A stretch of DNA of 56,092 nucleotides, the filler included, from Sluysia triapertura (Eukaryota): the NCBI GenBank assembly GCA_046118255.1. It is 4 parts of 4 records of this genome, joined end to end, with 100 filler letters (N's around TTAATTAATTAA, not from the genome) between each part and the next. Parts side by side here need not be neighbours in the genome. Positions count along the whole stretch, not along the records: positions 1 to 16,413 come from JBJNIA010204262.1; 3 more parts are not named here. One strand, given 5' to 3'. The position numbers and the translations under genes were made by a program. Below are positions 1-56,092 of the stretch, one piece after another (positions within the stretch are counted from its first letter, which is position 1; every line of letters begins with the position of its first letter). The notes below the pieces were generated by a model. That model was not told the origin of the DNA, searched no databases, and saw nothing but the letters and a program-made list of their open reading frames with translations.

Positions 1-2285
1 TACCAGTTTTTCCCTCATTTTATGATTTTACATATGTTCATTCATCTCCAGATCCTCAGTTGGGCAATCCCAACAATTCAAATTAATAGCTGACTGTAAC
101 ATTCTTACCGAAACAATTTTACCAATTTATTATTAAGCGTTATTTTAAGTGCGTTGTGAATGATTGACTTATTACAAATTTTTTGTGCCGATTGGTCTCA
201 AGTCAAAACGTTTGTGTTTCAATCGTTGTCTTTGCTAATTTCTGATTTCCCAATTTTTTTGTATTATCAATGATTAATTGCATTAATGAATTTTTCCAAA
301 ATGGCAAAACTAATTGTACGCATTTAATTTTCACTAAAAATGACCTTAAATGTTTATTATTTTGAGTTATTATTACGGCCTCTAGGCACTTAAAATTATT
401 ATTGTTGTATTTATTATTATTCTATTATTATTTTATTTTCGAGGCTGCTCGTATAACTTTAAATATGGGAGACAAATTAAGAATAAGAAATAATGTCAAA
501 ACTTCTGGTATTTTGTCAGATGAAACATGGGAAAGAGTAAAATTTATCACAACGTAGTCGCTATAGAAACATATGTGATACATAAAAAATAAAAATATTT
601 CGCCATTTTGTAGAATTGATCAAACCAGCCTTGATGCAATGAATCTATATTAATTTATGAATTAAATAAGTTCCAATATCATTTAATATTTCTAAAACAA
701 AATATTTCGTTTAATATCTAGATTTGTATATCAAGATAATAATGAATTGCAAAAGATGAAAGTTATATGACAATAGAAAAGATAGATGAAATAGAAACTC
801 CTACGACTTTAGTGTAAAATAGAAAATAGGATAGACTAATATTTGTATCGAAAAATTGATAATACATTTCAGTAAAGAAATTAAAGAAACAAACTAATAG
901 AGTATTTATTGTCGGAACAAGAAATGCTTCAAGCTGAGAAGGAAACTTATTTAAAAAATTAAACACAAGCTTTAATAATGAATTTACCATAATTTAGCGT
1001 TAATGTCCTTAGAAAAATTTTATCAGGCCGCGGTTACTAGCTAAATTAGAAATAGCTATTACGAATCAAAATTTGGTTAGAAGGGTTTTTGATAAATTAA
1101 TGGATTAAGTTCCACATACTTACAAATGTGCAAGTTACATATAACTACAAAGGTACAAATACAACTATGACAGGAATCGGAGGATGCTAATAAATTGCCT
1201 GAAATTTATGCAAAAATACAAACTTATCGTGATCCAATAATACAAGTAATAAATTAAAACATAAACTAATGCATTGCACAAATCCGAAATGACAACCTGT
1301 AGATACAATTACCACACAAAAATCAATTAAAAAATCTAGAAATAATAGGGTTAACTGAATTAAAACGGAAATTAAAATTTTTAGCAACAAAAAATATTCC
1401 ATTCAGATATCTATAAATGTGGTATTTCAATTTATATCACCTCCTTTTGGAATTGAATCAATAGTGGCTTAATGTTAGTTCTTTTTACACTTCTACATTA
1501 AATAAAAACCTTAACTTCTGTGCCACAGATATAAGTAAATTTTACTCTCATGTATTGCAATGACAACTTTTTTGTGATACAAAATTTTTCTTAGTTTTAA
1601 ATTATATTCATACAGAGTTCGATGCACAAATATATATCAAAATATTTCACAAAAAATAAGGTTGTCTTTTTGAGTGCTAATTATACGAATGAATTTTGGG
1701 TATTTACATTTTCAACTTTTTTACCGTAATATTTTATTAAAAATGAAAGTACAATTCTTGCATTACTCTTCGATTTTTACTATAATTTCTTTTAATATTT
1801 TTTCAAGAATTTATTGCTTATAATAGCGATAACTGTTTCTAGTGAAATTTTTCAAAAGGTTGCATTTGACGAGTAGTAAAATTTGTAACTGCCAAACTTG
1901 CTGCAATATTTCTCAAAGAAATATAATGCTTCTTTGATGACGTCGTTGTGATGTTGCGTATTTTTTCTTGCTAATTCTTTATATTCAGTAGTTGATACTG
2001 ATTTCCAAAGAATGTTTCACCAAATGTGGTATCACATTCTTATATGAAAGTGTTTATTCGAAAATTCTTTTTAAAACTTGACCCGAAAGGATTAATTTGA
2101 GGTAGAATAATTCGTAATCAATTTTGATTCAAAATGAAGTCATTTCATATATCAAATGTTGGATTCGAATTTAATTCTTGTAAAAATTAAGCTCTATTAT
2201 TAATTAAATAAAAAGAAAACATTTTTAAACTTGCAAAAAATCACAATAAGTAACCATAAATATATATTTATTATACAATAAACAA

Positions 2286-3809
2286 TTAATTAAATTTTTG
2301 TAATTTTGCTTTTCCATTAGAAACAGAATCACCAAAGCGTTTTCCACCTCGACCCCCACGATCATTTCCACGTCCAGCTCCTCTACCTCCACGTCCGCCA
2401 CGCGAAGCACCTCTTCCACCAGCATCACGACCTCGACCACCTTCAACTTCAATTAATTCGGGAATGTCACCTTCTAGTAGACACATATTATCAAATTTTC
2501 CGTCTTGCCATTGACTTTGAAAGGCATCATCAGCTTCTTTTGGTAGATCAAATACAAAACCCATTTCATCCTTCTCCATCTTAATATTTGTAATTTGTTC
2601 AACTAAGTCTTCTGCTATTAAACGTTTGAGGGCCTTAAACAAATAACCGTTACTGAAAATAGGACGGTTAGTACGGAAATGATAAGCAGTGAAGTTCGGT
2701 TTCCCGGTCAAACGTGATACATTATCACCTTCAAATCCAGGGCGACTAGGAACAATCTTCTTGTCATTAAAATTTTGTTGAGTTGGGCGGGATTGATTTA
2801 ACGTAACCAATCTAGAAACCAATTCTATATCTGAATACTTCTGCAGTAATAACTTGGCGGTTTCATTATTTTTCTCGAAATTTTTTACCTGATCGACACG
2901 TTCCATAAGCATATTATCAATTTCATATTTCTTAGCTTCATTAGAAATTCTAAAAATATTAAATATAAAAAAATTAATCTTACTTCTCTGTTTTATCTTT
3001 TTTAGATTCACTTTTTTCATTATCTTTATTTTTGTTACTTTCTTCAGAACTGCTGCCTTCTTTTGAATCATTGCTCTTTTCTTCTTCCTTTTCTGAATTA
3101 GATTCACTAGCCTCACTAATAGTACTACTCTGATTTTCGACTATTTGAAATCCTTTCTCAAAATTATCCATAAATTTTTTGCAGTTTTTTATTTCCGAAC
3201 AAGTAACAATCATTTGTAAAGAATTTTCACTGTCGACAGAATCATTACTTTGGTTGGCATCCTTAGACACCTTCTTTGAAATTTGTAAAAGACATTCTTC
3301 ACATTCCTCAACTGGAACAAAACTATAAATTTGTTTAATTGATTTAGTTTTGATGCAACCGTCACTTAATAGTTCTTGAAAACGCTCTACGGATGCAACT
3401 ATGATATCAACAGGACCATCCAAAGCTTTCTTGTTCTTTTTCTTGCTTTTGTCTTCGTGACATGCAGCAATTATTAACTCTTTTGATAATAAACTTTTTA
3501 TATTTTCAACAACTACGTTACACGACAAAGCTGAATCGGTTAAGATGATAATGCGAGGAGTTCGTTTGTCCTTTAACTTTTTTATTGCTTCAGCCTTTTT
3601 AACAGCAGAAGCTTCTAAAACAATCATGCTAATACCGTCTAAAATCATTTATATCATATTTCAATAGACTTACCTTGTATCAATACATTTTGACCTCCTT
3701 GTATATAATTTAAAGCAGCTACTTCAATTTCTGTGAACGATTCGACCTTTTTGGCTTTTAATTTCTGGATTAAATTATCCGAGAAATTCATGCTGTTTAT
3801 GTCAACCAT
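2286..3809 (-). CDS. DDX21/DDX50-like nucleolar RNA helicase homolog with GUCT domain and RGG tail; helicase core degenerate; 484 aa, 3 exons
   Basis: Exons 3809-3674, 3638-2984 and 2949-2286 with GT-AG introns of 35 and 34 nt join into one open frame of 1455 nt. The C-terminus (SRLTGKPNFTAYHF...LFKALKR...GFVFDLP...QWQDGK...IPEL) matches the GUCT domain of DDX21/50 and is followed by GGRG repeats. The N-terminus follows the order of DEAD-box RecA1 motifs (PRIIILT, VDIIVASVERF) but they are degenerate. Confidence 0.85.
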
Positions 3810-4323
3810 ATAAGAATAAAATGAAAATATAAATATTTAAACAAAGTAAAAAATACTTTATATAAATGTATATTATTTTTCCATTTAATTTAGATAAATC
3901 CAATTAGATAAATACAAAAACCATTTTTAATTTTAACTGTGCATCAAATTTGAAGTATTATTATCCAATATCGCTAAAAAAATTTTTTATATATTTTCAA
4001 AAATATTTTAAAAAATTAAAAGTAACAAAATATACTAATGATGAAAATAGTATTAAAATAAGATATTAAAACTTATATTAATTTAAATTTTATTTAAAAA
4101 AATAAATCATTAAAAAATATTTCATTAGAAAATTAAATAAATTTTGATTAAAAAAACATTAATCTAAGGTCTGATTTCAAAAGTAATTGGAAAAAAATCA
4201 AATTGCCATGTTTTTAATAATTTTTTTGAATTAGTAAATTTCGTATTATCGCTTGAAATTTTTTAATTTCGCCGTATTAAATTAATAAAATAATTAATTC
4301 TTTTAGTTTAGTACAAATTTTAA

Positions 4324-4397
4324 TTTGAATGGTAAGGTGTATGTAGGTTTTCAAAGTTGTAAAGTTATGTGACATCATCATTATTCAATGTTATGAT
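4324..4397 (+). mobile_element. Short fragment of the same LINE ORF1 family
   Basis: TTTGAAT.GTAAGGTGTATGTAGGTTTTCAAA...CAATGTTAT is shared with 21641-21715. Confidence 0.65.
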
Positions 4398-5559
4398 TTC
4401 TTGTAATTGATGAATGTAACACCAAATTAGATGACATTATAAAATTTAAATTATAAAGCACTGAAGATTCTGTAAACTTGTATAAAATAGCATTCTATAA
4501 CGTGTTAGTGTGTTTTTCGAATTCTAACCTCACTATTTATACTTTTTCGGTATTTTGATCTTTAAAAATTAATTATTTATTCAGATTTAATAAATATTAT
4601 TTAATTCTTTATTCACTTCAGATTGTATTTAAAATAAATATTAATATTTAATTAGTGATAAAGACCAGATTATAATTTTCTAATTTCATTTTAACTGTAT
4701 TACTTTTACATTATAGTTTGAATACTGCAATCATATTTTAAGTATTAAATTAATTTAAATTTCAACAATTACAATCTAAAAATTAAAATATAATTTATAA
4801 TTTCTAAAACATAATTTATCGAATTTATCTTCACCAATACAAGATTTCATTAGATGCATAAACTTTATCCTTCAGATGTGTTATCAGTCCCAATTGTTTA
4901 TTTTTTAAGATGATTTACAATTGTTGGATTCATATTATCAGTCAAACATTTTTCTTGCGAATGAGAACTGTTGGGATTGTCAAGCTGTGAATCAGAAGAT
5001 GAGTGGGGGATATGTGGAACCAGAGAGTGAAGGAAGAATTGATACGAAGTGATAGATTGAGTATTATAAATAATGTTGAAGTAAGAATTATGAAGATGAA
5101 AACATCTATATCAATGTTAACAACTGAGGAATACTTGGGATTTTCAAAGACCTATATAAGGTATTGAGGCTTTATGGATTTGTGTTGAGGTGTATATTTT
5201 CTATTTATGTTTTGTGTTTTATGTGGTTTGTATAAATGATTTTGATTGGTATATATAAATGATTTTATTAGAATAATTATTTTTATTATAATAAATTTTA
5301 ATTTTATTAATCAAAATAAATTTTAATGTTTAAAAATCAATATAAATATTAATATTTAAAAATGTAAATTAAGTATTATTAATATTTTAGAATATAAATT
5401 TTAATATTTTTAAAATATGAATATTTTAATATTTGAAAATTTTAAATTATTTATTTCAATAAAATTTTTAACAAAAATTTGTTTAAACAAATCAATTAAA
5501 TCAAAAAGTAAGATGGAGTCTTAAAAATAGTATAAATTTAGAAAGAAGATCAGAACAAA

Positions 5560-5870
5560 ATTTTCATAAAAGTTTTTAAGGAAAGTTATTTTGAAGAAAT
5601 TTCAATTTTTTGACGGAACATTTAAAGCTATTCCATGAACAAGTAATTTTTTATCGCCTACGTTTTAAAGATAATTAAATTAAATCTCACGTAAATTTCA
5701 GAATATTTTATACTACACCTTAAAAAGGCTAGGGAGATCTAAAGCTAAAATTAAATACCACATCAAGGAATCTAACGTGAATTTTTAAAATATACATATG
5801 CATTGTAAGTTTACTTTTATTTCGGCTTTTGTAATAGAAGCATTAAGGAGTTGCTTTTATTTTCAATTCA
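5560..5870 (+). mobile_element. Possible MULE/Mutator transposase remnant
   Basis: TTTGACGGAACATTTAAAGCTATTCCA encodes FDGTFKAIP (MULE DGTFK motif) at 5609-5635, with a degenerate C-F-x-F segment near 5850. No open frame remains. Confidence 0.4.
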
Positions 5871-8800
5871 TAAAATATTTGTTAAAGACTTAAAAAGCTA
5901 TTTTAAAATTGTAACATCACTTCATTTTTTCAAAATTAGATCGTACAAGGCTAGTGTGATTTCAAAAATTCTATATACTAGACCATAAAAAGGTTAGTGA
6001 ACTATAAATTAAATATTTAGAAACGAAAGTGAGAATAAATTAGTAAAACAAAATTAACTGTACGTGACCTAGTATTTTCAACTTAAGCAAATTATCTTTT
6101 TTTTCGTAGTTCTTTTGAAAAAATCGTGATAGCACGTCTTTAGCATTGATATAAATCGTGTATTCTAGGCGAACCGACTCTCAGATATTTTGTAGGTGCA
6201 AGAATTTAAGTATTTTTAGGATAAAACAATAAATTAGCATTTTGAAAGCCTGAGATCATCTGAAACATTAATATTTGAAATATCTATAAGCATTTAAGAC
6301 CTTTGAGTAACCTTATAAAGCAGCTGAAATCTTTAAAATATTGGAGAAATAAAATCATTGTTGCTAATATTAATGTAATATTAAAAAAGTAATCAGAGTG
6401 GTGAAATGAAAGCATCTGAAACTTCCTGAGTAGTAAACAATTTTAGAACCTTAATAAAACCTTTAAACATAAAAATAAGCTTAAGTCTAATGTTGGGATT
6501 GGTGAAGGATAAGGATAGATATGAGTCAGAACTCAGGACAACAGAATAAAATAAACATCATTGAAGAATTCAGATAAGATATTATGATGAATAGTAATAA
6601 TAAAATAAGCTTATAAGATACTTGAATTAAAATAATAAATAAGAAATGTGAAGAAATAACCCTTTTCAAGGTTTTATTTGTTAAAATATTAAAGTACATT
6701 TGTTAATTAAATTAGATTAATTGATAAAAATTATAATTTACTTAATTAAGAAAAGTACGTTTTTGTGAATAAAGTTTGATTACGGAATACTATGCCAAAG
6801 TGAAAAATGTGTATGTTTATTTTAAAGATCTTTTGATGAAGGTATGGTTTGACAAAGTCAAATTTTAATTAATTTTTAATTATGGAATGTTGAATTTTTT
6901 ATACTTAGATTGATGAAAATATAATGAATTGAATGTGGGATAATTGCTATGTATTTGGAAGTGAGTTCGAAAAGCCTTAATAACCTTAAACATTTTGCAT
7001 AAGAAAATTGGATGCGAAAAATCAAATATAAATTGAATTCTAAAAACTAAAATTAAATTAAATAATACTGGTGATTGTTACTTTAATATGAGAAGTAATT
7101 TAAGTAAAAATAAATCGAGTAGAGTAAAGGAAAATAATATATGATAAAATCAATTTATTGTATTCTGAATTTGGTAGAGTTTGACAGACCGTACCTTGTA
7201 ACTGTCAAAGTTATTATTGCCTGTCTAATTCTCAAAGAGTGTTGTAATGGCTTGTGTGAGATAATGTTTGATTGTAAACCTTGAGAAAGATTGAATGATG
7301 AAAAGTATAAAATGAGTACTTGGAAATTTTGCACTCATTAAGAATATCAACCACGTTGCCAACACGAGATCCAATGATGATTTCATGATATGGTAAAATT
7401 TTTGATTTATACTATTTTTTAATATAATTTTGTTTGTAATACCACATTAAAATTATAAATAAATATAAATTATTTATTGTTTTCATTTTGCTGCTTTAAA
7501 GTTATTTTAGAAAGGATTAATTACTTATCAATAAAAAAGGAATCCTCATTTTTTTATTAAGTATTTTTAAAGATTTTCCACATCCATATAATTAAAATTA
7601 TTTTTTTGGGAATTCCTTGATTGTTTAAATTGTTTCCGGGAAGATATTGGAATTTAATAAATTGTTAATTCATTAGTATTAAGATATATTTAAATCAGAA
7701 TTATCTTTGGGATATTTCCTGATCAATTTATTTCTAAGGATATATTAGAATTTCCTTTAGTGTGTAAAGTTTTATTTTCTTTTGGTAAATTACTAATATT
7801 AGTGATTTCATTAGTGATTTGGTATAATAATATATTTTTAACACCGAATTTCATTTTTTGTGATTTCTTAGCAATTGTTGTGCTCGAATATATTTTCTTG
7901 TTTTGATTTGATAAATGTTGTATATACATAAAACTATAGGAAAAAATAAGTTTGATTTGGAATTAATATAGAAGGATTAATAAAATAAGAATTTTAGATT
8001 TACCGATAAAATAGAGAAATAACACGACCTTATGTAAAGAACTTTTAGAAGGAAGCAAATAGGTTAAATGAAAAAATTCATCTTTCTCAAAGGATTGATT
8101 ATAGTTTTGGTTCATTAACTTCATGATGAATTTTTTTAGTCAAGATCTGTTGATTAGTACTAATTTTGCCTATTGAACTTTAGTGATATTTTTATGTTCA
8201 ATACAAAATGTTCAGTTTGTAAACTGTAGTCAGGTAAAAATTTTAAATGTTCCAATATCTTATTCGCTGATGCACGTGTTTCTTTAGATGTAATAGCACA
8301 CTTTATGCTATTATACTTGAAAAATTTACAGTATACGACTTACTAATGGCGTACCTGTAAAAATTAAGTGAAAGTAATTATCAAAATTAATCGTACAAAA
8401 GATGCTTCGCCTTAACTTAACAATAATTGGCAAACGTAGTTCAAGTAAATAGAATTCTGCGGTCTTAATATTTTTTATTGCACAAAAATTATAATAAAAT
8501 AAAATTAACACAAATTCACAAAAATACGACAAAAATGAATATTAATAATATAAAAATATTAAAAATGATAAAATTATAATAGCGATAATAAATGAAATAT
8601 AATAAAGGTCTAGCCCAGAAGACTCTACCCTACAATATCTATTTTATAATTGACCTTACGGGCCAACTAAAGATTCGAAATTTTATATTTTAAATGGATT
8701 TTGTGATTGGCCTTAATGACCAACCGTGAAAAAGGATATTTTACGTGTATTTTATGACTATACAAAAAGTTGATAACTTTTATAATATAAACTTACGATT

Positions 8801-11800
8801 AACCAATAAACACGAAAAATAGATAATTGTTTCTTCTTCGAAATTATGTGTTCTATGGAAAATCGTTCCCTTTAATCGTAGACGCGGGACACGATTTAAT
8901 CACCTTGATTTATAAATTGAAGATTTGTTGGATTCCTCGAGAAGGACGATCTAATATTGGATGATTGATGTTTGATGAAATAAAATGGCGAAGTGACTTC
9001 TTTGTTTTCCAAATATGATGAATTGCAATGAGTATTGTTGATTGTTTTATTTGTGTCTTTGTTTTCTTTGACTGTCTTTATATAATGATAAAGACATTTT
9101 TAAGTTTTTATTTCAATGAAACAAACTTCTTTCTAGAAGTTTCTTTTTATGTATTTTTTAATTTATAATAATACTTTTAATTTTGTTATAATTAAAATAA
9201 TAATTTTTTAAATAATATGAATTTTAGTAATTATTTATAATATTTTGTAATTTTAAAAAACCATAAAAATATAAAATGTAAAGTATAAAATTATGTACAC
9301 CTTTACATAAAAATACTATAATTTTCTTTATTACTTTATTAAAAATTAATTTAAAAATGTTACAACCTAATTTTAAAATAATTTTAAAAAAACTATCCAA
9401 AAATTTACAATTATTTTTTTTACAAAAGTTTATAATATTTATTATAATATTTAATATTTTCTACATTACAACATTTATATTTTTACAAAAGTTTTACAAT
9501 AATTTAACCATAATGAATTTACATATTTACAATATTCTGAAAATATCCTCAGAATATATAAAAAATTCTAATTCTTTGAATCGGCTATTTCGGTTTTTCG
9601 GATGCTTGTTATTTAGTTTCCTTCTCCAAATAACTGTAACTGTCCGTACTTATATTGATATTCCAATTTACGAAATTTCGCGTTAAATATAATGATACAA
9701 CCCATTATCTTTCATCAAGACTTTTTCTCGAGTTTTAAAAGTTACCGATTACCGGTCTCACATCTTCCAAATATAACAACCTTGGACCTTTTCATTTTAA
9801 AGTAAGATTATTAAATCTAGAGTTTTAAACATTAAAGAATAAATATTGAAGAATATAGATGGCACTTAGGGCACCTTAGAACATTATTAATTTTCATTAG
9901 AAAATTTAAGGGATTCTTATTTTTATTAATAAATAAATTCAAATTATGATAGCATTTAAAGCCTTGAATAACACAATTACAAATTTAAAATCTTTAATAA
10001 AATAAAATTACATGTGTGCGACTTAAAATTGACAGAATCTATGTACTTGTTAATTTTAAGATAAAAATTTTGGGTTGCTAAATCATGAAAATAAAAACGA
10101 AAGCGTTTATTAAAAGCTTTCATAAAAATTTTATTATACAATTCATCAAATCCTTCGCATGACCTTTATCACATTAAATCGAATGAGAAACTGTCGATTT
10201 GGCACAATCTGCACCTTTATCTAAATTTAATAAATGAATTAAACAGATATTTCTATTTGAATGAATTCAGAATATCATCGAACTTCTTTTATGAGAGATT
10301 TAAAAACACAAGCCTTAATCCAAAACTGCCACATTTTATTGTTTTCCATGAACAATTTAAATTTCAATTCACTAAATATGCGTATTTTAAAATAACTATC
10401 TTCTTAATTAGTAACATCAACGTTATTTTTAATTTTATTCAAAATTACGTAGATTCCATTGTCAAATGATCTATCAATTGAATTAATACCAAAGGATTCT
10501 AAATCTATTACTAAATATTTTCGTAATGCTAGATGTTGAATTACTAACTTTTAATCTCCATGATTCAAATTTGACTTACAATAACTATCTTCTGTATTTT
10601 TATAAATAACGTTAGGCATAAAGAATTTGATCAACACCATTCTTTATATCATTTATTGATTACGAGGATCCCGGACTATTACGACCTTCGTGTATGTCAA
10701 TGTCTTTTTCCAATGTTCACAATGCATATTTAAAATATTATATAGACTTTGGTTTTATTTTGATTTAATTCTTAATGTTCAAACAAAAACAAGATTTATA
10801 ACGAATCATAAAATAATAATACAAATTATTAATAATAATAATTTTTGCAAAATTTTATTTATAAAGGTTTTAGAAAAATTTAGTTTTTAATTTAATAAAA
10901 TGTTTAATAATAACATCAATTTAGTAATAATTGGTGCAAAATGCAAAAGGAAAAATAATATGGTGGAAAATTGAATGTGAATGTTATATTGTTATTATAT
11001 AGTTTTCTATTGTATTTATAAAGATGCAAGAGGGTTTTGTGGACAATATAATGGATGTAAATAATAACTGCACCGCGGATAGAAATTGAATATTATTTGA
11101 TCGTCATTCGTGTAACAAAATATTTAAATATACATTATCACTTATTTGATATTCTGTTAGCATTTCCTGCGTCAGTTGCATTTTTCGTATTTTCTTAAAA
11201 TTATCTATATACTTTCTGGATACCCTGTAAATTCATTGTTTATATCTAACATTTTAATAATACAATTATTTGCTTTGCCTTAATAAAAACAATATTAATT
11301 TATAACAAAATAGAAATATAGTTTTATTTTTCAATTAGGGTTCCAAGGAAATTATTGGATACACTTTGGGATGTTTATCGTCTTTATTCTATTGTAGTGC
11401 CAGAATACCTCAAATAGTTATGAACGTTAGTTGATCTAATAATAATTATTTTTTTTATTATTTTTATTATTATTATTATGGTGGTGGCGATAGTAGTGGT
11501 GGTAACTTTTGCCTCCCAGATGTTTGATTGATATTATTCGTCCACAGTGCGAACAGTTTCCTTAAATGAGTTTGTTATCTTAAGTATAAAATTTTAAACT
11601 ATAAATTTAAATTATATGCTCTGGGACTTGTAATATTTATGCTGTATTACGGTTTATTTCAAAAATAGCACATTTTAATGAAAGATATGCTATTTTGGGT
11701 AAAATAAGGTGAATGAGCTACAAACTCGTGTTTAAAATATTATTGAAATTTGTATTTATTTACTAATAGTCAAAGTTAATAGTGGTTAGTTAATCAGAAT

Positions 11801-14800
11801 ACATGAGTCTCGCATCACTACAATATCAGCTCTCACTTAATCCAAAAATCAACACTACATATACAATTTATACAAGAATGTGATGAAGATTACATTGTTT
11901 ATAATTACATGACCACCCGAATGAATTTTCATTTTCTTAAGTAGCGTTCAGCATGATCACACAAGCCTATTTATACAAGAAAAAGTGGATATCATTCGAC
12001 TGTCCGAAGATATATCCGAATGATACCACCTTTATCTTGTAGTGATGCTGATGCTAACTATTACTAAATAATAGTAATCATCAGCATCACAAAACCTATG
12101 TATAAATGTAAAATATAACTATGATTTCACTTTAAGAATTTTTTTGGTTGTACGATTTTTAATTTAAGAATTTCATTAAGAACGTTACTTAATCTATTAG
12201 AAATAACATCATATTTACTAATAATATTATTGCTACTGTTTATTCTATAAAATTCAATGACAAAATTTCTTAAAATGTCATTTTGACACATAAAATAAGG
12301 ACCTCTTAACTTAAGGTCAGTAATTAATTTTAACTTTGAAATTGTTATTTTGACTATTCAAATAAAAACATTTATATTGAAATTTTATTAAAAATAAAAC
12401 CGAACTTGGTAGTTAATAATCTTTAAACACGAAGGTGATCACATTCTGCAAGATCAAATTGTCTTGAACTGAAACAAAGTCTTGTAAAATAAAATTGTCA
12501 CACATAATTTTTAATGTATGTTTAACATGTAGGTAATGTAACAAAGTTATTATAAATTCAATTAAAATTATAAAATTCAAATAATCTTGAATTCATTCTA
12601 AAATACTAAGCTACAAATTTATTGGTAGTACTTCTACATTTTAACATAAGACTTGATAGAACATTTTTACTATTTAAAATTCAATGTCTAAAATCAATTT
12701 TGTTACAATCTTAATTATAGAAATAAGCCATCGACATACATTATTCTTCATCTTACAGAAATCAGTCTCATTTATAAGTGAACTATCACTAAACAATCCG
12801 TTAAATGCATGAAACCAACATTTATCAAATAATTTAAGTACTAATACCTAGATTACATAAGATATTACACAAACACTTCATTAAACCAAATACGCATTTG
12901 GCAAATTATTTTGATAATTACTACATAAAACATAATTCTAATAATAGGAACTTCTTCAGACTTAAGCATCATTTAATCAACATATTCTCCAGTATATTTG
13001 TATTCTGTTAAATGGTAGTGAATAGTATAATTATACAGATATTCTAATTTGAACAAAACTTGATTTTCAACACTTATTTCCTCATTGTCTATTATAGAAT
13101 CATAAAATGGAACATCATATGAACTAGGTAGTTGAATATTTTTACGAGAATTAATTTATATTTATTTTACTTAAATTATAAGTTAAAATTTAAGTCATTG
13201 AATGGATATTTTGAAAGTCCAAAGATATCTTCCTTACTTATGTATTGCCTAATTTTTCATGGATAATTTTTATCACTATCATTATTAAAGTTACCATCAT
13301 CTTTTTTAATTTTAATTAATTTAAAATTTGGAAACAATATCAGGATATGCTGAACACATGTCTACTTTGATTGTAAATGTTTGACAACATCTTAACTATA
13401 ATTGGTCATATTCTTCGCTTTATATAATTTAGCAAAATTCGAGCACCCATTCTATATTACTGTTTAAAATTTTACTCTCCTTAATTATAATCTGTGTTTA
13501 TTAGTTTTTAGTAGTTGTTATAACTTAGTTGAACTCTTTCTAATTGTCAATAACTATATTTCGTATTTAATTTTTTAAATTTAATTTAATTTTTCAATTT
13601 AATCTGATGGCCGAAATTTTTTCCTGTTTTTATTATTTTAACTAACACTTTTCCAGATGAAAAAATTTGTATATCCATCTTCTATCTGATCATACCTCAT
13701 CTGCCAATCACTTTTGAAATCATTAACAAAACCAAAACACATACATATTACATATAAATTACCCATTCTTGATTTGATTGCGTGATTAATTTTGCCTCCA
13801 GTTTATATAATTATATAATTAATTATATAATTAAGGCCATTTTGAATTTTGTTAAATATTATTATTTATAATTATTATTATTAATTATTATTATTATTGC
13901 TGTTATTTTTATATTTATAAATAAATACACATAAATTAAACACTTATAAATTCTGGGCTTTGTAACAAATCTCTAAAAATTTTCTAGTTTCGGCATAATT
14001 TTTTTTGACTTCAAAATTTGTCTTTAAAATAACTAAGTCTTTTCAAAGTGATCTGAGCATTCTGTATTCCATGATGTTTCTGTTTCTTTTACATTCACTT
14101 TTACGTCTTCTGTACTTGATTTTCTTTAACTAGGAAAATCATCCATCTTGGTTTTTAAATGAAATTAATTTTTAGTATTAGTATTATTAATTATGATTAT
14201 GATTATTATTTTTCATTATGTTATTACATAAACTGCACTTAATTTCTTGTTATAAATTGAATTTTTCTATTTGTTTCTTCAAGAATTTCGTAATACATCT
14301 GTTCTTTATTTTGTTCGATTCTGACGAATGTATTTTCTAAATCGATTTGATATATTTTCAAATTAGAATTAGATGATGTTGTGAATTATGTTTGCGCTTA
14401 TTTTTGAATGATTTGGTTTTTCACCATTGGATTTAGTTCGTTCAATAAATTGATTGTCATCAATAATGTCCGTATTAAATTTCGATACATTTTGATTCGA
14501 TAAAGGTGGATTCAATAAACTTTTTTTATTACCGGAATGAAGACCATGATGGTGATTCTGTTTCGGTTTTTTCAGTACTAACTGTTTTCTTAAGTATCCT
14601 CTCCCTATTGTTGCTGCTTCTTATGACTATGATGACTCTTCATTTTGTGATTTTGCAATACTTTCACAACCCAATCTTTGGCTTTCTGAACAACAAGACT
14701 CCATTTACAATTGTTCTGTTTTATTACAGTATATAGTTATCGTCATGCACACATACAACCAGGTTTATTAATTAGATCCATAATTACTGATTACTTGTTA

Positions 14801-16413
14801 ATCACGTCTTTGGTTGTGAAAAGGAAAGTTAGGACAGAAAGTTCAGAAGAGCTTGGGTTTCTCTTACAAAAATTTCATTATAATATTATTTTGTTATTAA
14901 AGGATTACTTTAAGGTTATAAAAGGTTTTATATGTTGAAGTGTTTAAATGTTTAACTTGTGCACATGGTTTACAGTTTCGGTTGTTGCGTTATTGTAATG
15001 CGTGATAAATAAAAAGATTTAAGTAAGAAGGTTGAACCACCACAAGTTATGTAGCTTATTTCCAACTATAAGCTAATTAATTGCAGTATATAATATCGTT
15101 TCGGTGATTCATTTTCGATATGTATTAGTTTTCGAATAGAGTATTCAGTTTTTAGCAGATTTTTTTGGGTTTTTCTAACGACTGCGTTGGATCCGTAATA
15201 TTTTCTGAATACTAATTAAGTATGATTGATTCTTGTATTATGCAATTATGCGATTTAAAAAAAGGTATACAAATATCGGACAAGAAAAACCATTTATTTT
15301 TATTAAAACCATTTTCTGCACATAAAATTTTTATTGAAAATGTTCTAGAAAAAGTGCTTAAAACATACAACGTCATTACAATAAGCGTAACGTATAAATG
15401 AAATTCGTTCACAGTCATTAAAATTAAAATTGACATAGTATTCCTGAAAAGTTATTTTTTTTCGATGAATTCAGATGAGTATCCAGATTTTTGCTATGCA
15501 TATTATAACATAGGAGGTATCGTACACTCCAGAAAGTAGCGCTGGCGAATGTATCTGTATAATATGGCCAATAACAAGGAAAAGAGAAGAAGTTTTGAAG
15601 AGATAAGTACACTTTTTACATAAAATAAGCGCTTTATAGATAAATAGAAATAAAAACAAAATTAAACTGTTGAAAACACAAAAAATAATAAGAAAAATAG
15701 CACAAATAAGAAAAAATAAATACTAGGGGAAATATCGAAAAATTTTTTATGCTGAATTCAAAATTGAAAATATTCCTATCCATTCTAAAGATAATTTTTT
15801 GAACTTTAGAGAACTGTAACTCATATAAATTAAGTTTTGTCTGCCAAGTTTGGAACACCTCCCTTGTTAATAATTTCAAAATAAACATCTTAAAATATCT
15901 TTCAATCAAAAATAAATAAATTTAAATAAAAATGGAACTTAAAAAAGATAGATATAAATATACCACATTTAATTATGAAATCAAAAAGGTAATGAATCAA
16001 CCCTAACGTCGCAAAAACGAAAAAACCATGTATTTTATTAAAATGGAAATGAAGAAATAAATACTAACAAGATAAACTAACAAATTACTGGAAAGTATAT
16101 GAATGTGTGTTTAATTTAAAGTATTTTATATTTGGACTTTAAAGTTGATATTTATTAGGTTGAACAAAATTATTTATTCTAGACTATAAAATTATAAGTT
16201 TATTAAGGTTGTACTTATCCAGGATTTTATGCAATTTATTATTTTAATTACATGAAAAATTTTTAATATAATTTAATTTTTAACGTTATAAACATTTATT
16301 TTTTGTAATCTAACTTAAAAATTACTTTAACACTATATTTACCAAACCAGTCATTTTGACTGGTTTGATTAAAAATTACTTAAATTTCTATATAAATTTG
16401 TATATTTATTTTA

Positions 16414-16513
16414 NNNNNNNNNNNNNNNNNNNNNNNNNNNNNNNNNNNNNNNNNNNNTTAATTAATTAANNNNNNNNNNNNNNNNNNNNNNNNNNNNNNN
16501 NNNNNNNNNNNNN
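16414..16513. other. Artificial contig linker
   Basis: N44-TTAATTAATTAA-N44, with stops in all six frames; identical at all three gaps. Confidence 0.97.
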
Positions 16514-17612
16514 ATACTTTGATAATTAATGCCGAATAATCCATAACATTCACTCAATAGTCATTCTCTCAAACCAAACCACAACCATAAGACATAATAT
16601 GTAAATCACAAATACATTAACACCATTCAACAACATTAACATAGAAAACATTTTCGTTATAACTTTTAATCACTTACACTAATCCAAACTCATTTCATCT
16701 ACACATAATCATTATCAACATTTTTCAACATCACACACATGCTAAGATATATTTTGTAATTGTCATTTAAATTTAATAAACTACAACCTTTTAATAAGTC
16801 TCTCAAACCAATATATTCAGTGCATAAATCTTATTCTCAATTACAAACTTTAAATAAATCTCAAGAATTTATTCTAACATCCTTCATTTCACGTATAACT
16901 CAAATTATTCTGTTTATCTTCAAAAATAAATCTAAAATAACTTTAAAGAATTCATTGCCTTAGTGTGAAGCAACAACGATAACCGAGACGTAGTATACCT
17001 CGTTACCGTTGCTCCTTCACAGCATGTCATCTGTTTTTGTTTCTTTTTTACCTGATATGTAGAAAATTAAAGAATCTAAAAGAAAAGATGATGTTTTGTA
17101 AAGATAACAAGAGATTTTATGCAATTACTTTTACCTAATAATGATAATAATAACAATATTGTTATTGTTATTATTATTATTATGAAACATTGAAATGATT
17201 TTTGTCAAATATAATTTGAATTAAAATTGCAATTAAATGTAGATCAACCTGGTTGTTATCATCACCAGTGTTGACACTATACGTCACATTTTTCATTATA
17301 GTGTCACCACTGATGGTGGTCAATCACCAGTTTTCTCATCCTTGATTTGTAATTGGAAATTGCTATACATCACCCAATCAGATTACATACTTCTGAAATT
17401 ACTTAGTAGTACTCTGATTGGGCAAGCCAAAAATAGACTAGTGGTGATAATAATAACTCAAATAAGTTAATAACAATACACAAAAGAATTGGTAAGAGTA
17501 AAAAAATTAAACAAAAATAAAAAAATTAAACAGTGACAGTTGAAAAAGAGAAAATATTATTATCACTGTTATTATTGTAAATATTTATAATAATAACACA
17601 GTTTCAAACACC

Positions 17613-18971
17613 GTGACAATTCCAAAAATTAAAACTACAGAAAATAACGTAACTACAATGGAAGTGATCCGAAAAAGGACATTTACGAGATGGATTGATC
17701 CTATTTTTCTTAAATCAAACAGTTTTAATTTTTATAAAACGCAGCTCGGTTATCTTGATTACATAGTCACATTTTGTGAAACATCAGCTCCAAAAATAAA
17801 TGTCGTTTTTATTTCTAGATCAGTACTACGTGATTTGGAACGAAAATTAGTATGCACATTGATTGATGATAATTATTCAGAATTCGATTTAAAACATGTC
17901 GAGGTACCTCAATTCCGTAGAATTATAAAGTATTTAATCAAACCAGTATTTCCCAATAAAGTATTAGCTTATTCACGAATTCTAGACTATGCTTTTAATC
18001 CTAACAAAACTGTGGATGTAGAAACCAATTTTTATCATACTCATATCAGTCAATCATCATCGTTATGTGTACATGATTATATACCGAAATGAAATTATGA
18101 TGATAATCAAATATGTACATAAAGTTCTCGATGTCCTGCAATTCCTACAGAACAATTACAGAATGCTTCAAGTTGCAACTTTTCAATTAATCGTTACGCA
18201 CATGTCAGAAGAACAATTTCGTAACCTAATCTCATTAAGTGACAGTCAATTCCGGGACGACACTACAATTTTAGTTCTATTACAAGCAGATATTAGGACG
18301 TTCAAAGACATGATCAATCTGGGTCTAGACATTTTTACGTGGATATTGAACAAATAAGTGAGCCCCACTTACTTAGACGACTTAAAGTTTGCATGTTACC
18401 CTATATATGAAACCTTAACAAAAGGTCTCAAATCAATGATGCAATATCAATACTTAGACAAAGTATTACAATTAAAGTTGTATATAAGTGATTTGACAGA
18501 TGTAGTAGATTTTGAGTTTATTTTTACAAACGTTTCTAATATTGAAACAATCAACGTGAGTTTTAACTTAATATATTCAATAATCTTTAATTCAGTTTAT
18601 AAATCTACCGAACGGATTCGTGAAGCTAAACAGAGTGTGGTATGCAAAAATGAACGTGGAGAAAGAGGAGATGAGGAAGAAGACAAAACATCTAATTTGA
18701 ATCTAAGATATTTAGTGATTAAATATATACCAATCAATGTATTTTTATTAAATCTTCAAATTTAAATGTTAAAAAGATTTTTTTGTTTTTGCATAAGGTT
18801 GTAATAAATATAAATATGTTAAAATTGACAAGATTAAACGCAGATAAACTTCCTAATACTGTGGAAGTCCATTCTATCCAATTCTTGGGTAAGTACTTTA
18901 AGACTTTTAGTTCATTAAGAGACGTTCATAATAGGTTTAAACATAGAGAACATATCGATACATTTTATTAG
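17613..18971 (+). pseudogene. Intronless orphan ORF (~450 codons) broken by frameshifts and in-frame stops
   Basis: Four consecutive same-strand ORFs: 17613-18092, 18067-18357, 18358-18765 (in frame with the previous one across a single TAA) and 18783-18971. Protein-like composition, but no family recognised. Confidence 0.55.
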
Positions 18972-21329
18972 AGATTTAAGCAACTTATTCTTAAAGCCTA
19001 GCATTAAGGTTACTTATGGTACTTTAAGTTCAGTCTTGAAACTTCTTCAATATAGATGTCATAAGAGGAATATTTTATTGATAATAAAGCTCAAAGTTAT
19101 AATAACATTACTAAATTATAAGATTAAAAACATATACAACCATTTTAAAATCACAAATCAACTAAAATAAAAGACTCTGTAAATACTGTTTGAGCAAAAA
19201 TTCAAAAATAATTTGTTAAATTATGATGGTATGCTTATTATTTTTATTTTCTAAAACTAGATATCCATGTTTATAATTGTATTCTAATTTTATTATAATG
19301 AATTATCTGAAAGAATTACAATAACTACTGAATAAAAATATTACAAATTACGAAAACAAGGATAAAAGTAGAAATTAGTGAGAAGCTTGCGGTGTTTGTG
19401 TTAAATATGGTGATAAATTGAAAAACCTGTTTGTATGTGGTCTTTTTTATGCGATTTTTTATTTGGGCGAAGACGATAATACTGACGTCATAAATTATTA
19501 TAATAATAAATTTTAGTTTATTATAAGAAATAAGAATTTATAATTAAGTATCAGTGTAAATATGTATATTGCTAGAATTGTTGTGAATAATGTGTTGTAT
19601 TGAGTATTGATCTTTATCTGAAGTTGTTGTGGAAGTCATGTAAGATATATGTTAAAATATGTCATTTGTATTTCTATTGATTTCGAATAACCTTTTAATT
19701 TTTAGTATTTTTAAAAGTAATAATGTAATTCTTTTCATTAATGTTAATAATATCGAAAAGAATAATTTAACGAGTTCAACCATACATATTCTGGTATTTG
19801 AGTGAATAATACCTTCATATCATCGAAATGATTTTTAAGAAATACTTAAATTCATCAGTTTTAAAGTTTATCTTATTTAGTGCACTAGAAAGGGAAGTGT
19901 AAATTACAGATATAATTCGAGACAATGAAAATCAAATGGTAAAAATCAAGAATAATGACAGATATATAAAGAATAATAATATATAAACATTGAATAAAGT
20001 GTATATTAATGAATAATTCAACTATTTGTTAATTTTTATTATTTTGAAATTTTAATGAAACTAAGTTAAATAAATTACAAATTGTTTCCAGCAATTTTAG
20101 TGTTTCGTTAATTTTTATTTAATTAAAGTTTATTTCAATTCAGATGTTTGGCTCTAGGTCAATGTAAATCGATTTACTTCAGTAATAATTTGAAATTGTG
20201 TATTCTCAACCGTTATGTTGGATCTCGATTGTCATATGATATATTTCAACGTACTACAGATTGGATATAGTACCAAGTGATATTTTAACTCAGCTCACTG
20301 TATTAATAACTTTCCTTTAGAAGTTTTACTTAACTTTATCTTCATGTTACATATTTAAAACTAATTTTACTAATTATTGTTGTAATTAAATTTTAGATGT
20401 TCAAGTTATGATTTAATTTTTTGAACTAAACTTATTTTAAAATAAATTAGATGAATGTATTTAATTAGCATTTGACTCATGAATGATTGAAAGATCGAAT
20501 GCTTTGTGTTTGGTGTATAAAATTAAACGAGGTAATAATAAAATACTTCAGAAAATACCTAATTTAGCTTGGATTGTTAAGTTGGATGATTAATATAAAA
20601 GTGTAAGGGAGCGTTTCTTCAGAATGGAAAAATCAAATTCGCTATTATATAAGATGATTAATTGATCTGAATGAAAATTTCTGAAGTTAAGACAGTTATT
20701 GAGGAATCATTGTTAAAATATAATTCATATAAACATATTTCTTTGCGATTGTTCTGTGTCTATTTAAATGATTTATGATATAATATTGTTTAATTTTGCT
20801 TTTTGTTTGAAAATGAAGAATTTAATGTCGGAAAAAAATGTAGTAAGTACTATACAAAATATCAAATGTTAAATATATAAAATACTATGAAAAAGGATAC
20901 TTTATTATTAAAAATTAGTGAATTTTGTGAATTATTTGATGATTCAATCTAAATAATTTACAATTTTCGTGAATTATGTTTCAGAAGAAAAAGCAATTCA
21001 AAAAGGGAAGACATTTCTATAAATTTCTATAGATTCTAGTAAATGCTAATAACATTTCTATAATAACATTTTTAATAAGGAATTAGAAACACCGGATGAA
21101 GAATTCTCTAAAGTTGAAAATACGAAAGATGCAAAAAACGAAAAAAAATCAAAATTACAAATAAAAAATTAATTAAAAATAAAAGAATTTAATAACATTA
21201 ATTAAAAAACAAATAATCTTAATACATTCTGTAGAATGGATTAATGAAGATGAAGATAAAACCAAGGAAAATGTTCTAGATTTCAAAAGTATTTTTAACA
21301 ATTCCAGAATAAACAATTACAAAAAACAA

Positions 21330-23900
21330 AGAATGGCACCTTATTAAGCGACTTGGCTGATAAGGAAAGTATTAAATCAGCTAATGATGACATTAACCAA
21401 TCTTATCTTAACTGAAAGTTCGAAAAATCATATGTAGTTCTACCTAAAATTGTAATTCATGATGTAAGTAATGATATTAGTGATAGTCATATAATAACTG
21501 ATATCACTGATGAAATATAGAATTTAAAATATTAGTTAAAGAAGGTGAAACTTTAGACTTCATGTTTTCTAGACCTAGCCGAGACGGATTTTTAAAAAAT
21601 TTTCTATTAAAGTCGAATACAAAACCAAGAACTATTTCGGTTTGAATTGTAAGGTGTATGTAGGTTTTCAAATTTATTAAGTAATGAGTCGTTATGATAT
21701 TATACAATGTTATCACTGCAAGCTTTAGGTCTCATTGCTCATAATTACAGGTATACATTAAAGGATCCAACCTGTTTATATTGATCTTAAAATAATAGAG
21801 GGAAAACTTATCCGAATAGTGGTGGTATTGAAAAATTAATTGACATTGCTCCAGTTAAATATAAATATTTAAACATATAGATTAAATATTACTATGACTA
21901 GACCACCTAGTAATTCAATTAAAGAATTTTTTAGATGAATTTTATGATTATTTGGATATTATTTTGGAAAAGTCAAAAAAGAAGTTTTAATAACAGGAGA
22001 CTTTAATATAATAATGAATGACGAATGTAGAACAAGTCAGACATTCATCCAATTACTAAATATATTCAATTTAAAGAACAGTGTAACATTTAAAAATCAT
22101 TACTGTGGATTCATTAACAACAAATAATGATAGTAATATCGTTACTGATACAAAAATGAATGAACTATTAGATATATCTTATTATTTATTTACTATTAAA
22201 GTAGAATTTAAGATTACCAATTATGTTTGGCGTAAAGATCTTGAATATAGAACATTATCAAAAAATGATATTGAAGAGCCGAACACAGACGACATGGATA
22301 CATTAAGCATTTTATACAACAGGACACTGGTCTTTTATTTAAACAAACATGCTCCTTTGAAATGTATTGTTGTAAAATGTGGTGTTAATGAAAAATTTTG
22401 GTTTGGTTCTGAGATTACTGAGCAACAAAAAATAAAGCAATGCAAAGAAAGGAAATAGAGAATTTGAAAAAATGATGAAGCAAAGAAAGAATACATACAA
22501 TCTCTTTTTATATCCTATTCTAAGCCATTAAAAAGAAAAATTGGATTTTTATAATAAGTCGTTTGAAGCCAATAAATTAAATATTAAGGGGATTTATATT
22601 TAATTAATAATAATTAGTTATAGAAATTTTATAACTCTGTTCAGAAACGAAACTATCTCTTCTTTTTTCATTTATTTAGTGATAATTTTACATTAAAATC
22701 TTTTAGAATATTCAATAGAGTCAAGTTATGCATATCATTTATAATCCTGCACACGAGTTTAAATGATGAGCAATAGTATTGTCAATTTTGTTTTTGAAAA
22801 CCTTTTAAATATTCGTTTCAATGCCAAATCTCCATAAATTCATGGATATATACGATTCATAAACTGCATAGTCAGAAAATGTTATGTTAATCAGTTTATT
22901 TCGTCATCCGTGTTTCAATTATACAAATCCACCTATCTAAATTCACCATCGAAACTCTATGCACACAGAAATCTGTTGTCTTTCATTTTCTCTTTACCGT
23001 AAATATATTTTGTTTAACGACCATTTCAAAATAAGAAATTTTAATGATAATCTATGTCTTCATATTCTAAATGTTGTTTCTAATTTGTCTGTACGTATGA
23101 AATATATCCCCCCTCTTATGTTGATTAAAATTCATGTTTTTAAAATTGGTAATATATGTGTTTATCGTGTTTATTTTATTTCGAATTCTTAGTCAGAAAA
23201 TTACTTTAAAATTATGTTAAAGTTACGTGATAGATACTTTGATCTTTCAAATTAATCATAGACATTTCAGTAAATGTTATGTATATGATGATGTGCAAAA
23301 ATATACTGTATTTGTAATGAACAACATAGAAAATAATATTCAAAGTACTGAAAAACTAGTATTTGAATTGATAAAATGGTTTGGAAATCAATACATGAAA
23401 ATCAATGAAGAAAAGTCAGAATGTATGATCTTCAGTTAAAAATAGCTAAAACGCCAAAATAAATGAAACAAAGTTATTTGTAGGTAGTAAAACACTGTAT
23501 GTGAAGCACAAAATACGATATATAGGCTATTATATTGATTCAAAAATGAACATGGAATAACATATTAATTGCATTGTTAAAAGTGTAAATAACAATTAAA
23601 GAAATATCGAATATTCGAAAATTTATTAATAAATAAACACCTAAACTAATTGTTTATTCATTAATGATTACAAATAATAATTAATCAAGCATAAAGATTA
23701 ATTCTCAAGTGCGAAGGAGATTTCATGCAACACCTTTTCTTAAGGAATTTCACTGGTTGCCAATAAAAGCAAATGTAGAATTCAAAATCATGACAACAAT
23801 TTACAAATGCTTACCTTACGGAAGTCCTGAATATCTCATTCAGACAATAATTTCTATAGAATCTGAGGTGATTCAAACCTTTCATTTAAAATTTCACTAA
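21330..23900 (+). mobile_element. Decayed L2/CR1-group LINE: ORF1 zinc knuckle, APE endonuclease, RT C-terminus; interrupted by another repeat
   Basis: LPKIVIHDV and KVYVGF...IIQCYHC..LG (knuckle remnant) at ~21440-21750; RPPS...EF...ITGDFNI at ~21900-22010; KHAPLK at ~22345; YDDVQ (YADD-like)...WF..QYMKINEEKSECMIF at 23281-23436; FHWLPIKANVEFKI...YKCL...PEYL at 23749-23838. Many stops and frameshifts. Confidence 0.8.
22640..23190. repeat. Unclassified dispersed repeat occupying the position of the LINE RT core; paralog at ~27265-27640
   Basis: 22650-22850 aligns by eye with 27265-27460 plus 27606-27633 (shared ATCTTTTAGAATATTCAATAGA, CAATAGTATTGTCAAT, CAATGCCAAAT). Confidence 0.7.
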
Positions 23901-24183
23901 AATGGAATAAATATCATAAAATATTTAAAATAAACAAAATATCAAACAAATACACAACCGCATAATTTTGTTGTCATAGAATTTATTGTTATTATATTGG
24001 AATTTAATGTTTTAATATTTATTTGTTTATTGTTTAGTACTTTATAAATTATGATACCAGACATTAATTTACAACAAGCATTATTAAATTTAAAAAGTAT
24101 TAAAATATCTATCTTTTTAAAGGTGGACTTAAGGTCCTTGATAATATAAACCGAATAAGAAAAATACAAAAAATCTCCACATA

Positions 24184-25113
24184 TTATGCGAACTGTAAAA
24201 ATAACAGCAATAGAACGAAAATGACAGATAATATAAAAGACGACGTACAATATGAAATGTGAGACGTCGGAATCATCAGTGTCTCGCGGAACACGGCATA
24301 CAAGTTCCTTTCATTCTCCATGCGATCCACCTGTCTCATAAATAAGCTAGTTACCAATTCATCGATACTATCTGACGCGTCTACGCTAAAGCTTGATAAC
24401 TTAAACGATTCTGAATAAAATATAATCCAATAGTATCATCTAACTGACGTCATTAACCGTTTGTTGCATAATTATACACAAGTCTTTTCTTTCAAGACTT
24501 CACAAGCATATACTCTTTTAGTCTTTAATTCACGTGAATTCAAATTTAAAATTTTAAGTAGTCTTTTTGTTTTATTGTTTAAAGACAGTACAGTCGACGT
24601 ACTTAGTGACGGTCGTGCGGTCACACGACTCGCAATTGTCGTCAAATGTGCAACGGACTTTACATATTTTGCTCCATAACTCTTTTTCTGAAACATTCGA
24701 AAAAAGAAACAATGAAATTCAGTAAATAAGACACTTTTAGAATTTTCATAATAATATTTTAAATTATCACAATCTCTTAAATCTTCTTGCAAATTAGGCA
24801 ATTTGATGTGTATAACTTGATTATTTAACGTATAATAAACACAATGAACATTTTTACAAAACATTAGTCTAACTGTTTGACAACAATTTTCAAAATTACT
24901 AATGTTTCTAAAAATATTTGGAATTAGTCTAGAACCCTTCACGGATTCCATTATGAGAAAAGTTTCGTCTCTAAAAACATCATCGAAGAGAAATGTTTCA
25001 TCTCCGTCAATGTTAATTCTAAGAAATGTTTCATATCTAACGACTTTAATTCTGAGAATTGTTTGATCTTTAACAATGCTGTAATCTATTCTGAATCTGT
25101 TTAACATTTGCAT
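24184..25113 (-). pseudogene. Intronless orphan ORF (~310 codons) with 11-aa repeats and a hydrophobic C-terminus; two in-frame stops
   Basis: The 213-aa ORF continues in frame past TAA (24472-74) and one TGA into YYWIIFYSESFKLSSFSVDASDSIDELVTSLFMRQVDR...SSFILSVIFVLLLLFLQFA*. Confidence 0.5.
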
Positions 25114-27460
25114 AAAAAAATCATAATATTTGAAATTAAAGTCTCAATAACTTTTATCGTGAATATACATCATCTGAGCCGTAATACGAATATTTTCATA
25201 TTTTTTAGAACATTTCAGAAAAATCATTAGATAGTATTTTAGGAAATATATAAAAATATCAATTGAAAATGAAAATATGATAAGAAAATTGAAATAAAAT
25301 TAAAATTTAAAATAAAATTAAAAATTATAATAAAAATATTAAAAGTTAATTAGTGCACCAATTATAAATTTAATAAATTATAAACAATGAATCAATAAAA
25401 CAAATTTCAACAATTTTACTTAACAATTTTTGATTAATTTATATAATTTTTAATTAAAAATAATTTTTAATTGATAGGCAATTTTTAATTTAAACATAAT
25501 TTTAATAAAAAACAATTTTTAACAAAAAAGTTAAGTTTGCCAAAAAGACTTTCATTTAACATGTTGAACTCGGAGTCCCGGTGGCTCGTACTTGAAATTG
25601 AAACATAAGTAAAAATAAAAATAAATAAAAAAAGATAACTGGTAATGGTGATGATGAGAACTGATTCAACAAAGGCATAATATTTACGTATTTCATTAGT
25701 ATAATTTTATCAAGTTAATATGATTTTATTACAAGATTTTGTGGCTTGAAGTTTCATTATTTATGAATTCTGTAGAGTACAATGAATTAATAATGCGTGA
25801 CGTTCATTTGGTATAATATAATAGCTGGTAAATTTAATGGTTAATAACTTAAATATATTTTAGTGTAGGATTTTTGTATTGAGTAAATTGAAGTGGTGAT
25901 ATGTAGAAAATATTTTATATGTAATTAAGTGTGGCTTGAATTATGAGTTGTGTGAATTTATGTATGAGAACGATGATGAGATTATAATGTGTGGTTGAAA
26001 CACTGCACCTACAACACCAACATTTAAACCTCTAAAAACTTAAAATTAAACAGAAATTAAGTACCATTAAAATTTCTATTGAGCACTCTTAACTCTTCCC
26101 ACCCTTCTACCTATCTTTCAATTCTCTGTCTCAATGTAAACTAAACAATAACAGCACAAAAGATGTATATTCGCCATCATTGCACAGTCGTCATGGATCA
26201 GTTGAAAATAAACAGTGTAATTTCAAATGTGAGAAACTTTATTCAATAGTTAATATTTAATTAATGTTGAGCTTAACAAATCGTCCAAGTTGAAACAAGA
26301 GTCTTGATTAATAAGTTTAATTAAATTTCCAAACACATTTAAAGAATAATATGAATTACTTTAATATTAATAAGAGAATATCAAAAAGAAAATATCATTT
26401 TTATCAAAGTTCCTTTGATAAATTAGTTCAAGCCGTTCTTTAACGATATGAATAAACTGTTGAATAAATAGGATAACAAATAACACAATATGAAAGAGAA
26501 CATGTAAACATAAAAATCGAAATTCAAAATCGAAAACACATAATTGATGGTCTTTAACTAAAATTGGATAACATTTCACTAAGAATAGACGAAATAAATC
26601 TTAAATTATTATTAAATCTAAATTATGGATCAAAACAACATAAAACAAAATATTTACGACAATGTAAAGATGACATAATATTTTTGCTTGTAAAACGTCA
26701 AGTGCATTAATAGGAAAAATCGATAATCAATATAAAAAGATCGAATCACTTAATGCAAAGATTAAAAGGTCACTGGAATAATTTGGGTTCTTAAAAGTCG
26801 AAGCTTTTCCACAATACAATTTTAAGAAATTTCTAATTTTAACATACTGAATCGTATTGATAAAAATAGGCTACTAAAATTAGTAGTTAACACAACAAAG
26901 ATTGGCTCAACAAACTTTAGAATTTACCACGGTAATTTTACTTAATCAATCATTGATTTGCACAAGACAAGTTTAGTAACGACAAGAATAATTACTTGGT
27001 AATCTACTCAGCGAATAAAGTCGTAATATGGCAATTAAGTAATTAAATCGATGTAGAGAGAAATCAAGTTAAATTGTTCAATCGGATGTAAGACAAACCT
27101 TACGATTTATTACCGGTATATGTACATCCATTGAATATTATTACAAAATACGTTCGGCTATTATTTTATCACATATATAAAGTTATGAGCAAAAGTAAAA
27201 TTATGTTGAAATCGTAATTATCTGTATAATTTTCGAAGAAATTTTTTAACCCTATTCATAAACAAAACTGTCCCTTCTTTTATTCATTTCTTTAATGATA
27301 ATTTTTCATTAACATCTTTTAGAATATTCAATAGACTCACTTATTTTATGTAATAAAACTTATGCGAAACATTTTAAATCCTGTACAAGAATTTAAATGA
27401 TGAATAGGCGAACAATAGTATTGTCAATCTTGTTTTTGATTATCTTTTCAATATTTGTAT

Positions 27461-27601
27461 TGATGGACTGACCGGGGATCGAACCCGGGCCATCGTCTGC
27501 GCAGTCGATGCTCTACCACTGAACTATCAACCCGTCTAACAATTTCATTTTTATTAAATTCAATTTTACTAAATGGCACTTTTAGGCCTTTTGCCCCAAC
27601 A
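27461..27601 (-). mobile_element. Putative solo LTR of a tRNA-bearing TRIM (Helenus-like), copy 1
   Basis: On the minus strand it starts TGTTGGGG and ends ...CAGTCCATCA. It is flanked by a GTAT duplication (27457-60, 27602-05), and the paralogous host repeat has the empty site at 22815-18. It contains a tRNA-like cassette with A and B boxes. Confidence 0.75.
27464..27533 (-). pseudogene. tRNA-derived sequence (Ala/Cys-like) inside the element; probably not a functional tRNA
   Basis: Acceptor stem GGGTTGA/TCAGTCC, D arm GTTCAGTGGTAGAGC, T arm CCGGGTTCGATCCCCGG. The anticodon/variable region is ~2 nt short with a non-canonical loop. Confidence 0.7.
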
Positions 27602-28516
27602 GTATCAATGCCAAATATCCATACATCCATGGATGCATCAGTCGTTTAATAGATATATAATGTTATTGTATAAATTTATGTAAGAAAAAATGTGTTAAAT
27701 GTTATAAATTTGTATTTGTATAAATTTATTTTGTAAAATGTAAAATATTTTAAAAATTTTCTGAAAAATTATTTTAATTTTAAATATTTGTTTATTAGTA
27801 TTATTATTATTTACTCCAGAAAATTATTATTTATTCCAAAAGTTATTATTTTTGCTTAAATCTTTACTTTTGTTTAAATTTTATAGTATGTCAAGGTCAC
27901 TATACAACTATAAATAGACCATAGTTTAATGGCCGTAAAGCGTCAATTATGATAAATTTTTTATATTAATCAACTCATTTGAGGTAAACATGAATCATAT
28001 GAAACAGTATAATTACAAGCATCAAATATGGCAAGACATGAATTTGAAATTACAGAGTACTTTATAATTACTGGTTTATTTGAATACATACAATTTTGAC
28101 AACATTCAATTCGTCTAACAAAATTAGTTTCACCAAAGCATTTTTAGCACAAATAAGGCCTGCACCTCCTTATGTAGAATAATACAAATTTCGAAATACA
28201 ATAGCAATAAATATAAGATAAACAATATTTACTGTTTTAATCATATAACTATAGCAAATTATTGATTTTTTGCGTGTTTTAATAATTTCCTAATATATGA
28301 ATTTATATGATTAAAAAATTATACAACGATCATTGAAGAATTACTTAAGTAAAGCAATGCAGATATATAATATTAAAACAAAATAATTTAAACTTTAAAA
28401 TAATGCCAAGTGCATAACTAAATAATGTATTTAAATAAAGTCTAGCTATACAAAGCCTTTGGCCATAATTTAAGGATTGATATAATTCGGAATGATGAAT
28501 AGATAATTCTATTTGA

Positions 28517-28616
28517 NNNNNNNNNNNNNNNNNNNNNNNNNNNNNNNNNNNNNNNNNNNNTTAATTAATTAANNNNNNNNNNNNNNNNNNNNNNNNNNNN
28601 NNNNNNNNNNNNNNNN
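28517..28616. other. Artificial contig linker
   Basis: N44-TTAATTAATTAA-N44. Confidence 0.97.
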
Positions 28617-28670
28617 TTTGGTTAATGATATTATTTAAAATTCATTATTAATTTACAAATTTTCTAAATT

Positions 28671-30453
28671 ATGTTAAATTGCAGATTATTTAAATTGTTA
28701 CGACAAAGCACGAAATTATCTTACCGATATCAGAGTTTTTTTCCTGTTAATGATGAACTATGCGGTTTAACAGAAGAACAAAAACATGTAATTTGAAAGA
28801 TTAACTAATAAATGTTTTAAATGATTAGCTGAGAGAAACCACATTTCAATTTGTACGAAAAGAATTAGCTCCATATGCTCAAGAAATTGATAAAACAAAT
28901 ACATTTGATAATTTACGAGTATATATACATTTATTATATTTTAAGATGTATTATTAGTGCTTTTGGAAATCACTTGGTTCAATGGGTTTTTTAGGCGTAA
29001 CAGCACCAAGTTAGTTAATGATAATATGTTTATTGTTAAATTAGCGGAATACGGTGGAATAAATGGTACATATTTGGATCATTGTATTATTATGGAAGAA
29101 TTAACACGAGGTTCAGCAGCTATTGCTTTAAGTTATGGTGCACATTCAAATTTGTGTGTAAATCAAATTGTGAGGCATGGAAATAAAGAACAAAAAGAAA
29201 AGTATTTACCAAAAGTAATTTTAATTTACTTTTAGAATATTTTCATATTAGATTAATATAACTATTTTTCTCTAAAAATAATTTTAGGAGTGTAATTTTT
29301 CGTCTTATAAACAGGCAAATGTTAAAAACACATGCACCAAAACAACAGGCTATGCAAATGGGTGAATGAAATAAACTAAAAATAACCTCGTAAATCTAAT
29401 ATGTGTAACTAATTTTTGAGCTTAGACAAAGTTTTAAATTTATGAATTAGTAGTTCTGTTAATTGGTATTTGTAATTGATTCAATGATCGTTTTTTACAA
29501 TAAAGGTAAAGATAACATAAAAACGGAGCACTTAAGTATGTTCATAATTTATATCAGAACTAAATATTGCACGTTTTACAAAATATACACGAATTGTGCA
29601 GTCTTCTCTTTCATAATTTGTGACGACATTTTTTAAATATTGCCATATTTTTCTTATACTCGAATGTAATAGCTGAAAATTTCTACTGTTTATCTACGTA
29701 GATTACCTGCGTAAATTAAAAATTAAAAAAAATTTGATTTTAAAAACAAAAATTGGAATATGAAAATTTTATTTTATAATGAATGTATTAAAATTAATTG
29801 TAATTATACAAATTCGTATTCCGCTATCATCTATAACTTTAATGAGTATTTAATTTTGTTCATTTTTACATTTGTTTGTTATTGTAAACAAAAATTTCTG
29901 GGTAAATAATCAATTTTATATCTTCAGCAGAGCGACCCATACATATCTCATCATTATCTCTTAGCCAAGACAATATATGATTTCGCAAATACATCCCAAT
30001 AAAGAGAGGACATAACTATTTCATTACACAAATAATTATTTTCCTTAATTCAATTAAAATATCTAAAATGCACGATTCTTTGCAAAATTCTGTTGGAATT
30101 TTCACATATTTTTATGACTGATTTTGTTTGGCATAAATTATCCTTTAATAAATTAAAAGTGGTAGTTGTGTTAATTTCATGCATAATATAAAAAAATGAT
30201 TTAAATATCCGATATATTTTAGTTGATAAGTGGTGAATATATAGGAGCGCTGGCTATGAGTGAGTCTAATTCTGGTAGTGATGTAGTGTCAATGAAATTA
30301 ACTGCTAGGCAAGATGGAGAATACTACATTTTGAATGGACAAAAATCTTGGATAACAAATGCTCCAGATGCTGATGTTATGGTAGTATATGCACGAACTG
30401 ATATTAATGTATCTAAACCGCAGCACGGCATTTCAGCTTTTCTTGTAGAACGG
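28671..30453 (+). CDS. IVD: Isovaleryl-CoA dehydrogenase, mitochondrial; 5' part only (exons 1-5, ~220 aa)
   Basis: Exons 28671-28787, 28829-28918, 28958-29009, 29045-29214 and 30223-30453, all GT-AG. They translate to a basic presequence plus GLTEEQ/LRET...[79 protein letters not shown] and WITNAPDAD...[17 protein letters not shown] is characteristic of IVD. No downstream exons were found in the contig. Confidence 0.95.
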
Positions 30454-30540
30454 GTTTGTATATTAATTATATTATTATAAAAAATTAAATTCGTTATAAA
30501 ATGCCACGTCAGTTTGCTGTCGCACCCATTTTGAAAAAAT

Positions 30541-30542
<2 letters not shown>

Positions 30543-30590
<48 letters not shown>
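30543..30590. repeat. (AAT)16 microsatellite
   Basis: Direct reading. Confidence 0.95.
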
Positions 30591-30591
<1 letters not shown>

Positions 30592-30766
30592 TAAACATTG
30601 ATTTCACAACGACTAAATTTCATAATTGTTTCACAATTATAATTTCAAATTCTTTTTTAAAAGCAGAGAATTCTAAATTCACAATGAAATTTCATAAAAA
30701 TTTCATAATTCTGTACTGGTAATCAATACAGATCTTTGTTAAATAGTTGTGAACAAATAGATTGTA

Positions 30767-30809
30767 ATAGATTGAAATAGATTGAAATAGATTGTAATAT
30801 TTATTTTTG
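30767..30809. repeat. 10-bp tandem repeat ATAGATTG(T/A)A, about 4 copies
   Basis: Direct reading. Confidence 0.8.
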
Positions 30810-31519
30810 CCCGATTTAATGAGGGCTAAAATATTATAAAATCAATATTATTAAATTAGAATCTAAAAACTCTAATTTGTCAAGTTTATTGTGTATTCTA
30901 TTTTGACTATACCTTCAACTTTGTTTTTTAGCATTTGTTACTTTGTACTCAGTGTAGAAAATAATTTTTGAATAAAAATTTTAATTGATTCGTTAAGTTT
31001 AGTTTTTGATTTAGTTATTTTTGTGATTAATTTATCATGTTTTAAGTTAATTAAAATTTCAAGCATCAGGAAATTTTAGTACACACAATCCATAGGCCTC
31101 TAAGATATATTTTGAGTTACGTAATAATTGGTATAGCTACAAACATGCTTACCTATATTTTAAGTCTTGGATTGCAGTTGCACCCATTAAGTAATTCATT
31201 TATCTCGTTCATACACGTAATAAAATGTTTATTAATACAATAATCAACTATTATATGACAATTTTGATGTCAATGAAATAAAATACAATTGAAATTAAAA
31301 TTATGTTGGATTAAAAATAGAGTACTTAAATATTTAGCGACCATAAGTAAAGTAAATATTTAACAACTACCATCCTCATTGAATATTACCTGTAAAATTT
31401 ATTCCTTATCAACTGTTTTAAAAACACTTAATGAAGTTTCAAACTTAACATCTAAGTATTTAAATATCGTCGGATTGTTCCTACTTAGTCTTGACATTTT
31501 TTCGATATCAATTTATCAA

Positions 31520-31930
31520 ATTTTCTACTTCAGCACATCTCCTATAACACAACATCTACAATATGCCCAAATGCTTTTCGAAAATATTACTGCTATAATT
31601 CTTAAATGATGCTAAGCTGCAGTGCTGAAATTAAAACGGGCGCAAATCAAAATGAAATTGATAATTGATTTTCAACACTATTAATATATTCTAAACCATT
31701 TTAACTTAGAAAATCATTCTTCTATTTTGAGCGATATTGGAACAAAGATTGTAACATTAACCTGATGTCAGAATGGCGACTCCAGCCTACAACGAATTAT
31801 TTGGTTTGCAGTTATAATTTTACTTTATGGTTTTGCATAGAGTAAACTTAAAACTCTGTCAAACTTTCCTATCTATCTGGCATTGTATATTATTTATTTA
31901 TTTATAAACCTACAACATCAGTATTTTTCG
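31520..31930 (-). mobile_element. Possible RTE-like LINE endonuclease remnant
   Basis: Minus-strand fragments in the order expected for an APE domain: DVVGL, AGVAILT, ICAP (IYAP-like), VIGD. They lie in different frames and are heavily decayed. Confidence 0.35.
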
Positions 31931-33368
31931 GTTACAGTGATTCTTGCCGAATGTCTTTAAAATTTATTTCCAATAATTCTACCAGAAAACTCAACCACGC
32001 TGATTATACATGTTTCTTCTAAATGCTTCTCTGAAATTATAGTGCTAATTTGATTTATAGATTTGTACACCATCTTGATTCAATATATAATTTATTTATG
32101 AAGGCACCAAAAAATTCCATAGACTCAAATTAAATGAGAATCTCGGAAACCATTGTGCATTACTTATTTCTCTGTTTTATTAGTCGCTTCTTCTGATCGC
32201 TTGTAACTCATTAAAGGCCAGATAAAATTCAGATGAGTTTAGTATATATATGAGCCATCAACTAAGGACTAAATCTTCAAACTATTTTGATACATTATTA
32301 TTTGATATAGCCACCAATTTTAGAAGATATATCAACACAAGATTTAATTGAAGGAGTGCTTTATATTTTTGAAGATTTAAATTTAATTTAATTGTTTATT
32401 TAGATTTTGCGCGAATCCTTTACGATATTAGGCTTACTCACTTAAGGGCTAAGCTCATAAAAAGATGTCACTGATCTAGCTAAAAGAGCTAATGCGATGT
32501 CACTATTTATTTTTTGTCTTTCGTGCAGTGACAATTTATAGCTATATAATTTACATCAGATCTGTAAAACTTTGATTTTATGATTAAAACGTCTTAAATG
32601 GGTAAGGATTTTAAATATATTTGAAAACTATGAAATTTTATTACTGCTGCGTAAGATACAATGATTATACAACTATAAAAATAGGATGAACAATGTAAAT
32701 ATGTATTAACAAAATTTTAAGTATTAAATAAATGAATATAAAAATTTATACAATTTTCAAAAATTATACAGAAAGTAATAATTTTTTAAAGTATTTTTCT
32801 TCAACACTTTAAACGATTGAAGTTGAAAAAGAATTAAAAAATTTACGTCTATTTTGCAACTAATAAAATTAGTCTCCTTAATGAAAAACTGACTAACGTA
32901 ATACTCAGAATACGAATTTGTGGATTTGGTAAATGATTTTTTTGTCCAGCACTTTATCCAAAATTTTAGATATATCTATACCGATTGAGTGAATTTAACT
33001 CCTACCGAGAACTTGTTTAGACGTACAATAATTATGTAAAAATTGTGAGAATTGTAAAAGTTATATGCTTTTATATTGTTTTTATGACCTTGTTTACTTA
33101 TTTAATTTTAATTTATTAAAACAAATGTTTAATGTTAGTCAATTTTTCAAATTTATTTTATATAAAATTTAAAATATAAAACTTAAAATAAAATATAAAA
33201 TTACTCATATAATTACAAATTATTATCAAATGTCCAAATATTATTTAACTGTCAAAATATTAATATAATTATCCAAATATCCAATAAATATTATTCAACT
33301 ATACAAATAAATTAATGTATATTATTGCAAAAGTGAGTTGCGTGAATAAAACTTAAAAAGAGAAGTGT

Positions 33369-33416
33369 GAGTCCACCAACGTATTGGCCTTACAGACTTA
33401 ACGGCCAACCGTTGGG
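33369..33416 (+). repeat. Dispersed hairpin-forming repeat, copy A
   Basis: GAGTCCACCAACGTATTGGCC...GGCCAACCGTTGG; related copies at 36127, 44679 and 49411. Confidence 0.6.
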
Positions 33417-34604
33417 TTTGTTTGCAAATGCTAAACGTTAAAAAAAACTTAAATATTTTATAAGGAGGTCTCAACAAAAATTTTAATCTGATAGATGTTA
33501 ATGAGGTTCTGAAATTGAACCTTTTTGAATTTTATAACTGATTTTAATAAGGTTCTTAAACCGAACCTGTAAGTCGTTACAAAAGATTTTACAGAACCGA
33601 TAAAATTTTTAAATTTAAATGTACAAAATAGATCACACTTATAAATTTTTATTATAACAAACTAAAAATGACTTTTTTACAAGTGAAAATAATAATGTAA
33701 TAATAATTATACGATTTACAAAAATTAACGAACAAAACAATATTTTAATAATGATTATCAGATATAATTAAAAATGATTTTGTACTACAAGTATAATAAA
33801 AAACAATAATTTAATAATGATTATAAAATATAATCAAAGTTAAAAATTTTAATTGATAGTTTAATAAGCTATCGATAGCTGTAAATTTCTTATAATATTT
33901 TGAGTATAGTTTAGCTAAGAAATATTAAACATTGCAATAAGAACTTATATAATATAAACTAACGACAAAATCGAGAAACAAGTATGCAGAATTCGAAATC
34001 AGTTCAAAACGTGCAGCTACAATGCGATGAAACGAAATCTCTTCTCCAAATGTTAAAACTGAATTGTATTTTTTGAAATTGAGTCGAATATGCGACTTTG
34101 AATAATTTAGTTTAAAAGACTTGTAAAACAAATTGTGTGTGTTTGTTAAAAAACTTAGTACTATTTATATCAGATCAATCGACCTTGATGAGCGATTAAA
34201 ACAAAAAATAATATTTAGTTTATAATTTTAAATAATATTTAGTTTTTATAATTTAGAATAATATTTTAATATAATATTGTAAATGACGATGATTAAAATG
34301 ACAATTTTTAAATTGACTTATTTTAATGTTTAATTCAAATTATTTTCCAAATTAATTATTTATCTCCAAATTTTAAAATTAACGAATTATTAATTGTATT
34401 TACATAAATTTTATTGTTTGACAATATTTATTAGGTTTTTGCTTACAGCAAGTGGGATAAAATCGACTTAAACTATTTATCTTTTGAGGCTAATTTAATT
34501 TAAATCAATTTATCATCATTAATATGTATTCTTCTAAATGCTAAAAAACAGAATTATTATTATTGTTGGTGGTGGTGTTTTATTATGCCTGTATATTATG
34601 AATA

Positions 34605-34737
34605 TGTTGGGGTAAAAGGCCTAAAGTGCCATTTGGTAAAATTGACTATAATAAAATAAAATTGTTAGAAGGGGCTGATAGCTCAGTGACAGGTCCCCGG
34701 TTCGATCCCCGGTCAGTCCATTTTACGAAGTCTAACA
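34605..34737 (+). mobile_element. Putative solo LTR of a tRNA-bearing TRIM, copy 2 (anticodon arm deleted)
   Basis: TGTTGG...CTAACA termini and AATA duplication (34601-04, 34738-41). The first ~65 bp are colinear with copy 1. A box TAGCTCAGTG and B box GGTTCGATCCC are retained. Confidence 0.7.
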
Positions 34738-36126
34738 AATATTTTATTTTGTTTTTTTCTTTAAAATAGATATAAACTATTGTTTTGACTCTGAGTAGAG
34801 TGTTAGTTGCAAAAGAAATTTATAAAGCAATTATTGCCTAAATTTGATATAACCTCTAGGTTACATTAATAAAAATCCTATAGCTGCATCATAGAATAAG
34901 CATAAACCGTACATTATAGGTGAACTTTACAACTATCTTCAATTAAGTATTTTCTGCGAAAGAGTCTTACAGATTCTTAAATAAAAGATTATATTAATAA
35001 TTTTGTAATATGCTTAATTAATTTCGTACTAATAGCTTTACACAAGAAACCATAGATAGAATTTGGAAAGAGCAATTGTTGCGTCTTATATTAAAATTCA
35101 ACAAAAATATTATTAATAATAACTGCAATTCTTAAAATCCTAATCACAATAATAAATTCTTTTCTATTAATAATAAAAATTAAAATAACTGACACTTCAA
35201 TAGAATTTAAATAATCACAAAGAAAACGCAAATCAAAAAGATATTTATCCACAATATAAAATTTTTAGTAATTACCAAATATAAATTAATCCTTAACTAT
35301 AAATAAGCAATTTTACGTAACTTAATCTTAAAATCCAACACAATAAGTAAATTCCCAAAAATATCAATTTAAATTTTATGATACAATGGCCCTTCAAACG
35401 GAGATCCCTAAAATAATGTTCAAATCAAAAGTAACAAAAATTTATTACAAGATATTAAACGAATATCAAAGGGCGAATTTCGAAAATAATTTAGAAAAGA
35501 ACTTATATTCAAGTATTTAAAACTTAAATAAAAATAAAATTAAAAAATATTACCAATTCGTGGATTTTCTTCATCATTATTTTCGTTTCTTTTGGTAAAC
35601 GTGGATCTTTTTGTTGCGTTGAAAAAATTTTAATTACTCTTTTATATTATTGTGTTATCCAATCATTTACAAATTCACAATCAGGAATTACTCTTACCCA
35701 AATCATCAAAACCTCCTTTAAAGATTAAACTGTCCATAATGCCTTTGAAACTTACATGGCAGAACAAAAAAATCGATTAAAAACCAACTCTTATTTTTTC
35801 TACTAATTTACTCGATCTAGTTTTTCATGAATCATTTCTTACATTAAAGTAACAACTATTATTATTGACATACTTAAGAATAATGAATTTAATTTTAGTT
35901 TTTAATTAATTTTCAATTCCTCACACTCAATTTTTTAATGGAAAATGTTTAAGGTTCTAATTCCCAAACGAACCATTTCACAAACATTTCAACCTCATGT
36001 TCGGATTTTCCCTTTCATAGCAATCATTTCATATTAAATTCATGATCTATTCATCATTCTAAATATTAAAATGCTGTGATTTTTGTCTTAATTTACAATA
36101 ATAGAATAAAGCAATCTTAAACTTCA

Positions 36127-36166
36127 GTCCACCAACGTAATAGGCTTACCGGTTAAAACTCTTGGG
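36127..36166 (+). repeat. Dispersed hairpin-forming repeat, copy B (truncated)
   Basis: GTCCACCAACGTAATAGGCTTACCGGTTA shares the 5' arm with the other copies. Confidence 0.55.
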
Positions 36167-37987
36167 CAGTAACAAGTTTAAGATTTTAAAACTATAAAAT
36201 TGCTAAGATTCAAAATAATAACTTGCCTTTAATAACGTATTAACAAAGGTTATAAAAGTTATAATAGCACAATAAAATTTTACACTAATTAACTGTTATC
36301 AAGTTAATTATTTAAATAATAATAATTTAAATATATGCTGCGTAAGAACCGATAAAAGGTTCAAAATATTTTATAAAATATGAATTTTAAGTGTATTTTG
36401 TGTGGGATACCTTCAGGCATCAAAACCTTAATAAAATAACGTAAATTATTTTAGAAAATAGACAAGATCCTGGCCAAGAATAAATTTTTAATCAGTTAAT
36501 TACCTTCTTGATTGAAAAATTCGTAGAAATCTGGATTGCGAAGAATCGTGAAAGATTTATCGTGTAGACAAAATTGTGCAGTAAAACAAATTGCACCGAA
36601 AAATAAATTGTGATTTTTAATGCCTTAGTATGCTACTTTATATGCGTTTTTATGTTGGCCTTGACCTTTTATTATTAAAACAAGTAAAAATTTATTTTAT
36701 AATATTTTTAATGTTTTAAAAATATTTTTAGTAATGTTAAAAATACTTACATAAGTTTAATCCAAATATAAAAATAATTATAGTTTTCCAAAACTTAAAA
36801 ATAATTAATTCAAAATTTCAAAATAATTAATTCCAAAATAATTGTTAAATAAAATCGATAATTAATAAAATCGATAATTAATAAAATTGATAATTAATAT
36901 AAATAAAAGTCAACAATTAATGTCCGTATTACGATAATATATATAAAATCGATAATTTTTTAATGTCTGTATTAATCATATCAAAGTATCAATGTATAAT
37001 AAAGTATCAATATTTATATATCAATGTTTATTTTTACAAAAAATTCAACATTTTTTAATTAAAAAGTAAAATTCCACTTTGCTCAATAAGAAGGCTTTTC
37101 TCTCATGAACTAGGGCAAACTTTATATTCATCAAAGATCTCTTTAAAACATATGCACATTTACAATTTTAACATAGCATTCCTCATTCAAGAGTTATTCA
37201 TACAAATGTAATTTTTCTTAATTAAGATTTTAATTAATTATTTTAACTTATTTTATTATAAGCGTAAAGGTCTTGTTATGGTTATAAAGTTGTTAATTAC
37301 TTTATAAGGTACTCAGGAGGCTCTAGATTTTTTCACCTTCACCACTCTGATTAAGATTATAAGTTTTGCTGAGCGTTTGTGGATTAAAAGTTACCAATTG
37401 AGCGTTTTTGTATATAGCATTTGAATTTTAAGTATGATCTGATTTGAATTTGGTGGATGCATTGAATTCTGCAATGTACGGATTTTTTGCGAAATGGTAC
37501 TAATTGGTTATCTAACAATTTGTCGATGTGAAGTGAATTTAATAAATTACATTGTGATATCATTTTAATGTTGTATAAAATACAAATTGTAAATATATAG
37601 ATCTGTAGAATAAATTTGCTTAAAATCAAGTTTTTTATTGCGTAGCATGCAGTTGGGATGGTTTATTGAGTAACGTTAATTAATAGATAAAGTTTGAAAC
37701 CCAGAAAATATAAAAAACTAATAAGTGATTTAGAAAGTTGTGTTTTACATTGGGATTTTTACCAGCTGCTATGAGTTACAGGTTCATTGTATCATAATTA
37801 CATAATATATTTAGATGTAATTCCTAAACAGATAAAAGTATAAACCGATACGAAATGATATTAATAGATCTAAAAACACAAAATTATAAAGTTTCAATTT
37901 CGAATTATTTATTTTAAATTGTAATTCAAGTCTCACATTAACAACCATTTGTATCTAATATTAAATTAAAACAAAACCAAATATATA

Positions 37988-38505
37988 TTATTGGTTCTTC
38001 TTATGGTATTGTTTAATTTTTAAATTGTTAATTTCAGCCACGATATTCATAATCTTGTAAAACCAAAGAAGCTTAAAAAGTAAATATAAGATTAAAAAAC
38101 TTACAACAATGATTATCATATTTATAATACACGGCAAAGATAAAAATATTGATATAAACATGCCTCTACTATCAAAATAATTTTCACCAGAAAACTTCCT
38201 ATTAGATAGTAATATAACAGTAAAATTACCTCCAAAAACCAGCAACGTATTCGTTTATGTAGGAAGAAAGTAGCACCAAACCGCTCAATGATACAAATAT
38301 TCCAAACAGGAAATAGTCACGAAAACGGAAAATGTATATAAAAAGCAAACACACAATGTGGAAATTAATTAGTGCATATAACCATAATTCATTTTTCCAA
38401 TCTATCTAAATTCACATATATACTATTTTAAACTATTACAGATTTAAAAAAATCATAAAAATTATGAATATTTAATACATCAGTATTAAATATATTTCTT
38501 TCCAT
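37988..38505 (-). CDS. TMEM18: Transmembrane protein 18 homolog, 139 aa, 4 exons
   Basis: Exons 38505-38440, 38405-38230, 38198-38105 and 38071-37988; introns of 34, 31 and 33 nt; 420 nt open frame. Motifs IDWKNELWL...FH, [33 protein letters not shown] and a basic C-terminus match TMEM18. Confidence 0.93.
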
Positions 38506-41469
38506 TTTTTGTATATAAATAAGAAAATAAAACGAAAAGTGAATAAAATAAAACTAAATTAATACCGGAGTAAAATGTTTCATCACTCTTTCTTTAAAAT
38601 GTAACAAATTATCTATATAAAAGTTATGTATAATTATTAGTATATTTAAACACAAATTCAAGATTTAGTTCACATTATATTAAAATTATCTATAATTTTG
38701 AATAACGTGGTAAAATAGACAATTAAAAACTTAAAATTAAAAATTCATATTTAACAACTCATTTTTAAATTCAATGAAAATTAACTAAGATTGCGTTATG
38801 ATGTCTTAAGCTTCAATTATTAAGTCCATATTTAATATCATATTTTATTAATTGTAGAGAAAGGATTTATTAATTTATGTTGACTTTGTGAAACATGTTA
38901 GTTTGTTTATTTATACATGAACTGATATAATATAATCGTTAATACAAATCATTTTATAATTATTGCAATTTTGTTATTAAACTTTAATATGAATGCAGTA
39001 AAGTGCATTTATTTGATTTTTTTGCTTTCTATATTACTTGGTTAGTTTCGAAAAATTGTATAAAATTTAGTTTATAAAATAATTAACGAAAATAGCGTTT
39101 AGTTATTTAAATTATGCAATTGACTTTACATTTTCTTATAACCAATTTTAATGTATTTTTTTAGATTACTAGAAACTTGGGTTAGAAATCAAATTATGGC
39201 AGTTAAAAGTTTTATAAAATAATTCTTTGTACATTATTTACATTTCTTTTTTATCGTATAAACCAAATTTAAATTATAAATTAAAATTTATATAATTGAA
39301 TTTAATGATTTTTTCATATTTTATCAAAGTTATTAACATGACAAAATGAAAGCGTCTTAAGACTTTTCATATCAAAAGAAAATTAGCATATTTTGAAATT
39401 TAAACATTTTATGAAAAAGTTAATAAATTTTTAAAACAAATTTACAGCAAGCCGTGAAAAATTTGATAGATATAATTTTTTTAATTTTTCATTGTGGAAT
39501 AGTTTCTGTTTTTTGATTATAATTCCCATTAATAAACAGGGAACTATACATTTAATATTTTTATCAAAATCTGTGCAAGTATACAAATGAATTCAAAAGG
39601 TGACAACAATTGAAACAAGTCAGAATAACATTTTATTTCAATGTTAAATTAAAAATATTCTCCGAGTTTAATATTTAAATTATAAATCTCCACGAATAAA
39701 TTGAGTAGAGTTTAGGCTCTGTAAGAGCTAAACTTATAAAATTTAAGCTATTTTATTGTTAGAATAAAAATTTTTGTTACGATTTTATGTTTTTAATAAT
39801 GGCTTTCTACTTCAATTGCAGATGCTAAGATTGCAACTTGAGTTTAAGATAGTTATTTCCTAACACTTATAATAACATATGGATGTTACTGTTCAATCGT
39901 CCCTGGTGTGAGAGATGGAAGTGCAATTTCGTTTGATAAAATTAAATTCACGTCTTCCCCATTTTAACTAAGTAAAGTAAAATACACTAAACTCACTAAG
40001 GTTTATTCATAAAAATGTAAAAGATATCAATTTAACAACTAGATATAAAAAACAATTTACTATGAATTCCGTGACAAAAAAACTAACAAAATTTACCACG
40101 TGTAAAATGACTTCAGTGTAACGATTTTGAATTTTAGAAATGTTCTAAAAATTTATTTTAAAAAATTTTATTTATAATTTTCTTTAAATGTTATTCTGAT
40201 GAAATTAAAATAAATTGAAATATGTTAATAAACAATAATTATATACCTTGACTTATGAATTAAAATACCTGGGAATGGGTTTGAGTTTTCTTTGAAAATC
40301 TCAAGAAATTTGCACCGAATCAGTTACCTTGAAATCGATAAATTTGCAGCTAATCAATAAATTTGATTTGAAGTTTTTTGTGTTCGCCTATTTATATCCA
40401 GTTTCTTATAAAAGTGTTGAATATAATTTTTATCACGTAATAAAATTATTTTTTATTATATAGTAAAATTACTTTTTTGTTATTGTTTTATTTCAGCGAT
40501 TATTTATAATATATTCCATTATTTTGTTCCAATCTATTATATTATTTTTATTTCTATTAATTCTTAACAATAGATCGTTAACAGTTTTCACTCTATTATG
40601 TTATTACAAATTTTATTTCTATTAACAATAGGTCATTTAATAGCTATTTTCAATAAATCAACGATAAATATTTAATTTTCATTATTGTTAACATAATAAA
40701 CTATTTCAATTTTTCCTTTATTATCATTTGCATAACAATAAATTATTTTAAATTATTAACATCTTCCGATTATTTTTAACATAATTTTCATTTATTTATT
40801 ATTAACATTTGACTTTCATTTTTCATTTTAACATAAATTTTCGTTTTAACTTAGTTGACTTCTTATTAATTTTCATTTATTTATTAATTCATTTTAACGT
40901 AATTTTCATTTATTTCTTATTATCATTTTATTAACAGTATCAATGTGGTTTTGAATATAGGATAAAATAAATTTATCTGTCATTGGTAAATACCTAAATA
41001 TTGAAAAAATATTAATCACAATATTATACCAAAATTAAAAATTGTTGCATTTAAAATCGTCAATTGCAAGTAAAAAAAAATCAAACATATAACATTTCTA
41101 ATTTTAACTGTGAAAACCAAATGACTTGATTATTATATTATTATTTGATTATTATGATGCGGTTTTATATTAAAAACATTTTTGCAAAATAATTTATTAT
41201 CTGAAGTAGAGTTCACCTATAGAGACGGCTTATATGTGACCGAAGGCGGTCTATAAGATTTTTTATTGTACTTAAAAGAGTGCTAACTAAGCTTATCAAT
41301 TAAGACGTTACCTTTCTCCTTATCAAAGTCGAGGGAACCTAACAATTAATCTACTCAATTGAGTTAACTCTAACACAACTTATGTTAAATCAACTTATGT
41401 GAAATTGAACTAGCCAGATTATGGTCTAGTTTTATAAAATAATTAAGCTAGCCAAATTATGGTCTAGCG

Positions 41470-41495
41470 CAGTGGTGTCAAAGTGGCGGCCCGTG
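41470..41495 (+). mobile_element. hAT (Charlie/Buster-like) terminal sequence, one end only
   Basis: CAGTGGTGTCAAAGTGGCGGCCCG resembles Charlie-type termini and follows GTCTAGCG, similar to the NTCTAGAN target preference. No matching second end was seen. Confidence 0.45.
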
Positions 41496-41605
41496 TATTT
41501 ACAAACAATACCAAGATAGGTACACGAATATTTATCCGTTATTTTGATGATGATCAAGCTGGATTAATTAAATTTTTAATTCATTTATTAACATTTAATT
41601 CATTT

Positions 41606-41720
41606 ATGTAAGTAATGATATTAGTGATAGTGATATAATAGCTGATCTTATTGATAAAAATACAGAAATTGAAAGATTAGTTAAAGAAGGTGAAACTTTA
41701 GACTTCATGTTTTCTAGACC
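41606..41720 (+). mobile_element. Fragment of the same LINE ORF1 family, truncated by the contig end
   Basis: Closely similar to 21462-21574 (ATGTAAGTAATGATATTAGTGATAGT...TTAGTTAAAGAAGGTGAAACTTTAGACTTCATGTTTTCTAGACC). Confidence 0.8.
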
Positions 41721-41820
41721 NNNNNNNNNNNNNNNNNNNNNNNNNNNNNNNNNNNNNNNNNNNNTTAATTAATTAANNNNNNNNNNNNNNNNNNNNNNNN
41801 NNNNNNNNNNNNNNNNNNNN
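41721..41820. other. Artificial contig linker
   Basis: N44-TTAATTAATTAA-N44. Confidence 0.97.
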
Positions 41821-42688
41821 TTTATATATAATTCGAAAAATCTTTAATTCATATACTTTGATATTTGATCATATACTTTAATATTTGACCTTCGATATTT
41901 TACAATATTATCAATAATAGTTAATTCTCTGATGTGTTTTGACTAACAGTTAAGCAATAAAAACATCAATTTAATGACAAGTAAATTAATTTACTATTAA
42001 CAGTATACAAAATACAATTTTTTCATGAAAATACTAACCAAATGTAATCCGTATTTATTATTTAATCATTCCAAAAGTTCGTAAATTTATCATCAGAAAA
42101 GATATTAAAATCTTACAAAAACAAAAGGATTTCTCTAAGTAAGAAATTGGAAAAAACAGGAATTCGTTACGAAGGCCTACGTAAGTTTATAAATTTCAGA
42201 TAAGTTATGAACGACTGAAGAAAAGTTCTAATTCGACATTGTTAGTAAAACAAATAATGTCTTAAAAAGAGAAAGACAAATTCGACATACTGTAGACTAA
42301 AATTTTAAGGCATTTAAATTCGTAAAATATTAAATGTATTGTTAGTATTTTTCAGTGTTATGTTCCAAAAGTAATTGACATGCTGGCGTAATGACGAAGT
42401 TTTTAGTGTTAAGAACATTATGTTTATAACGATTTCAATACATAATACATAAATTTATAACAAATTATAAATTTATAATACATAGAATGTATAACAAGCT
42501 TGTCAAAGTAATTACAAATGTTTCAGAAACATTTAAATATATAGGATCATTTATAGAATATTTTTACATTCTTCATACAAGAGAAAATAGGAATTCATAT
42601 AAGGATAAATTAAATGATGCGTCTTGCTTGTGAAGAAAAGTTTCAAATTATATTATAAAAATTAAGAAATGAAACAAAACATTTATAC

Positions 42689-45600
42689 TTCTGAAACAGC
42701 TGAAATTTCAACTTTTTCTCAGTTACTAAACCAAGAATTTGTTCACGATTTGTATTTTTAAACATAGATAACAAATTATGATTATATAATTGTGGATGTG
42801 GTCCAGATAATGACATCATAGTATTTCGTACTACATACAACCATGAACATGATCTAGGAAATAACTAAAATACATTTGTATTATTATAAATTCAACTTAC
42901 CAAATTTAAAGTGCTATCTGCTAAGTTATCCAATGCTAAAAAATATATACCTTCATTGGTCCCAAATAACATAATTTGAGCTAAATAAATAATAACAATA
43001 ATAGTATATAATTAATTAATAGTATGACGAATAGTAAAAAGAGACCATACATATTTATATTAAGTTGAAAAGTATTAAGAAAAAATGAGAAATATAAATT
43101 CCAAATATATTCAATCAATAAAATATTTGCCGCCAATTTCGGTAGGAACCTTTTCTTCCAATGCTGTAAAAATATTTCGATTTGGAGCCGAAATGTCTGG
43201 TCAGAACCAGGTATATATAACTAATTTCTTCAAACAAATGGTAATAAGAAACGGTATCAGAATTAAACTTAGAATTAGTGTCTTTCTAAAAGGGTTTCAC
43301 GGCCGTTTCCCAAATGAAAAATAGACATGTTTGAATATTTGCAGAAATTGAATAAATTCCACATGAATTATTATTTTAAATATTAAAATATTACATTATC
43401 GCTTTTTTGTTAGAAATTTAATAACTCCTGTATTAATTTTACTGTTTTAAAACATATTTGTAATTACGCAACATTTAATTTGATTGGATGCCTTCTTAAG
43501 TACTTTTAGTTAATTTATTTTTATTTAACGTGATTTATGTTTACTAGAGTATTACAGTAATGTAGTATTAAACACACACCATGATCTATATTTGTAGTGT
43601 TATGATATATAATATAAAAAATAACATACATACACACTATGATTTACTAATGACTGATATTTATTTATTTATTTGTACTTTTTGGAATTTATAAAATTAA
43701 TTGGAAATGATAAAGAATTTAATTTAACAATGTAAGTAATTTATTTTGTCATGTAAACATAATTTATTACAAAACAGTTTATAAAAATTAATTTGTTTAT
43801 TTAAGTGCTTGAATATGACTATTGAAGGTCAACCTTGAAAAATTGATATTAATAGACAACACTTTTGAAAAAAAACACTTTTAATGTCTAAGGAGTCGGT
43901 CATTTTTAAATATTCTTGCTTGTACAGTTGCTTCAAAAGAATTAAATTTCATTTTGTAAAATTCGTTAGTTTGTTTTTGTTAGGAGTATTACGTAATATT
44001 GACTTAAATAACCATTTAAAGGTTCCTTATAAAATATTGACAAAAATCATTTTTAAAGATTAACTTGATAAGTTAACTGTGCAGCCTTATTATTTATATT
44101 TACTTATTACTGTACGAATTTTTATATTTTTTCTGTAACATTCACTTTTTATTTTGTATAATATACATTCACACAAAAAGGGTTTTTTGCTATTATTAAC
44201 GACTTTATTGTTAATTCTATTTAAAAGAATTATATGTAAATTTCATAGTTATAAAACATTAAAATTAATACTTATATTAATACATTATATTAAATTAATA
44301 CATTATATTCCTCCAAAATTTATCAGAAATTGTAAATTTATTCATCCATAAATCCTATTTAAGAGGATTTTTGTAAAATACTAGCCTAATAATTATTTAT
44401 TAACGATACTAATGCCACAATAACTTTCATTAATATCAACTTTATTTCTTTTTATCGAAATACGTAACATTCATTGTTTTAAAACCCTATCTTCAAGTAT
44501 CCTTCGCAAAATAACAATTCATTAAACCTTTATTAAAAGATATTATTCTAGAAACCTTTACTAATATCAAGACACTATTAGAATTAAAAGAGAACTAAGG
44601 AATCAGGTTGACTATGAAGCATATACGACTAGTAAACACATTTAATTGACCTCCTATAGTTATTTTCTTTTAAGAAAATCCAACGGCTAGCCCTAACCGG
44701 TAAGACTAGACAAGTTGGTGAACTCATATTTTTATTCGTGATCAACTAAGATAAGTTTTATACTACACAAATTCTCACAGTACAATAGATGATCTTACAT
44801 GTAAATAATAAATATATATTGTTGTTATTATTAATATTATAAATATTATTTATTGTTATTTCACATTTTTATAATCGAAGTTACACATCGAATAAATCAA
44901 AGGAACATAAAAAATTTCATAAACACCATATTATTTATGTAAACAAAAACATTCGAAATGACATTTAGGTAAAAGTTAGATATTCAATATAACATATTGA
45001 TTATTTGATTTTTCAATTTCATAAACACTTAATTTATGATAAAAGATTGTTTGATTTTTTTTACAATTATAAATATGATATATTATTTGTTTAATTATTT
45101 GAAATTAGACTTATGGTTATTATTAATTATTATAAATATTATTATCATTATAATTATTTATTGATAATACAATTATTTAATTATTCGCTACTATATTTGT
45201 TTAGTCATATTATAATTCATATGTGCATATAAATTCATCTAATTTACAGTTATTTGTTTGTCTGCATTAGTATTCATTTTTTTCATTTCTATTTTAATAT
45301 AAAGTAATTGGTTTTTGTCCTTCTGACGCTGTTTGATCTGTGATTCTTCTGACTTGATTCTTGCATTCTGTATTTATTTTTTTTGTTTCAGAACATTTTA
45401 AGATGTTTCTTTGAAAATTACTAAGATATTTTAGATTTATTTGAAATTATATTTTATTGTAATTTATCATCAAACAAGCATTAATTTATAATTTAATTCT
45501 AACAACGACAATACTAATAATAATATCGTATACTAACAGTTTGAGAAAGGATTAACCCAAGTAGCTGTAGCATTAACTTTTAAAGGACAACCTTCGAAAA

Positions 45601-48600
45601 TGAGTTGAAAGCACGCACCCATCGGTACTTTAGGAGTAATTGGTAAACCCTGTCCAATAGCTTTTTTACGTGTCTGATCTAATAGACTAAGTTCTTCTAA
45701 GGACGTATTGCTAGTTATTTTATTTGATTCTTTTTCATTAGTATCAACATTTAAATTATTTTTTTTCATTTTTTCTTGATTTTTAGTGGATTTTAAACTT
45801 CCTTAGTCATTACTATTATTGTTGTTTGATTTTTTATTATTATTATTAATAGCATGAGCAGCATTAGTATTAGTGACAGAAGTAGAACTGGAAATAGATG
45901 AAGAAGTGGTTACAACTGGTGCTGGATTTCGTGATTTGTGAGGTGGAAGAGGAGGTGGTTGTGCTTCGTTTGAATTGGAATATGGTAAAGCCAAATTAGA
46001 AGGCTGTGGGCGTGGTTTGAATTCAGAGTCGAAGATCTGGTAACACAAAAAATGACAAATTAAGTCTATAACGAAAATGAAAAAGATTGATAAATAAAAT
46101 TACAATATATTGTTATATGGGTAATTAAAATGTTACTAGTGAACCAAAAGTAACTAACTTTAACCAAAATATTTGTACATAAGATGTACGTGAAAATAAA
46201 GAATTTCTAAGTTAATGTCGTTAGTCACCATCGATAATGTATTGATTAATGAAGTTAAAAATAGAATGTCAAAAAACAACTCACTTTTTTATTTATAAGT
46301 GAAATTTCACCATTACAAATTAAAAATAAATTAATCCTATTAGAATATATATGTCCCAATAAATTTCTAATAAACACTGCAAAGAAAAAACCTTGCACCT
46401 GGACATTTCCGTAGTTTTTGTCCAGGTATGTTTTGATGAGTTGTGTGTTTGTACATTTTGGTAATATTAGTAGTGTTCAGTAAGTCTCATGCAAACAATA
46501 TTTAGAAAAAAATCGTAATGAAAGGGTTAAAAGTCAGTATGACAATTATACTAATGGACACAAAAATGGCTAATTTAATTAATTTTTGATAATTTATAAT
46601 AATTTTTCATTCAAACTTTTTATCTATACAAATATTATGTAGTAAATTATAATTGTATTTAATAAATGAAAACAAAAATAATGCTTTATATAATTTTCCT
46701 ATAGTATTTGTTTGGTTATCTTTTTTATTTATTTATTCATTTTCATTTATTTAGTGATTATGTATTTGCTTCTGTTGGAATTCGTTTTCTATTTCTATTT
46801 TACTAAAGTCTTATGATGTTGCATTTCTACGATGCTTTGGTTAATTCGTAACCTTTTCTATAGTTGTATTATTTTAAATATTTTTATTTCTTGTAATAAA
46901 TGCATTTTTGATATATTTTTTCTTGAATTCAGAGTTTCTAAAGTTCTTTATTTAATTGTTTATTATATTATTACTTTTAATTATAAATTTTTAATATTAT
47001 TTTCGATTTTAATTCCAATTGTTTTGTATTATTTTCTGTTATATCTACTGCGAGATAATTTATTATGGGCTATGCTATTGTGTAATACATTCATATAGAA
47101 GAATATTGAACATGTTTTATTTATTACAAAGTAAATAATACTAAAAAATGACTTCTAAGAGATACTTAAGAGATATTTTAAAATTTATAAATTTTTGCGA
47201 TTTTTTGCGATATGTGATTTTTTATAAATTTAGATAATTATTTCAATCTTTACTTTTATCATTTGTTATAATTGTGAATTTAGTCTTATATTTTTATAGT
47301 TCTTTTTGTGTTTGATCTACCAGTAAATTTACAAGTTTTTCAAAGACTTCAAGCCAAATTTTAAGTTTACATTGACATGTAAAAGCCATAAGTCTGAATT
47401 AATATAATCTTTGATTTTAAAGATTATTTTTTTATTTTACTTTTTATTTAGAAAGTTAATTTAATTTACGAAGTTCGGATTACCACATTTTCGCGCGTTT
47501 ACATTTTTTTATTTTAAATACACTTTGCTATGTTCAACTTTTAATTTATTTTTAATTTAGAGAGAATTAAAGACTTCGCTGTTATAATTAGCACGTTTAT
47601 ATTTTAAAGCAAAGACAAGTAAGAATTAACCATCAACTCATAAAGACAATTCATATTTGAATGACAAAATTTATTTTAAATTCAAACGATCTTTTCGAGA
47701 AATGCAGCATTATAGCAAACAAAAATAAATAATTCTGTGAAATATAATAAAGTTATACCATAACAAAATGTACTTCAAAGGTAATAAAACAAAATAAGTG
47801 TGCATTTATACAAATATAGATTTAATGAAACATTAACGAAGAATCAATATAAATCTTAATAAAATAGAGTCAAACTCGTTTTCAAATAGTTTTTAAATTA
47901 TTTTGACTTGAAAAGTCTAATAAATAATTGTTCTAGGTTCTCTGAAATATGCTATTTTTATGTAAATACGTTATGGAGCAGATACTTGTCTCTGTCTTTC
48001 TATGCATTCGAACTGTGGAAACTTTAGACAAACTATATATTAAGAATCAAGATAACTAGAAGGTGCAGAACTGGCTATTCATTTATCAAACAAATTATAA
48101 AAAATTAATATTTTAAATAAATAAATATTTTGATGTTTTAATAAATCAACTAAGATAAATTATATTGAATTTAACTTTTTATTAATAATCTAGTCAAAAA
48201 TATCTTGAAAATCAATCAACCCGATCTCAATAATTATGTCGTCATCTGTAAAAAAATCATTACGTTCCTTTTTCTTATACATAATAAAAAATTTTACATT
48301 TTTTACATAATTTTACAACTAAAATGTACATTTATTTTGATTTTGATGCGAATAAATCGTTTTAAATATTGCTTGAGACTTTTCTTTATTTACTATTACC
48401 TTGAAATTGTCATTTAAAATTGAGTCACTTGAATTCATTTAAAATGTAATTTAAACAAAATGTTTTCCATTTTTTTAAACGGTTGAATGTTACAATAAGT
48501 TTTGAATTAGGTGGTAAAATAATATATTGCACTTCTTACAATATTGTATTGGTTGGCAATAAAAAAGAAAAATTAAAATCATTACACTAATTTATAAGTG

Positions 48601-51600
48601 GTTACTTTACGAAAAATAATAATATCACTTAAGATAATAACAATTATTAGATCTTAAAGATAATAGTAAGTTAAATATTTTTAAAAAATCTAAAAAGAAG
48701 TTCGGTTCAATATATAAGGTAAAATTTAGAATGGTTTAATCAGGTTATTGTAAAATTTAATACCACGATGAGATAGTAAGGTCCTATTGTTTAAGTCGGA
48801 ATACAATAAAAAGTTTCTTCATTCTAAATTTTTATTTGATGTGCAGCAGTGTATGAATATGCCTACAACATAATGTAAAGAAAGTACGTTCTTAAATCAC
48901 AGTGAAAGTATTGGCATGTTTTAAACATACTTTCATCGTAAAGATTTTTGATCCAAAGATCTCGAAAAATCTAGTGCAGTAGTATTCTTAAACCGAAGCC
49001 AGAGTTTTCAAAGGAACAAAAACATCATATATCAAGCCTATGAGAAAAAATACTTTTTGATCCAGATGTTTTCGAAAATAAACTTTTGTATTTAAATAAA
49101 GTACAATGGAATGTCTTTTTAATTATATTCAATTTTATTTAGGTAAGATATTACAAGGAGGTCCAATAAAACTGTGGGAAAATGTTAATCATGAAAAAAT
49201 ATGTAGAATGATACATTTTAATATCTTTTCAGTGCTTTTAGCATAGTAAATATTATAATATATTATCATATAATATTATAAAAATAATACATTATTTTTA
49301 CATATTACTGTACTTAATTTCAAAAATATGAAAAAGTAAAATAAATAATTCAATGTAATAGGTATTAGACTTTGAATATTATTTTTTTTAGAATCTTTCT
49401 GATGTAGTTGATGAGTTCACTAACGTATCTAGTCTTACCAGTTAGGGCTAGCCGTTAGATTTAAAAGTAAGAAAGTAAGGAGGTTTAATTTTTATGCTCA
49501 AAGAAAACTATGCAAAGAAAATTTATGCGTTCTTAATAATAATGTTGATATTGTACTGAGAGATTTTAAATATAATTAATAAATAATTTCGGTTTCGAAT
49601 TTAAATGAAACCGTTATCACTCATTTTAATAAAGATTTTTCTTAGGTTTATGAAACTATTAGGTTTAAAACTATTCACTAAGTAATAAAAATCAAATATA
49701 GAAATACATATTAAAGCAAAAGACTATCGTTCAATTAAAATATAATACATTTATATAATTATAATAGAAGTTAATGAAGATTATTTTATTTTTATATCTT
49801 GTAAAATAATATATTTCTTGGTTAACAATTTAAACGTTAACCCAAAATTAAACGATTTTCAGTTGATTTTACTGTGCGATTTTCAAATACCGCTTAGACT
49901 TACACAAATAAAACTAATGATAATTAAAGTTATTAGTCTTTTCTTTAAATCTTCTAGAACTTGAAGTGGAACTGAACTCTCGAACTATTTTACGATAAAA
50001 TTAATGGTCAATATTGTGGTAAATTTTGTCAAAATGCTGTTATATTTGGATCACAAATTATTGACCTTGACTTAGATATTTTATTTAATTAACTCAGTTA
50101 AACAAATATTTTACTCAAAATACTTACGTTTAAATTAATTTAATTCCAAAATATAAAAATCAATTTACAATACCCATAAAATAATTATAACATAAAATCA
50201 ATAAATAATTTGTATGTATGTTTTTTATCTAAGCATAAATACACAATAATGTATTACATATATATAATATTGATGAAGGCTTGCATATTATAACAATTTG
50301 CCTTTCGAATGCAGAAAAATATGAAGTATTTATATTTCAATATATTTTACCGTAACTAAAAGGTAGTTTTTATTGCGTATTTATTGTGTTAATCTAAACT
50401 TATAATAGCAGTAAGTTTAGAATTTTAAGCTAACTCAGATTGTATTTAGTTTACAAGAACAATCCACTTCATTATAAAATATATTAAATAGCATTTTACA
50501 TAGAAAAATTGATTACGTAATTACGAAATTAAATGACAATAACTTAAAAATATTAAAGATAATGATTAAGTTTAATATAAAATTATACCGAATATCGAAT
50601 ATTTGAACTCTGTTCATTCGCATCTTTTGACAGACCCAATAAATCATCTGTTGATAATTTTTTTTTAAGATTTTGTTTCGGATTTTTTACATCCTGTATT
50701 GGTTTAGTATTAAATACTTTATTATTACCATCATTTGATATTTGAGAAAACCGGCGTAAATTATTCTGAAATAAAGAATAATGCATTAATAAAATCGAAA
50801 TAAATTCTAACTTGTATAATTGTAAAGTAGAATCTTTTATTTTATCAAGCTATTTCGACACAAATTAAATAATAAATATTTATTAGCTATTTATATTAAT
50901 AAGTAGTATATTTTATGTCAAAAAATTCAGTACAATGAATTTGATTGTAATTATAAAACTAATAAAAACAAAATCAACAAAAGAAAATTAAAAATTAACT
51001 GTATTATAAGATGTATACAAATCAAATTATGTGGATATTAATATTCAAATTAATATATTTATTTCAAAATAATCCGAATTTCTTAAATTTTTGTATTGAA
51101 TTGCCATTTATTACGCAACTTATTTTATTTTTGTTACACAAAAAACAAAAATTACACTTTAAAAAATTAATTAAAAGGTGTATAGTGAAATATGTGCAAT
51201 GTTGAATAAAGATATGTGAACTTGCAGAGAATATTCTGTGCTCCTGACACAATTCTAAATCAAATAGTGATTATTCTGAAGTTACATCTTCAAACAAAAG
51301 AAAAGCTATGAACTGTCTGCATAAAGGGACAAATTTCAATTTATTTTAGTATTATTATTAATCATTCATCGATTTATTAAATGGATTCTCATCAAAAAAT
51401 AGTATTATCTGAAATCGCATTAAACGTATTAACCCCTTAACGCGCAGAAACGTATTAACACGGGCGTGCATTAAGGGGTTAAATACAATGTGACTTGACC
51501 ATATCTGAATTCCATAAAATGTTGCCTTATTTTGAAAAACGGGATATCCCAACTAAGACCCGGGAAACTTAAAAATAAGTTCTTTTAAACCATGAAAAAA

Positions 51601-54199
51601 ATATAAAAATTTTAACAAGGACCTTTTTGCAAGTTTTTATAATTAATTTAATATTATTCTTTATTAAATCTACTACTATCAAATTCTATTTAAAATATGA
51701 ATATGTGCAACATAAAAACAAGTAATGATAATTTTACGTAAATATTAAATCATGTTAAACCACTAATAAATAATTTATATATTAAATACTAGAATAAATT
51801 ATACAAGTAATTTGAAGTCTAAATTTAATATTGGAATAATATATTCAAATAATTAAAAATTTAATTGGCAAAATTTAAAATAGGAATAAATTATTAATTC
51901 CACTTATTTGCTGTATTCAAGGTAAAATTTAACGAAGGTATTTTGAACACATTCAAGATATATTCAAAGGAAGGAGATGTTGAAGACGGATTATCATTCA
52001 AGTATAATTTAACTTATATTTGACGTACAGGTTTAAAAACATAAGAATTTGACAAACATTTAAAATATTATAATGTTTTAATATAATAATACAATTTTAA
52101 TAATTTTATATAAAATTTTATATAATTTTTTATATAAAGGGAGAAAGTTTGAGTTATATAAGTAATTGCACTCGCATAATAAAAAATTCATAATTTATTA
52201 GAATGCATAATTTTCAAAAGAAAATGTTATATTACAAGTAGACATTATAATATTTGTAGATGTAAATTTAAAAATGATATAAAAGTACAATATCTAAAAA
52301 TGTCGCAGTTCAATAATTCATATGACTTCATAGTTTGAAATAATATAGTTACATTAATCATTTTCAACACAATAAAAAATATAGAATTCTTTATCTACTA
52401 TAGATTTAAAACTAGTTGCCTATATAACTTGGAAATCACTTTTTGAATTTGAAAACGAATTTTGTTTAATCTGAAAATTATTATTTGAGAATCAAAATAA
52501 AGCAAAATTTTCGTTAGTTTTAAAAAATATATATATAAGATAACACTATAATTAAGTTAATAAAATAGTCGTAAAAATTTTGTAACTTAAAAAAAATTAC
52601 ATAGAAAAATTATTAAAAGAAAAATTAATTCGTAAATTATTATTGCAAAATAATAATGTTAAAATTTATCTACCTGTTTTTCTTTCTTATGTATACTAAA
52701 AAAATTTTTTCTATCATAAACTTTACGTTACATTACGTTTATTACATTTTGTATACTTTTTATTATTTTCGAATTTTAAAATTTTATTACAACTGTATCA
52801 TAAACTTTAAATTACATTACGTTATAAATTGTACGTTTATTACATTTGTATACTCTATATTGTTTTTTGAATAAATATTTGAATAAACCTTATAGTCGAT
52901 TTTGTGTATTAATAATAATGAATTAAAATACTCTAATTCACTTAAGACTTTTACATAAAACATAATTTATATAATTTTACAGAAAGTTTAAAATCCAAGA
53001 AAGTAATAATTAACGATTGTATTAAATCAAAATTATTAATTTATCGGATCCTTATAAATTTGATTTTATTTAAAGTCATAAAAACTAATCTTGTTATACT
53101 AGCGGACTTTAATCAATCAAGAATTTTTTTTCTTTGAAACCTCTGATAAGCTTGCATTTTATTTATTTTTCGCTGACACCTAAGAGTTGGTCCTTCACTG
53201 TGTAAGCCCAATATCATAGGAGCTCACAAATAAAAAAAAGAAAAACAAAATAATTAAACCACAAAGTTTTGCCACATATTAACGACTCAATAACCAGAAA
53301 ATGGAGAAAGCAGGAAGAAAATCAGAGATTTGGAAAAAAATACAATAAAGCAATCGAGGCTTGAAATCCAAATGACACAAACAAGAAAATGGGATTAGAG
53401 AATAGGAGACAAGGGAAGATCGTAAGTACACGTCCTAGATAAATGAATAATAAGTAATAAGATTTGAAGGAGAAATTTGTTATCTATTAAAATCAGTACA
53501 GTTTTTCAATATCTTCACGTAATAAATGCAGTGAAAAATTAGATGGTAAAAATAGCATCATTAATATGGATTCCATTAGCATACAATCTTCCAATGAAAG
53601 ATTTTATGCATGTTTTAACACATACTGCTTTTGAATTAAGCTATTCCCATGCTCATTTTTGAAGAAAACAAATCTTAAAGAGAATGAATGGGGATGAAAA
53701 AAGTTGTATTGATACACTTATAAGATACACGCACGGATTTGAGAACATTAAGTAAATGATTAGGAATCTATCATACAACTTTAACACTTATAGTAATGAA
53801 TAACATGACTGTCCATATCATGAATGCTGTCAAAGATTTTTTGAAGTGGTATGCCTAAAATTTTTTGGATACATGTGCCAACCAATCATTTAAAACATTT
53901 ATCAGATAAGAGATAAGTTAAAAGATATAAACAAGTGCCCAAGAGAAATGTAAGTGATATTCTGTATTATAATAATAATTATTCACTACGAAATAATATT
54001 AAATCCCATTGAAATATATCTAAAATAATTCATTTTTTAAGCAAGTTATTTAATAATTTCACGGTGTATAATTAAAAACTTTAGAAATATAATAGTATAT
54101 ACTTTATTATTCGGAAGTGGTGGAATGGGTGGAGCTTGAGATTGTGAATTTAGTTTGGGAGGAGGAGTAGGAGGATTCTCTGACGAATCATTACTGATT
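42689..54199 (-). CDS. GCK-I subfamily Ste20 kinase (MAP4K3/MAP4K5/happyhour-like), internal part: proline-rich linker and start of CNH domain
   Basis: Phase-compatible exons 54199-54103 (PPTPPPK...APPIPPLP), 50765-50589, 46036-45814, 45774-45538 ([34 protein letters not shown]), 42980-42901 (QIMLFGTNEGIY) and 42864-42689 (LFPRSCSWLYV...SLSG..PQLYNHNL). The last three match the MAP4K1/2/3/5 CNH N-terminus; the linker exons are less certain. The kinase domain and the rest of CNH lie outside the window or contig. Confidence 0.88.
44646..44727 (-). repeat. Dispersed hairpin-forming repeat, copy C
   Basis: Reverse complement ATGAGTTCACCAACTTGTCTAGTCTTACCGGTTAGGGCTAGCCGTTGGA is nearly identical to 49411-49459. 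Confidence 0.75.
49411..49490 (+). repeat. Dispersed hairpin-forming repeat, copy D
   Basis: ATGAGTTCACTAACGTATCTAGTCTTACCAGTTAGGGCTAGCCGTTAGA, inverted relative to copy C. Confidence 0.75.
51433..51478. mobile_element. 46-bp piggyBac-type miniature element
   Basis: TTAA on both sides (51429-32, 51479-82) and 13-bp terminal inverted repeats CCCCTTAAYGCRC. Confidence 0.65.
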
Positions 54200-55950
54200 C
54201 TACATTAAAAAATATGTAAATTACTGCAACTTTCATAATGAAATTTAGATTTTAATGTAAATTAAAATATTAATATTTTGACTAACCATGTATTATCATA
54301 TGCATTATATGTATGATAAATATAATTTTTATTATATTTTTTTACTTATTATTTTTATTGTTATTATAATAAATAAAATATTATTTTTTTAAACTAAATT
54401 ATAATTAATCCAGTTATTATAATTTTATTGTCATTAATAATGTCTTTTTAAATATTTTAATGTAAAAAATAAAATAACAGTATAACTATGCAAAAAAGTA
54501 AACATCATTGTTAAGGTTTTTGTTTTAAAGCATGCAATACTTTGTTTTTTATATTAAATTGATTTTAGCAATGACCGTTAATAATACATAAATGAACACA
54601 TTTTCACTTAGTTTAAAAAAATTAAAGCTATCTACGTATAATTTTGGGCTTACAAATTTAAGACCTCTATATAGCGAACATCAACTTGTTCGTTAAAAAA
54701 TAACGATCAATATAATAAACATTTATTCATAAAACAAAAATAGTATTTATTTTTTGAAATTTTTTTCTTATGTTTGATTCACTAAGCCTTCTCCTGAAAT
54801 AGCTTTTGAGCTGATATTATTGTAAAGATTACTTATTAGTAGTAAAGTTTATATGTGAAATTATCTACAATTTAATTCCATTAAAAACTGCATTAAAAAT
54901 ATTAAAATTATTGTTAAAATTTATAATCTAGAAGAATAAAATGTTAATTCAAAATTAAGACAAAAAGTAATAACATAATAGTAAACAATAATATGAATAA
55001 AATAATAATTAAAATCAAAAGAGAAAAATAATAAATAAATAATTACAAACTATAATGTAAATGAAATAATAGCGAAAAAGTAATTTCACTATATTTTATT
55101 GTATTACAAAAATTAAAAAATTAAAAAATTTGATAACCTGCATTTTTTGGTCAATAGTGTAACTATTCTTACTTTTTTCTGATTATTATAATAAAATTTA
55201 ATATCAAAAAATGTTTTCTATATATTCTTGAAGCGCTAATTCCATTTTTTCAAAAAATATGGTCTTACTTAAGTACAGGTCTAATTGTACACATATTATA
55301 ACTGAAATTCTCATGATGCAAAAGTATTTTAAAGCATATTTCAATCTTCATCAAGAAAAAGAAAAAAAACATTTGAAAATATTATGGTATTTATTAGTTT
55401 CCAGAGAAGGTATTATTTATTTCAAAAGAACGAAATTATGAACATAACCACCTAATGCGTGCAATAATTAATAGAGAAGAATGTTTTGCTTCTATTTCCC
55501 AAAATTAATCATAAATCAAATATACTATTGTAATAAGCATTACATGAAATTCAAAATTACAACATAGTACTTTATAAATATTAAGTTCTTAAAACAAAAC
55601 AATTTTATCGCCCTGTAAAATTTAAAAATACAAAAGAAATTCAAAATAATAAAATTTATTTCTCTAATAATGAGTGTAAAACTATGGACTTAGTATTAAG
55701 AGATTTTTAAATACACACATATCGAGTAAATAACGAATATTTATATAATCATAACCTATAATGTATTTTAGAATTTGAAATTTGATTATAAGGTCAATTA
55801 TATTGCAGAATACACTAAAGTACATATTGTAAAATTAACTCAAATCAGTAGAACAATTTAAATAACAATTAATATTGAAATATTATTAAACTGTTTTAAA
55901 TAAATAATTATTTTTATCTATGTGCAAGCAATGACACAGAAATGGTTCAA

Positions 55951-56013
<63 letters not shown>
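55951..56013. repeat. (AAT)21 microsatellite, followed by an imperfect (ATT)n tract to the window end
   Basis: Direct reading. Confidence 0.95.
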
Positions 56014-56014
<1 letters not shown>

Positions 56015-56048
56015 TATTAGGATACTATTATTCTTATTATCATCCTTT

Positions 56049-56092
<44 letters not shown>

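Follow-up and report, generated by a model that had tools for sequence, protein, structure and literature searches.

A flatworm gene for a putatively catalytically dead DDX21 paralog without the second RecA domain

The locus and its gene model

The window, meaning the whole stretch of DNA that was analysed (56,092 nt with filler), joins parts of four records of the Sluysia triapertura assembly GCA_046118255.1. Within its first 16.4 kb (JBJNIA010204262.1) we found a gene of three exons on the minus strand at 2286-3809, with a coding total of 1455 nt (484 codons plus stop) and two micro-introns (35 and 34 nt) with GT..AG ends. The model was checked by hand, which reproduced on the minus strand the clean 3-exon, 484-aa frame and canonical splice sites described in an earlier note on this DNA. 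Looking for other features of the window gave no tRNA, no Rfam family and no convincing second gene. The features are as follows.

3809..3674 (136 nt), minus strand: exon 1, 45 codons plus 1 nt, with the start codon and a degenerate Q-motif region (..KVESFTEIEVAAL..), from translation
3673..3639 (35 nt), minus strand: intron 1, GTAAGT..TTTTAG, phase 1, which interrupts the codon immediately ahead of the former Walker A
3638..2984 (655 nt), minus strand: exon 2 as a whole, the RecA1-like part and then the acidic tract
3133..3638, minus strand: first part of exon 2, degenerate RecA1-like domain that has lost each of motifs I, Ia, GG, Ib, II and III
2984..3132, minus strand: second part of exon 2, acidic Ser/Glu/Lys/Asp/Asn low-complexity tract of ~50 aa at the place of RecA2
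2983..2950 (34 nt), minus strand: intron 2, GTAAGA..TTTTAG, phase 2
2949..2286, minus strand: exon 3, with the TAA stop at 2288-2286
2790..2915, minus strand: three predicted helices, the last two corresponding to alpha3-alpha4 of the DDX21 dimerisation domain, interface motif altered
2478..2717, minus strand: GUCT domain (RRM-like fold), from Pfam GUCT and fold matches
2343..2441, minus strand: RGG/RG-rich tail, predicted disordered (translation; pLDDT <50)
2286..2342, minus strand: conserved C-terminal end (KR....K..KF-N/D) and TAA stop, from alignment with dead and canonical proteins
2267..2272, minus strand: candidate AATAAA polyadenylation signal 14 nt past the stop, weak in the surrounding AT-rich DNA

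The frame is beyond chance, since exon GC is 32-38% against 17-24% in the flanks and the two open frames of the gene reach 284 and 222 codons, where those elsewhere in the 16.4 kb have at most 134. In-frame stops lie directly upstream of the exon 1 start, and a start of the form M-V/T-D-I-N/S is common to this gene and an mRNA-like ortholog (L005). A ciliate or other alternative genetic code, prompted by the AT-richness and tiny introns, was considered and rejected: there are 0 in-frame TAA/TAG in the 484 codons, and a flatworm placement fits. The host is a rhabditophoran flatworm on sequence grounds; only a code with AAA=Asn and AGR=Ser gives a correct reading of a 14.9-kb AT-rich mitochondrial contig, and among named canonical relatives flatworms and molluscs come nearest.

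Relatives and origin by duplication

A genome scan revealed only two GUCT loci, this gene and, on another contig (L004, contig C81812), a fully intact DDX21 with all motifs, the paralog that the earlier note had proposed to seek. A 36-nt phase-1 intron of this intact paralog interrupts the codon before motif I/Walker A exactly where intron 1 does here, and this shared gene structure shows DNA-level duplication of a single DDX21/DDX50-type gene to be the origin of the dead copy. The position and phase of intron 1 also match an intron in one ortholog (L007); intron 1 is absent from L005. The intact paralog, whose corresponding region is a single exon, has no equivalent of intron 2, and two orthologs (L006 and L007) have instead an intron ~13 codons downstream of its position.

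The same architecture was found in three independent contigs from other organisms (L005, L006 and L007). L005 is a spliced, polyadenylated, mRNA-like contig, taken as a processed transcript because introns are absent at both conserved positions and an AATAAA 11 nt past the stop is followed by an A-run. Proteins of ~480 aa were reached with the natural 284-codon open frame (2289-3140) as query, of which only the exon-3 part was counted in the scoring. An exhaustive search based on the RecA1-like core yielded a single true relative (P0124); its other candidate, P0125, was rejected as a spurious repeat protein (seven stretches). A scan of metagenome contigs with a GUCT profile of the dead family gave nothing beyond the already known JGI contig. 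Since only three other contigs of it turned up among billions of public proteins, the dead family is lineage-restricted and essentially undescribed.

Trees of the C-terminal block (FastTree, and IQ-TREE LG+G4 quick) unite the four dead copies with support 100 on a long stem, and place this clade inside or beside flatworm DDX21; the enclosing flatworm DDX21 clade has SH-aLRT 98 and the exact position 82-93. The closest relatives are thus DDX21 orthologs of the same phylum, as expected of a member of the DDX21/DDX50 (Gu) subfamily.

Lost motor and retained C-terminal module

Searches and structure predictions were run exon by exon. Conservation in RecA1 was scored over the 45 columns with at least 95% conservation among 32 canonical DDX21 proteins; the gene here keeps six of the 45. 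Alignment shows the motifs substituted in place, without deletion. The Q-motif position reads SFTEIE for canonical LFPIQ, Walker A QDGISMIV for AKTGTGKT of the intact paralog, motif Ia TDSALS for PTRELV, motif GG ED, motif Ib ASVER for GAPGR, motif II FVPVEE for DEVD, and motif III TCSE for SAT; the Arg of motif Ib is the sole survivor among Q, Ia, GG and Ib. Orthologs have TDAQITAA and DLVKYKL at the Walker A position, NYDKID or NFGSID at motif II, and TSSS or TVSD at motif III.

The RecA1-like part is still recognisable, with 23.8 bits for Pfam DEAD (E 4.2e-5), just below the cut-off of 26, and a BLASTP match to the intact paralog (E 1e-6); the ortholog L007 is above that cut-off at 35.3 bits. 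Its AlphaFold2 model (pLDDT 82.4) has alternating strands and helices, from an input alignment that is mostly canonical and favours this fold, and its best PDB match is human DDX21 (6l5m, E 8.9e-5) with a moderate TMq of 0.50. RecA1 fold and DEAD-domain homology mark the protein as of DEAD-box (SF2) ancestry, and none of the features of an active DEAD-box helicase (Q, I, Ia, GG, Ib, II, III and a second RecA domain) was found in it. None of the exons matched Pfam Helicase_C, which carries motifs IV-VI, at E up to 1, against 109.7 bits in the intact paralog. RecA2 is also absent from all three orthologs, which have acidic Ser-rich tracts at the equivalent place, comparable in kind and unrelated in sequence.

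The C-terminal module is kept. Pfam GUCT scores 55.8 bits (cut-off 27; 57.2 bits in the genome scan), and the domain is modelled at pLDDT ~96, with the GUCT domains of DDX50 (2e29) and DDX21 (2m3d) as best PDB matches (TMt 0.72) and a phmmer E of 1.4e-4 against 2e29. A fragment of Hera (3i32, weak at E 0.01) and Hera RRM structures are also among the fold matches; in Hera, as here, a helical dimerisation motif is followed by an RRM-like domain, but Hera is an active helicase with both RecA domains. Exon-3 residues 170-202 form an RGG/RG run, followed by the conserved KR..K..KF end, in which K203, R204, K215, K218 and F219 show little or no variation among dead and canonical proteins. Every member of the dead family has an RG-rich tail, as does canonical DDX21. 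The protein thus has both the GUCT domain and the Arg/Gly-rich basic tail of the DDX21/DDX50 (Gu) subfamily.

This module corresponds to human DDX21(574-783), comprising dimerisation domain, GUCT and basic tail, which is both required and sufficient to bind G-quadruplexes and which has an ATP-independent 'foldase' activity (PMC5499804, PMC7721647). The FRGQR/PRGQR repeats that mediate G4 binding in the human protein are absent as such from the tail here, which is generic RGG/RG; the interface helix also differs.

The protein is homologous over its whole length to DDX21/DDX50 (Gu-alpha/Gu-beta, nucleolar RNA helicase 2), through the RecA1 fold, the last dimerisation helices, GUCT, the RG-rich tail and the KR..K..KF(D/N) end. 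It differs in having no helicase motifs, RecA2 or Lys-rich N-terminal extension, and in its acidic Ser-rich insert, changed interface helix motif and extra linker of ~20-25 aa before GUCT. The earlier note had read replacements at Q, Walker A, Ia, Ib, DEAD and SAT, a Ser/Glu/Lys tract in place of RecA2, and a retained GUCT domain and RGG tail; the alignment with canonical DDX21, the ~50-aa tract and the translation agree on every point, and Pfam behaved as it had anticipated (GUCT strong, DEAD weak, Helicase_C absent). These comparisons support a catalytically dead DDX21 paralog without RecA2, encoded by an intact and selected gene.

Altered interface and proposed function

AlphaFold2 predicts helices at exon 3 residues 12-20, 24-37 and 40-53 (pLDDT 85-94), and A31, K32, L33, D40, S45 and L47 of this segment are invariant within the dead family. 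An hhalign comparison with the canonical dimerisation domain gave E 4.7e-4 and a probability of 32% over 30 of ~60 columns. In human DDX21 the hydrophobic dimerisation domain spans residues 568-620, with the Ala-rich interface in alpha4. The human interface sequence LAAALA aligns with V-S-R-L-V-T here, and the canonical A-L-(A/S)-x-A-L-A has become V/I-S-R/K-L-(L/V/I) in all four dead copies, each with a basic residue (Arg or Lys) where human DDX21 has Ala. Of the earlier claim that the helices of the dimerisation region are retained, the positional homology to alpha3-alpha4 therefore stands and the interface motif does not. Pfam scans for the dimerisation-domain family PF26142 gave no match in any C-terminal segment, canonical or dead. 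PF26142 is listed in precomputed annotations.

With a conserved Val/Ile-Ser-Arg/Lys-Leu motif in place of the Ala-rich interface, pairing of the dead copy with active DDX21 appears doubtful; that the interface helix is conserved but altered suggests self-association, or a partner other than canonical DDX21.

We favour, with a probability of roughly 0.65, an inert DDX21 duplicate that has lost the motor, kept the C-terminal module and acts as an ATP-independent RNA-binding protein. The duplicate kept the RecA1 fold and lost every ATP-binding, ATP-hydrolysis and RNA-clamping motif, the whole of RecA2 (now the acidic Ser-rich disordered tract) and the Lys-rich N-terminal extension; the last dimerisation-domain helices, GUCT, RGG tail and conserved C-terminal end were kept as well. 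Such a protein should be unable to hydrolyse ATP or unwind RNA, and would bind RNA independently of ATP, probably in the nucleolus or in association with ribonucleoprotein. GUCT and the RGG tail may bind structured or G-rich RNA, as the equivalent human module binds G-quadruplex, and the acidic tract and inert RecA1 shell could serve protein contacts or condensate behaviour in a nucleolin-like arrangement. Nucleolin brings together acidic Ser-rich tracts, RRM-type domain(s) and a Gly/Arg-rich tail in the manner typical of RNA-binding proteins of the nucleolus; it is an analogy only, nucleolin being non-homologous and differing from the protein here in domain order and number.

Another system to compare is Utp25/Def, which is also DEAD-box-derived. 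This SSU-processome pseudohelicase has dispensable helicase motifs and a structural rather than enzymatic role in ribosome biogenesis, and keeps both RecA-like domains, superimposable on eIF4A (PMC9539457). Unlike Utp25, the flatworm protein, from a different helicase subfamily, keeps only RecA1 and adds GUCT and RGG; it is a DEAD-box paralog that dropped one RecA domain, an arrangement conserved across deep divergences. Similarity alone would mislabel the gene 'ATP-dependent RNA helicase DDX21/50'. The family is a natural experiment on DDX21, in which the parts selectable without the ATPase are GUCT, the RGG tail, the last dimerisation helices and, less strongly, the RecA1 shell, and it offers a natural variant of the interface helix that controls dimerisation in human DDX21 experiments.

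More tentatively, and on odds well short of even, the family might be a flatworm-restricted, natural separation-of-function DDX21, with the ATP-independent RNA/G-quadruplex module freed from its motor and fused to the inert RecA1 shell and acidic tract, and with a re-coded interface that insulates it from the active paralog and leaves it to its own dimers or partners. If that holds, DDX21's ATP-independent activity, which has so far been observed in vitro with truncated human protein, would stand as a biological function of its own.

We consider it unlikely that the dead protein is instead a dominant regulator that heterodimerises with canonical DDX21 and poisons or tunes the helicase dimer. 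The positional homology of the helices to alpha3-alpha4 and the presence of an intact paralog in the same genome would fit, as would the need of human DDX21 for an intact dimer in dsRNA unwinding and G4 remodelling (PMC7721647). However, human DDX21 becomes monomeric when LAAALA is mutated to Arg (PMC7721647), and the hhalign match is partial and of low probability. With the interface motif lost and Arg/Lys conserved in the dead copies, heterodimerisation is weakened as an explanation. After duplication of a homodimer, moreover, interface divergence more often keeps the two paralogs apart.

That the family functions elsewhere and the copy here is a young pseudogene still free of stops is quite improbable, though this gene has the longest terminal branch of the family (0.79, against 0.21-0.34) and the lowest GUCT identity to the other members (56-59%, against 67-79% among the others). 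The branch of the intact paralog is equally long (0.74), so the whole lineage evolves fast. Against decay there are also 484 open codons in DNA with a stop about every 12 codons, two introns kept with canonical GT..AG ends, a conserved start codon and a GUCT pN/pS of 0.27-0.37, none of which befits a processed or decaying pseudogene. pN is 0.14-0.31 in GUCT and 0.34-0.45 in the RecA1-like part, and pS is 0.67-1.2; because pS and dS are saturated, pN was set against pS, in place of a true omega. The dN/dS comparison with relatives that the earlier note had called for is to that extent borne out, non-synonymous change lying far below synonymous, and its view that the gene is no pseudogene gains from the three orthologs of the same architecture. 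On the sequence evidence, the locus is shown to be a genuine protein-coding gene that evolves under purifying selection in a rhabditophoran flatworm.

With 263,945 contigs the assembly is very fragmented, and it includes foreign vertebrate-type mitochondrial DNA, but an artefact by which a collapsed or chimeric contig would lack RecA2 and the motifs is scarcely credible: there are 0 N within the 16.4 kb, a single unbroken exon holds the RecA1-like domain, acidic tract and splice donor, the motifs are substituted with none deleted, and the direct junction of RecA1-like domain, acidic tract, helices and GUCT recurs in independent assemblies of the three other organisms, one of them as the contiguous, spliced and polyadenylated mRNA. 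The frame of this mRNA-like contig is broken by 1 nt in an A9 run, probably through a homopolymer error.

Gene structure and lost motifs

We read and translated the minus strand across window positions 2000-4200 and recovered exactly the three-exon, 484-aa frame of the earlier note, with canonical GT..AG splice sites at both introns as it had claimed.

Features of the dead gene
3809..3674, minus strand, exon 1, translated
3673..3639, minus strand, intron 1, 35 nt, GTAAGT...TTTTAG, phase 1
3638..2984, minus strand, exon 2, translated
2983..2950, minus strand, intron 2, 34 nt, GTAAGA...TTTTAG, phase 2
2949..2286, minus strand, exon 3, translated, TAA at its end

The coding length is 1455 nt (484 codons plus stop). 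Its exons have 32-38% GC against 17-24% in the flanks, and its open frames span 284 and 222 codons, the longest elsewhere in the N-free 16.4-kb piece being 134. It is the sole convincing gene amid about 15 kb at 20-27% GC (window 1-2285 and 3810-16413), where we found no tRNA, no Rfam match and no further convincing coding frame, and where the repeats are all short, AT-rich and tandem.

Searches and structure predictions were run per exon. Pfam returned what had been expected (GUCT strong, DEAD weak, Helicase_C absent): exon 3 scores 55.8 bits for GUCT, exon 2 scores 23.8 bits for DEAD (E 4.2e-5), slightly short of the 26-bit cut-off, and Helicase_C is absent from the results of all three exons. 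Alignment with canonical DDX21 reproduced the motif-by-motif losses described earlier for Q, Walker A, Ia, TPGR, DEAD and SAT.

Motifs of canonical DDX21 and their counterparts in the window protein, from the alignment
Q motif: SFTEIE
Walker A, AKTGTGKT: QDGISMIV
PTRELV: TDSALS
GG pair: ED
GAPGR: ASVER
DEVD: FVPVEE
SAT: TCSE

Only 6 of the 45 RecA1 columns conserved at 95% or more among 32 canonical sequences are kept. Directly after the last RecA1 strand in exon 2 comes a Ser/Glu/Lys/Asp/Asn tract of about 50 residues, in line with the replacement of RecA2 by such a tract that had been reported; it is followed by three helices, then by GUCT and an RGG run, and the protein ends in a conserved KR..K..KF motif, so that the GUCT domain and RGG tail are indeed retained. 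Judged by its sequence, the protein is without DEAD-box ATPase or unwinding chemistry, because the P-loop Lys, DEAD, SAT, RecA2 and the arginine fingers are all missing. For the RecA1-like core, AlphaFold2 gave a model, built on an alignment of mostly canonical sequences, that has a pLDDT of 82.4 with regularly alternating strands and helices; of the PDB entries, human DDX21 matches it best (6l5m, E 8.9e-5, TMq 0.50). In the exon-3 model the three helices reach pLDDT 85-94 and GUCT about 96, the tail being disordered; in the PDB this model best matches the GUCT domains of DDX50 (2e29) and DDX21 (2m3d), TMt 0.72 each.

By sequence descent the protein belongs to the DDX21/DDX50 lineage, and it carries none of the enzymatic marks of DEAD-box helicase membership (sequence motifs and RecA2). 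It comes closest to the pseudohelicases, such as Utp25, in which both RecA domains are retained (PMC9539457), whereas the window protein has RecA1 only. Pseudohelicases as a kind are already known; of a DDX21-derived form with RecA1 alone, GUCT and RGG, targeted literature searches found no instance.

Intact paralog and orthologs

The genome (619 Mb, 263,945 contigs) holds two GUCT loci, the window gene and one on contig C81812, and exon 2 had no other match in it. The intact DDX21 paralog that the earlier note had thought worth seeking is the C81812 gene, complete with AKTGTGKT, PTRELV, GAPGR, DEVD, SAT and HRSGRTGRAG (Pfam DEAD 135.7, Helicase_C 109.7 and GUCT 87.7 bits). The two genes are 25% identical over RecA1 (E 1e-6) and 37% identical over GUCT and the tail (E 3e-21). 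In the C81812 gene a 36-nt phase-1 intron splits the codon directly before motif I, and the dead gene, in its intron 1, and the ortholog contig L007 both have an intron of that position and phase; this shared intron marks the dead gene as a DNA-level duplicate. A retrocopy origin was ruled out by the same intron.

An exon 3 word search gave two metagenomic proteins (49% and 43% identity), and an exhaustive search with the RecA1-like core as query, through 1.84 billion representatives, gave one true relative (E 3.2e-12). Further searches beyond these three ortholog contigs (L005, L006 and L007, from other organisms) found no more members, so that public proteins, which number in the billions, yielded just these three. 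In all three the parts follow one another as in the window gene (degenerate RecA1, then an acidic Ser-rich tract, the helices, GUCT, RGG and K..KFD), and Walker A, DEAD, SAT and RecA2 were found in none of them. The RecA1-like part of L007 scores 35.3 bits for Pfam DEAD, above the cut-off. L005 has the Met-x-Asp-Ile start of the window gene, is intronless at both conserved intron positions and ends 3′ in AATAAA and an A-run; on this sequence it is mRNA-like, a processed mRNA. A 1-nt frame break in its A9 run (L005:356-364) divides the RecA1-like domain into two halves; as both frames are open around it, the break is probably an assembly error in the homopolymer. We left it unrepaired and analysed L005 as two pieces.

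L006 and L007 share a phase-2 intron (L006:196-239 and L007:787-833). Intron 2 of the window gene (2950-2983) is placed some 13 codons upstream of it, and the intact paralog has no intron in that region; the offset suggests intron gain or sliding inside the dead family. L007:80-1521 has a steep composition gradient inside a single gene, from an AT-rich 5′ intron region through GC3 0.59 in the RecA1-like exon to 0.90 in the GUCT exon.

Dimerisation helices, selection and possible role

The dimerisation domain of human DDX21 is residues 568-620, with a hydrophobic interface at the α4 residues LAAALA (611-616), whose change to Arg gives monomers (PMC7721647). The dimerisation region had been taken as retained. 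It is so in position, since the last two helices of the dead family align with canonical α3-α4 (hhalign E 4.7e-4, 30 columns, probability 32%), but not in its interface, since the window protein has V-S-R-L-V-T where the canonical motif is the Ala-rich A-L-(A/S)-x-A-L-A. The orthologs read VSRLI, VSRLL and ISKLL, the basic residue in mid-motif being conserved across the family, and the helical segment is its most conserved part apart from GUCT. A changed partner or self-pairing thus seems likelier than pairing of dead with active DDX21, and a dominant regulator of active DDX21, which the retained position of the helices would suit, is unlikely with such an interface.

Non-synonymous change is clearly restrained throughout the compared sequences, most strongly in GUCT: Nei-Gojobori pN is 0.14-0.31 for GUCT, 0.27-0.54 for the helices and 0.34-0.45 for the RecA1-like part, against a pS of 0.53-1.2, which is saturated and so gives no true omega. 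In trees made by quick methods from a single C-terminal block of 232 columns, the four dead copies group together as a single clade (support 100) on a long stem of 0.86, nested somewhere within a clade of 98% SH-aLRT support that includes flatworm DDX21. The three contigs of the same architecture and a pN well below the saturated pS bear out the earlier view that the gene is not a pseudogene; a young pseudogene in Sluysia triapertura only is very improbable. An assembly artefact, given the same three contigs, is barely credible. We put the probability of a real, selected, catalytically dead gene at about 0.9.

A predicted RNA-binding module joined to an inert RecA1 shell and an acidic Ser-rich disordered tract is a composition typical of nucleolar proteins. 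Because of this composition and the retained C-terminal module, we favour, as reasonably probable, a function that needs no ATP, in which the protein would bind RNA or serve as a chaperone within nucleolar or ribonucleoprotein assemblies. The window protein would act via that module; in human DDX21 the C-terminus carries ATP-independent "foldase" or remodelling activity (PMC5499804; PMC7721647), and the flatworm protein is essentially the same module with an inert RecA1 shell and the acidic tract.

Organism and other DNA in the assembly

DDX21 of flatworms and molluscs comes nearest to the intact paralog, at 45-49%; the top match overall is an unnamed protein at 58%. In the COX1 of C243991, a 14.9-kb AT-rich mitochondrial contig, the conserved Asn and Ser sites come out right only when AAA is read as Asn and AGR as Ser, as in the mitochondrial code of flatworms. 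Micro-introns as short as 34-36 nt are in keeping with flatworms.

The assembly also contains at least three distinct COX1 genes of vertebrate type (C219470, C200653 and C192378; L009-L011), at 47% GC, with TGA=Trp and a fish- or amphibian-like protein. They indicate that the sample included DNA of a host or of prey, or came from several individuals, and they would accord with the flatworm being a parasite of an aquatic vertebrate. Contigs C37458 and C90747 (L013, L014) carry more AT-rich flatworm-type COX1 with in-frame TAA/TAG and local frame damage; these may be mitochondrial sequences copied into the nucleus, or variants of the mitochondrial genome. An assembly of the sturgeon Acipenser sinensis includes two DDX21-like proteins tagged "UNVERIFIED_CONTAM": P0005, which ranks second among the matches to the intact paralog, and P0068, further down that list. 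A parasite in the sturgeon sample may be their source.

What the first reader, a model, noticed from the sequence alone, without database searches (positions are those of the whole stretch)
27457..27605. tRNA-cassette-bearing TG...CA element with a 4-bp TSD confirmed by an empty site: candidate solo LTR of a tRNA-derived TRIM retrotransposon
Seen: a 141-bp element that starts TGTTGGGG and ends CA on the minus strand, with ~68 bp of non-tRNA leader followed by a tRNA-like cloverleaf with intact Pol III A and B boxes. It is flanked by GTAT...GTAT. The host repeat has a paralog at 22800-22850 reading AATATTC-GTTT-CAATGCCAAAT, against AATATTT-GTAT-[element]-GTAT-CAATGCCAAAT here, which fixes the boundaries and the 4-bp duplication. 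Known: SINEs put the tRNA head at the 5' end, have a tail and variable-length TSDs, whereas TG..CA ends with short fixed TSDs indicate an LTR integrase. Cassandra TRIMs carry 5S sequence in their LTRs; from memory, Helenus TRIMs carry tRNA-like sequence and make 4-bp TSDs in animals. Inference: a Pol III-driven non-autonomous LTR element in this reduced animal genome, probably not annotated in this lineage and easily miscalled as a tRNA or SINE.
Basis: partly seen in the sequence, partly recalled or inferred. Interest (0 to 1): 0.8.

Follow-up and report, generated by a model that had tools for sequence, protein, structure and literature searches.

The report
Probable solo LTR carrying a tRNA-like promoter
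A 141-base insertion made of a short leader plus a degenerate tRNA copy, with TG...CA ends and a 4-base target duplication, is most likely a solo LTR of a Helenus-type miniature retrotransposon, a kind described in 2024. This could not be proven because no other copy of the genome could be read.

Summary
The 141-nt element at 27461-27601 reads, on the minus strand, TGTTGGGG, a 68-nt leader, a 70-nt tRNA-like sequence, then TCA. It is flanked by GTAT on both sides. A 75%-identical paralog at 22815-22818 has a single GTTT at the same point, an empty site.

The tRNA-like part scores 47 bits against Rfam tRNA. It has intact A and B boxes but an 8-nt anticodon loop, so it is probably not a working tRNA.

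Contigs of one public run pile up on the element at a summed depth of 90,000-330,000, against about 50 in the flanks. At least 35 contig variants keep leader and tRNA-like part adjacent. The repeated unit therefore includes the leader, which rules out a classical head-first SINE.

Size, termini, TSD length and the position of the tRNA-like part all match published Helenus LTRs (Kojima 2024; animal LTRs 104-266 bp, 4-bp TSD). Helenus-2_PiNo has a 121-bp LTR with the tRNA-like part 5 nt from its end. Helenus-2_MyGa has TGTTG...ATCA termini.

[quoted passage not shown] All searches for other copies came back blank.

Verdict: probable new member of a known kind, with about 0.5 confidence. The "reduced genome" claim is not supported.

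The parts
27461..27601 (-). The 141-nt inserted element, a candidate solo LTR. It reads 5'-TGTTGG...CCATCA-3' on the minus strand, and the termini form an imperfect inverted repeat (TGTTGG / TGATGG).
   Evidence: It is absent from the paralog at 22815-22818.
27534..27601 (-). A 68-nt AT-rich leader (29% GC) upstream of the tRNA-like part. It would be U3 if the element is an LTR. It has no TTTT run on the sense strand.
   Evidence: The mean contig depth of bin 27517-27716 (about 184,000) cannot be reached by the tRNA-like part alone. 35 contig variants run from a tRNA-like 5' end into this leader.
27464..27533 (-). A 70-nt tRNA-like sequence with intact A box (27526-27516) and B box (27485-27475). 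It has an 8-nt anticodon loop, and its anticodon arm is nearly palindromic (27491-27510). It would be R/U5 if the element is an LTR.
   Evidence: ARAGORN; Rfam 47.2 bits; box positions; palindrome; folding.
27461..27463 (-). The terminal TCA following the discriminator base. It differs by one base from a CCA tail and supplies the CA end of the element.
   Evidence: read directly from the sequence.
27457..27460 (.). Left copy of the 4-bp target-site duplication, GTAT.
27602..27605 (.). Right copy of the 4-bp target-site duplication, GTAT.
22815..22818 (.). The empty site (GTTT) in the paralogous low-copy repeat at 22622-22899.
27237..27679 (.). The host low-copy repeat that received the insertion. 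It is 75% (left) and 69% (right) identical to 22622-22899.
   Evidence: Contig depth is about 50 on the left flank here and 27 on the paralog, so this is not a high-copy element.

Best explanation
The element is a solo LTR of a non-autonomous LTR retrotransposon that carries a Pol III promoter, of the Helenus / TRIMp3 type.

Proposed layout of the LTR: the 68-nt leader is U3. The tRNA-like sequence, with A and B boxes, starts transcription and serves as R/U5. The LTR ends 3 nt after the tRNA-like 3' end.

Proposed history: a full element (LTR, PBS, short internal region, PPT, LTR) was reverse-transcribed and inserted by the integrase of an autonomous, probably Gypsy-type, element. That integration duplicated GTAT. 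Recombination between the two LTRs then left a single LTR.

Shown here: the insertion, its termini, the 4-bp duplication, the tRNA-like content with promoter boxes, and a high copy number of both halves.

Inferred, not shown: the LTR nature, Pol III transcription, the integrase partner and the recombination step.
For: - The insertion boundaries, the GTAT duplication and the empty site are clear.
- TG...CA ends plus an identical flanking 4-mer occur only once among 11,842 possible 141-nt segments of the piece.
- Helenus in animals gives 4-bp TSDs, and its LTRs are 104-266 bp. Helenus-1_CGi, for example, is also 141 bp.
- Published consensus LTRs share the layout of TGT, leader, tRNA-like part, short tail, CA. 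Helenus-2_PiNo and Helenus-3_PiNo (121-122 bp) end 5 nt after the tRNA-like part. Helenus-2_MyGa starts TGTTG and ends ATCA.
- The tRNA-like part keeps its promoter boxes but has a non-canonical anticodon arm. Most Helenus LTRs are described the same way.
- Summed contig depth is 270,000-330,000 on the tRNA-like part and high over the leader, against about 50 in the flanks. 35 contig variants keep the leader next to the tRNA-like 5' end. The unit therefore includes sequence upstream of the Pol III start, which a SINE cannot copy and an LTR does.
- A unique contig from the left flank runs exactly 32 nt into the element and stops at 27492. With 31-mers, that places the start of shared sequence at 27461-27463, within 2 nt of the boundary set by the TSD.
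Against: - No second copy was seen base by base, so consistent termini and TSDs, a two-LTR copy, a PBS and a PPT are all unverified.
- There is no Pol III terminator (T run) between the tRNA-like part and the LTR end, unlike most animal Helenus consensus LTRs.
- No motif from the leader occurs in the published Helenus consensus file, so there is no sequence homology to a known family.
- Contig depth sums all organisms and all related families present in the run, and it is not a copy number.
- The implied abundance of about 10^4 copies is above the largest published Helenus family, which has 5,575 LTRs.
- The lack of TTTT on the sense strand is not significant: shuffled sequences lack it 66-73% of the time.
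Confidence: 0.5

Rival explanations
1. It is a LINE-mobilised retroposon. One version is a 5'-truncated copy of a composite or dimeric tRNA-related SINE whose last module is the tRNA-like part. Under this reading the TG start and the 4-bp duplication are incidental.
For: - The genome carries a very abundant LINE, with fragments at 21948-22597 and 23221-23900 and contig depth up to about 690,000.
- Related tRNA-like variants with other 3' continuations exist in the run, as shown by the loose end at 27490.
- Dimeric tRNA SINEs are known (Twin SINE of Culex; from my own knowledge).
- The element ends one base away from a CCA tail, which suggests an RNA intermediate.
Against: - There is no A-rich or simple-repeat tail.
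- The tRNA-like part sits at the 3' end, not the 5' end.
- TG...CA ends with a short inverted repeat and a 4-bp TSD are the integrase signature.
- The leader shows no similarity to the LINE in the piece.
Confidence: 0.2
2. It is a self-contained small retroposon, not an LTR. Its RNA ends in a tRNA-like, CCA-type structure that a reverse transcriptase uses as its start site. The whole 141-nt unit is what moves.
For: - The unit ends exactly at tRNA-like 3' end plus TCA, one transition from CCA.
- Shared sequence with other copies starts within 2 nt of that end.
- There is no terminator and no U5-like tail inside the unit.
Against: - No precedent is known in animal nuclear genomes.
- A Pol III start at the tRNA-like part could not copy the leader.
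- Several published Helenus LTRs also end a few nt after the tRNA-like part, so this feature does not need a new mechanism.
Confidence: 0.1
3. It is not mobile. On this reading an ordinary tRNA pseudogene with its upstream region lay in the ancestral repeat and was lost from the paralog by deletion between short GTAT repeats.
For: - Only two copies of the host repeat are available, so the direction of the event is inferred.
- A 4-bp direct repeat arises by chance about 1% of the time.
Against: - Leader and tRNA-like part are both high-copy while the host repeat is low-copy.
- The unique contig ends 32 nt inside the element, so the element shares exact 30-mers with other loci, while the host repeats are only 75% alike.
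- A deletion removing exactly the element plus one repeat, and leaving TG...CA ends, is unlikely.
Confidence: 0.08
4. It is a miniature DNA transposon (MITE) of a superfamily that makes 4-bp TSDs and has TGT...ACA-type ends, such as Ginger (from my own knowledge).
For: A 4-bp TSD, a TGTTG start, and a 5-of-6 terminal inverted repeat TGTTGG/TGATGG.
Against: - The inverted repeat stops after 6 nt, whereas Ginger TIRs are tens of bases long (from my own knowledge).
- No transposase remnant lies nearby.
- tRNA-like content with intact Pol III boxes is unexplained by this model.
Confidence: 0.04

Closest known systems
Helenus (TRIMp3), Kojima 2024, Biology 13:119 (PMC10886601)
   Same: - TG...CA ends and a 4-bp TSD, as in all animal Helenus with a determined TSD.
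- A length of 141 bp, within the animal LTR range of 104-266 bp.
- A leader followed by a tRNA-like sequence with conserved A and B boxes that probably does not encode a working tRNA.
- The tRNA-like part lies close to the LTR 3' end, as in Helenus-2_PiNo and Helenus-3_PiNo.
- Termini TGTTG...ATCA, as in Helenus-2_MyGa.
   Different: - Only a solo copy was seen; paired LTRs, a PBS and a PPT are unverified.
- There is no T-run terminator or U5 tail after the tRNA-like part.
- The leader is very AT-rich and shares no motif with any published consensus.
- The apparent abundance is higher than any published family.
- The host lineage is unknown.
Cassandra and Ajax (TRIMs with 5S rRNA-derived LTR promoters)
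   Same: The same concept: a small-RNA Pol III promoter embedded in the LTR of a miniature LTR retrotransposon.
   Different: - They carry 5S-derived sequence, not tRNA-derived.
- They give 5-bp TSDs.
- Cassandra occurs in plants and Ajax in nemerteans.
tRNA-derived SINEs (SINE2), including dimeric forms
   Same: tRNA-like sequence with A and B boxes, high copy number, short length.
   Different: - SINEs begin at the tRNA-like 5' end and have a LINE-related or A-rich tail with variable TSDs.
- Here a conserved leader precedes the tRNA-like part, which ends the unit, and no tail is present.

Membership tests
Helenus / TRIMp3 | tRNA-like sequence with Pol III A and B boxes inside the LTR | tested here: met
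   Rfam tRNA scores 47.2 bits and ARAGORN calls a tRNA. The A box is at 27526-27516 and the B box at 27485-27475.
Helenus / TRIMp3 | LTR termini 5'-TG...CA-3' with a short inverted repeat | tested here: met
   The ends are TGTTGG...CCATCA. The same TGTTG...ATCA ends occur in Helenus-2_MyGa.
Helenus / TRIMp3 | 4-bp target-site duplication (animal families) | tested here: met
   GTAT flanks both ends, and the paralog shows an empty site. This rests on one insertion only.
Helenus / TRIMp3 | Two LTRs flanking a short internal region with a PBS and PPT | not testable with these tools
   Only one copy lies in the 12-kb piece. Collection scans and protein routes to other contigs were all blank.
Helenus / TRIMp3 | An interspersed repeat family with the same boundaries at many loci | tested here: inconclusive
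   Contig depth is 3-4 orders of magnitude above the flanks on both halves, and the left boundary is supported to within 2 nt. The right boundary and the TSDs of other copies were not seen.
Helenus / TRIMp3 | Sequence similarity to a described Helenus family | tested here: not met
   Short motifs from the leader and the anticodon-arm junction are absent from the published consensus file. Only generic tRNA T-arm motifs are shared. Helenus is polyphyletic by its author's account, so this does not exclude membership in the kind.
tRNA-derived SINE (SINE2) | The unit starts at the tRNA-like 5' end | tested here: not met
   A 68-nt leader lies inside the inserted unit and stays adjacent to the tRNA-like part in at least 35 contig variants.
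tRNA-derived SINE (SINE2) | A 3' body and an A-rich, simple-repeat or LINE-derived tail | tested here: not met
   The unit ends 3 nt after the tRNA-like part, and there is no similarity to the LINE in the piece.
Functional tRNA gene | Canonical cloverleaf with a 7-nt anticodon loop and an assignable isotype | tested here: not met
   The loop is 8 nt and the isotype undetermined. The cloverleaf costs -16.3 kcal/mol against an MFE of -24.1.

The most novel reading that the evidence does not exclude
The 141-nt unit is not an LTR but a complete mobile element of a new type. Its RNA carries a 3' tRNA-like, CCA-type end that a reverse transcriptase recognises or primes on. It inserts with a fixed 4-bp duplication and has reached about 10^4 copies.
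Probability: 0.08. Interest if true: 0.8.

Novelty: new member of a known kind. Interest (0 to 1): 0.4.

Why it matters
- If confirmed, this adds a very AT-rich animal genome to the hosts of Pol III-promoter-bearing TRIMs. It may be the most abundant such family seen so far.
- These elements are easily miscalled as tRNA genes, tRNA pseudogenes or SINEs. They therefore inflate tRNA gene counts and distort repeat annotation.
- This LTR ends almost exactly at the tRNA-like 3' end and has no internal terminator. That makes it a compact test case for how R and U5 are defined in Pol III-driven LTR elements.

Tried and rejected
Fetching other copies, all blank:
- Exact look-up of ten ORFs from the piece in the protein collection.
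- Three word-based protein searches: the ORF through the element, a 213-aa repeat ORF and a LINE ORF.
- DNA pattern scans for the tRNA-leader junction and for the anticodon arm, in metagenome contigs, genome contigs and viral contigs.
- A full-text search for four sequence strings from the element.

Ideas tested and dropped:
- No second copy or fragment of the element lies in the 12-kb piece.
- An apparent leader-like stretch at 28101-28161 is no better than background: 14 of 122 control windows score as high.
- The leader shows no similarity to the LINE in the piece.
- The absence of TTTT on the sense strand, as evidence for Pol III read-through, is not significant.
- The whole element shows no notable RNA structure, z-score -0.9.
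- The ESM Atlas gave no lineage clue for the LINE ORF.
- Pfam found nothing in eight ORFs.

Not run: the large profile search of protein representatives. The word searches already indicated that this genome is not in that collection, and the LINE is not central to the finding.

Full report
**1. What is in the sequence**

On the minus strand, 27601 to 27461 reads TGTTGGGG, then a 68-nt AT-rich leader (29% GC), then a 70-nt GC-rich tRNA-like sequence (27533 to 27464), then TCA. GTAT lies immediately outside both ends, at 27457-27460 and 27602-27605.

ARAGORN calls the tRNA-like part a tRNA of undetermined isotype with a 4-base anticodon, meaning an 8-nt loop. The Rfam tRNA model scores 47.2 bits, E 1e-7, above its gathering score of 29. 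The A box TAGTTCAGTGG (27526-27516) and the B box GGTTCGATCCC (27485-27475) are intact.

The anticodon arm is nearly palindromic: 27491-27510 is 18/20 self-complementary. The cloverleaf costs -16.3 kcal/mol against -24.1 for the minimum-energy fold. This is a promoter-bearing tRNA relic, not a credible decoding tRNA.

**2. The empty site**

Sensitive self-comparison of the piece finds one paralogous stretch. 22622-22823 matches 27237-27465 at 75% identity (E 2e-39), and 22815-22899 matches 27602-27679 at 69% (also families D1, D3, D4 and D8).

With 27461-27605 removed, the two copies align without a gap across the junction, at 38/45 identity on the left and 32/45 on the right. The paralog has a single GTTT where this copy has GTAT, the element, then GTAT. 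MAFFT misplaced the gap, but the ungapped comparison is unambiguous.

A 4-bp flanking repeat alone has a chance probability of about 1%. Of 11,842 possible 141-nt segments in the piece, 123 have one, and only this segment also has TG...CA ends.

**3. It belongs to a high-copy family that includes the leader**

One public run, held as contigs only (736 Mb), contains the locus. Laid on 22517-28516 at 80% likeness or better, summed contig depth is about 50-80 in the unique flanks (26117-27316). It rises to 270,000-330,000 at 27489-27508, falls to 94,000 at 27530, and averages 184,000 over the bin 27517-27716.

The tRNA-like part fills only 17 nt of that bin, so the leader must carry comparable or greater depth. 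Neighbouring AT-rich bins reach only about 800-1,400.

Thirty-five contig variants align from 27531 into the leader and carry a diverged tRNA-like 5' end just before it. Leader and tRNA-like part are therefore adjacent in many family members.

A 764-nt contig from the unique left flank, with one mismatch, runs into the element and stops at 27492. With 31-mer contigs, that places the first base shared exactly with another locus at 27461-27463, within 2 nt of the boundary set by the duplication. The host repeat itself is low-copy, at depth 27-50.

Two caveats apply:
- Depth sums every organism and every related family in the run, so it is not a copy number.
- The right boundary at 27601 was not resolved, and I had only one reads call.

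**4. What this excludes**

- **Classical tRNA-derived SINE.** It would start at the Pol III start site, so an upstream leader cannot be part of the copied unit. It would also carry a body and a tail after the tRNA-like part. Here the leader is part of the unit, and the unit ends 3 nt after the tRNA-like part.
- **Ordinary tRNA gene or pseudogene.** It would not have a conserved leader at thousands of loci.
- **MITE.** It would need real terminal inverted repeats, and here they stop after TGTTGG/TGATGG.

**5. Comparison with Helenus**

Kojima 2024 (PMC10886601) defines Helenus as a TRIM whose LTRs hold a tRNA-like sequence, with a PBS and PPT between the LTRs. Fungal and plant families give 5-bp TSDs and animal families 4-bp TSDs. 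The animal families are probably mobilised by Gypsy elements, and the tRNA-like part is mostly non-functional as a tRNA but keeps conserved A and B boxes.

Animal LTRs are 104-266 bp, and several bivalve LTRs are 139-141 bp. The published consensus LTRs read TGT, then a leader of 10-90 nt, then the tRNA-like part, then a tail ending in CA.

Two precedents cover the unusual features here:
- Helenus-2_PiNo and Helenus-3_PiNo (121-122 bp) end only 5 nt after the tRNA-like part.
- Helenus-2_MyGa starts TGTTG and ends ATCA.

Three differences remain:
- Most animal consensus LTRs have a T run (a Pol III terminator) in the tail, and this element has none.
- No leader motif of this element occurs in the published file.
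- The apparent abundance exceeds the largest published family, at 5,575 LTRs.

**6. Most likely mechanism**

Inferred, at about 0.5 confidence. The leader acts as U3. Pol III starts at the tRNA-like 5' end in the 5' LTR, and the tRNA-like sequence is the repeat (R/U5) used for strand transfer. The element was inserted by the integrase of an autonomous LTR retrotransposon, which made the GTAT duplication. LTR-LTR recombination then left the solo LTR.

Without a terminator inside the LTR, transcripts from a 3' LTR would end in flanking DNA. That is compatible with strand transfer but is untested.

**7. Rivals**

- A 5'-truncated composite SINE moved by the abundant LINE: 0.2.
- A new, self-contained retroposon whose RNA ends in a tRNA-like, near-CCA end: about 0.1. 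The unit does end one transition away from tRNA plus CCA.
- A non-mobile tRNA pseudogene lost from the paralog by microhomology deletion: 0.08.
- A 4-bp-TSD DNA transposon derivative: 0.04.

**8. What could not be done**

The decisive test needs other copies. I could not fetch any:
- The ORFs of the piece are not in the protein collection.
- Three protein word searches were blank.
- Six DNA pattern scans were blank.
- The piece holds no second copy.
- The host organism stayed unidentified. Run, organism and study names are coded.

**9.

'Reduced animal genome' is not supported. The piece contains LINE ORF2 fragments with GDFN, HAPLK...FWF, YVYDD and HWLP motifs at contig depths up to about 690,000, which implies a repeat-rich genome.

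**Verdict**

The best reading is a Helenus-type solo LTR, a new member of a known kind, and it remains unproven until two-LTR copies are shown.

Noticed in passing
window 21948-22597 and 23221-23900 (+): These are degenerate fragments of a non-LTR retrotransposon ORF2. They carry the endonuclease GDFN motif, HAPLK...FWF, the reverse-transcriptase YVYDD motif and a C-terminal HWLP motif. Pfam finds nothing in the fragments tested (22105-22458, 23227-23439, 23709-23900). Contig depth reaches 300,000-690,000 over 23317-23916, and family similarity breaks at 22597 and 23836. The two fragments are separated by about 620 bp of low-copy sequence that holds the paralog with the empty site.
   Followed up: partly
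window 23943-26025: Several contigs of the public run join 23901-23952 directly to 26007-26026. A roughly 2.1-kb segment is therefore absent from other copies or alleles, which suggests a nested insertion. It contains a 213-aa ORF (24472-25113, minus) with repeated ETFL motifs and no detectable relatives. Its contig depth is about 4,000-12,000.
   Followed up: no
window 17544-18762 (+): Three consecutive ORFs of 182, 111 and 135 aa are separated by one frameshift and one stop. Together they look like a roughly 390-aa pseudogene or transposon gene. Pfam finds no match.
   Followed up: partly
window 27491-27510: The anticodon arm of the tRNA-like part is a near-perfect 20-nt palindrome centred on TGCGCA. 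It sits at the depth maximum of the family (about 300,000-330,000), so it is a family trait and not a private mutation of this copy.
   Followed up: partly
window 27490 (loose end in run X1): Twenty-three contigs match from 27490 rightwards but, on the minus strand, replace the 3' half of the T arm and the acceptor with a T run (TTTTTCTG...). A related subfamily therefore has a truncated tRNA-like part followed by a Pol III-terminator-like run.
   Followed up: no
window 24989-25054: Two tandem 33-nt units, 76% alike, lie inside the 213-aa ORF.
   Followed up: no
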